Of a stretch of 64,000 nucleotides of DNA, positions 1-64,000 are shown one piece after another (position 1 is the first letter of the stretch; each line of letters opens with the position of its first letter). This DNA comes from Stylophora pistillata. Lineage: Eukaryota. The stretch spans positions 1,252,785-1,316,784 of the forward strand of contig NW_019217784.1 in the NCBI RefSeq assembly GCF_002571385.2. Reading direction: 5' to 3'. The position numbers and the translations under genes were made by a program. Below the pieces are notes generated by a model. The model worked only from the letters and a program-made list of their open reading frames with translations. It was not told where the DNA came from and made no database searches.

Positions 1-557
1 TTGGCTCCCTCAGGTGAGAGATAGTCTCCCCACAAAAATTCCTCTGAGAAAGCTGGGTCCCAATTATAAAGTTCTTCGATTTATAGTTTATTTTAGGTAC
101 TGTGAGATGTATTAGGAAAATGAGGAAACTTTCCTGACATTCAATATTTCTGCATTATCTTTACAGAAGAAATGTATTAAAGATTCAGATTTTCTTCGAA
201 GAACTTAACGTTGAAATGATAAAGGAACAGAAGTCATACGGAGTGAGTAGAATTCTTTTCCTCATTTCATTCATATTTCTGACTGTTTAAGTCTTCCAAG
301 GTATGAAATATTCATACTAGTACCGATAGTTAACCACTAATCAAATTAGTTTTTAATCAAACATCATTTTTTTTTACTCGTTTTAACAGATTGCAGATTT
401 CGCGTCTGACATTGGTGGCCAGCTTGGTTTATGGATCGGTTTTTCTGTGCTGACAATAGCTGAGTTCATCGAATTCATCATGTTATTGTTTGCTCATCTT
501 GCCCAAAAGCGTACATCGCGAAGCAAAGTCAAGTCAACCACAATGGAAATGAATTGA
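1..557 (+). CDS. DEG/ENaC channel subunit, paralog A (3' end only; exons ..13, 167-242, 390-557)
   Basis: GT-AG spliced exons translate to RNVLKIQIFFEELNVEMIKEQKSYG / IADFASDIGGQLGLWIGFSVLTIAEFIEF...EMN* (TGA 555-557): the beta11-beta12 region and TM2 with the DxGG and G-x-S motifs. Confidence 0.9.
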
Positions 558-1319
558 AAAAACTCAATCGAGAGCAACCATGATACTAAGCATGCGTACA
601 TTAATCATAATCCTAATCATATGTTATTATATGCAGTCAAGGGTTTTATAAGCTAAGATGCAGAACGCACTGATCTCGGGCGTCAAAGCTTCCAAAAATA
701 GAATCATATAAAGGATAAGGGGATTTAGAATCACTGCCTAAGTGAAAGAAAAAAAAAATTTTTCTTAGAATAAACTGAAAAAGGTATGTTGACTTCGTAT
801 CTTTTAGAAAACAATATATTTAAACTTATATATGTAACTCAAGTAGTTATTAGATGGGCTGAGGCAGGTTAGGATTTGAAATTGGCGGAAATGTGAGCCA
901 TTTATCAGTTTCAACATCATTAATCAGAGAGAGATTTCCTTAAGTAGTTTCTTGTTGGGCTTAAAGCAGTTAATAACATACAAAATGAGGTGGAAATACA
1001 GCCGGTAGTGTTTTTTCGGTTGGTGTTTTATTCCATATAATTTACTATTCATTCAATTCATCCCAATGTTTACAAAAAAAATAGCACTAGAAGAAAAAAC
1101 CACATTCAAAGCAAACTACCCTACGTCTTCTTTATAGCAGAATGCTTAGGCTCCGGGGCGAATGAGGCAACCGTTCATCCTTTAAGTTCTACAATAAATA
1201 TGTAAACTACGTCCTATTTAGTTTACAGTGCTTTGCTACTTTTACACCATTCTAACTGCTATATCTAATTTTCTGCACAAATCTGCGCTAAGGTATCATT
1301 TTTCTACTAGTAGGTAGTA

Positions 1320-4300
1320 TTACTCTGGTTGGAACTTTTCAACAGCGACAGATGTTGACCTGGTATCCATTCCCTTTTTCAGCTTTCGAGCCAGAGAATA
1401 ACATATAAGTAAAATCAGTTCCAAGATCTCTGCAAAGGTCAACACGGACATTCCTATCCAAAGACCAAGCGATCCTCCAAGGTCTGACATAAAACTTGGC
1501 AGCTTCAGACAAACCAAATTTTTGCGGTTATCCCACTTGTAGTAATTATGTATGTAAAAGATAAAATGGCTGCTCTGATCACAAATATAGGATTGCCTGG
1601 TTACACCGCTTTCCAATTGGTGAGTTCAATAATCAACTTATCGTAATTGGTAATACCACATTTCAATCCAGTAATCTTGTCAGTTACAGATCCATAATCA
1701 GATTTGGATCAATGTCAACCTCGCACCCACCCCACCCCAAGCTCAATAACAATCAAGTGAAAACAAGATTAGGTTAAAGATGGTTTAGGGGAGGGGAGGG
1801 GTACGTACGCATTTTCTCAGATATTGAAATTGATGTGCAGATTTATAACTAACCTCATACGCAGGATCCTCCGAAATCACTTCGTAATTCAGTTCTTCAA
1901 AAAATACATTTACTTTGAGAATGTTATGCCTAAAAAAAAAAAGCAATTAAAAGCTTAGGCATTTTACATGTTATTGATTTGAGAATTAGATGTGTAACAT
2001 CATCAATGTAATTTGATTTTAGCGTCCATGATTTTAGCGGTGACTTCGCTGTGAACTGAGTTCCGATAGGAAAGTATAGATACAATGATTATATCTACGA
2101 TCTGATTGTAATTCTACCTGAAGTCACTGGGTCCTCCGTCTACCTCCTTGCTTGTTGCCTTCAATTTTTTTTGATAGGACAGCTAGTAACCGTGGATTGA
2201 AAAGACGAGTAACACTTTTATTTAACCAAGTTTAAGGTCCGCGCTGTATATTATGGACCGTGTGTTTCTTTAGACACGAATCAAAGAGGAAAAAGCAAGG
2301 ATACGTCACTCAGACCACACTTACTAAATTGACCATTCACGGCGTTTGTAGTCATCGAGAGATTTGATCACAGATTATCATTTTTTGAAAACTGAAAGGA
2401 CCTTAGAATGGGTTGTAAGGAAATGAATTTATAAACACTCTGGTAGGATAACACACATATATAATTAACATCTGAAAAGTCTTTCATGTGATGTAAGTCA
2501 TTTTAGTAAAGTGGCTAATTAAAACGTCTTCTTGGAATTTGGGTATTTGATATTCCACAAAGTAAAACCCTGAAAAATAGAAAATTAAATTTTTTTTTCA
2601 AGGTTGAATTAAAAAAAATTCGGTTCGAAAATTAAGAAAAATAGAGGATACTTCTTAGAATATGTAAGTTCCAAATGTACCAACCTGCGAACTGTTGGTT
2701 GGCCACAACGAGTAAGATGTAGTAAGTTTGAATGTGCTCTCCCTAAAATTTATTCAGATTCGAAATGAAACCATGAAGTGTGCCCTAAAAATTGTATCTA
2801 GTAACTTAAAATAGTTATCCTACTGAAGTTCAAGTTTTTTTTAGAGAAATTACTAAACAACAAGGAAAACAAATCAACAAAAAATAAACTGGACATAAAC
2901 ATCTTATTATTGACTGAGAATACTTGCAGTTTGGGTTTGCCTTCAGGATTCAAATTGGGTAAATATTTTTTTCTTACTTGCAAGGTGGAGGACATGACCG
3001 GGAACAATCCAGATGTCCTCTGCTAAAGTAGTCTATCACTCTTCTGACACATGCTTCTAGAAATAGTTAATGTGACATCACGTCAAACTTATATGGCTGT
3101 ACATGTATTGGGAGCAAAAGATTTAGGTTTATACTTTAGATATCGTTGTTACCTTCAAAAAAGGGATCGTGCCCAGGAATTTATGTCTATGCCAACACAG
3201 CAAACCTTTTTTTTTCTTTACAGGGAAGGTAGGGGCAGGAGGGGATTCGGTGCTTGAGAAAGGACACTGGTGCATAGAAATAGCGTTTTAAATATCTTAC
3301 GAATTATTTCATGGAATTGCTTACTATCTGTTTTATTGGAAGTTTCACAGAAACGTGTAGAATTCGGCCTTGGAAATTTGTATTCAACGCATCCGCACTT
3401 TTCTTGTTGCTTTCGTGCCCAGCAGGTCTTTTTGCATGCCTGAAAATATGAAGTAAAAAATGGGAAAAAATAAGAAAAGATTAAGTGGGCAGGAAGGAGG
3501 ATGATGTGATTGTATGTTTAGATTTACTTCATTATCAGTTGAGAACACTGAATCAGTTGAGTTATAAAGCAGTGCATATGAAGATAACTAGCTGTAGGAT
3601 AACATTTTACGAAGAAAATTAATAAAACCGAACCCAAATGGCAAAAAAAGCAAAACAATAAAAACAAAATGAAGATATTCAATATCACATACAGTGGTTG
3701 AATAGCCCACTTCCATTGTATCTCTGTAAAGGTTTATGCTGTCAGGGGGAGAGTCGTTCATACAGGAGTTGTTCCAAAAAGGATCCGATCGTTTAATAAC
3801 AACCTTGAAAAAAGAATATAAGCATTCAATGAGAAGACAACTCCATATGCACAGGAAAAAGAAAGCTTTCTTCTATCTCTGAATGCCTGGCACATATCCC
3901 TTTTGCTTCGACAGGTCGATGGAAATGGCATTGAAAAGTATCATGTAATACTATCAAGCTAAGACTCCATGGTTGCTTGCACGGAAAAAACGAAAAACAA
4001 ACAAACAAACTAACTAGAAGCTAATCAAACAAAGTGCGGAGGATGACGAGGAAAGGATAAAGGGGATTATCTGAAATATGATTTGCATTTAATAGGTGAG
4101 AAATTTGAAATTAAATTCAGTTTTCTTTCAGAGTGGATGTAATGCTTTTGGTGGCGAGTCTCATTTAAATAATAACTTTCACAAATGTTCAACAGATGAA
4201 ACCTTCCTCATTCCAATAGATGTGGCATATCCTGGTGCAAGACTCAGTCCCTTCTCGAGGGGAAATGGCATTTCCCCTTGATCTGAGATGTCAATTCGCA

Positions 4301-6853
4301 CTCCTGCCTCTTGTGTTAGGGATCCAATGTACTGACCTTGCTCGATGTTTAGCTCAAGACTAAGCCCTTAATGAGACAAAAAGGAAAATTCTTATTGCCA
4401 CCCAAGTTTTAAATTTTTTTATTCATACATGAAACAAATACTGAGTTGCCAAAGCACCAGACGTAAATATAAAAGTAATGTTTTATTTTTTCGCCAGTGA
4501 GACAACCAATCCCGAGGGAAGTACATTTCAAGCGTTCTCGTTGGGAGTTGAAATTGTGGCTAATGCTTTCTGATTGGCTTCTACCTCTGATCGAAAAATG
4601 AAACATCTTTCACTAACAATCACTCTGCTAAAACTTTTTTACCTTCTTTAATTTTATTAAGTCATGTCTAGTTATTTTGAAAAGTTTTGGAGAGCATTTG
4701 GGAATGACTTCCACAGCATATCAGAGGGAAAGCTATCTTTCGATTAATTAGGCCTAAATATCAAACACTGACAAACCGAAAAATGGGCCCGTTTCGCTTG
4801 AATTAAACAATATGGTTCTCTCTCCTTGATCATTGTATCCTCCATTGAAAATGTAGCAATTCCCGTATGCATAATGCCAAAAACGATTCCAGTATCTTCT
4901 GGTATGATTCCTGAATCAAAAGATCAAAGCAATTTTACAATACGTTTAATGAAGGAGAGTTACGATCTTTTTAAAATATTTTCTCTCTTCGAGCTGTAAC
5001 GTCAGTAATATACGCAAAAGACCTTTTGAAAAATAGTTAAAAAGCTGCCTAATGAGCTTAAAATTCGTAATCTTTGTTAAAAGATTCTTAACCTGAATTC
5101 TCCAGTAATTCTTAGAATGATGATTCACTCGTGACCTATGAATAGGGAGCATATTGAATTTAATTAATAAAGAGGGTGACTTACACACAGTTGATTCCAC
5201 GAAAGGAGCAATAAATCATAAAGTCTTCAAACTGATGGCCTAACTCTGCGAGATCATGATGAATATTTGTTTTGGCTATTTTGGTCATAAGTTTTTCTAT
5301 CCTTATAAATTTTGCATCCTCTTCCTCGTCATCTTCCTCTTCAGGTTTTGATTCTGAAAGAATGATAATATTCAAGTCTCATTTGAATTTCTAAATATTA
5401 ATTTCTTTATATCATGTCCTTTCCATAGTGCAAGAGTACTTTGGTGAAAATTTTCTTTTCCAATGTGCACGGTTTTAATCTTTACAAGTTAACTAGTTTA
5501 GTAAATCTCCTGTTGCTTCGCTTTTGTACTTACTTTCGCCATCTTCATCTTCCTCGTTATATTTTTCTTCAGGTTCTGCTGATAAAATTAAAGTCTCGTT
5601 TGAATTTTTGAACATCTCTCTCTTTATGTCATTTCCTTTCCATAGTTCAAGAGCACTTTTAATCTTTACAAGTTAACTAGTTCAGTAAATCTCCTGTTAC
5701 TTAGCTTTTGTACTTACTTTCGCCATCTTCATCATCCTCGTTATGTTCCTCTTCAGGTTCTGCTGTTGAAAGAATGATAATATTCAAGTCTCATTGGAAT
5801 GTTAGAATATCTCTTTCCCCATGTACAACAGTACTTTGGTGAAAATTTTCTTTTCGAATATGGATGGTTTTAATCTTTACAAGTTAAATAGCTCAGTAAA
5901 TAGCCAGTTGCATCGCTTTTGTACTTACAGTTCAACCAATCTGTTCCTTTCATCTCTCTTCTAAGTGCTTTGGCGGCAGTAGATTCCCAGTCTTTTACTG
6001 GATCGAGTCTCAAAGAGTTCATGTCGCAAACTGTTATGGCAGGGAACGTCAAATCCTAAGTTAAATAAGAAAACAGAAAAGATTAGCTGAACAACCGTTA
6101 AGAATATCCAAGCATTTCACGCAGAATTTCTCTTGCATTCGTTAACTTCTCGAACGTGCACGCCACACATCTTTTTCGTGGTACAAGTGGAAAAGGGGTG
6201 GTAGAACTTTTTGCTTTTCCTGGGGAATTTGCTTCGTTCAAGCATTACAAGGCTACATTGGAATCCTGACTAACACGTTTGATGGCGTCATATAGGGTTA
6301 CCCTGACGACCAAATCCACATCAAAATGCTCCAATCCTGTTGATGAACGAGGAATTTTGACTGACGAAAGTCATCTTTCAAGAACTGAGATGATCAAAAC
6401 TTTTTTCAGATCACCAATATCCTTTAATTGTTATGTTGGTGTTGTTAGATAGATTATACACCAGAAAGGAAGGAGTGAAGAAGTGAAAGCATAACACACT
6501 TGAACAAATAGCAAACAAACAAAGGGAGAAGAGGAAGCAAAAAAGGATTGAAAAGTTAATAGCTTCCCTTCTGGAAAATTCTATTTTCTATGTCAAAAAG
6601 AAAAAAAAGGTTTTATTACCGAGTCGCGCTCGATGTCAATATGAGTTGCAAGCGGTCGCTTCTGGTAAAGACTGTACAGCTGGTGTATCTGCCATGATGA
6701 AACACCTAACGCACCCAGCATCAAAATTATCCACAAGACTTTTCTGATCCATTCGCGAGAGTTTATAATTCTTTCAGCTCCATGCATTGAGGTGTGTCCA
6801 AAAAAATCGGACAGCAGTACCGAAACAGAAAGACGGTCATTCTTGTTCTCCAT
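1320..6853 (-). CDS. DEG/ENaC channel subunit, paralog B (complete, 14 coding exons, inverted relative to the rest of the cluster)
   Basis: Exon 1 (6853-6620) has the pre-TM1 HG motif (HTSMHG) and TM1. Later exons give FPAITVCDMN, GHQFEDFMIYCSFRG, YGNCYIFN, GLSLELNIEQ...GVRIDI, the thumb cysteines (ACKKTC..CGC..CPPPC), FFEELNY and TM2 MSDLGGSLGLWIGMSVLTFAE. All exons splice in frame. Confidence 0.92.
1706..1834. mobile_element. Degenerate MITE-like repeat in the last intron of paralog B
   Basis: Imperfect inverted ends (atcaatgtcaa ... ttgaaattgat) enclose a C-rich arm (cacccaccccacccc) and a complementary G-rich arm (ggggaggggaggggt). Confidence 0.4.
5355..5928 (-). repeat. Intragenic tandem triplication (~185-bp unit) containing two 45-nt acidic mini-exons (5718-5762 and 5534-5578)
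   Basis: Blocks such as ttttaatctttacaagttaa, cttttgtacttac and aagtctcattt/ggaatt recur three times. Each mini-exon is bounded by ag/gtaagt and reads EPEEEHNEDDEDGE or EPEEKYNEEDEDGE. Confidence 0.85.
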
Positions 6854-9158
6854 TTATTCGAGGTACGACTAACGAAGGCCTGAGAAAAATGATCAGCAAT
6901 ACATCACCGTAGGGAGATCTGCGCTCTAATTATCAATGGTTATATAATTTTCTAAAGACATGAAGAGTTCGAAAACGACTCTTACCAGATGGAATCGACC
7001 AGTCCTCTACATTTAAAGGTGTAAAAGTTTAACCTACGTAGGCAAGGTGCAAAGATGCTTAGAACCACCTCGGTTTGAGCCTCGCTTTCTTAGCTTGCAC
7101 AGCCCGTGTTAAAATGAGAATTTGTTTCTTGATAGTCATCTGTAAGCTGATGATGGCTCCACCTGCTGTTCAATAAAAAAATCATTTAGACTTTGGGAGT
7201 TCCTGTAAATATTTATGGGGAACTCCTACTCATCTGCTGTACGTGTTAATTAAATTTAAAATCGTTCATTGTTTTTTTAGAGATATCTTATCATGAATCA
7301 TGCTGATTCTTATCATGAATCAGCAGGCATTAATTTTCAATAACGTAAGCACTCAAATTTCAAAGAGACCTGATTTCAAAAAACAATATTGTCAACAAAG
7401 TCAACAATCTTCATTGAGTATGTCTTTGATGACGCAAATGACGCAATCGTTTTGTTGAACTTTGATATTATTCCGTTGCCAGGAACTGCTTTTACATTTA
7501 ATCTACAATTTATTTTATTCTTGAAACTGTCCTCTTTGTCATAAACTGCTTCTCAGATTAATCAGCCGATCTTCAGATTTGAAGCAAAATAAAAAGTTTC
7601 ATTTAATAATTATCAGACTTGAATATGATTACTATACACAGAAACCATGTATGGCTTGCATGATCTCAGCCTAAGATTCACTGTGGGTTGCAATCATTCC
7701 TAAAACTTAATTAGAGCCACAGGCGATTACAAGCACTCGAGAAATTTCATTCCTTATAAATAGAGAGAAATTTGTATCACATAGTAAGAATCGAGGTTCC
7801 ATACTAAATGGTTTTTAAAGCAGTGATGTGGGATGTTTTATAATTTTTTATTTGGTATTTGAAGTTCGTTAAGTGAATTTGTTTGGACGCGAGAATATGA
7901 ATTTCCGCTGGGTCTCCGTAATTGTTATTTTTTAATTTTGTTTTCTTTTAATTACATGTCAACAGATCGTCAGTTGTCAATTAATGCTTCCTCGGAGTTT
8001 TACCACACTCTGGAACACCTACTTCCAAATTAACTTTTGAAAAGCTATATAGACATCGACATCATTAAGAAAATGTCAGAAATTATCTTTTATTTAGAAA
8101 TTTCAATTATTCATGTCGTTTTCTCTTATAAAGCGTTGAAACAGTTAACGTTGGAAGAGTGCAAGTTTCATATCTCATAAATGCCAAAGAGAATAGTTTA
8201 CATATCAGGAAATTATTTTGTAATCTTATCGTTTTTGCCTTACCATTAACTTATGATTTCAGTGTCTCCCCCAAACCTTTGCAAGCTTAATTCGTAAAGT
8301 GACACTACAACAAAGCAAAAATTTGGAAAAAATATCACCTGCAACACAAGTTTGATATAATTCATTTTTTGGCACGTTTGTTTTCTTTACTATTTTAACC
8401 AGCTCAAAACAAATATTCTCTAAATAAAGAAGGATTAGGAAGATGATTATCACTGTTTTGAAATGTCAAAGCTCCCTTTGTGAATGAAAACAACAAAAGC
8501 ATGAATATTGAAACAAGAAAAATCAATTGAAGTGTAACAGTCATTGGTATGAACCTCAATTATTCAAAATTATCTCTGCTGTGTGTACACAAGCGAGAAA
8601 TCAAACAGCTGCAAGATCGTTCATGATCGGCCAAGATCAGAATGGAGAAAGTCAAACAGGAATTCTTTAAGGAGTCACAGGTTAGTGTATCGATATTACG
8701 CCTCGCACAATGTGCTTAGAACAGAACCTTAATTGGCATTATTGTTTTAATAAACTAGGTTACTATTTTGGTTTGGATAGATTTTTTCCCATACTATGAA
8801 CGATGAAGGGATAGCTGTTAACCAATTACGAGCAGATTTGTAAGTTGGATTCTGCAGTGAGTCATTTTCCCCCTCAAATCTGACATGGCGATGATGATAG
8901 AGAAGTATGAGTATTAATATATTTTTTTCAAAAAAGGGTTAGTCTCCAAAACGTTAAGGAAATTCTGAAGTTCATTCGTAGCACTCTCATATTTCATTTA
9001 TATCAAATTTTAATAAGGTACCATCGCTTAGAATGAACATCTACTCAGGGAATTGTTTAACGAGACTTTTCGTTAATCACGAAAATATAGCATTTACATT
9101 GTAAATTTACATATCATCATTTTATTTCCAGTAAATACACCCTTCGTTAACTAGAGCG

Positions 9159-12100
9159 ATGGCTACAGGAGAAACAACAGTCGGAGAATTAAGCAGAGTC
9201 AACAAACCTACTAACTCCATTCTCGAAGAGTTTTGTAACGAAACTACTGCACATGGACTGGGACGAATTTTACCTGTGAAAAATAGAATAAGAACAACCA
9301 TCTGGAGTGTTCTATTCATAGGGGCATTTGTGGCATTTACATATCATTTCCATGTCCTTTTTGGTAGACTTAGGACGAATTCTCTCGTAACTGAAATGGA
9401 GGTAGAATCGAAATTGGTAAGTTTTGATTCTGTGCTTGACAAATTCATTAATAATTCATGGTAGCAACAGCCGATAAGTGAGGCAAATTTGAGTCACATG
9501 GATGAACCTTGATACCCAATGAGCATTCCGATGAAAATCATAGGGGTCTTGATCTGACTTCAAACATGGCTTTGATCTCAGATCAAACACTCGTACATGC
9601 GGCTGCGGCCTCGTGCTTCCATCTTTTCCTCGGTGTTTGAAACCCCTGATAAAACACTCTTAATCAATGGTTTCATTCGCTAGCTTTTTAAATTGACCAG
9701 AATAAAGTTTCCGAGTAGCACACTTTACCAACCGTTTTCATACATTACCATACAGTAATTCTTGGACCTTTTGATAACCTGACTTCTGTGCTAACAAATT
9801 AAAGAGAGGCAACATGGGTGCTTTTGCTTTTACAGAGCTTAGATTTTCCAGCGATAACCATATGCAATGCAAATATCATCAAGAACTCCTCCCTTTACAA
9901 CCAAAATATATCCATAAAAGGCAAGTATTCGCGTAAAATTATCAATTATGTCTTTCCATGCTTAAGTAGGACCATAGGGTATTTAAGAGGACTTTAAAGC
10001 GGACTATAATTAACCATCTGACCTCTAAGTTATTTTTTGGATCGTTTTTATATATAATTACAATTAAATCTGTAACTGTCTAGATATATTGCGATGCAAT
10101 TAGAGGATTAAGCACAATATTAGTATGCCTGGTTTAAACAGTAGGACATTTTTACCAAGTTAACACATTTTCATGAAGTTTACACTATACGTTACACCAT
10201 TTCTATACAGACCCAAAGAATTGTCTCTTTTGGGAAAATGTATCCTACCATGGATACGACTCTGAATTCTGGAGAGAAGAGAGCATGCTGGCATGTTTAG
10301 CTGAATTAAATAAGACATTTCTCGCCAAACTGGGTCACCAGTTCAAGGACTTAGTAAGGTCTTGCACTTTCAGAGGGATACCCTGCAGGTACGCTGGTGC
10401 TAATGATCGTAGTGGCTCATCTAGCGATGATACCATGTAAGGTTTATATAGGACTGGTATATCTACAGTGGAAACCAACCTGTTAGCGATTTCTTTCCAA
10501 AATGTAGACATTTTGCCGCCTCATGTGAACTATTAGAGTTTGGGTACTTAAGACGCAACAGTTTTGAAATAACATTTTTAGTTGGGCATATTTAGACATT
10601 TCTACCGTCAATTATCATCACAAGTCGTCTTCGTTTCATTCTAAAATTAAGGCAGTTTTCATCTTCAAGAAGAATCCTTGATATTTATTCTTAAGATAAG
10701 AGAAAAATTCAAAAAAATTGTTTTCTCGAAGCGTTTTAAAGAATCTGTCATCTTTTCAGGGAAGATGCCTCTTTGTGGACACACTTTTGGCATTTCAAAT
10801 TTGGAAATTGCTTCGTATTTAATTTAGGTGGAAAACAAAAGTCTTCAGTTCTTCACCAAACCAAACCTGGAATATCACAAGGTAATATTTGAAGCTAGAT
10901 GAACATATCGTGGAAGGACTTATGCACAAAAATTGTTTGAATCATTTTTGTGGAGTTTCATTGACAAACTCCAGTTCAGATGGTAACTCAACTTGAAAAT
11001 GTCACAAAGCACCTCACTGTAATGATAACGATAACATCGCAGCTGTAGTTGCCTGATCAAACTGGATTGTGTAATGTGATTATGCGTCATTCACTGGCTT
11101 GTGAGGAACTCGAATATCGTAGATATGGCTGATGGTTTGACTGAGTGAGCTTGTTCGATCATTACAAGTCTTCTACTCTGCTTGCTTTAAAGGGCTAATG
11201 TTGGAGATGAATATTCAGCAACAAGAGTACCTTGATACCACATCAGGTGCAGGAGTAAGAGTGGATATCTCAGATCAGGGACAAATGCCTTTTCCGCTGG
11301 AGAGTGGAGTTAGCTTGGCTCCAGGTTTCAGCACAATGATTGGTCTGAAGAAGGTACATACACTAAAAGGCGAATCTCGATACCGACGCAATCCTTTCAT
11401 AGTGAATTACTATTTTTTTCAAACTTCATTTACAGACTATCTTTGAACGAATTGACCCCGCTAACGACGGTAAACGTTGTAGAGAAGGGGACAAATTGAC
11501 CGAGAAAAATTTATACACGGAAATTTTGAACATCTCTTACTCGACAATGGTGAGTAAAAGATGTACATATCCATTCGTAAATTCCCCCAACCATTCAATA
11601 TATGTCTCTACATGCTGTATTCATTCGGCATTGATTCCTCCATCCATACCCTACATGTAGCTATGCATGTTGCATAGATTCGTAAATCAATTTATTTCTC
11701 CATCTATATGGCGATCGATTCAAACTGACATCCCTGCATTCGTGCAACTATGTATCCATTCATCAATGTATCATTCTAGCTACTTCCATTCCTCCACTAA
11801 TCCACTTATCCATCCATAACTCGATTCATAATCCATTCATCTATTTATTTGTCTAACGATCCTTAAATCCACTGATCCGATGACCCTCTCTCCATAATTC
11901 ATGCATGATCCATCGACCATCCATTTATCCAAATTCTCGTACAGCGATCGATTCAATGGTAGATTCACCCTTCTATCTGTCCGTCTATCCATCCATTCAT
12001 TCACCTAATTTATGCAGCGAGTCTATAAGGTATCCATGGCTTGATATGCTACTTGACACCTGAGCTTCAGTCTTGCAGAGAATCTTGCCTGGCCAGAAGT

Positions 12101-14125
12101 CAGTTAGTGAAATGTGGATGCATGGAATTCAGATTTCCCACTCAAGATTTGAAGAAAATTTGTAATTTAATGAATGAGACCCAACGTAAGTGGCAAATGT
12201 TACAATGAAACATTTCAAACTTTAGGAGAGTATTTACTTTTTCAGTTTGATGCATCGAAAAGCGTCAGACTAAACTCAACGTCTTAATAACTAAATAGCT
12301 AAAAGGACTTTGACAGCAGTGCCTAAAATACATACTTAAGTGTAGTGTTTCTTTTAGATTGTTCATTTTACAAGATTAATGCCTTACGTATTTTCTTCGC
12401 TTTCGCAGTGAGCTGTATCTTTGGAAAACAACTCTCGTTTGATGGAAACGGTGATGAGTGCGCAGAGTCTTGTGTTCCACCTTGCAGGTACAAGTAGGGG
12501 CTCTTTCTAAGGTCGATCTTGTCGTCAACGTTCTTTGCTAATTAATTTATTTTCAAGACAATGGGTACGATTTTTGTTTTGTATTTTTCAATCTGTAGGT
12601 CAGTGCAACTAAAAAAGAGTACCTCTTTAGAAGTTTGGCCATCTGAGAAATACAAGGTATTTTAAATAATCAGGAGCAATGTGTGTGTGGACAAGGGCCG
12701 ATTGAGTTTTTTTGTTTTGTTTTTTAGCCCAATATCCTTAACATCGGTAATGGCTATTTCTTGACAACTTTTATTATTTCAATCAATCAGACTAGAGCAT
12801 TTATTCGTAAAAGTAAAGGCCTATGGTTAGATTAAAAATGAAATATGAAAAAGATACACTTACCTTACTAAATCCTAAACTCTTCAATTAATAATGTGAT
12901 TATATGTGACCAAGTTCAATGATTATAAATGGAGAATAAAAGTTTCTTGGAAAACTCTTATCAATGGAAATTTTCTTTCATCGAAATCTACAGCGTAGGG
13001 TTATATCAACTTGACAGTTTAGCTTTCAAATCTTAAATGTGAGGTCATTAGTCAGATCACTTTTAAAACCAATATCTTTAGGAGACAGACAGTGAATTCA
13101 AATTCAGCGAGGAGGATTTTGATTCGTAAGTATAGTATTTTCCTATAAAATCATTTTTTCTGGGACAGTTGGAATGAAATCAGTAATAATTAAATTTCAT
13201 TGAAGTTCAATATATGTGGATGTTGCTATCCTCACAAATTAAGGATGGAAACTATTCTGTTCACGGGTCAGTAGTTTTACTTCCGTCTGTGAAGCTGATG
13301 AGAATATTTCATAATCCTTACATTGTTTATCTGGATTATTAGAAAAAATAACCTGAGGCTGCACGTTTTCTATCAAGAACTTGAAGAAGAAATAATTAAG
13401 GAGGCAATATCGTACACGGTAAGCTGCAGGGGTCGATACAAGTATATTTGAACATTTTAACTAAAAAAAAAAGAGAAAAAGGCAAATAGTTGGACTGTTT
13501 TGGGAGTTGCTGTAATGTGAAATCATGGAAGCATCATCTCGATGTTGAAGAAAACAAGTTAAGGATATGTGTCCAAATTCAGAGTGACAAACTAAGGCTG
13601 TTTTAAAAATATTATCTTTGTGAGAAGGCAAGTGTTGTTCTTGATGAGGAATAACTATTGTAACAGTGTAATTTGGATATATCAACAAAGTTGAAATGGT
13701 AAATTGGCCACCGTAATGATTAAAACAGCTGACGTTTCGAGCGTTAGCCCTTCGTCGGAAGGGCTATTCATATTGTAACAATGGCCTTAATTATCCATAA
13801 AAGGAACTGACGAAAGAGAGAGAGAGAAGACCCTTTGTATCAAACTGAGCCGCCGGCCTCTCCTTCTATCCACAACATTAAAAAGATTGCAGCGATTCAC
13901 TTCTTTGGCTATGATGTTTCTATCTTTTTACTGATGTGGGTGTCCTGACTTTCACTTTTATAGATTGATGGCTTCATTTCAGACATTGGTGGTCAATTGG
14001 GACTCTGGGTTGGAGTTTCTGTCCTGACTTTGGCTGAATTCCTGGAGTTGATAACAACGCTCTGCCGATTTGCATTTAAGAAATACACAAAAAGAAATGA
14101 AGTTGTTGTTACTCCCAAAACTTGA
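9159..14125 (+). CDS. DEG/ENaC channel subunit, paralog C (complete, 12 coding exons, most divergent copy)
   Basis: TTAHGLGRI plus TM1 (9159-9416); FPAITICNAN; GHQFKDLVRSCTFRG; FGNCFVFN; GVRVDISDQG; SCRESC..CGC..CVPPC; TM2 ISDIGGQLGLWVGVSVLTLAE; stop TGA 14123-14125. Needs one GC-AG intron (donor at 9921). Confidence 0.9.
9544..9660 (-). mobile_element. Fragment of a palindromic repeat family related to the element at 40868
   Basis: Reverse complement reads ttttatcaggggtttcaaacaccgaggaaaa...cacgaggccgcagcc, similar to gggtttcattaggtttctaaacgcgagaaaa...cacgaggcggcaggcc at 40888-40945. Confidence 0.45.
11570..12005 (+). repeat. Degenerate (CCAT/TCAT)n low-complexity region in an intron of paralog C
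   Basis: Dense ccat/catt/atcc motifs over ~430 bp. Confidence 0.55.
13672..13766 (-). mobile_element. Penelope-like retroelement terminal fragment with a degenerate minimal hammerhead-ribozyme motif (copy 1)
   Basis: Minus strand reads ccgacgaagggctaacgctcgaaacgtcagct...tacggtggccaattta...tcaact..gttgata, homologous to the copies at 18168 and 51216, with a short inverted duplication at its 5' junction. Confidence 0.65.
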
Positions 14126-14447
14126 GCGAAAATGTGATCTATCTCACGTTCGGATTTTCTGTACAGCTTTTCAATGGTCACGTTCCCTTTTCTATATTCT
14201 TGTTTGCTAAGTCTTACATGTAATTATTTGGCGTGTTTAATTATTTAAGTACTGTTTTTGTATACTTGTTAATGAATGTATGAATTCGACACTCGATTTT
14301 ATCTTAAAACGATGAATAATGGACGTCTGAGGAAAAGGACTGAGCAAAACGCAAGAACGTGTTTTTTTTTTTATTTTGGCAACTACTAAGGTGACATGTT
14401 CATAAGTAAATAATGATTAAGTTTCCTTAGTTAACCAATCGAGCAAA

Positions 14448-14881
14448 CCGCCTCCCGGTTAGCTCAATTGGTTAGAGCGCTGGATTGTTGTGCGGGAGGT
14501 CGAGGTCGATGGTTCGAGCCCCTGCCAGACCAACACTCAAGGTCTTAAAATAACTGAGGAGCATGCGCTACCTTTCTATAATATCAAGAAGTGGCTAGAC
14601 ATTCTAATCTTCTCTGATAAGGACGAATGAACCGTAGGTCCAGGTTGGGGTAGAAGACGTAAAGAACCCACTCACGAGATTACTGTGATGTGGTCTGGCC
14701 TGTTTAATGGGAATTGGGGGGAGGGGGCATCTTCAAATAAAAGTTTCTTTCGAATGTTTGTAAACTGCTAATGCAGTCTGGCCAAAGTCCCCCGAAAAGT
14801 GTTGTGATGCGCATTTGATCATATCTTCATGTTAATTTGCGCAATATAAATATTAAATTATTATTATTATTATTATTATTA
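14448..14881 (+). mobile_element. tRNA-derived SINE
   Basis: A-box (tagctcaattgg) and B-box (ggttcgagccc) in a tRNA-like head, followed by a ~350-bp body and an (ATT)n tail. The 3' part is homologous to 52016-52123. Confidence 0.8.
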
Positions 14882-15590
14882 CTTAGTTGAAGTGGAAGAG
14901 TAAACACCATATAGCTACACTTTAAAGTCAATAACGCAAATCGAGATCATCTTCACAGGGGATCATCTTTCAGAACATTTTCTTAAAAAAGTTTGTTTGA
15001 AAATGAAATTCACGAGGTTGTTGAAAGTAGAACTAAGTGGATAACTTTATATGAAAGACGCGCGGATTGATATTGTGGTTATTGAGTACAAATTTACTCG
15101 TTATCCTTAGGAAGTGGGCCAAATTACCTTCTATTCCGATTATAGTTCATGCTGTAAACCAATTTGTTCACGTTCTTATTTATTCATGCAACTTTCCTAA
15201 ACACTGCACGAAGCTAATAAAGTTATTTGCTTAAAGGATAAGTGAGGCCTGGCTTGAATTAAGTTTTTATTATTGTTTGCAATTTGTTAAATATGGTATC
15301 TCATTTGCTTCACGCTTACCCAGTTTACTTAATTCCCTCTAATTCTGAACAGCAGAAAGGAACGGAAATCGTTACTGAAATAAGAGGGTGGTTTATGAAT
15401 GAAACAGAATCACAATCAAACTCACATGAACTCAGTTAGTTGTGGAATTGAAGCCTTGCATGATGTAATTTACCCTATTATAGAATAGAGGTGTTTACCG
15501 AAAAATAGCCCGTTCAAAACAATGTCATGTAATCATGTTTTGGGAATTGAAGCAAATACATTCATCATCTCCTACTATTCCCGAATTTTC

Positions 15591-15725
15591 GTCGATGCAG
15601 GTAACCTTGGATGCAGACTATATCAGACGTCTCCGTCGATGCAGGTAACCTTGGATGCAGACTATATCAGACGTCTCCGTCGATGCAGGTAACCTTGGAT
15701 GCAGACTATATCAGACGTCTCCGTC
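15591..15725 (+). repeat. Perfect 44-bp tandem repeat, 3 copies
   Basis: gtcgatgcaggtaaccttggatgcagactatatcagacgtctcc at 15591, 15635 and 15679. Confidence 0.95.
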
Positions 15726-16508
15726 GGATCGTCTAAATTTCGTTTTGTATGTTTTGTTATGTGCATCTCAACGACCCTTGTTTTAATTTGCTTCCATTCA
15801 CAGTTTAAAAAATTGATATTTTGCAAAAAACCTTTTAAACTGGATGATGACTAATGCAAAAATGAATGACCCCCGCCGAGTTACAACTAATTTGATAAGT
15901 CGATTTGACCTTACGTAATTATATTATTGCAGCACTGGGTTGTGCAGTGTAAGGCTAAGGTAAGTTGGGTCTGTTAAATATTTCCATGAAGGTTTCTAAA
16001 CGTTTATTCTGTGTAGAGGATAAAAATAACAAAGTACGTTTAAAAGCCTGAAGTAGCTACAGTAAGGTAGAAAAGTCTGAGGGAAAGAACGTTTAAATTG
16101 ATAAGGTGATAGAATAATGCCGTAATAAATTTATCTTTTTTTAAACAAATCGAACTGTTTAAATGAAAGAGTGATAAGCCGGCTTGGAAAAAAGGAGGTT
16201 TCTTCAAAACTTTTCCCGATAAATTGAAGTTCGATAGAAAACAATTCGGGTTAACGCTAATATACTAGGAAACGTGTAGCAGTAAAAATTATATCACTTT
16301 GAAAAGACTCTTAGGCATTAAAAACTCTTAACGACCAGTTACATATAATAGACAAGACAGCAAAACAACCAAAGATCACTGTAAGTTATTAAATTCTGTA
16401 TGCTCGCGGAACTAACAAGATAAGGAAGTATTTTACATACTGTTTCGTCTTCTTATTTTCTTTGTTGTATGTGTTCCTAAAGAAGTCGTAATCACTTCTG
16501 GACAATTT

Positions 16509-19500
16509 ATGATGAGGGTTGATATGGAAGCTCCTGAGGCAAAACAAGAAGATGAAAAGGCAGGTGGAACCAAATCCAACTTCACTTCAGTCATTCGGGA
16601 GTTTTGTGACAGTACAACAGCGCACGGTCTGGGGAGAATATATTTTGTCAGTTATTGGGTCAGGAAAGTGTTTTGGAGTTTACTGTTTATTGGCGCTGTC
16701 ACTATGCTTTGTATTCAAGTACACGCTTTGTTTGACAAGTATCGGAGGCGACCGCTGACAACCTTAGTCACAGTAAAAGCAGAGACGGTAAGTCCGAGTG
16801 GAAATTCATGGCCTTTATGACAGAAACAGTGAAGATCCTATAATCCAAATGAATAATTTACTTCAAGTAAGCGCCAAAATTTCATGATCTTTTGTCCTTA
16901 TGAGGACTTCAACTGTCCAACACCCAATAAATTCATTGGTATTTTGAAGCTAGCAACACAATAGCTATCTAACCTTGTAGAAACGATTTCTGTTTTAAGG
17001 TTGAAGTTCATTAAAGTTTTGGCATTGTATCTGGCAAGATATTTCCAGGACTGTTTACGAACATGCGTTGCTAACTGCAAGTTACCTTTATCATATCAGA
17101 GTCTGGAATTTCCTGCAGTAACCTTTTGTAATTTCAATGCTTTGAAGAACTTCACATTTCAAAAAGGTGATACAGAGCTCACGCAAATCGTCCAACAACT
17201 GCAAGCACAAAGTAAGGAATTAATTACGTTTGGATACATGTAAAGTAGAAAGAAATATATATCAAAGAATTTTTTAGAAGATTTCCTCTACCTTTGGCAG
17301 CACTCACTGATGACTACTGACATGTGCGAATTGTCAAGTTGAGATTTTTGTCCTATTTGCAGATTCGTCAAAAGTGCTGGGTAACGATACTTCTGAAGAA
17401 GTATCTGAAACCAGCAACACAGACGACACCGAGTGGAGCCAAGAAGACTTCCAGGACCCAGAAGAACTTGATTCGAGATATCAAAGTGGAGAGGAAATGT
17501 CAGTGTTTTTAGCAAAAGAGGACGTGCAGATTCTTACTTTGCTGGGACATCAGTTTAGTGATATGGTCATGTCTTGCACATTTAGAGGAATGTCATGCAG
17601 GTGAGGGAGCTTGTCCAACTTCAACAGATTTTTAACTTTGATAATAGCTGTATAACATCGGGATTCACCGAGGAAAATCTGTCATCAGCTTCATTTCAGT
17701 CACGGGGATTGTCTTAGATAATGAAAAATTCTAAGAAACAGGCACTGCATAAGCAAGAATATCATGCAGTCAGGTTGTGCCCTTCCAGTTCAACTTGTTC
17801 CTTTTCTTCGTCTTTTTTTTTAGAAACTACACAACATGGAACTGGACATCATTCTGGCATTACAAGTACGGAAACTGTTTTGTGTTTAACGGTGGACAAG
17901 TTAATGGAGTCCCAGTGGACATTTTGAGATCGAACAATCCAGGGCCTTCTGAAGGTATCTACAACAGTAACTCTCTTCCTTTGATTAGAACAATTTTAAA
18001 CTCATTAAATAAACCGTTATTCATAACCGATTACACCCCATTTTTTCTTGCCCGAAGCAGGGAATTATGATCATGAAAAGTACGTTTGTTTGAGGACTTA
18101 TGCTGCTCATGCTAAACAGGCTAGCCTCTTTCTTGATAGTTTGGTTTTATCAACTGAGTTGGTAATGGATGAAGGGGTAACGCTCGAAACATCAGCTTTT
18201 GAAATTCTCTACGGTGGCCATTTTCACTTTATCAACTCAGTTGATAAAACCAAATTATCTCTTAATATTTCCTCCACTGTAGCAGCACCAAAATTTCTTT
18301 AAAAGTGTTTCCCATATTGTCCTTTCTTCCCTGTGTTAAGGCTTCAGTGCTGCTACCTATATAGCTTGATTTTTTCTGCTTCGATTCCAAGGTCTCAATC
18401 TTGAAATTAATATTGATCAAGAAGAATACATCGGCCAACTGACTCCACAGGCAGGAATAAGAGTGGATATCTCCAAAGCGGGGGAAATGCCATTTCCTTT
18501 GGAAAAAGGAGTGAGTTTGGCGCCAGGGTATGCTACGATGCTTGGACTCAGAAAGGTAAAGTATGCTGTTTTTCTTTAGCACCGAACAAGCAGAGATTTG
18601 TGGCGATGTATTTACATCTACCGCTGTCATAGAAACCAGCAGGAGTAGTATACATACTGTAATTGCCATTGTTAAATGTGTGGAATTAGTTAGTGATTGT
18701 TACCTGGATGGACCTAGACAGTTTTGCCGAATTGTAGTAGCACACGGTTAATGAATATCAATTTAACGGTTCTGCTTTCTAATTATTTCATTGCGCCAAG
18801 ATATCTCCCGCCAGCAGTGTTTGGCTTTTTTCATGGTTTTCTCTCTTATTAGTGTCAAGCATTCCCCCTGTTTATTAAACTTGGTACATCTTTCTACAGA
18901 TAATCAAAGAAAGAAAAGACCCTTTCAACACGAAGCGTTGCCTGAATTCATTTGATCGTGATGACCATAACTTTTACACTCGCTTTTTTAACGTATCCTA
19001 CTCGTCCACGGTAAAGCATAGTGTAGATAAGAATTATAGTTTAGCTGAGTTTGTTATCAATTACAAAATTCATAGGTGATTGATTATTCCATATTTGTTA
19101 CAACTTAAGGAACTTTCCGAGTTCCTGTTTTTTTTTTTTTGCCGAATGATTGATGGATGATATCTACGCCATATCCTAGGATAGAAGTGGTAATTTTGAC
19201 TGTGAGATAGTCTTTGCTGATTGAAACGAATGTTTCTTTTAACTGGTAGATCTTCATTTCTGCTTTTCTGCTTTCTTGTGGTTTTGAGCGTGGAATTTTG
19301 AGTTTATGAATAATCGGAAACTTACAACTGTTACTATGATTAGTTTTGATGCGTCTTTTTTCGGTTCTGGAATGCGTTCATTAATATTTAGTTGATTTCT
19401 TGAAAATACTAATGCCGATTTCTTGATTTAATCGATTTTCAACCATTTTTCCCTTTTAGGCTTGTAAGGAATCATGTTTAGCATACAACCAATTCGATAA

Positions 19501-21719
19501 ATGTGGTTGTGTGGAATACAGATTTCCAGCAGAGGGACTATTTAACATTTGCAGCGTTACGAACATTAAAACACGTAAGGATTGTAAATAATTTTGCCTC
19601 ATTGTAGATTTGTCCCTTATTTTTTGAAGTCTAATATGATTTTAAATTTCTGGCGTTGATTTTGTCTTTCAGTGAAGTGCCTGAGCGAGGTTCAAAACCT
19701 CTATAAAAACAACAAATTGAATTGCACCCAGTCGTGTCCACCTCCATGCAGGTAAATAATCATCTTTATATCTCAGTAACTGTGTGTTTTCTCTTTTAAA
19801 AGACACATCAGCCCGCGCCGATGAAGCTTAGTGGTAAGATTTGCAGCACAGCCGGGTCATTTTCTTGGAGTGCGATATTGATTGAAGTCGTTCCTATCAA
19901 ATTGCATCTCTCCCCAAGATTGTAATGGACCGGCGTCATGAAATCTTAATAACCATTTCTATTTATCATCTGTTGTAAAAAATTTCTTAATTTTCCTTTC
20001 ACAGACTGGAAGAGTTCAAAATAAGTTCTTCATTCGCTACCTGGCCTTCACAGAACTATGAGGTAAAAAAATGTACCCACAAACACTGTCGAGCAAAATC
20101 TTTGTCATGATAATACATGTTTGATAAAATGTTCTAGCAAAGCGGAATTCGTGGAATTTTCCAGTAATCTATTTAGTTCTGAAATATTAAGAGGAATTTT
20201 CCAGCAAAGAAAGTGAGAAGTGGGGGAGATGGATATGCATAAGTGTGTCACTTGTGGTTCTAATATAATTGCACAAAGACTTGGGTACTATGCACCCCAT
20301 GCCAGGAATCAATCAATCAATCAATCATTTATGTCCTTGCTACAGTGTAAATGTTTTTATGTAAGAAACTTTCGAATTAATTCCATTTTCTATCCAGAAT
20401 TATGTTCCTTTAAATTGCTTGTATTTGTGTTCTTCTTTTCAAAGAAATATTATCAAGACATAGTGATTGAAAATTACAAGAAACTACTCATCACCAAATC
20501 TGGGTCCCACAGGTAAGGAACTTGTTCAATCATCAACTGGCGACGGAACTAATGAAAAATACTCTCATAAGCTGATTATTACTAGATATTTTAATATATC
20601 TTATGGTAATTTATCTTCATGATCACAGAAAGAATGTTTTGAAACTACAAGTTTTCTTCGAAGATCTTGACGTGGAGGTCGTTTCAGAGCAGCGCTCATA
20701 TGAAGTGAGTAGATTAGCAGAATAAAAAGATTTTTTTCTTTTTTGTAGCCCACTTGTTCAATGACATTTATCTTATTTCGGAGCAGGGTGATCAGACATT
20801 AAAATACTTACAGAAGGAAAGGAATTACAATAAGCTGTCGATCGTTGAGGGGTTCTTTACTTAGAAGGTGACTAGATAATGCTTCAACTGACATTGCAAG
20901 AAGAAAAACATAACGAGCCATGCATTTACAAAAACCAAAATAATAAAAAGAAAAGAGGAAAATCAACTACAGACCTACTTGTATTTCAGAGTTAAAAGTG
21001 CCGAATGAAAAACCTAAATACCCGAACTTACCCTCATAAAGTAGTTTCTTTTGCTTTTTTCCCGGCAGACGAAACGAGGAACATTGTTTTTGCTCAGCAG
21101 TTGTTATCAAATCAGAAACTCGACTTTTAGACACTATTTTGTAAAGCTCAGTCGTGCCATCATCTAGTTCGAAGTACGAAAACATTTTTTGTTGTTATTT
21201 TTTTGCAGTGAAAGAGGGAATGGGACTCAATTGAAGTCAGTTCAACTCACGATACCAAACAACAATACGAACTCTCTGAACATAAGCACTTTGTTTATAG
21301 GGTGCTCAGTTAAGACAAACGCTCTAGAACTGATATTGTCCACTGCAAGAATAATCGGGCAATACTTTAAAGAACTTATCTTCGATTCTTAAACAAAACT
21401 TCAATATTAATGTACCATTTGTAGTCATGGATAAGATCTCTTACACAAAAATATCAAAACGAATCGTACGGGTATCTCTTTTGTTTCTAATTATTACTGC
21501 CGTAAATGTTATGGCCTAGAAATTTTTCTAACTCCTGTTCATTTTCTGCTTCAGCTTGTCAACTTTGTGTCGGACATTGGTGGTCAACTTGGCCTATGGA
21601 TTGGGTTCTCTGTGCTAACTCTGGCTGAGTTCTTAGAGCTTCTAATACTACTGTGTCATCTGGCCGTCAAGAAATGTTTCAAGAGGAATGAAACGTCTGA
21701 AAGTTATCGTCCGAGTTAA
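16509..21719 (+). CDS. DEG/ENaC channel subunit, paralog D (complete, 12 coding exons; the true start may be a slightly later ATG)
   Basis: STTAHGLGRI plus TM1 (to 16787); FPAVTFCNFN; GHQFSDMVMSCTFRG; YGNCFVFN; ACKESC..CGC..CPPPC; TM2 VSDIGGQLGLWIGFSVLTLAE; TAA 21717-21719. Confidence 0.92.
18135..18312 (+). mobile_element. Penelope-like terminal fragment with a degenerate hammerhead motif and a 5' inverted segment (copy 2)
   Basis: gatgaaggggtaacgctcgaaacatcagc...ttatcaactcagttgataaaaccaaattatc. The segment 18135-18165 is the reverse complement of 18229-18260. Confidence 0.65.
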
Positions 21720-23854
21720 GGCTAAGTGGGTAATGAAAGTCGAAGGATTTGATCAAATGTCGAATTGCATATATTGAACATCTCTCGATCAGTTTCCTCA
21801 ATTTCATCGCTAATGTTTGCGTCGCGTTATACATGCACTGCCAAAACTTCTGGAGCAATTTAAGCTAAAACGTTGCCTTTAGATGAGCCATGTTATGATT
21901 TAAGGCTATATTCTTAATTTAGCGCATTGTAGGTCGTGCTGAGCTAAACTTAAACGCCCTTACTCATCATCTTAAAGTGTACCATTCATAGCCTCTTAAA
22001 TTTCAATCAACTTTAGTGATATGATATTTAATTGACAAAACTGAAGCGACAAGCTTAAGTAAAATAGCGTAGCTTCCTCCTGGCTATTTATGTTTAAAAA
22101 GACTTAGGTAAGGACCCCATTTGTGGTTGTTTATTTCAGCAAGGAGACTAGCTATTTGCAGAAAGACAGGGGCGGGACAATTCATGTTCTGCGCGAACTT
22201 TCATGAGTGAGCATTCAGTTGAAGTGATGAGATATTGGCTTTTCAAAAAGGGTCTTATCCATGAATGGAATTTGTTAATTTATGTTTCCCATGCCTAAAT
22301 AATCAAGAATCTATAGGGGATGCCTATTTACATCATCAACCCACAGAGAAAGTAATTTTTGGCGATATAGAAACTGGACTTAATTTGTTCTCTACATGAA
22401 AGCCCTATTCCATCCAACTTCGACCCGTTTCCTTTTGTCGTTCTTTTATGGCACGTAATTAGCTGGTAAAATAACAGCCAACATAGATGTATTTATTACT
22501 TATTCAGAAGAGTTTCATTTTTAAAAGTTTTATTCCAGATAGAAATAATTTTACGACAAACAGTAATCGCAGTGCATTTCTCATAGCATCGGCCGAGAAT
22601 TCATTTGCGGTACATATTACTTCTCGCGTCGCGTGTCACTTCTGTTGACGAGCAATTTGATGTTGATCACCTCAGAGACGGCGGATTAAATTGATTACTT
22701 TTCAAATTCAGCATATATCTTACGGAGTCTGTCAGCATTTCCTGAACACCGTCCTCAAATCAATGACTCCATCGTCATTAATGAGTCATCGACAAGCTAA
22801 ATATTGAATGTAGTAGGTAAAACGCTCGTCTTGTTCAGTTTCTGAATTTTACGATTAACACGAGGTTATTAGCAGTTGCCAGTCGTTTTGGATGAGCAAT
22901 AATCAGCTGTGTTTCCTAAGGTAACGGAGAACTCACATTTAACTGAGGTAAGATGTGCTGAATAAGCAAATTAGTCACTTGTAATTGTTAGGTATTTCTT
23001 TGCAAGTTAATTTCCTTTCATTTGAATTGGTGGCTTTTGAGATTTTGACTAATGAACCTTTTCTGTAAACAATAATCTCTATCAACGTTATCTTCTGCTT
23101 TGAAATTGTATAAATTCTGTTTTTCAATGTCGTCATGTTTCGCAGATCTCGCTATGCGTAAGCCCTCTAGAAAGTTAAGAGAGAAACGTATTATGTATGT
23201 TTTAAAATACGAGTCGCACTTCACTTTTCCGCCAAACCTACGAGTAGGAGACTTGTGGCATTTGCTGTAGAATAAATTCTGGTATTCATAAGAAACAAGT
23301 ACGATATGATAAAAGTTCAGTCGAGAGCCATGTCGAGTAAAAGAAAATAAAACTAAAGCCATAAAAATAGACTTTTTTACCCACTTGTAATTTTATTTTC
23401 CATGTACTCGAAACAGTATTTTCTCTTGGTTATTTCAATATCAGTTGAAGGAAAGTCTCCTAATGAGCAAGGCTAATGTTCTGAAAGAGGAACATGCTTC
23501 AACGATAATTTTTAATTATTACTTCGAGAATGTTTTTTATTCTTAATTGCGGCTAATCTTGTTAAATTAATATCCACCAACTTTTGCCATGCAGAATTAT
23601 TTAGATGGAATATTAAATTGCTTCTCGTGAGAAGCAGAGATTAAAGTGTATATGACATGAAATTTTTTTTTTTTGTTTTCTGCTAGTTCGATATATATAA
23701 CAAACGGTTCGAGAGTTAAAAATCGTTGAAAATAATTATAAATACATAGTTTTCGTTTAAACTACGCGCTAAGTTGGCTTGAAATTTGTCCCCTCGAACG
23801 CGCGGCCAAAAGGTCACGTGAACTTTACCTGTGACGTCAGGTTGTTTGACTCAG

Positions 23855-23893
23855 TAGACCACTTTCATAAATGGCTGCCGCATTACAATTCTT
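23855..23893 (+). mobile_element. Start of a nested MITE (same family as 39513-39697), running into the gap
   Basis: gaccactttcataaatggct is identical to the TIR at 39516. Confidence 0.7.
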
Positions 23894-24211
23894 NNNNNNN
23901 NNNNNNNNNNNNNNNNNNNNNNNNNNNNNNNNNNNNNNNNNNNNNNNNNNNNNNNNNNNNNNNNNNNNNNNNNNNNNNNNNNNNNNNNNNNNNNNNNNNN
24001 NNNNNNNNNNNNNNNNNNNNNNNNNNNNNNNNNNNNNNNNNNNNNNNNNNNNNNNNNNNNNNNNNNNNNNNNNNNNNNNNNNNNNNNNNNNNNNNNNNNN
24101 NNNNNNNNNNNNNNNNNNNNNNNNNNNNNNNNNNNNNNNNNNNNNNNNNNNNNNNNNNNNNNNNNNNNNNNNNNNNNNNNNNNNNNNNNNNNNNNNNNNN
24201 NNNNNNNNNNN
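23894..24211. other. Assembly gap (318 N)
   Basis: Run of N. Confidence 1.
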
Positions 24212-24401
24212 CTTAGGTCAGTGCATCAGATAAAAGTCCAAGTAAATGCAAAATCTAACTTAACTTGGTCAACTTTTATAGCTTGAGGTGCCTTAATTTA
24301 CCCTGATTTATCTGAAGCTTAATGTTTTATGCCCAGCAAAGTGATTATGCTAGTTTACACATTGTATGTTTTTATTTATGTTTTTACTAAAAATGTACTG
24401 A

Positions 24402-24981
24402 CTCGTTTTCTGACTCCACCTCGGCGACGGTAAGTCCCACCATCCTGGTTTCTCAACAAGGGAGCCACTTGGAGAAGAACTGCGCGGTTCCTAATCGCAT
24501 CGTAGTCCTCGTGTTGTGTGATGCATTTTATCCGTTCAATGGAACCATCAAAAACCATCTTTGCAGATGAATTTGTTACCTCTCTGCAACATCGAAACTC
24601 CAGGGAACCAACTAACGTCCCGGTATTACATTGCTTGCAGCGACACCTGAAGAAGACAGCAAAAATGAATTGTTGTCTAACAAAGATTTGCTATAAGTAT
24701 ATATACAAGGAATTTTAAAGGACCAGTTTTACTAACCAGGAGTCTACGTCTACAGTTCTCTCGTATCTAGCCTCCAGAGTTGACGGGGTAAGTCCATCAA
24801 CATCGGTTTGTTCGCTCGAAACGCCAGTTTCTTCGTCGTTCTCGTCCGCGAGCGGCTCATCTTGATATGGAGCTATCACACCAGTGATAACTCCCCATTC
24901 CTCTTCAGAACTGTCGCTTATTCCACAATCCATACTTTCTATAGAGTCAGACGACTCAATACTCTCGGAATCGCTGGACAT
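24402..24981 (-). CDS. P2X7 C-terminal 'ballast'-like / KolX-like Cys-rich protein inside the transposon (exons 24981-24737 and 24646-24402; 3' exon not visible, possibly a pseudogene)
   Basis: Acidic N-terminus with PYQDEP, then spliced W|CRCKQC...EFRCCRE...CITQHEDYDAIRNRAVL, matching the WCxCxxC...CCR...CIT pattern of the P2X7 cytoplasmic zinc-binding domain. Confidence 0.7.
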
Positions 24982-27900
24982 TTCGAAGCGTGAAACGATA
25001 GAATTGAGCGAGTAATCACAGCGTGTTACAAGGAAAACACTGAAAGTTGTTGACCTTGCCAATCATAGGATCAAACAACCTGACGTCACGAGTCCCAATT
25101 CTCGGCCCAGTCTCCGGGAACAATTTTACACATAAATTTAGCGTGTTTCGGGCGCTAAAAATCGACCAAAAAAATTGTTTCATTCATTTTAAACTCTCAA
25201 ACCGTTTATTATACACATGGAACTAGCTATCAACGAAAAAAAAAATTTCGTGTCATATACACTTTAAGCAGAGGTGATATTGACTCATAATGCTACTCTG
25301 AATCCAAAAGCGCCGCTTTGTATATCGCCATAAATGATACATATAGTGTTATGTGAATTCTTGAGTAAATCGGTTCGAGCAATGACACTGGGACTTTAAA
25401 TCACTTTCCACTGTAATGAAAACCTCAGTAGTAAAGTATCCTATACATCAATGACCAACTTTACATTCATGTAATATGATGCGTCTTCTAGGAGTGTAAT
25501 TTTGTTTTAGTGGCCGAACCTTAAGATAAAATAACTCTCCACATAGGTTTTTGACCCTCTGTGAGGCAAGCTTATTGCATTTCGGTCGTTTTATTATAAG
25601 TTTCCTTGGTAAAATATTAAAAACATCTTCAATATATTTAGCTACATGATTGTATCGTAATTACTATGAATAGATGCTTCCTGTTTGTCGCAGTTCAACG
25701 CACTTTTTATAGAATTATGCTATTTTTCAAGACTGGAGACATGTATTCTTTGACTTTGTACATGCGATTGGTTTAGCTGACGTATAAATAAAAGAGTTAC
25801 ATAATCCTGAACCTGAGCTAATAAAAATTGCAGTTTGCAGATGCTATTTCTACGAATGTTTATCAGTTATTGCCAATAGAGGGCTTCGACCAGTTCTTAC
25901 TGAATTGGTTTCAAAACGTAATTCCCCAGAATAAACTTTTGACGAAGGTGATTCTGCCACCAGAATTTCACGTTTTTTAACCACTGTGAGCAAACTCTTC
26001 GGACATTAATCAACGCCGAAAAATGAGAAAGGAAGAATAATCGGAACTCGAAACAAAGATTCTGTCTTGCTGAGCGATTGATGACGGTCTGTGACTATTT
26101 TTATTAATTCGTCGAATGAACTCGTATTCGACGGTTAACTACAGAATACGCTGGATTCGAATGACATTGAGACGAGTAACCAAGAAACACACCTAGGAGT
26201 GTAATTCACAACAGCTTCTGTTCAGTTAAGGCATCACAGAATCCGTTCGTCCAAAGGTTAGCTAAAACTGGTTGCATTTCGTGTCTTTAAAAACACTCAC
26301 CCGAACTAATTCAAGACGATGCAAGCATAACAGTTTGCATTGTAATAGTGCCCCCCATCCACATAATCCGTGGACTCTGCCATAAACGACAGTTTTTAAA
26401 CGTGCTTAGCAGAATTTATCACCTCTTCTCCTTTATGGGCAGAATTTCATCAGAAAAGGGAAAATCTTGGAAGCATAGTATCCTCTTCGGGTAAAATTCA
26501 GGCCAATTCATGAACAGAATTTACTACGTTATATATTGCAAATACATAGGAACTAAAAGGTAGCTGAAATACGTTTTTTTCATAACTTTTACAGTAGTTA
26601 TTTAGAATTTGATTCAGCAGTAACTCAGCAACCATATATTACAGCCTACACCATGGTATCTTATTAACGCAAGCTTGTCCGTTTGGAGTTTCATGTTAAC
26701 GTAAATTTTTTTTTCCAACTTAGTTTCGGTCCTCTGAAAAATTGCATTCACTAAATTAGTGTTACGAGACTTACAAACCGCACACGAAAAAAAAAAAAAT
26801 TCGTTTTGAAACAATGAGAATGCTAAGTTTCTTGTCGATGATATCGGCACCTAAAAAAAAAACACTTGTCGGAAAAACTGACATACAACGATATTTGTTA
26901 TTAAAAAGCTATTCATTGAGTCCATATGCTGTACATGAAAATAGAAGCTGAGAGAGTAGTGCCCCATAATGTCATGTACATTGCATAAGGATTTGAAATT
27001 ATTCTCGTAAACTTTCTTCCGAAGTGTTTGTACGCTGATGATTTATCTTGTAGTGAATGAAAACGTTGAAGAGATAAAACGGTGCTCTTGAATTGTACAT
27101 TTAAACCTTTTTTTATTTATTTCAAAATCGATTATTTGACTAAATCAATGATGAATAAGCCTACACGAGGAAAAAAATTAGTAGATTTAAATATTCACAC
27201 GTCAACAAAAGTGGGAAATCCAGGCGGCGTCTTTTGGATGACGCTAGTAACAGCTTAGAACCTCGATCAGCGAGCATCTGTGTTTAGAAACTCAGTAGTT
27301 TATCTTTCAACGTAACAAGGAGCATCATATCAATTTAAAGAGAACCGAAATGAATGAAAACACCGGATCAGTTTTCGTGTGACTGACTCATTAACACTTT
27401 GTCTTTCATATGTAAACTGCATGGTTGCTCAGAATATCTAAAGACTGAACCGTACAGGGGCACTTTAAGTTATGATATTCAGTTAACGTCTGTTTGTAGA
27501 AGTCTGAGAAAACCGCATCCTTTTTAAAAAATTGGCTATGGCGTGGTATGAAATAAAAAAAAAAAAAAAGACAAAGAAAGTTTTCTCTCGCAGACAAACT
27601 TACCTACGCCCTTCAAGTAGATACCAAAATTAACATCTCCGGTTTTTCATCACGAAAGCTTGTGATGAACATCCGACTCTAGTCTGAAAAAAAGATAGTT
27701 TATTTATTTTCTTTCTCTACATGCGTGCTCTTGGCACGCAAGTATCAAAATTTACCTCCATTTCCCTTCGATTAAGGCTTTGCAAAAGTGTTATCACTCG
27801 CCACACCTGTCGTTTTAAGGCAAGTGTTAATTTAAGTATGATAATTCCATCCGATCGGTTCAGTGTGAATAAAATCAAGCGCTTAATTCCATTACTGCAC

Positions 27901-28968
27901 TTATGAAGGAGTGCACCTGCATGGGTTTATCCAAATGAATACCTGTTTTCATTAAAAAAGGCTCTCAGGCTATTGAAGAGTGAAACTTCTCAGTGAGGTG
28001 GAATCATAAGTAGAAGCAGACTGGCCTGCAGAGGAATTGCTTGACTCGAGAGCGAAGACAACATTTCAATAAGAAAAAGATATGATAAACTAAAGTTCTT
28101 CATCGAAATATAACTTGGGACTCAAGAAGCAGACTAGTGCGTTGAAAATGTTTAATGTGGTTAATTCAAAATAATCTCAAGGTATGGGATGGATGTGTAA
28201 GTTTCAGTTGGTTGTATATTGAAATTGTTGAAATGACTCTTTGGTCAAAGAAAGTTTTCCTCACAAATGGATTTTTTGGCAGAAAAGTATTTTATTTTAG
28301 TAAGCTTATCTTGAGAGTGGTTACGGCAGAATTCTTCTTTTTGGCTAAAAATTTCAAGAAGGTCTAGGCCTACGTATACTTTTATGCAATAAACTCGTAA
28401 TGAGAAATGCTTTTTCCTTTTAAAAGTTATGATAATTATAATCTCCTCAGTTCTGCATCGTCCCACAGTCTAATGCTCGGGAATGGTGTAGCGGGCCTAC
28501 TTAATTTTAATTTTCTGCGACAGAAAATCTACCCTGTTGAGCTGACTCTTAATTAATTCATAAAAGTAACTCTTGATGACTCTTATTTAATTGCAACGAA
28601 GGAGAAAAAACTAACAAAAGATTTTAAAGAGTTCCGAAACGTTATGGTTATGAGAAGATCATATCTTTCTTTCTTTCTCAAGCAAATTGCATTGCGTTTA
28701 TCATTCAACAGATTCTTAACTTTTCCCTGAATTGCTCATGCGCTGAGCGAAACGTTTCAGTTTGGAAATAATTCAACAACACCCCTTAGTGTCTTGCAAA
28801 AGAGCTAATCTTTGTTCCTAATGAACAATTCAGTCAAGATATAGTGTTTTAAATTTCTAATTTCCTCAGTTAACCGAAGTACTGAGCTAAAAGTTAGGTA
28901 TCATTTCATTTCATTTTTTTCCTTGAAAGCTCGATATCATTCAGATGCATTGGTGATCATATCCCAAG

Positions 28969-31900
28969 ATGGAGATGCAAGAGTTAAGAAGCCATGATGG
29001 ATCAGAAATCGAACATGAGAGAAACGCAAAAGACTTGCTCTGCTCTCTCATCAAGGACTTCTGTGACTACACATCTGCGCATGGCCTGGGAAGGATAATG
29101 GCGGCTACACATTGGGTGCGAAAAGTACTCTGGATCATGCTCCTTTTGATTGCGATGACGATTATGACGATTCAAGTGCACGTTTTGTACTTAAAATACC
29201 AAAGCCGGCCTCTGACTACCTTGGTCACGGTTGAAACAGCCTCGGTATGCCAGTTCCAATGCTATCGCCATTACTTTTTGACTCTGTAAGGATTGAGCTT
29301 CAAAGGGACACTGAAACCCAATCGTTATATTTCTATCAGGCATGCGCGAACTACGGCACTATGCACTACATGAGCCACTATGGTTCTACGCTCTGAGTAT
29401 CGAAGGTCTAAACACAGGCAGCGATTTTAAGTGCAGCGGCTTTCAACCGGTCAAAACTTATATTTTGATTCAGAATGACAGAGGTAGGAGTGCAAACGTT
29501 TCGCTCCCAAAAAATACCGCCTTGGCAAAAAAATAAAATGATTGTCTCTTTGCCAGGACCTTTTTGAAGCGCTTCCCCTCGATACCAAGGCTTTAATCTT
29601 TTCTATATACTCTCGTCCACGTTCGTGTTATTATTTTTTTATGGCTTCAAACAGATTCTTGGAAATGTTTTAACTTTCCTGGAATCAACTTCATATTTCT
29701 CAGAGCCTCCCATTTCCAGTTGTAACACTCTGCAACTTCAATGCTCTCCGAAATGATTCTCTACAAGCTGCTAAAGAAGATGGAATGGACATTTTCAAAA
29801 ACCTCTTCACAGGAGAACTTGGTAATGCTGACAAAAATACTGCTTTATAGTGATTATAGTCCTGCTAATAAGCAGGCATAAAATTCTAGTGCCCCGTTTA
29901 AGTCTATTTGTTGCACACATTGGTCATGAGAATCTAATGAGTTTCTAAACTCTACCAGGGTATATTTCTTTCCAATTTGTAGTTAACTGGATGACGCAGA
30001 GACATTATTAGCGGACATGGGCATACACCTCTTACATTGTTTTCGTGTTTATCTTACGCTAATTCAGCCAAAAACATCTCAAGTAACCGGAGAAAACGAC
30101 GATCAAATGATCCTGCTCCAACTTTAGAAAGCCTCGCTAATCAGGAAGGTTCAACATATGATTCTGATGACGATGATGACGAGGACTTTTCTTGGGATGA
30201 CGACGAAGACGAAGAGTTTCGCGATCCGTTTAAGAAAGACCCAACCTTTTTGAAAAAGGAGCAGTTTGCTGTTCTTATGGCTAAGGAAGATCTTTCACTA
30301 TTAAGCATGATAGGTCACCAATTTGACGACTTGGTTTTGTCCTGTACATACAGGGGTGTCCCATGCAAGTAAGTTGTACAGTAGCTACTTTCACTGACGT
30401 GAAAGGGCAATTTGAATATCAACTTTTATTCTTATCGGTAGTTGTGGTGAAGACAAGACGTTAGGCAAAACGTTTGAGAATTCCAAAAAGATTCTTAGCC
30501 TAGAGTTTGTACGCCCATACTTCTACCAAACTTCAGCGAAAAAAATGTCTTTTTTTAAATTCTTCACTGAAGAAACTTTAATGCAAAGGTACAACCGCTT
30601 TGGAAATAGGAGCCATTCTAAATGGAAGAAGCGATTTTTCCAAGCCTTAGAACACAACTAACAGACAAGAAGGAAAAACTTGCTTGCTCTCTGACCAAAT
30701 AAGTTTAATATTTTCCTTTTTGTTTCAGGAATTTCTCCTCTATTTTTTGGAGGAAGTTTTGGCATTACAAGTATGGCAACTGTTTTGTATTTAACAGTGG
30801 CAAAACAAAATCAGGGGAGAACGCACCCATCCTAAAATCCAACAAACCAGGACCATCTCATGGTAAAATACGCGTCTAAGTTACACTTATACAAACCTAT
30901 ACTTAAACGCAAAAAGTAAATCAACTGAAGACGATGAAAGTTCTATCTTATAAGTTTCAATTTACTAACTAAAAATAACCTCTTCGTTGGCCAATTAGGA
31001 TATGCAAACGATTCCTGAAAAGAGCGTAAGCGAGGAAAAAACATTGATTGACTCTTCTTTGATCTCATCCATACCTTTAAGAGAGCGGTGAATTTGCGTC
31101 AGATTTCAAGTTTTGTTAGTATCCTTTATTTCTGGACTGTGTACGTGAAAATGGTGATGCCATTAGCGAGCGCAAGGTTTTGTAAGTGCCACGTAAGAAC
31201 TAAACATGGTGTATCTGTGTATTCTTGATCATGAGCTCCTGTGCAACTCACTGACAGGTCTGGCCATCATCAGATCCGTAAACAACTGTCAAGCAGCCGT
31301 ATTTGAATCTAAACGATGATAATAAATATTTATGCTTCTTTTTAGGACTTATCTTGGAACTTAACGTCGAGCAGGAGGAATACGTAGGACAAATGAGTCC
31401 AGAGGCGGGAATCAAACTTGATATTTCTCCTCATGGTGAGATGCCCTTTCCACTGGAAAGAGGCCTGAGTCTTGCTCCAGGATACGCCACTATGATTGGG
31501 ATGAGGAAGGTAAAAGAATTCAGCAACCTGATCGGCCAGAAATGACATCTTTCGGTAAACAAAGTCGAACTGAAGGATCTTTGCAGTTGGCAACGACCTC
31601 AAGTGCAGCACAGGCCCACGAATATGAGTTTGGAAAACCAAGTACTTCGACTTTAGCTTAGTTTTCAATGTCATTAAAACATAAATGAAATAACTAGTGA
31701 AGAAATGATCCCCGCATGTAAAGTAAGATCTGGACGGGATACGAACCCGAGGGTCGCTACAACCAGCTGAGCTGCGAAGCCAAATATTAAGAGTGAGGCA
31801 AATTATGATGGGCCTTTCGTTCCCACAAGTAGCTAAAATTGTTTCGAAGTGTTATTCTGTTATTTATAGGAAGTGATAAAGAGAGAGGATCCATTTCAGA

Positions 31901-33720
31901 GTAAGCGATGTTTGAAGGAGGTGACCAAAGATGAAACCAACTTGTATACAAAGCACTTTGGAGCAGTTTACTCTTCAACGGTACAATGCTGTTAATTATG
32001 ATATCGTCGTTGCCACCTGCCTTGTTGTTGTCGTTCAAAAAAGTACTACAATCCTCTAATCCTATTTTTTGTCTTAAAACTCACCTCAGGCATGTAGAAA
32101 ATCTTGCTTGGCCTACAATCAGCTTAAAAGGTGCCGATGTATGCAATACCAGTTTCCAGGAAGTTCCAATTACGGTATCTGTAACGTCATCGACAAACCA
32201 ACACGTAAGTCTCTTCACACGACTTATCCAAGCTTAATTGTCGTTTGGTAGATTTCGGAATAACTTTTGTTATCTTCAAACAAAAATTTAACGCAAATTG
32301 GATTTCATCTTTTTTTTCAAAAGTCAAATGCCTCAGCGGTGTCCAGAAGATGTTTAAAGAAAACAAGTTAAACTGTACTACATCTTGTCCGCCACCGTGC
32401 AGGTAAAGACAACTAAAATTACAGGCAACGTCCAGAGAAAGTCATAAAACAAAGGAAATTTTATACTTAAACTTTTATTCTGGAACGCAGAACTAATGAA
32501 AATGCACTAGAAAAAGATCATACGAAAAAAAAAATTGCAAATTAAAAACAAACATTTTAAGTAATCAGCATTTCTGGCACTCTCAGAAACAGAGAAAAGT
32601 TTAAATCTAACTTCACATTGGAGTTGACGAGGCGTTCCTCTTATATGTTTCAGTCGCATAACAATTAATTTACTTCCCGATGAGAGAGACACAACAAAAC
32701 GTGTTCTCATCACGTGTCATACAGGAAATTGATAGTGAGAATATGCTGATACTCAGTTCTTTGGTTTGTTATCAGAGAAGAAGGTTACAAGATGAGTTCC
32801 TCGTTTGCTCTTTGGCCATCGGAGAAGTATGAGGTACAGCTGATGGTTACTGGTTATTTTTTTGAATGATGGTAACCATGACAACTTACTTCAACCTCTT
32901 TTTATCTTTGCTTTGGTCCACTTGCAGCCAATCTACGAAGAGGCTTTGCAGAAGGAACACAAAATTTTGTTTACCAAGATAGGTTCATCTCACAGGTAAA
33001 TAATATTAATATCAAGGGACGACTGGAGCTTCACAAGCAGGACGCCGGCCCTTTACGGGAGTACCTGTGAAGAGATAGGAAGTGCTTTACAGAATAAGCC
33101 TAACGCATTCATTATTTTGAATCCAGTCAAAAATATCTTTTAATAAATTAGTTGAAGCCATTTGTGTGTCCTTTTTTCCTTCACTATAAAGGAAAAATGT
33201 TTGCAAGTTACAAGTATTCTATGAAGAACTCAACTTGGAGATGATAACGGAACAGCGATCGTATGAGGTATGCATGTTAAGGGCTGAGCCCGTTAACTCT
33301 AAAAAGTGATAAACATTTAACTTCTCCCCATGATATTCATACATCATCCAGCAAAGGGGCTGTAACAATTAAAATGTATGATAAAACGTGCCAGTTTTTG
33401 TTTCAAATGTTGAGGTTGACGAATCTGGACAATTGATATAAAATTTAAAATAATCCGGAAAGCGTCTAAAAAAGTCTGGAGAGGGTTCTCTCGAGTGCTA
33501 ATCATGGTAAAAGGGCTCAACGAGTGTTTCTGTCCGTTAACAGATTGAAGACTTCGTATCGGACATTGGCGGCCAGTTGGGTCTGTGGATTGGTTTTTCT
33601 GTGCTGACTGCAGCTGAGTTCTTAGAGCTGTTCATGCTCATATTCCACGCAGTTTTAAAGAGCTGTGGAGCCAAAAAGACACAAAATTCAAACCACATTC
33701 ATCAGGATAGTGTGGCCTAA
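28969..33720 (+). CDS. DEG/ENaC channel subunit, paralog E (complete, 12 coding exons)
   Basis: YTSAHGLGRI plus TM1 (to 29244); FPVVTLCNFN; finger exon with RRKRR and a poly-Asp tract; GHQFDDLVLSCTYRG; YGNCFVFN; thumb cysteines; TM2 VSDIGGQLGLWIGFSVLTAAE; TAA ends at 33720. Confidence 0.92.
31703..31782 (-). mobile_element. Degenerate tRNA-derived SINE head fragment
   Basis: Minus strand reads tggcttcgcagctcagctggttgtagcg...gggttcgtatccc, with A-box and B-box-like motifs but an internally deleted cloverleaf. Confidence 0.45.
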
Positions 33721-33748
33721 ACAGAGAAAGCTATGGAATTTCCCTAAC

Positions 33749-33997
33749 CAGGCGCGTAGCGTGGTCATTTTTTCAAGTACGCACAAGTACATATGATCTA
33801 GAAACCTAAGTAAACTGAGCGAAAAATACCGCGTTCTTTATTTCTTGTTCGAAATAGTTGTGTGAATACAAGCAAAGAACAAAGCGTCTCGCCCTTATTT
33901 TGAGCAAACCTGGCGCAAACACAACATTGTTTTCAAAATTTTCTGGTCACAGTCAAGTACGCACGTGCGTATATGCGTATAGGACGCTACGCGCCTG
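33749..33997. mobile_element. MITE (hAT-like CAGG termini) with a 5-bp TSD, 28 bp after the stop of paralog E
   Basis: TIR caggcgcgtagcgt / acgctacgcgcctg; CTAAC duplicated at 33744-48 and 33998-34002. Confidence 0.85.
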
Positions 33998-36900
33998 CTA
34001 ACCTGCTAATTACACAATCAAAACTACATTCACTCGGCCTGTTGGCAAGATGGCGGGGAACACCCCATAACGTGGTGTGAATTGAAAGAAGACTGCCCCA
34101 CCCTTGTTCTATGGTTGAAAAAGTAAAGCATTTTTTATTTGGTTACGGCAAGGCGATTGGGGAGAAACATTCTTAAATTCTCAATTTATTCTAAGATTTG
34201 AAACGATAGCATCGTTACGTCTTATTCCGTTTCGTTTTGTTTTTGTGAGTTTATTTTCAGATTTATTTTGAACTTATCCGATAATAAAGTGTCGCTAATA
34301 TAATTATCTTAAAAATAGAAGAGAGAACGTGTCTACTTCACACCAAAGAATACAGTTTCCGTTTCCGATTAACCGTCATATGAAGCACTGCGCATAGCTT
34401 TTTCAGTATATGGAGGAATCAAGCTATTTCAGCTATTTTTAGTTCGTTTTTTGTCTTGCCTGCTTCAGCCCAATAAAAGCTTTGCTGAAACATCGATTAT
34501 ACAAAAAATCCTGGAATCATACCTTCGAATTGCTAGCTTCTTCAGTGCGACTGATGGGCTCATACTGGGTGCTATGCTACAAATGTTGAACCAGGAAATA
34601 ACAAAATATAGGTCACTTGATAATTTTAACATAGCCACTGATATCGGTCAATTTAATGACAGATCAGTTTTGTTAAAAAGTGATGACATTCATAGCTAAA
34701 CAACTTTACTTTCTCATCCTTCGTTATTTGTTTTGAATAAAAAACCACCTTACAGTTTCATATTATATTAAGTGCATGTTTTAATTTACATCTGAGTTTT
34801 ATTCGTAAGGACCTGCCTGCTCATGTTTTTATTGATCCCAGCCAGTCGAACGTCAATCAAACCCAACGGATAAATCAGTTTTAATCAGACTTCAAGGTGT
34901 GTCGAGATCATAGATGTTGCTTAGCTACAGAGCAGTTTTCAGTCATAAACAAACGGAAAATAAGCATCAACAGAAAAACAACACGTGTTTGGGTGGTTCT
35001 TCCCAGACACAGACTCGTGCGACCGCATTTCCGGAGATTGAAATATGATATTCTCAGGTAGATCGTTACCGCCTGATTAGTTAGTTATGTGTTCAGAGAA
35101 AAGCGCGAGTAAGCAGGCAAACTTTCCTGCATGTCTGATCCAACCGGGTCCTTGCTCTCTTATCAACGTCCAATCGATTCGAACAGAAATTATTTTTCCA
35201 ATTCTCTTAAAGTTTATTATTTGAAGAAAGAAAGCCCCCAATGGAATCTTTCTGTTAAAATAAAGGAATAAATGTGTAGGATATTCAATTTACTTTATGT
35301 AATTCTTCTTCCAGCTGTGATTAAATGTTGTTACTTTTGACCAGGTCGATCGATTTTCACATTGAGGTCAGCTCTCAACGAGAACTTTACCTTGCATGAA
35401 GCAATCTGTGTCCGTAACAGATTGACATTTGTCACTTGGTATGCTTACCATGACAATTTTGTGTTCAATCTAAATAAAGAATCTTGAAAAAACGTCATAG
35501 CTTTAGTGTCCTAAGATGCCAAGCATACATAAGACGAGTCTGGAAACAGTCACGCGATTTAATCGATCATAAGTTCTTTTGATCTAAGTAACAATCAGAA
35601 ATGGAAACTGGTCAATATTCTATTTTGACAGACCTAAAATTAGGCAAAACCTGTATTTTCACCGCGAGTTCAAGTTTCAGGCTGTATCAACAAGAGCGCA
35701 AATTATGCAGTTCAGAAAGAAAGATAGTTACCCTTCAACATTTATTAAGCGCTTCATCAAACAAAGCGAATAACGTTGTGCATTGTTATTGTTTTTACGG
35801 GTGCTGTTTTATCATGCAAAAAAGGTCAATAACAAATGTTACTAATATAATGATATAAGATGTTTAGCATAGAAATGGAAATGCGGAATTTTTTGACGTC
35901 AGCAATGTTTTGTTGCCCTTAATTAGCGCGTATGAACCCAAATTAGATCACTGACTACGTGCCGAACGACAGACCGCTGTAGGACAAGCTTACAGATCAC
36001 CAATCGCTCACATGTACTCTTTGGGTAATTGTCGAGGTCTTTTTGTTTGCACAATAATGAAAGAAAGTTCATCTTGACGTAAATCACCAAGGAGCCGATA
36101 CTCACCGTGATCAGTCAGAAAATTTGCTGCACTCGAAGGCTGAAAGAAAAACTGTTCTCGGGTAAGAAAGCTTTCATTCCACTGCATTTTAACTGTGTTA
36201 TATTTCCAACATTAGAGCCATACGGAGTGTAATAACTTCCATCGGCACATACACCTGTGTAATAAGTCCAATGTTGTAGTAGAGTGAGTCGCTGCTCGCG
36301 AACACTTTCAATAATTCAGTTCAAATTGAGCAGTGAACAATGAACTGGCAATTAATCTTCTGAAATTACATTGCTGACATCAAGATCGTTTGAATAAAAG
36401 ATCCTTTAGTTTTGCATGTTCGATTCACCGCATGTTCTTTGTTCACCTGTGAATCTCATAATTTCAATTGAATTTCCTTTTTACCGCTGGGGAACAAACT
36501 GTAAGCGCAATTCAAGATGCGTTTAGTTATTCAATCTATGTTTGAATGAATCAACAGCCTGAGCTTTCACAGATCTCGCTTGACATTTTGAGGGAAAAAG
36601 GCAAACTCCTTGACAAAAATTGTCGACTCAACTTGTGCTACAACAGCAACACTAACAACGATTTGAAAAAATTCTCACTCAGCCAAGAATTTTCGCATGA
36701 CTGACACAAGAGCCCTTACTCAAGGTGACCCATTACACTTAGTGACATCTTGTCCTAAATATCCAGAGGAGATATCGGGCGGCTGTAAACATAACCAGAT
36801 AACGGAAATCATCATATTTTCATTATCAGCAAATCACACCCGTAATTTTCACGCAGTCTTTCGAAAACAAACGATTATTTTATAAATTTATTTTTCCATA

Positions 36901-38599
36901 TTAATTTCTTTTCGAGGCTTATGTCAACACAAGCGACGGGCAAATACGAAGAGGCCAATATGCTTATGAACTAGAAAACTCGTGCTGATAGATTTTGATA
37001 ATACCTTCCGCGATAAGTTTAAAATAAAAATACTGCGGGTTTTGAAATTTCAATATTTTCTTTTCTACCGCAGAAAAAACCTTAAAACTCGAGTGAATTC
37101 TTAAAATGGTTTACGGAGCTGGGCTCCGTTTTCTGGTACTCGTGTATCTTAGCTCCCTCGCATGTTAAAGGCTTTCTTCTTGTTCCATTCGAGACTGCTT
37201 AACCTAAGGTTGTTGGTAACTTAATAAGGCTTTTACAGTTCAACTCAGCAAAAAAGGTGAATATCCTAAAGCAAATTTCCCAGAATACTGACCATTTCTT
37301 CGTAGCATCAATGGTAAACATTTGCAATGTCTATCAACTGGTGATGTAATCGAGGGTCAATCCTCTATCTGATGGAAGTTAAAAGCTGTTAGATAATGGA
37401 CTAAATTAACAACATTATGCTGAGGCCTTTGTTTGATTAATTCAAACACTCTTCCTTAATTTCTTTTTGAATATCATTTCCCAGCGTGCGATAATTTTGT
37501 ACACGTTTGCATATCAACACTTAGAATTCGAATTCACAGAATGCACGCTATTCTGCCAAGAATCAAGATAATAAAGATCCGTTACGTAAATTCACCACTG
37601 TTGAATTGTTGTGTGTTTCATTTCTCCTTTACTTTCACTTTTCCTTCAATTTTTTTCGGTTTGATAAGTATGGGAAGAAATGGTAACTGCTTTGATAATG
37701 TCTTTGTTCCCACTATCCATATCCGGATGTGGCATTAGGTGTTGAGCTGCATCTGAACTTATAAGTCAAAGATTGGACGCTATACTTAGCTGATGAAAGG
37801 CTTAAAATATTCTTCCTTATCATTAAAATAGTGCTAAAAGGAAAACTGGCTTGATATCAAATTCGAGAACGAGAATCTCAACCTATTTTTTGTATCACCA
37901 ATTAATCATGGAGAACTAAATGAAGAGAGTATCAGAGCGTCGAAAAGCAATGAGTAAGTGTACATGCAAAGTTTGGAATTTCAGATAATCCAATTCGGGT
38001 TGATTGGAGATTAGTCTACTGATTACGAACACAAAATATAGAAGTATTGTTACTACGCTAGTTCGGTGTCTAAGTGAAGGTAATAACTATTAAGAATGAC
38101 GTTACTGGCCAAACTTTTATTTTTTACCATCTGTCTTCAGTCGTTTGCACTTAGTATACTTGATTATCTTCATCGATTATAAAGGTATTTTTTGTCCTAT
38201 TTGTAACTGTTCTGTGGTTCTCTAGGTTTGGTTTATGGATTAGAGGACGACAAAGCAATATCTGGCTTTTTATGATCGTCTGCCGTTGGTACAAAACGTC
38301 CTGTATTCGGTTTGTCCAGCTAAATACTGACCAAGGGTCATGGAAATTTTTTCTGCATTTGTTAATAGACTTATTCCAAGAAATTTCTCAGAGAAAGTTT
38401 TGTGCCATAACAATTATCAAAAGAACAAGTGTTCACTCTGCTCATGGTGTAACACGCTCATTGTTTTACATTCGACTACTTTTCATAGTTCACCATTTAA
38501 ACATACTTGTGGTTTCAGGTTCGACTGATTAGTATCCGACGGAGTATATTTGTAGTCATACAATTGTGGAAACTTCTAGTTAACATGACTGGCTTACAT

Positions 38600-39810
38600 C
38601 TATTTGGCGCTTATTGCTGGCGAGCCCTGGCGAGGGAGCAGCCTATTTTTTACAAGAGCGAGAAAAAGCCAAAATTTGTCGGATGTAAGATCGGAGATAT
38701 GCGCAGTCGATTGCGTTTTCTATATCCGGGGTGCTTGTGATGATGTCACGTAAAATGCATGTGGGAATATCTATGGATTTCAAGCTATAGCTGTGTACAG
38801 CCGTTCCGCTCTGCTAGAAATCAAGAACACGATAAGCGAGATTAGTTTTTAATATAGATGTCTTTAATTACTTGTGGAAGTATCCATCAAGGTCATGAAC
38901 GGTTTATAGTGATGACTCTCGAGGATGACAAGAGATTTTTATATGTTTGGCTGCTCTATTATATGAGCAATTTTTGCCGATTCACGAATGGAGGTGCCAA
39001 GATATCGATAACGCCCCACTTCATGGGTATCATTTCTTTTTTCTCAGTGCATTCAGCAGCAGTGAAGTGTTAGGCAAAATGCTCCCATTCGGAGTAAACT
39101 GCCGACTGCAGCTTGCTGGTCTCGGGAGAAAAGAGAGGAAGGTGTGGAGCTAACCTGCTTTATGTCGAAAGCGATTTCGGGCTCATCCTCGGTGTAAAAA
39201 CCTGTGAAGCTTACGAGTGACGTAAAACAAAGACAATAAAACATAAACAATAGCGTACAGCAAAACAATACCTCATGAAACAAAGAAAACCTCGCCGTCA
39301 GGTTTTTACACCGAGGATGACCCCGATTTCGGCACTACAGGCATATCACTCACAGTATTCTTCGCCTCTTGAGGCGTTAAATTTTATCTTTGAGTCAAAA
39401 TCTCTGCCCGTCGAGTTAAATAATTCGACCATTGAGTTACATTTTCCCGTTGAGGTAGAAGAAAAGCTTCCTATCATAGATTCAAAATGTGGATCGTTCG
39501 TTGAAGCTAACCATTGACCACTTTCATAAATGGCTCCCGGATTAATATTCTTTTGTTTAAATTTAAATTAGCCTTTCTGGCCTCCTTTTCCAGTACAATA
39601 TTCAAAATAATACATCATCTCAAGCGAGGCCAGAAAGGCTAATTCAAATTTAAACAAAAGAATATTAATCCGGCAGCCATTTTTGAAAGTGGTCAATTCG
39701 ATAGCAAACACAAATGACTGTTTGGGCTTTGAGACAAATTCTGAGTCGATTTCATCCGTCGAGTTCAGTTGTTTATCAATCTTCGAGTCAAAAGAAAACT
39801 TCCCGAGCAC
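38600..39810 (+). mobile_element. Probable Helentron/Helitron-type remnant with a decayed herpes-tegument-like (Peptidase C76-like) deubiquitinase domain
   Basis: Terminal-like motif tttggcgcttattgctggcgagccctggcgagggagcagcctattt. A broken ORF from 38858 reads MSLITCGSIHQGHERF/SDDSRG*QEIFICLAALLYEQFLPIHEWRCQDIDNAPLHG, with a frameshift and a stop. Confidence 0.5.
39513..39697. mobile_element. MITE with long (~70 bp) TIRs, PIF/Harbinger-like ends
   Basis: attgaccactttcataaatggct.ccggattaatattcttttgtttaaatttaaattagcctttctggcctc is mirrored by its near-perfect reverse complement ending ...gaaagtggtcaat. Confidence 0.88.
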
Positions 39811-40867
39811 AACATTAAGTTGTCGTTTGCTGTTGTTGTTTCACAAAAGCCCTTAAAACTAAACTAGTTGGAAAAATCGTAATTCTCTTTTAAAAAGCCA
39901 CACCAACCCCTATTATACCGTTTATTTCAAATCGTATTATCAGTATTTCCTTCAAGCTCTGACGCCAGTACCCACTTTCATATTAAAACTGCTAGTCTAC
40001 AAACATACACCCTGTATGAGTAAGAAAACCGGCTGTTCCAATTATGAAAAACTGACGCCTTATTGTAATACTTGTACATTAGCAGAATTTTCTCTCAAGA
40101 CTTTCTCTAAGCAACAAAAAACCAAAGGAAAGTACGTTAGCAAACTCTCTGCCACGTTCTAAACTTTATCACTGTGTTTCAAGTTTGAGATATTTTTCGC
40201 AAGTCGCACTCGGCAAGCCAAAAAGGGGATTACAATTTCGTATTAGTTTGTTGTCATTTGTATTAGTATAGAGTGCAATGAAATAATTGGCATTATAATG
40301 AGAGGTATATTTCAGAGCCACTTAGAAATCCTTTTCATTAAAACTACACACGCAACACAAAATTAGAATTATTTTCCACAATATTACAACTGTTTTTATC
40401 TAACGAGTAAGAATTTTTTTCTTTAAAAAGCATAAGAAAAACTTTAAGGAAATCTTCATTGATTTCAGGTCGAACGCTTTTATCACGTATAACAAGCTTC
40501 CTGTTGCAATTCTCGCATTAACGAATGTGTTGCTTATTTGATTTCATAAATCGATTTCATTTAGAATTAACAAAACGTTTTCATCATTAAACGGGAATTT
40601 GTAGGATCAAAGAGTGACCGCGTTCATTTTTAGGAAATTTTAAATTTATGACTTGAAGATGAAAACTTCCCATGGAGACGATACTACCCTCTTGGTTAAA
40701 CTATTTTAAGAGCGTATTGAGGAAAATAGTTTTGATGAAACAATGATGGGAGACTAAGACCTAATTACGTGAATTATCATCGCAGCTTAACATGAGAAAA
40801 AAATTTAATGCGTGAAAGCCTCCAAAAGGCGCGCATTTGTTATCATCATATGGAAAATTGACTGTAC

Positions 40868-41280
40868 TATTTCAAAAGCGAGTGAAGGGGTTTCATTAGG
40901 TTTCTAAACGCGAGAAAATATTTGAAACCACGAGGCGGCAGGCCGAGTGGTTTTATCGTTTTCTCGCGTTTGGAAACCTGATGAAACCCGAACCACGAGT
41001 TTTTGAAATGACTTCTCCAAAGAAGCAATACAAAATTATGCAGTATTTTATGTTGTATTTTTCCCATTTTTCTTTAAAATTCCTTGTATGTGTGATTTGT
41101 CGTATTCGGTCGGCATTCATTGTATTTAGTTTCGCGTTGCTCCAAAAGCGTTGTGAACTTTAAGAGATTTACATATTGTTTTTGCCATGGCCGAAGGAAG
41201 GTTTCGCTTCTCGAACTAAAACAATCGAGGAAGTAGAACTTTGCGTAGAGAGAGCATTACCGAGTTTCAAAGTCCTTTAC
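40868..41280 (+). mobile_element. Palindromic-ended element, probable Crypton-like remnant
   Basis: ~140-bp imperfect hairpin (40868-41011) centred on cacgaggcggcaggccgagtg, followed by a broken ORF start MAEGRFRF../KTIEEVELCVERALP at ~41187. Confidence 0.45.
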
Positions 41281-41674
41281 CTGACACGAATGGGGCTCTT
41301 TAATTGGCTTATAACGTCATGAATTATTAGTGAATTTAAGAACTAAATGTATAGAACCTTCATTTTCAAATAAGTGTCATCCGTCTATTGCTAGCACTAA
41401 AAACATTAACATAAGATACTTCCACCTGCCTTACGAGATCAAAACGCTAAAAGAATATTGAGAGTGGAGGAGTAATTTTTTTAAGACCTGTAAGAATATG
41501 GAGATGCACCTCTCGCGCAGGTGGTACAGACATTTGATTTGTCCTTGTTTAAATCTTGTCGGGCGCTCTTAAATCCATTGACCTATGTGAATTTTTATAA
41601 AATTCCACAGATCGTCATTCTCTCTTTGATCCCTGCTCAGAAGACAAACCAGTGACTTTGAAATAGAGCTTGCC

Positions 41675-44600
41675 ATGGAAAATACAAACCCCTTTCAACG
41701 GAAAAACGAGTTTGAGATGTCCGTCAGGGAAGGAATCAAAGGAGCTGGTGAAGACGTCAGCCAAGATCTTTCGGATGATGAGGAAAAAACGTATTCTGTA
41801 CGACATTTAATTCTGGACTATTGTGAATACACGTCTGGCCATGGTCCTCCGCGCATCGTCGCCTCAAAACAAATGATAAGAAAAGTATTTTGGACGTTGT
41901 TATTTCTTGCAGCATTGGCGGTGTCTTCATGGCAAATAAACACTCTGTTTGATACGTATAAATTACGTCCACTGAGCACTCATGTCTCGATAAAACATGA
42001 AACGGTATGTATATTTCTTTCTTACGAGGGCTCTAAATTTAGATTTCACAGAAAAAGCAAGCAGTGACTTTGTAAATAACTGAGTGCAAGTCCAGGTTCA
42101 TTTACTGATCATAGCATTGTGTTTGTGTTTTGGGGCAAAACCCTCTTTCTCACAGCGCCTTCTCCACTTAGGAGTAAAAATGGGCGCCATAACTGTCAGG
42201 GAACTTTCACAAAATATTGAGGATTGGCATCCAATCCGGGTCAAGCTCCATGATATGAGTGCAACTTGAGCGACTGCACACACTTAAGTTTTTAATTCTG
42301 TTTTCAATCTTTAGTTGTTTAATATTGGAGAGGTGCTTACTCTGTGGACGTGCTGAACGTTAATCACCGGTTTATCAAAAACTGTTTAAGATCTTCTGAT
42401 TATTTTTTCAGAGTCTTGACTTTCCGGTGATTACGATTTGCAACTTCAATGCTGTGAAAATTGGTAAAATTGAAGATTTCCCTGAGGATCTGAAAAAGGA
42501 CATTCAGGCAGAAACTACCAGTAAGAAATATGTGCCTTAAATCAATTATAAAGTCACTTTACTGTGCTCAGAACAAATTTCCTACATCCAGTGGAAATGC
42601 AAGAGGGTATTGTTCGCGGGATGGCAATTTGATGTATGGACAGACATAGCTTATTTTACACAGCTTCACTCCCATGATTAACTTTCCTTACGCGAACACC
42701 TTAAGATAATTATGTCCCAGTATTCATCGTAGCGACGGGGCTCCATCTCAAATTTTAAGTTTTGATTTTAAGTTTAATCTTTTTGTCTTGATTTCTTAGA
42801 CTCTTCTGGAAAAGATAAAATAACCTTTAAATCAACGTTCCAGGCTGCGAGCTTAGTACCCTGCTTTAAATCAGTACAGGCCTTTCGTGTAATATATTTT
42901 GTAATCTCTGTGATTGTTTTCATTATCATATACTTTTCATCATTATTATCATTATCATCAGTATTATTATCAATATCATAGGCAATAATTCGCCAACACG
43001 AGGAAAGAGAGCAGTAAACCAGCCCCCCTCGTCCAATAGTCCAAACAATATTGACGTCTTAGAGGAAGAAGAGGAAGGATTTGAGAACCCGGATGATCTG
43101 GATGAAGATTTCAAGAACAGGGAACAAATGATAATGATAATGGCTGAGGCTGGGGTCGAGGCACTAAAACCTCTTGGTCACCAGTTTGAAGAGTTTGTCT
43201 TGTCGTGCAGATATCGCGGAATCTCGTGTGTGTGAGTTTGCAATCTTCTCGTAAATTGCAAATGAAGAATAAGAAGCACTTTCCTTCCTAAAACTGTCCA
43301 AGGTCATACTTTGTCTGGACACGGTCATGTCATAAATCAGCTCACACGGAAAAGCCACTAACGACTAGTTTTCTTTGCTCTCGCCGGTTTGGCCCCAAGC
43401 CCAATTCCTAAAATTCAGGTCGCAGGCATCAACAAAGCAATTTAAGACGATGAATGGCAGAATTTTTGTCAAAGGCCTTTGGAGCGTTATTTCAGCTTTA
43501 TTGAGTATCAGATTAACAGAGTTCTTTTCCACAACTGCAGCGGTAACCATGGCGTGCTTTTTCTTGATCTGCATAATATACGTTGTATGGATTCTCCATA
43601 TTTTCCCGTTTTTATTTTTTCCCTTTTGTCAAAATCAAAGTGAATTTTTAATTCTAATTGGATTATTATTTTCCAAGAAATTTCTCGAGTTCTTACTGGA
43701 CACGCTTCTGGCATTATACCTACGGAAACTGTTACGTTTTTAACGCTGGTAAAGATAAAACAGGAAAGAGAGCTGCCGTATTGAAGTCTAACAAGCCTGG
43801 ACCATCACACGGTAAGATAGCTGTTTAACTCAATTTATATTGATTGTTTTAAAGCATAAAAAACTCTGAACTCTGATTCCTTTACTTACGAGTGCGTAAA
43901 ATGTATTAGGAAGCATTTCTAACGACTAATCCAAGGGAAATCTTCAGAAACAGAGCCCAGAAATGATCCCAGATACATTAGGGCTGTAATCTCGCTGAAC
44001 GATATGGTTGCCAAGAAACGACATTTCTTGGCATTTACTCCGCTGACCAGGAAGCCAAATGCTAGCAGGCTTGAAATGGCGATCTCGCGTGAACACTAAA
44101 AATATTGAATTCGTTATCCGATAGCCAAGCGCATATTGTTCTAGCCGTTTACGGCCTGCTGAATAATCAGTTATAATCTGTAGAAGAGAACTTTCCAGAC
44201 ATAAGGAAAGTTTCATTTCCTTAAAAACGTCAGTCGAAAAGAAGTTGACCTAAGTAACTACCTTTGAATTTCATTAATGGAGCGGCTTCTTCTTTCAGGA
44301 CTAAACCTCGAGCTAAATATTGAGCAGGACGAATACATTGGAGCCTTTACAGAGGAAGCTGGGGTGAGGATAGACATATCAAATCAAGGAGAGATGTCGT
44401 TTCCTCGCGAGAAAGGACTCAGCGCGGCTCCAGGATTTGCCACGTCAATAGGAATAAGAAAGGTTAGCACTCTTCAAGTTAAATTTGTAATCAAGCAATG
44501 TGTTATCGAGTATCTCAAAGAATTTGTAGGTTTTTCAGGCAAAACTCGTTTAAAGAGTTTTCGCCCACGGTTGCCTGTTCGATGGTACGAGTGCTCGACT

Positions 44601-47600
44601 TCAGTTCCAATGGTCCGAGGTAGAGGGAGTTTGGCTGGGCATTTGCTTGGTAGTTTGGCTAGGAGTTTGCCGGGAAGTTTGCCTGGGAGTTTGGCTAGGA
44701 GTTTTCCGGGAGTTTGCCGGGAGTTTGGCTAGGAGTTTGGCTAGGAGTTTGCCGGGGAGTTTGCCGGGGAGTTTGCCGGGGAGTTTGCCTGGGAGTTTTC
44801 CGGGAGTTTGCCTGGGAGTTTGCCGGGGAGTTTGCCTGGGAGTTTGCCGGGGAGTTTGCCGGGGAGTTTGCCGGGGAGTTTGCCGGGGAGTTTGCCGGGG
44901 AGTTTGCCGGGGAGTTTGCCGGGGAGTTTGCCGGGGAGTTTGCCGGGGAGTTTGCCGGGGAGTTTGCCGGGGAGTTTGCCGGGGAGTTTGCCGGGGAGTT
45001 TGCCTGGGTGTTTGGCTGGGAGTTTGCCCGCGAGTTTCGTTGGGAGTTTGGCTGGGAGTTAGCTGGGAGTTTTGCTGGGAGTTTGGCAAGGTCATTGTGT
45101 CGTGTTTCTTGAAAAGGCACTTACTCCCCACAGTGCCTCCACCAAGCCTTGGAGTATAAATTGTACCTGGTAGGTGTCAGAGAGGCCGGATGACATACTG
45201 AGAGGGTCTGGGGCGTTGGTCTAGCATTAACTATATGAAAGGATAATAACCCATACGACGTTTAATGCTAAAGAAACCGAGTTTTAAAATCTTCGGCAGT
45301 AAGGGCCAACCGGTTTGTTCGCGGGCTTTTTTCAACTAGATTAATTGTCAGCTTAACCATCGTTACCTACTTTTGAAGTCGTACTTTTATTCTAGAGATG
45401 TTTTTTTTTTTAAATTATAGGTGGAGATCCACAGAAAGGACCCATTCACCAACAAACGATGTCAAAATACCTTGAGTTTGAGCGACGCCAACCTCTACAA
45501 TTATCACTTTCAAGTAAATTATTCAGCCACGGTAAGGAAAAGTAAAAGATGGGGAGAATAGCAAATTTTCACTGGGTACAATTAAACCTTAAATCAGCAC
45601 GAAGAGTGCAGTCTTCGTCAGTCATAAAGACTGCATTCATGCAAATTGTATTCTATAGAGCGTATCCAGATCATTTAGGAAAAAATATATATAAAAAACA
45701 TTGTTTACCGTGCATTTGTCAGTTCAAATACATTTTGAATTCCCTTCTCTTTTTGCGATACTAAGCTGCCAGGGTAACAAGAAAGGGTCTGCTAGCTTGA
45801 TGTCATTATCATTTTCATCATCGTCATCATTATTATCTCATACCACCACGTTTTTTACCTCTCGTCTCTCATAAAAGAGAACCCTTGGTTGAAAAAATCT
45901 TGAAGTACTTGAAGCGTGTGAAATCAATCCGCTTTCTTAAAAACCAGTGAAGAACAACAACATACAGTTTTGGTTGACATGTCCTGATTCCAGCCTTTTT
46001 AGACTCATTTCGGATCATTCGTCCTACACAGGCATGCAAGGAATCATGTCTCGCTTATAATCAGAGGAAAGAATGTAAATGTATGGAGTACAGATTTCCT
46101 CTTCCTAATGACAAGACCCCAGTTTGCGACATTCTAAATAAAACAGTCGGTAAGTATTAATGAACTAGCTGTTTATAACCTTGAGGCATTGAGATAGAAT
46201 GCGGAACTTACTGATTTCTCTAAGATTTTTCAGCAGGAGTTATACCCCAGGCAGGGTCAATGATATTGCAAAGGCAAATTTGTGGAGGGCGGAGGGGGAA
46301 TCTTTATTCAAGGTATTCAATCACCTGGCCTGACCTGGATGTTTGACGAAGGGTGAACAACCCAACCATGTAAAAATTACTTTCATGGAAATACAACGTT
46401 GTAGTTACCAAGGGACCTCAAACCTTCCTCACGCTGGATTCACTGGCGGAAATTAAGTCAATTGTAAATCGTTAATCTAAAACAGAGATATCCCTGTGCA
46501 CCGAAAAATTACAATTGAGTTGTGGGATGCAAGAAGTATGCACAGGTTACTAAGGAGAGGAATGATAAAGAAGTATTGATGGAAATTACGTCGTAGTTTT
46601 TTATAACGAGGTTCATAGCCTATTTGTTTCTTTGTTTTGTCGTAGTTAACTGTCTCAGCAAAGTACAGAAGGCATTTAAACGAAATGAATTGAACTGCAC
46701 GTTGTCATGCCCACCACCCTGCAGGTAAGAGTAGAGTGACGAAGTGTCAGAAGCGTCAGTCAGTTTATCATTCTGTCTGCCAGTCTTTCGGTCACTCAGG
46801 TAGTCAGACAATCAGACTCTAAGTAAGTAAGTCAGTCATTCAATCCACAGTCTCTCCGTCAGGTGTGGAAGTCGGCAAGTCGTGCACGCGCTTACTGTCT
46901 GTCTGTCTGTCTTCTGTCTCTCTATCTGTCTGTCTGTCTTTCTGTCTCTCTGTCTGTCTTTCTGTCTCTCTGTCTGTCTTTCTGTCTCTCTGTCTGTCTT
47001 TCTGTCAGCCAGTTGGTAACTCAGTCAGTCACTTAATCGGGAAGATAGTCAGCCAGTCAGTCCGTTAAGGGGTCAGACTGTCTCTCAGTTTGTCCCCAGG
47101 TAAGCAATAGTGAAAGTGATCTCAAGCTTATTCTTACCTGAATTTTCGTAGGGAGAGCATATTTCAGCTCTCGTCATCATTCTCAGCCTGGCCTTCCAGT
47201 GGTTACAAGGTTTGTAACAGTTCTTATAATTCTATTACTGTGTGAAAATAATGTTCATACGAGCTATACCTTCTAGCTTGGTAATTTGATCTCATTTCGG
47301 CCGCAGATAGAAGCGCCTAACACCCTCCTTAATCAATGTGTTTTTTCGATATCTAAATTTTCTTTTGTCTTAATTTCTTCTCTTTTAGCCTTTTTATATT
47401 GACAAGCTCAACTCTCAGGACAAATCTCATAACCTCGATTTTAATTCAAATTCAAGGTAACTACCTGCCTTTTTATTAATTTCTCAAAATTACTTTCCAC
47501 AAAATTTTAAATAGAGCACCTCTACTGGTTTGTATCCCATTATGTTGACAGCGTAGATTATACAGAAAATCTTTGTAATTGTTAATATATTTTTTGAATG

Positions 47601-48359
47601 CACTCTGAATGAATGGACTGACAGACATTAAGGGCACCACACGCGTGAGGAATTATGAGATAAGGGGGCAAAAAAAGAAATCATATCAATCCGCTACTGT
47701 TCTTAACTACCCGTTCCCTTCCGTTTTGTCGTCTCTTGAGTCATAAGGCGGCAGAGAAAACAGCTAAGAAATAATTGGATTTTTCTTCCTTTCCATAATT
47801 CATATCCCATTCGCCTTTGCATGTCTGCTGGCAATTGTTTTGAGAGAGTGTTATGAAAGATAAAACAACGCTGCATAGGACCAAGTGATACACAAGTAAA
47901 AAACGCCATAAGTACTATGAACTGCGCGTATGATTCATAGTAACACATGGACTCCACAATTTATTCATTTCCAGTAATATTCGCTCCAATGTTTTGAAAC
48001 TAAACATATTCTACGAGGAACTAAATTATGAAACCATCAGAGAGGAAAGATCCTATGAGGTATGTTTACATTTCTTTGAAGATTTTCCACTCAAACTTAA
48101 ACGAGTCAATAACATCTTTTCAAGCCAGACTAGTTTGTCAACCAGTGTCCTGTTCTATCCACAGCTAGCAAATTTCGTGTCCGATCTCGGAGGGTCCCTT
48201 GGTTTATGGATTGGAATGTCTGTTCTGTCGTTTGCAGAAGTTCTGGAATTGTTGCTATTGATTAGTTACGCACTATTTAGGAAATTTCGAAGAAAATTAA
48301 ACGGTAAAATACGATCATCTTCATTTCATGGCAAGGGAAAAGGAAAAGACGCCTTCTGA
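41675..48359 (+). CDS. DEG/ENaC channel subunit, paralog F (complete, 12 coding exons)
   Basis: YTSGHGPPRI plus TM1 (to 42004); FPVITICNFN; finger exon with RGKR and poly-Glu; GHQFEEFVLSCRYRG; YGNCYVFN; thumb cysteines; FYEELNY; TM2 VSDLGGSLGLWIGMSVLSFAE; TGA 48357-48359. Confidence 0.92.
44567..45330 (+). mobile_element. Degenerate tRNA-derived SINE interrupted by a minisatellite
   Basis: Head (cggttgcct..atggt..agtgctcgact..ggtccgaggt) lies before the array. The body (ggtcattgtgtcgtgtttcttgaaaaggcacttactcccacagtgcctc...gtataaattgtacc...ctagcat...atgctaaagaaaccg...gggcca) lies after it. Confidence 0.6.
44625..45088 (+). repeat. 12-bp G-rich minisatellite (GGGGAGTTTGCC)n, roughly 38 units, in intron 5 of paralog F
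   Basis: Homogeneous core with diverged units at both edges. It explains the repetitive ORFs (TPRQ, ANSP, PGSL, VCRG, AGEF). Confidence 0.97.
46895..47006 (+). repeat. (TCTG)/(TC) compound microsatellite
   Basis: ctgtctgtctgtctg...ctctctgtctgtctttctg runs. Confidence 0.9.
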
Positions 48360-48397
48360 AAAGATATTAGTGAAGCTGGGTGGAATATCATAGTTAA

Positions 48398-48668
48398 AGT
48401 GCAACTAAACCCCAAAATTTTTTTTTGCTTAACGAAATAAGCGTATTTTTTGGAGTATTTCGGTGCAAAAATGTTTTTATTTGCTCAAATCTTCAATTCT
48501 CTGTGCCCAGTCAAAATAAGGAAAATCGGCCGCCATCTTGCCCTACGACCGAGTTTAAAGAGGAATGGCTCTAACGGGTAATGTGACGTCAAATCGAGAA
48601 CACAGAAATACTCCAAAATATAAACTTATTTCGTTAAGCGAAAAAAAATTTTTGGGTTTAGGTGCACT
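48398..48668. mobile_element. Kolobok-type MITE with a TTAA TSD, 38 bp after the stop of paralog F
   Basis: TTAA|agtgcaactaaaccccaaaatttttt..gcttaacgaaataag...ttttggagtatttc and its inverse ...gaaatactccaaaa...cttatttcgttaagc..aaaattttgggtttaggtgcact|TTAA. Confidence 0.88.
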
Positions 48669-49164
48669 TTAACGTTATAAAGTCCTGATGATTAAATAGC
48701 TGAATTAAATAGTACAAGAATATGAACAATCTAGCAACTATTTAAAGTAAAACTTGTTTCGAGAGTCAGATTGCTAATAATTTCCCAAGATACCTTCCAG
48801 TTATTTATCAAAAGTAGCTAATGGTTGAATTATACGCAGTCGTACGCGTTCGAGTAGAGTTGAATTAAAAAAAAAAAAACGAACTGCAACAGCGACTAAA
48901 ATGGTAACAACGAAAACCATAGCAAGAAACGAAAGACGAGAACGGCACCGTTTGATTTGAAAAAATTAGTTCGTACCAAACTCTTAGTACTCATAAAAAG
49001 GCATCATCTTTTCCTTTAGTCATTTAGCAATTTTCTTATTTATCAGGTTTCTTTTTTTATCGTTAAACTGTAATTAATTTGCGCAATTCTGTCATTGCTT
49101 TTTCCTTCTTGTCGTGATGCTCATTATTAATTTTGCAAATAATTTTTCAAAGTTTGGTTCTTAA

Positions 49165-49683
49165 GATACACACATACATACATTTTATTGAAGCTCCCTT
49201 GACAGGGCTTTTCAGCCACAATATGCTGAGACTAAATAATTAACAAGAAGAATTGAACTAAATTACTAACTAATTAAAATAATACAGAGACAAAATAAAA
49301 ATCAGGCTAAAAGCATATTGACAAGTCTCTTCTTAAAGATTTTACCGTCCGCTGCCTCCTTATTAAGGTCTTTGGGAGACTATTCCAACATGCAGCGCCT
49401 CTGTAGACGAACGATCGTTGCCCAGTTTTTAACCGGCATCTTGGTAGGTTCAGATATTTTTAATTTCGTGTATTTCTGTTATCTAGTTCTAGTCTCCTTG
49501 TAAATTTTTGACTGAGATAGTCAGGCGCCAGTCCATTTAAGCACTTGTGAATCATAACAGAATCATTTTAAAAAAAGTTTATCGGCAATAGGAAGCCATT
49601 TCAGCGACTTCAAGCCTTCAGAAATGCGATCGTACTTTCTTAGGCCGAGGACTATCCTGCCTGCAAAGTTCTGAACAAGATGG
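49165..49683 (-). mobile_element. 3' fragment of an L2/CR1-group LINE
   Basis: Minus strand translates to QNFAGRIVLGLRKYDRISEGLKSLKWLPIADKL...DSVMIHKCLNGLAPDYLSQKF (ORF2 C-terminus), followed by aataaaa and a (TGTA/TG)n tail. Confidence 0.8.
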
Positions 49684-50099
49684 ACGGATTGTAAATAAAT
49701 TAAGACTTATCCTTGCAGAATAATGTGGTCTCCTTTATTCTCTAAAACTGGAGGGGGGAAGGTTACGAATATCTGCACAGATAACAGCTAACCACCTGTT
49801 ATTTGTCGATTTTTCAATCATATCCTCCTTCAATCAAGGCGCCCCACAAGTACTCCTTGCTCTAGGCAAGTGCGAAAAAAACTTTCATTCAAACCTTCTA
49901 ATTGTAGGATAAAGGCCCGGACATTGCCGGGCAGTCAAGTCGCCCAGAGGCTGGTTTGAGATTCTACCAGTATTGTCTACCAATTCTGTAACTGTGAGAA
50001 ATGACAGTATAAACAGGTAGTGACAAAATTCCGTTCACTCCCTAATTAAGGAGTCTGTTAAACGTGAATCTTACTGTCGTTTGTCAGCCCGGCCGTCCA

Positions 50100-50310
50100 A
50101 CTGTCAGCCCTTGAATCAGTCTGTCTGCCTGTCCATTTGATGGTGTGTTTGTCTGTCTGTCTGTCTGTCAGCATGTCTTTCTAATTGTGTTTTATCTGTT
50201 TGTCCACCATCTGTTTTGTCTGTCAGTCTCTCTCTTGAGTTTTTTGTTTGTCTGTATGCCCGTCTTTCCAATCATTTGTCTCCCCTTCTATCTGTACAGT
50301 TGCCTGTCTG
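50100..50310 (+). repeat. Degenerate (TCTG)n microsatellite region
   Basis: Repeated tgtc/tctg/tttg motifs. Confidence 0.7.
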
Positions 50311-51202
50311 TTCATTTCCCGATTTTTTCAGCTGTCATAATACTTGATCTTTGTCTATCGGCCAATGGGGAAGGCACTCGTCATCCATGTGGAAAAAAAA
50401 AAACAGACAAACAAATAAAGAAACAAATGAATAGTTAATCAAGGGGAAATAAATGTAATAGTATTTTAATGGAGGCATTACAAGAAAACTTTAACGCCTC
50501 TCCCCAAAATCCGTGCTTTGAACTTGCTGATGGAAGATGGAAGCTTTCCTCCTTCATTTGACAGCTGAAATAAAAATAAAAAATACGTCAGTTTCTTCTC
50601 ATGTTTGTCCAGGCCTTAATGAAACTGTGTTTGCTTTTATGGCGAAATCTGGTGCCGTTTACGCGGTGACGGGAGAAAAGCTACTACATGAGCAATAGGA
50701 AATGTCTTAACGTTGACTTCCTAATTTACCAGCTCGAGATACCATGTTTTATCTCTCAATATACCATGTTTTTGCTTTTTCTCATATCAAGATATTAAAT
50801 GCACCTCGAATAAAACCCTATCAGGTTATTTTGTATTATCATATTGTGCTGATCAAAAGTGTTATAATGGCAGCACTATTCTTTTAACAAGTTTTGCATT
50901 TGCAAAAAGAAAAAATCAAGGCAGCAGATCACGTGGTGTCCAACTGTGCCTCTTCAGCAAGTGCCTGGATGTGGTATGGTTCAAAACCGCACCGTGATCA
51001 TACGACTTTCCAGTGCTGCATAGAGATGGCAAACAAATCATTTATAAAATCGGAAATGTAAATTAACTTTTTCTTTAGTCTGTGATAAGCCAGGGAGGAA
51101 ATGACAAAAATGTCTCGGAAAAATTATTTACATCTATGATAGCAAATATCCCACAAACTGTCCAAGAGGGTAAATTGCAAGTCAGTCAGGGTTTATATTA
51201 TA

Positions 51203-51302
51203 TTCGTCAGAGCGATGACGAAGGGCTAACGCTCGAAACGTCAGCTTTTTAACTCTTTACGGTGACCAATTTACAATTTCAACTTAGTTTATCTAACCAA
51301 AT
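51203..51302 (+). mobile_element. Penelope-like terminal fragment with a degenerate hammerhead motif (copy 3)
   Basis: ttcgtcagagcga|tgacgaagggctaacgctcgaaacgtcagc...tacggtgaccaatttac. The first 13 nt are an inverted piece reading tcgctctgacgaa on the other strand. Confidence 0.68.
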
Positions 51303-51614
51303 GACTAAATGACTGTCTGACCAACATACTGTCTGAAGGACTGACTGACTGGTTAAGTGACTGTCTCACCACCATACTATTTGAAGGACTGACAGACCAG
51401 CTGAACAAATGACTGTTTGGAGGATTGCCTGTCTGGCTGACCAACTGACTGTCTGAAGGATTGCCTGTCTGGCTGACCAACTGACTGTCTGAAGGATTGC
51501 CTGTCTGGCTGACCAACTGACTGTCTGAAGGATTGCCTGTCTGGCTGACCAACTGACTGTCTGAAGGACTGACTGTCTAGCTGACTGTCTGACTGACTGT
51601 GACTGACTGACTGA
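51303..51614 (+). repeat. 36-bp minisatellite (about 4 perfect plus several degenerate units) derived from (GACT)n
   Basis: ggattgcctgtctggctgaccaactgactgtctgaa is repeated from 51422 to 51566 and grades into gactgact. Confidence 0.9.
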
Positions 51615-52015
51615 TGAATGGAACGATGGCTAGATGATCCATGCATACCAACTTACCCATTTTAGCAAGCCTGATTGCTGCTTCGCCAGGAGTAACTTTC
51701 CCACGAACGTCGCCTTGAGGGCTGATGGACATTGTCATGGCAACAGTTTTACCAGTAGACTTCAAAGTTTCCGTCGCCCATTCAGTCTCGTCAATGTTGA
51801 TCAGATACTGAATAGTCAAAAGAATGGAAACAGAGAAAGAAACTACTAAATAAGAATAAAATTGATCAGACCCGATATGAACCTTTGCTGAGGTTCAAGA
51901 GAAATTGTTTTTGCCTCTATAACCCCACAGAGAGGATCTGATTTTTACCTGATTCTGCCATGATTCCAAAAATTGCTAAATTGAGAGCACCTGCAGAATT
52001 TCCTTTCAATAATTT

Positions 52016-52123
52016 TAAACTGCTCAATGCCTGCGCAGTCTGGCCAAAGTCCCCTCCAAATTCTTGTAAGCGCATTAGAGCACATTGATAAGGAAACACG
52101 CTCTATAAATGCATCGTTATCAT
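52016..52123 (+). mobile_element. 3' fragment of the SINE family seen at 14448
   Basis: taaactgct..aatgc..gcagtctggccaaagtcccc...gcgcatt...tataaat is shared with 14761-14850. Confidence 0.65.
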
Positions 52124-53981
52124 TCTCAAGATTCTCCAAGATTGTAAAATAGTCTTAACACATGTATCACTCTGTGGTATTTCTATTTTCGTCCCTCTCA
52201 CGTGTTAAACATAGATAAAAAGCACTGAAAGAATCCTGAGGCCTACCTGATGTCATTTCCCAACCCTACCCTACCCTAACTACTTCCCCTGTGTTCTTAG
52301 CCACGCTCACCAAACTTTAACGAAACTTTCCCCTTGATATGTCGCTATGCAGAGGACAACTTCTTTCAAGGGTCTTCGATATTGATCCCAACAGAGCAAT
52401 ATGCTCTTGTAATTTTTGTACTTGTCCTTTCTGTTCTGAGAATGTCCCTCATCGGTAATAATGTTGTCCAAGGGCTAAATCATACGTTTAACTGAGAGGC
52501 TTTCTTTAAATAAATATCCCTCGTCCACATGTACTTACCTGCCTCAGGATTCTCTACTGTGCATTCCGGTGTGTATGGACCAGCTCTTACGTAGCCTCGC
52601 CTTTCCAGAGCATGAAGGAATCCGCCATCACCGATCACAACTTCTCCTGCGTCAAGTCTCTCAAGAATTCCTTTTGGCTGATCAATTCAAGTTTCATCAG
52701 TCAAGTGGGTGAACATTACAACAAGCGCAAAGTTGAAACTACTTAACGTTTAATTCCGACTTTTATTTTGAAGAGAGGATATCAAAGAATTTTCTTTAGT
52801 GTGATCAACGTCCACACTTCGCTACATTTGCACTCATGGAAACCAGTAGAGGCTTCTTTGAAAGCAGGCCCTCGAGCTTTTGTTTGACGACCTCGAGGGA
52901 ATTAGAAAGATTTGCGTATTTTATAGATAACTAGCAAATAAACTTTGGAAAAACAATTACTTTTCTAATGTACAAGAAACATGTGCCAGAAATATCTACT
53001 TATATATTTTCAAATATATCGTGAGAGGCTGCGCCCAAGCTCGAGATCCTTCCAGAAGGATTCAAGCTTTGTTAATTTGAATACTGCACGGGTAGTTCGT
53101 CGTTAACTTACGCAAAATAAGAAACCTACTTCTGTCACGCGCACGAGCCCCATAGTTGTTAGTCGTGCAAACTCCGCTTGAGTTGTGCAACCAGGGCAGC
53201 CTTAAAATTCTCGACATTGCCGAAAAAAGTGTGGCCCACCCAGCCCAAACTTATTCCAGTTTCCAAGCAGCGTGAAACAACTACCTGGAGTATCAATACT
53301 CGCTCCTGAACTATCACAAGTTCTGAGTAACTTGATTAGTTACGTTACCCCTAGTCTTTTCAGGTACATAACTCGGCTGGCACATGCACAACGGACATTC
53401 TTTTACCATGGCAGTCATGGTTCAGACAGTGTTTGTCTTTTAAAATCCGATTGGTGGTTAATACTATTAGCTTTAAAAGTTCAGAAACAAGCATAATACC
53501 TCTTTCTCTTTAGAGGCATAACTAGCCATGGAACACCAGATGCCAGACTGCTTACATAATCCGCAGTGAGGGACCTTTCGTATTTCAGATTGACCACCAG
53601 TGTTTCGGAAATGTCAACAGCATCGTTTTGAGAAAAAAGTTAAATTCTAACGTGTTTAAGTCGAGCTCACTTGCGTATTTCAACCCTTACCTTTCTAGTT
53701 GTGGACGCCTTTTTAAAACTTCGTCGGCAGATGACTTTGATGCCATTATTGTCACGCAATATGGCAAGCTGCTGACCGTAGTCTTTTATACAGAAAGCAA
53801 ATAAATATTGAATATTAAAATATTCGCGCAAAGGGATGAACAGTTTCGTGACGACAGCAAAATAAATTAATACCAGACTATTACAAAATCAAATTTAACT
53901 TGCTTATGATAAAATTTATTTCAAAGAATACAGTAATTTCACAAATGGCTTTGACGCCACGCTAGCATATATTATTATCAA

Positions 53982-55082
53982 CTATCTATTTGATCTCTGA
54001 GTTGTAGTTCCCTGAGAAAGTAATTTCATCTGTGTGTCGTCGAAAAGTTTGACCATGCAATCGTGATCAACTGGCCTAATGAGCAAAATATTGGGATCAT
54101 CCTTACAAGGTTTATTATCATTATACATCAAAAACGTTGTGCTAGAGATGGGCTGAATACCCAAATCAGCCGCCAAGATTCCCACATACGCATCATCAAC
54201 TTTGAGTGGTTTCACAACGTCAAACAATGGAATAAATTTCAAGACCAGATCCCTCGAGAGCACATAACCGCCTCCTGATATGTAATCTTTGTAAACATTT
54301 TCGGGATGATCTTCTTCTGAAACACCGTAGAAACCATGGCGAAGAACAGGGTTTCCATGCATTAAATGTCCAAAATAAAAGTCTGTATTTGCCGTGCCGG
54401 TTTTGCTGAGTAACTCGATGAGACCGCGAGTATTTACGAACACGTCATCATCTGTCTTGAGCATGTATTGAAACCTACAGTACTTTGCTGCCCATTCAAA
54501 TCCTGACTGAATCTTAAACACTTTATTTGTAAACGTTTCAGCGTAGTCACCCTGGATGATGTCGCCAAATATCTGTGCTTCGCGCGAGATGCGATAGGAA
54601 ATGTCAACGCTTCCAGCTTCGCCGATGAGAAACACCGTCTTCCATTTCCGATGAAGTGCGTTATCCGTTCCCCAGGTATGACGAATAACCATTCGGTCTT
54701 TGTATGCTTCAGGAGAGCTAGAGACAAGTATTATGAGGAACAAATCTTGCAGACACTTTGTTCGTGTTAGTAGACGGGTACGATGTTTACGTATTTTAAG
54801 CCAAGAGTCAGAGAATGCCTCATCAATTAAGTGATTGTCAACAAAGCCCGTTTTGTCTCGACCGCTTCGTCTGTGAAATGAAGTTCCGCCTGTAGTGAAC
54901 GTAAACCCACGCTTGCCCATTTGACCTTCTTTCTGCACTTTATACTTCATGGACTCCACATAATTTGTTAGTCCTTGACTAGTGAGCCAAAGTGAAACAC
55001 ACAACATGGAAAGGGAAACGGTAATGCAAAGGAACAAACAAGAAGCCGCAGTCACAGTAAATGGACAAGACGAAGACTTCAT
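53982..55082 (-). CDS. Beta-1,3-galactosyltransferase-like protein (glycosyltransferase family 31), single coding exon
   Basis: N-terminal hydrophobic anchor; motifs RMVIRHTWG, GDIIQGDYAETFTN, KTDDDVFVN (DxD), YISGGGYVLS and VDDAYVG. First in-frame ATG is at 55082 (the ORF track start at 55112 is GTG). Confidence 0.92.
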   Translation of the reverse strand: MKSSSCPFTVTAASCLFLCITVSLSMLCVSLWLTSQGLTNYVESMKYKVQKEGQMGKRGFTFTTGGTSFHRRSGRDKTGFVDNHLIDEAFSDSWLKIRKHRTRLLTRTKCLQDLFLIILVSSSPEAYKDRMVIRHTWGTDNALHRKWKTVFLIGEAGSVDISYRISREAQIFGDIIQGDYAETFTNKVFKIQSGFEWAAKYCRFQYMLKTDDDVFVNTRGLIELLSKTGTANTDFYFGHLMHGNPVLRHGFYGVSEEDHPENVYKDYISGGGYVLSRDLVLKFIPLFDVVKPLKVDDAYVGILAADLGIQPISSTTFLMYNDNKPCKDDPNILLIRPVDHDCMVKLFDDTQMKLLSQGTTTQRSNR

Positions 55083-56188
55083 CGTGTCAATACTTTGTTC
55101 CTTTGAGTCCACGAAAAAAACGGCAATTCTTCCTTTTTTCGAAGTTTCATTAATGTAACTGAATCAGTTCCGCCACCACTGAACGGTTAAGTTTTACGAC
55201 AGCGCTTCGAAGACCAACCGTCATCCTCGCGACAGTTCATTATGTAAAATATTAACCACGCAATATGTGGTATTAACCAAGATTATGTGACAAAATCTCG
55301 CAAAACGAGGAATGCTGAAATTCCAGATTCCTCATTCAACGAATCGTGTCCTAGGCAGCTTCAGTTACAAAACTTTTTCGCTTTCTTTTACGACTGATTA
55401 CATCGAAACATCAGCGAATTTTTAATCCAGATCAATTGCATAGTAATTAGTCAGATATTGTTTGGGTTGACAGATATTTTTTTTTCATATTTATTGCATT
55501 CCCCTTTCTCATCAAGAGTAATTGTTTGAGTTGGTTTTGTTCTGCTATTATTCTGCGCCCTCTAGAAACACTTTTTGTCATTTTAACGCAAACGAAGTGC
55601 CTTAACGTTTTTTAAAACCTAATAGTATTAATATCCTCTTCACAGTTGAGTTTGTTGTTGTTATACTTGTATATCACAAAAATCGATGTCAAGTTTTCAA
55701 GAAAACAAGTGGGCTTGCCCCAATAAAAGAACCTGTTAAGATTTTATTCGTTTTTTTCAGTTACTACTTCGTTTTCTTATTAAGTCCTGGGGAAATTGTT
55801 AAAAGTCTCGAGACGACAAAAAGCATATGAAAAGAGAATCAATTTTTATCATGGCTTCTGTTTTTGTTCGAGTTCAAAAAAGCTCAAAGCTATCCTGTTA
55901 GACGGAAAATATCCGAAATCATCAAAAAAAAAAAAAAAACTGACGACAGACGACGGAAGAAAGTTGTTTAAAGAACGATGACGTCAGAATTGGGGCAGAA
56001 ATGTCCGAAAAGGAACGATGGCGTCCGAAATCGGAGAGGAGTTTCCAGAGTCGAATGAAGGAGTCCGAATTCGAACGATAGTTTCCGAAAAGAAACCTAA
56101 AAAGGTCAAAACTGTCCGAAATCGGACTAAAGTGTTCGAAATCACGGAGAACTGTTTGAAATCTGGTTTCGAAAAAGACGGAGAAAAT

Positions 56189-56324
56189 CAGTGGGGCGGG
56201 GCCGGGGGCCCGGACCCCCACTTTCTTATTTTGGGTAAAAAAATAAACGCAGAAGGAAGAAAAGCCGGCAGGTTTACACCCCTCCCCCCCCCCCCTTTTA
56301 GCTGAAGGTCTGCATCCGCCACTG
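56189..56324. mobile_element. Short MITE with CAGTGG termini (left TIR partly deleted)
   Basis: cagtgg...ccgccactg ends, with G-rich and C-rich complementary subterminal tracts. Confidence 0.6.
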
Positions 56325-56732
56325 ATATCTACCTTCAATAGCCGTTCTTTCCATGTCGACACGATTTTGTATGTATTTCTGAAAGTAAATTCCTGGCTGG
56401 TTTTTCCTTTTTTACCACATGTTTTCACTGGTTTTCGAGAGGATTGTGGCTATTTCTGTCAGAGTGAAGCTCGTATCTTTGGAATTTTGGGCGTGTTCTT
56501 CCAGTTCTAAGAATCGGAAAGTGTTTTCTTTCTCTCCGATTTATTTTAATTGTTTTAACAAATACGCTGAGAAAATGGATGTTAGAGCCTCTTGGAAATC
56601 ATCAGTGCTGTGGAAGTTAAATTCTTACTTTATTGGGGGCCAGTAGCTGTGAATTCGACAGATAAACGACTCGGGTTCCGAATGATTCAATAGATTCAAG
56701 TGCTACATTGTAAATAATTTCAGGAAAGAAAA

Positions 56733-58580
56733 CTAAACAACTTCTGCGTCACTGAAGTTTTCTAAGATCACTACCACATGTTTGTTTTTTCTTCGCCAGA
56801 GAGCCCAATAACTAGAAGTATAGATGTTCACTATCGATCCTATCCAAAAAGTGAAAAAAAATAAGAGTCCAGACGCAATTCCCGCAATTCCTAAACTCAC
56901 TGCAGTGTTGCATTCTGATTGTTTACTGTAATGACTGAGAAGGAATCCAATACCGGAAACTTGAACACATACCATCCCAAGAAACAAAACATTGAATATC
57001 AGCATGGCAATGTCGTTTGCTTGCATAGGAGGGCATCGCCACTGCAAAGACAGAGAACATGAGATAAAATTATATTTTAAAAAGTTTCACAAATAATTTA
57101 ACGACAAAGGAAGGCAACGTATACGCAAATTCATGTGAAATCTTGGCATCTCAACTCACATCTGACATGAACTGAAATAAAACAATCAGCTAAGACCTGC
57201 ACATGTCATCATCATTATAATATATAGACTTAGCCAAGGCTAAAAGCGGAGCTCCCAAGTTCGTAATGTTAATGATAACATAAAAGATGTGCATTTGCCA
57301 AGACTCGCCTGAGACACCCATCCCTTCGTTTTGATAGTCTCCCCTACCCTACCCATGCAATCTGAAGGCACGTACGTACGCTCGGTCACTCACGTGACAA
57401 CCAAACGAAGAGGTTGACCATACTTCATGGGTATGGGGCTCTGCCTCACGCGCGCTTCGCGCGCGTGGGAGCCTCGCTATTAATTCTGAACCACCACAGG
57501 TCATCCAAATTACAGGGTTCGTACACTTTTTCAGGTCAAAGATTCAAGGACTTTTCAAGGACTTTCCAGGACCCTACTTAGAAATTTCAAGGACTTTTTG
57601 TAATGACAATTTTACCTCAAAACCAAGAAAAATGTTTCTGTTAACATTTATGTTTTGGGTTTACCGATGGTGCAAAACAAAAGCAGATATTTTTCGATGT
57701 TGTTCAATAAAAAATCAAAGACTTTCAAGGACCCAAAACGAAATTCAAGTACTTTCAAGGCCTTGAAATCGGCCTCCTGAAATTCAAGGGTTTGCAAGGG
57801 TTTTCAAGACGCGTACGAACCCTGAAATTAGTATATACTCAAACAGATGATAGCATCGAAGGCGCGCTCTGAACTCTGACTCTCCTTCGCTATTCACCTC
57901 TTAGCATTTGCGCCAGAAAATATTGTAAGCGTTGCAGGAATAGATGAATTTAAATCGTCTTTATGTGCTATATTAACTCTAAAACTATTGTTCACCTATG
58001 TCGGTGGCTAACGCTGGATATATGTCTCGCCGTCACTCGCCTCCAATTCGGTGAATAGTGGTTGACTATTCCAAATGGGATCTCTAAGATGAATCTGATT
58101 CATTTGGAATAGCCTCCGAAAAAAATGATGGAGAGTGAAGATCATGCTACAACAAAAGAAACGCGACTCTAGTTTCATTTCACCCTCACATGCTGAAATG
58201 AATTTGTTACGTGTCATTCAATTTTAGTATTCAGCACTTGGAAGAGTTTCAAGGTTTGGTCAAAAGAATGTTGAAAAATGGAAAACTGTATAATGAAATA
58301 CCTTTTTGATAGGCTTGTAAACTCGTCTAATGCGGAAACGAAAATGACAAATTGGACACGAGTTGCTGTGGACTGAATTTAACCACAACTCCAAACAAGA
58401 TTTATGCACTTTTCCCATCGTTCCTTTACACCAGCAAACTTTATGTAAAGGTTCTTGACCTTGGTCCTTTCCACCGGTATTGTGGCAAATCCGACACATC
58501 GGTGCATCTTCGCCCAACGAAATGGAGCTTAAAGAGCAGGATACTTGAAGTATCGCTGGACTCTGATAACCAGATGACAT
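56733..58580 (-). CDS. MARCH-family (RING-CH) membrane E3 ubiquitin ligase, MARCHF2/3-like; exons 58580-58302 and 57041-56733
   Basis: C4HC3 RING-CH CRICH...CWCKGTMGKVHKSCLELWL...CPICHF; exon 2 has two hydrophobic helices, then W..WRRKN and a C-terminal EVV. Confidence 0.9.
57513..57824. mobile_element. MITE (hAT-like CAGGG termini) with a 6-bp TSD in the MARCH intron
   Basis: TIR cagggttcgtac / gtacgaaccctg; AAATTA duplicated at 57507-12 and 57825-30; many internal ttcaagga subterminal repeats. Confidence 0.88.
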
Positions 58581-59043
58581 TGCAGCTACTTCGCGGTGTT
58601 ATTTGCAGCGCGTAAATTGTGGGCTAAATCCAGAACGTCACAGAACAATCGATTAGTTACCATGACAGCCTGAGACGAGCGCGCGCTGTTAAGGCTGTCC
58701 GCGAAGTTTGAAAAGATGGCTGGATAATTATGTGCGAGGCAGAAAATCTGTCCAACGGTTTTTCTTTCTTTAACTTAGAGACGGACCATGATATAAAAGT
58801 GATGGAAGAGAAATATAATTAAGTAAAAAAAAATGATTTCCTAGAGAAAACTTGAACTGGATTTTGTCGAAAACGAGCTAAAAAACAACGAGCAAAAACA
58901 AAAATTAAAGTAATCAGTTAACAAGATGTCAAAATGTGTAACCTGTTGATTTATTCCTCTACTTTATACCTAGTAAAGATGTAATAAAGTAGATTTTAAA
59001 GCTAAGTTTTTATTTCCATCTTAAGCTGACTCGTGCAGGACAT

Positions 59044-62000
59044 TCATATTGACACTTTAAGGCGCTTAGCGCCAACATCTGAAAAGAAAAAAAAAAGTAC
59101 AGTATTTTAGCATGTTTGATGAATTGTGTATCACTACCAATGTGGAATAGAGACTCATATCCATGGGAGGAAAGTGGCTGCCCACAACCGAGCCTAGGAG
59201 AGAATTGAAAAGCGATGGAGCCGTAACAAAAACTCAAAAAATCACAGCTAACACACTGAAATCTCTGACCCAACAAGCTAAAAGACAGGAGGGTCACTTG
59301 CAATTACTGCAACAGGGACTCTACTCTCACAACCCTGGCATTGAACTTATCTGCCTTTCTCAGTAGGAGCTGTTATTCCCAACCCTGAACCATTTCCCTG
59401 CAGGGCTTTGATTTCTCGAGATTGTTGTATGCTTATTCATTATTTTCCAGCTATTCTGTGAGCCATAACAAACGAGTGTGTGTGAAACGATGTGACTTCG
59501 CGATTTCAAGAACACTCTTCTGCTAGAAAGTTACTCAAAGGATGGTAACCCTGTGGTTTGACAGTCATTTGTCATATAAGTGGACTATGTAAATCGTTTT
59601 TGATGCACAGACATACCAGTCACATAGCAGACTTCTACATTAGCTCCAAGAGACTGTAAAACATCCAGCCAGATTTGTTGTTTAGTAGAAAGCTTGTCTC
59701 CTGGACCCTTCACTTCAGCAATCTGACGTTGAGAAAAAGAAAAAAGTTCTCTGTTCACCTAAGGTGACATGATGACAAGATGAACATTAAAAAAAATCAC
59801 CTAATCCATAGCTGTTAGTCTGTAAAGATTTCAGCCACACGGAGAACAACTTCATTGGAGAGCAGAAAGCGCTCCGTCATTGTTTTGGTTTTGCTTTACA
59901 AAGCTCTGTGATTGGTCTTGATATACCGCGCCAACTTTGCAGCCAATCGAATACAAAAGTTACACCCAATCATAACTAAATGTAAGTTAAAGTTTTTCGC
60001 ACAGTTTGCCACGCTTGAAATCGTTTGCTTGTTCTCATTGGGTACCCAAGCCGTTATACTAAGTTTTTCTTCTGGTCTTCTGGTCTTGCAATACTAAAAC
60101 AAAAGCAGTTTATTGGAAAGACGAACCAAGTTACCATATAATCCAGAGTGGATGAATTCCATACAACCAGATCAGGCATACCCGCGCGACTATAGCGGTA
60201 TCCTTGAGCAAACTGAGTGAAGATCCCAGACATTATCTGACCACCCAGGCAGGCTACGAGTTGCTACAGAAAGACAAATTATCATTCATAATGCATGTTT
60301 ATATCTTCAAACATGGATTCCCTGAACCTGACGCAACGTTAATTATCTTGAAGGAATTCCCATTCACATATGTGACCAACCAACACCCAAAAAGAAAAAG
60401 AGCAACCAAAAATATCCTTTTAAAACGAATACACTAGTAAATTCACGAGAAAAAATTCCCAATATCATCCACCTACTTGTGCTTGTTCCATACTAGTGAA
60501 GCGATCCCAGCTGAGTCCTGCACAAACCTGCCCTTCCTTATCGTTCCAAGCTTTGGCCAGAATGTCCTGAAGTTCCTGCCAGAAAATGTTCGTACAACGA
60601 AAAACTTGGTTTAAATAAGTCTTTTGCTTTAAGCAGACCATATTTGACGGACTACTTAACATAATAATCATTACGTTTCGTTTTCATGTAGACGACACAA
60701 AGAAAGATTGAATGCATTATCAATCACATGTACCTCAACTGATGCTAAGGAGATTTCCTCCAGCCTCTTGTCGATAATTTCTTTACGACTTTCGTAAAAT
60801 GCATCACAGCAGAAGTCCAGAGGAGCAGCCTAGGAAAAAAACACAAAGAATTAAACAGATACTAATTTAATTTCTGCAAATAATAAATTAAAAGAAAATA
60901 TTTGCAGACTTTTCTTCTTGGTTGAAAATAAGCTAATGGATATTACTAAAAGTGCTTTACATTGTGTGCAATTTCAGAAAATAACCACAGGAGATTGAAA
61001 AGGAACGAAGTTCCATACTTGGAATGGACTTCGAAAAACATCTGGAATTCCACTTGCAAATATGATGTCCCACGTGAATAAGGTATAAAGTGATGAAAAG
61101 GTTGATCCTTCACCATGAATTCCTTGCTCAAACCCCTTCTGGCGATAATAAGACAGAGCATATTCTTCCACTGCACAGAAGGTTGTTGTACCATCAATTA
61201 CTTGGCCACCTTGATCAATCTCGGGGGCAATGAAAACACCTAGCTCAGCACATCTTGTGCCAGATATAGTGATCTGCAAGGATGGATCCAAAGCAAAACA
61301 GATCAACCATCTTATTGTATTTTGAGCAAGCCATTTCAAAACCAAAACCATTGAAAAAATCAAAGTAACACCTACTGAAAGACTTACACTCTTAGATGGA
61401 TTTGGTTCGTCTAACTCCAGGTCAAAATAATCTTCACATTTCTTCTTCTTCCCTTTGGTGAATGCTGGTGAAGAGAGGATGCGCTTGGCTCTCTGCACCA
61501 GGGCAAGACGACGCCCAAATCGCACATGTTGGTCAGAGAGTGCTTCCCTGATGACCTGCATAGCCTTTGAGATAAATAACAAAACACTGATATTGGCCCT
61601 CTAACTCATAAGAGGGTTTAACACCTAATTTCTCTTCACCATATCACTGCTGAGTCAAACATCATTTACATGGGAACCACTTAATTGTTAAACACATTCT
61701 CTTCATTGGCACTGTAAGAAATATCAGTTATAGAGAACAGTGCAGAGGTTATGGGAACTGAATGCAGAAGTTAGGGTGTAAAGAGTAAATCTTTCATGTC
61801 ACAGATCAGCCCAGAAAAATTGAACAGGGTGCCAACCCATGGATGTGAAACCCTTACATTTACAATAAGCTGTAACAACATTATTTTTGGTTAAACATTC
61901 CAGTTGTCCCTTTCCAATCTTTGTTCTTTTGAAAGTAATGAATGAAAAATGAACAAGGACATACCTTTTCGGGTTTTTTTAAGTGCTGATGCAGATTTAG

Positions 62001-63525
62001 TGCAAGTCTGTCATACCACCTTCCACGCGAATCAAAGCAAAATATGCTTTGTTGAAGCAGACTTTCAAGTTGCTTGACAGCTTCATCATACTGTCGCCAC
62101 TTCTGTAACACCTCCACTCCATAATAACACATCTTTGTAATAGCCCACTCTGCAGTAAAGCATCGCAAGTGTTCTGGGAGGAGTGCAGCAGGGGTTTCTG
62201 AACAATCTTTCAGCTTGGCCAGAATAACATCAAATTTCTTTGAAGCTTCTGGATAGTAACTATAGGCTTTTTCAAAGTTCTTATCTTCAAGTGCTACTAG
62301 CATCTCATACTTCCGCTGACATGCTTCAGAAAATTGGATGAGGCCTTCACGAGAGTGGAAAACTGGTGTTGGTCTATCAATCACATATCCTGGATAGACA
62401 ACTTTGCCAATATTAGCAAGGTAGAGCATTGACCTGAAAATCAGATGTACAACACATTGCAAAGCATCAGACAACTTACAGCAAGTATTTAAAATTAACT
62501 GCAACTGGAGCATACTGGTGACAAAAACTCGGGTTTGTGTGACTTAAAGATTTGTTATTTGAACAAAGCAGCCCTGAATAGACCAGTTATGGTTATTCAA
62601 AATTGTAAAAGTTTGGAAGATTGCTAAGTTTTTTCAAGCCCTAATTCAAAAGGAAGGAGCCCCACCAAAATAGGCGAGCAAGAAAAAGAGAAGAGGCTCC
62701 CCTTCTCACCCTGGCTGCTCTCTTACTTAAATATCTACTTGAATCATTCAACCATTTTCTTCATTTTAAAAACTGGTATCAGTTGACATTAACTGTTCAT
62801 TGCATACTTTTGTATGTACTAACAAGAATAGCAAAAGATTCTTACAATTGCTGAGCCTGTCCATTGTTTGAGGTGTCTTCATCATCAGGGCTGACATTCA
62901 TAGTAAACAACAAAAGAAGGCGGCTGAACACATCTTTGGGATGAGCTGCCAGTCTCACACAACAACCAAGGGCCTGCTTAGCCCTGCAAAAACAAATGAA
63001 TGGCAAATCAAACCTTCACAAAAGACAATAAATAAACATACTTTGGCTTTTCACTGCTGCACACCAGCAATTTAGCATGAGAGGTTCCTAATCAGATCAC
63101 TGGACAAGTAAAATGTTGGACAAAAATTGTTAAGATGTAGATCTCACACCTTTACACTTAAACACAGCTTGCTATTAAAAATTGACCATTTACTACAGCT
63201 GTAGTCATCTTTACATCTCCTAAGCAAACTACACAAACATGTACTGGTAAATGAAATAAATGGTATCTGTCATGAATACTCAGTCAACAGCCAGATTCTT
63301 ACAGGTACCTCTTCAAAACCACAGCTTTAAAACTTCCAAGGAGTGTTTTTTGGTGCTCAGCATGGTTAACAATCATTTCTATGGTGTCTTCCTTGGTTCC
63401 ACCCTTCTGACTTACAGATGTTGATGAAATATGAAGAGTTTTCACCAAAAGTTTTAAGTCTGGAGCCGCTGTAAGATTTAATGCCTCCTGGAGATCTGTG
63501 AGATGACTTTCATCTTCTACAAAAC
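59044..63525 (-). CDS. FAN1: Fanconi-associated nuclease 1 (3' portion; 5' exons lie outside the window)
   Basis: Exons encode the SAP-like [26 protein letters not shown]-region [60 protein letters not shown], and the VRR-NUC catalytic motifs GMPDLVVW and [17 protein letters not shown]. The last exon (59078-59044) reads [11 protein letters not shown]. Confidence 0.95.
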
Positions 63526-63736
63526 CTATGAAGCAAAAGAGGGATGATACATCTATGTGTTATTTTCATTTTGAACTTATTTCTTTTGTTTAATTTATGG
63601 GACTGAAAAGAGTGCAGTGGAATCTGCACTCAGTAATGTAACAGGGTGGGAAGTGATAGTAGATAATAGGACATAGGGATGCTACCTGTTCCAGTAGATG
63701 TAAGAGTGCAGTGGAATCTGCACTCAGTAATGTAAN

Positions 63737-64000
63737 AGAGTGGAAAACTGGTGTTGGTCTATCAATCACATATCCTGGATAGACAACTTTGCCAATATTA
63801 GCAAGGTAGAGCATTGACCTGAAAATCAGATGTACAACACATTGCAAAGCATCAGACAACTTACAGCAAGTATTTAAAATTAACTGCAACTGGAGCATAC
63901 TGGTGACAAAAACTCGGGTTTGTGTGACTTAAAGATTTGTTATTTGAACAAAGCAGCCCTGAATAGACCAGTTATGGTTATTCAAAATTGTAAAAGTTTG
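63737..64000 (-). repeat. Apparently identical second copy of 62352-62615 (FAN1 exon start plus intron) following a single N
   Basis: Sequence from agagtggaaaactggtgttgg to aattgtaaaagtttg matches by eye; N at 63736. Confidence 0.9.

Follow-up and report, generated by a model that had tools for sequence, protein, structure and literature searches.

A DEG/ENaC subunit of the coral Stylophora pistillata carries, in the finger loop of its ectodomain, a furin-type site that is under selection and, judged from its sequence, resembles a true proprotein-convertase site. The subunit (558 aa; P0006, RefSeq XP_022805884) is encoded by gene E, whose 12-exon coding span lies at 28969–33720 (+ strand) of the 64,000-nucleotide stretch of contig NW_019217784.1 that was analyzed (hereafter, the window). 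Because this site is selected, convertase-like, and placed in the loop that contains the proximal site in vertebrate ENaC, maturation of the channel by proteolysis is likely. As a counterpoint, the site is, by its distribution, dispensable in close relatives (Pocillopora gene A; paralogs B, C, and D).

Gene E and the furin-type site of its third exon

Translation of the 12-exon chain in the window reproduces P0006 exactly, and the 11 exon joints are present in RNA contigs (run X1). Based on its match to Pfam ASC (E=1.3e-93), predicted transmembrane helices at residues 49–79 and 501–542, and a GFS at 517, the protein belongs to the DEG/ENaC family (PF00858), which is recognized by two TM helices, an HG preceding TM1, a Cys-rich ectodomain, and a G-x-S in TM2. 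The AlphaFold2 model (mean pLDDT 73) has the DEG/ENaC fold and matches ASIC, ENaC, and FaNaC. The GenBank model P0001 (432 aa) lacks exon 1 (TM1) and exon 6, and gene E is included in this truncated form, as Stylophorapistillata108, in a published cnidarian DEG/ENaC set (PMC9822975).

Exon 2 (29704–29821, +) encodes the Cys102-bearing strand beta2 along with helix alpha1 of the finger, which together form the N-terminal anchor of the loop. Exon 3 (30068–30368, +) encodes the finger loop, including the furin motif and an acidic tract, followed by helices alpha2 and alpha3 and strand beta3; it reads in frame as AKNISSNRRKRRSNDPAPTLESLANQEGSTYDSDDDDDED, has AG/GT borders (phases 1 and 2), and shows a 100% match to a Stylophora pistillata protein. 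A single spliced RNA contig (run X1) connects 29820 to 30067 and 30368 to 30729, with no differing letters across exon 3, and these joints rule out mis-annotation or intronic read-through. Almost no depth was found over gene E in two raw-read runs, indicating low bulk expression; no splice variant without the furin-type site was seen in the one contig over exon 3 and these two near-zero-depth runs.

The site itself, R139-R-K-R-R143↓S144 (30088–30105, +), has its predicted scissile bond (arrow) between 30102 and 30103. As the original prediction had it, the site is present in exon 3; it is in frame and spliced into mRNA. The core R140-K-R-R143 and S144 are encoded at 30091–30105, and apart from the overlapping R139–R142 register the gene E protein has no further R-X-K/R-R or R-X-X-R. 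Shuffling gave p=0.021 for such a motif within the finger loop, and a chance origin is made much less likely by the conservation of the motif. An N-glycosylation sequon, N134-I-S (30073–30081, +; N134 in 12/12 orthologues), lies nine residues before P1. Downstream, a poorly conserved 19-residue linker, S144–Y162 (30103–30159, +; pLDDT <50), is the predicted new N-terminus, and it is followed by the acidic tract D163–E181 (30160–30216, +), in which 15 of the 19 residues are D or E and which is conserved in composition while its length and sequence vary. The site had been described as standing directly before the poly-Asp tract; this was wrong, given that the tract begins 19 residues past the scissile bond. 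The conserved entry of helix alpha2, from D184-P185-F-K187-K188 to F192 (30223–30249, +), contains the sole candidate for a second, non-furin cut in the protein, the K187-K188 pair. Residues 144–186 have a net charge of −18.

In the structural model, residues 130–177 (pLDDT <50) lie between finger helices alpha1 and alpha2, in the stretch that is predicted to separate TM1 from TM2, and the loop holding the furin motif is predicted to be disordered and to lie on the luminal or outer side. Furin substrates need flexible flanks, and a limit on P1' volume is a listed criterion (PMC3281273). The gene E protein combines the core R-X-K/R-R and a small P1' with flanks that are predicted to be flexible, hydrophilic, and luminal.

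At least eight DEG/ENaC genes, gene E among them, are clustered here in tandem: six lie in or touch the window (162–48281), and two more are located upstream (G000:C1:1220709-1253260). An assembly gap of 319 N (about 23890–24212) is located between genes D and E, and a high-copy repeat (33747–33997), where RNA depth comes from other copies, starts 27 bases past the gene E stop codon. Gene B has a degenerate second copy of the acidic finger exon (5496–5672, −) in the intron upstream of the used exon, and a gene F intron contains a ~12-base tandem repeat (44554–45176) that is open in two frames. The minus-strand neighbors at 53985–62543 are, by motif, presumably a galactosyltransferase-like single-exon ORF (53985–55163), a RING-CH ligase (56736–58598), and a FAN1-like nuclease (60057–62543).

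Distribution of the site in anthozoans and distant relatives

A tree of 31 relatives places gene E among 12 rows that form a group with full support and include Pocilloporidae, Oculina, Montipora, and Acropora. Conservation among these orthologues, proposed as a check on the site, was borne out: R-X-K/R-R is present in 11 of the 12 and the twelfth has a minimal R-R-P-R. In the alignment, R140 is found in 12/12 and R142 and R143 in 11/12 rows. Mean column identity in this group is 0.83 at P4–P1, compared to 0.59 before the site, 0.50 after it (the linker), and 0.60 in the acidic tract. K187 is shared by 10/12 and K188 by 11/12 orthologues, and the KK pair is missing from the sister A group, where the furin-type site occurs in 6/7 rows. 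Three octocoral-type rows have the site without an acidic tract. Over all rows, the site is found in 22/31, versus 1/31 for the rest of the ectodomain. Of the 23 anthozoan proteins with the site, 21 have a glycosylation sequon no more than 20 aa before it.

Loss is also evident at close range. The site of gene A is lost in all eight Pocillopora orthologues among the matches listed. Among the cluster paralogs, it is present in A (just upstream of the window), E, and F, and absent from B, C, and D. The equivalent site of paralog F, R-G-K-R↓A (42999–43013, +; core 42999–43010), is followed by a short Glu tract, and paralog B has an acidic tract without the site. An innovation specific to paralog E was rejected, because three of six cluster genes and most anthozoan relatives carry the site. 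Elsewhere in the Stylophora genome, the site was found in one of 11 other multi-exon loci (one loop seen partly) and in none of 12 anchored single-exon loci (25 tried). The Stylophora orthologue of NeNaC2 (L048; G000:C244:333000-341000) has in its finger loop a run of Arg with a short run of Asp behind it, and the arrangement is thereby shared by a clade A channel.

To cover distant homologs, 50%-identity representatives were searched and the best 150 of 514 matches <1e-30 were retained, of which 144 were new and 98 had both loop anchors. Site counts left out 12 residues at the start of the loop and 30 at its end; a conserved R-x-R-R right after the beta2 Cys is structural and was not counted (its inclusion gives 40/98 from the best 150 of 514). 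At least one site was present in 38 of the 98 relatives (from the best 150 of 514), whereas shuffling predicts 3.5, and at least two sites were present in 10/98 of this set versus 0.25 expected, with two pairs only 7 and 11 residues apart. Lysine controls were rare in the 98 relatives from the best 150 of 514 (K-x-K/R-K: 4/98; R-x-K/R-K: 6/98), as was the motif in the rest of the ectodomain (1/71). Finger loops contained 50 sites where 3.4 were expected, and cytoplasmic tails contained 2 versus 2.0. Isolated motifs were directional (forward R-x-K/R-R: 21; reversed: 4; p=0.0009). P1' was small or polar in 44/50 sites (background 50%) and aliphatic in two (background 15%), and P2' was aliphatic in 20/50; furin has a P2' preference. 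Polybasic low complexity was rejected as an explanation by the Lys controls, the directionality, and the cytoplasmic tails. Search bias from the query's own motif was negligible, with a mean gain of 0.4 bits and a site in 35/88 proteins at a masked score of at least 190. A third homologue search added one further protein.

A fixed link between site and acidic tract was rejected, since acidic content after the site did not exceed that before it in 26 distant relatives (p=0.24). Tyrosine and tryptophan are enriched after the site (0.11 vs 0.04 before; 26 relatives, p=0.001). Post-site tracts are often Tyr-rich among acidic residues (P0034, P0067, P0104, P0139, and L044, the last having the tract without a site), and tyrosine among acidic residues is a context typical of tyrosine sulfation. 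The 19 hand-chosen site-bearing representatives include proteins from hemichordates, echinoderms, amphioxus, annelid, nemertean, mollusc, brachiopod, copepod, and Nematostella, and two-site forms are found in lancelet, hemichordates, echinoderms, annelid, nemertean, and mollusc. Eight relatives (P0050, P0074, P0089, P0097, P0113, P0123, P0154, and P0177) have extra LDLa, kringle, F5/8, Xlink, SRCR, or fn3 domains, mostly inside a very long finger loop and often flanked by furin motifs. In two-site forms with an extra loop domain, cleavage might shed that domain.

On an unrooted FastTree phylogeny of 113 rows, built with the loop excluded, the site trait needs 28 changes (shuffled mean: 36), 17 of which are forced by strong branches. 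With this many changes over 113 rows, the scattered distribution looks as if the site had been gained and lost many times over in a single permissive loop, and a single origin was not supported by either the 31-row or the 113-row tree, both read as unrooted. The site was found in 44/75 long loops versus 3/38 short loops, with 31/75 long loops lacking it; when 12 independent pairs were compared, the median p for the link to loop length was 0.06.

Possible consequences of the proposed cleavage for the channel

Vertebrate ENaC is activated by two cuts and release of a hydrophobic tract, one cut being insufficient (PMC8791634, PMC13488063). In gamma-ENaC, the cuts are made by furin and a surface protease, and the site pairs of alpha and gamma are reconstructed as independent gains (PMC8791634). 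The inhibitory tract is held by four aromatics (gamma F204, W229, H233, and Y425; PMC13488063), and the GRIP beta-hairpin, with its own disulfide, is defined in PMC6197857.

The gene E protein resembles ENaC alpha and gamma in its DEG/ENaC fold, and its best PDB sequence matches are human ENaC subunits (exon 2 alone gave only chance matches against PDB). By profile alignment count, P1 lies 41 residues past the beta2 Cys, compared to 38 in human gamma and 45 in human alpha; the range in the coral E and A groups is 34–48. By this matching distance from the beta2 Cys, and by its position after helix alpha1, the gene E site occupies the loop that holds the proximal site in vertebrates. In contrast, there is no Cys between 102 and 224, and consequently no GRIP disulfide or hairpin. 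Only one of the four pocket aromatics is matched (W229 corresponds to F192, H233 to E196, and Y425 to V401, whereas F204 has no counterpart), and the tract after the proximal site is acidic rather than hydrophobic. No distal furin site was found in the 17 site-bearing coral E and A rows, which have KK, KR, or RK pairs and one minimal R-E-E-R. Activation of the ENaC type, suggested at the outset, is therefore not supported (one site, no GRIP disulfide, one of four pocket aromatics). Nor is the suggestion that cleavage frees the acidic peptide, because the tract lies C-terminal of the single site and stays on helix alpha2. As far as its sequence tells, the gene E protein does not use the tract-release mechanism of ENaC.

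We consider it slightly better than an even bet that a single cut primes or tunes the channel without opening the pore, leaving the acidic tail un-looped yet tethered to helix alpha2. One cut at R143/S144 would be made in the trans-Golgi by a convertase of the furin/PCSK5 type; kexin-type convertase loci with prodomain and P domain were found on seven Stylophora contigs (unassigned to furin by name). The predicted products are chains of 16.4 and 47.3 kDa (unglycosylated), which would be held together by the beta-sheet and a Cys102–Cys250 disulfide, a pairing that we assume from ASIC/ENaC structures. They would stay assembled, given that the palm incorporates TM1, beta1, beta2, and alpha1, probably with a disulfide link. 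Because the tract is on the C-terminal chain, it would be un-looped and not released, so that a closed acidic loop becomes a free tail anchored at helix alpha2. The cut may relieve the strain that a long insertion places on the finger helices, and the negative tail beside the finger–thumb cleft may concentrate cations or a basic ligand, while the channel would keep needing its own stimulus. The reading without pore opening is favored by the need of ENaC for two cuts, the low conservation of the new N-terminus, and the behavior of NeNaC2, which has a like site and is reported to be proton-gated.

NeNaC2 has a single finger-loop furin motif, R-K-R-R-R↓S, which is also present in its Stylophora orthologue. 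In oocytes, where furin is active (PMC13488063), this channel is reported to be proton-gated and not constitutively active (PMC9822975). It differs from gene E in belonging to the other major clade (A) and in being gated by protons. The profile scores human ENaC above ASIC and gene E groups with NeNaC18, which fits clade B in the scheme of PMC9822975. NeNaC18 (P0052), which falls with the coral cluster, carries L-R-K-R-R↓Q in its finger loop, but a Thr/Pro-rich, mucin-like stretch follows the site in place of a poly-Asp tract; NeNaC21 has R-R-R-R↓G in this loop (both from PMC9822975 supplement 4). Fifteen NeNaCs were assayed in oocytes, and neither NeNaC18–21 nor any member of the gene E subfamily was among those reported (PMC9822975). 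The site is missing from NeNaC8, 14, and 15, which are functional channels of clade B (PMC9822975 sequences).

It is unlikely, though worth keeping in view, that the single cut is itself activating and raises open probability, either because the uncut loop presses the finger like a wedge against the thumb or because the new N-terminus is a tethered agonist. The site coincides in position with the proximal one of vertebrates, F192 is aligned to Trp229 in the pocket of gamma-ENaC, the gene E thumb is basic (16 K/R vs 8 D/E) so that the acidic tract could dock there, and relatives are enriched in Y/W past the site. Yet the new N-terminus, as the least conserved segment, is a poor fit for a sequence-specific ligand, three of four pocket aromatics are missing, the thumb of paralog B is equally basic without a site, and ENaC is not activated by single cuts (PMC8791634).

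We regard as quite unlikely that the motif is uncut, or cut without effect, and that the basic run is retained for a different purpose, for example to pair in charge with the acidic tract. Frequent site loss in paralogs would fit this, as would the polybasic tract at this place in human delta-ENaC, which is uncleaved (PMC8791634), and the conserved sequon nine residues upstream, whose glycan might shield the site. Charge, however, fails to explain a pattern that is Arg-specific, directional, and confined to the lumen, and site and acidic tract occur apart, the former in octocorals and the latter in paralog B.

Very doubtful is double cleavage, by furin at R143 and then by a trypsin-like protease at K187/K188 or an astacin within the tract, which would free a 44-residue acidic piece and activate the channel: the conservation of both lysines in the E group, the gamma-ENaC precedent (PMC8791634), the preference of astacins for an acidic prime side (PMC3186203), and the relatives with at least two furin sites speak for it, but the KK pair sits at the ordered entry of alpha2 (pLDDT about 70) and is missing from the A group, and the gene E protein has neither a hydrophobic inhibitory tract nor a GRIP scaffold.

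Possible protease processing across the DEG/ENaC family

A close parallel outside the cnidarians is an alpha-like, ENaC-related protein of lancelets (XP_019619098/XP_019623744; P0088 group), which carries furin motifs within the corresponding insertion and a Ser/Asp/Tyr-rich tract downstream of them. It differs from the gene E protein in having two sites ~37 residues apart (P0088, P0196), so that a piece could be released, and this spacing is in the class of vertebrate inhibitory tracts. The two motifs are visible in the lancelet outgroup rows of the alignment in PMC8791634 supplement 1, and no mention of them was found in the accessible portion of the main text of that paper. Furin, cleavage, protease, and trypsin are not mentioned in the main text of PMC9822975, nor are furin, cleavage, and proteolysis in its six text supplements, and furin had no match in the accessible portions of PMC10507113 and PMC9234716. 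A literature search, with most subscription journals outside its coverage, returned no paper on furin sites in invertebrate DEG/ENaCs. The family-wide pattern of furin sites is apparently unreported.

Proteolytic activation has been described as a feature unique to vertebrate ENaC (PMC13488063) and as having arisen with the move to land (PMC8791634). We tentatively raise the idea, with far less confidence than the reading preferred above, that cleavage of the finger insertion by convertases forms an ancient, so far unrecognized regulatory layer of invertebrate ENaC-like channels from corals to amphioxus, in which a single-site cut would unmask a tethered acidic or Tyr-rich regulator and a two-site cut would free a piece and gate the channel. 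If this is true, protease-gated DEG/ENaCs arose hundreds of millions of years before vertebrate ENaC and were not an invention of life on land. For paralog E alone the value of the finding is modest. What counts is the wider pattern: the furin signature under selection in this loop of corals, anemones, octocorals, hemichordates, echinoderms, amphioxus, spiralians, and a copepod marks the loop as a probable cleavage hot spot well before the move to land. The finding draws attention to the two-site lancelet protein, which served as an outgroup in the vertebrate study (PMC8791634), and a large set of orphan channels gains a cheap test, by exchange of two arginines or addition of protease.
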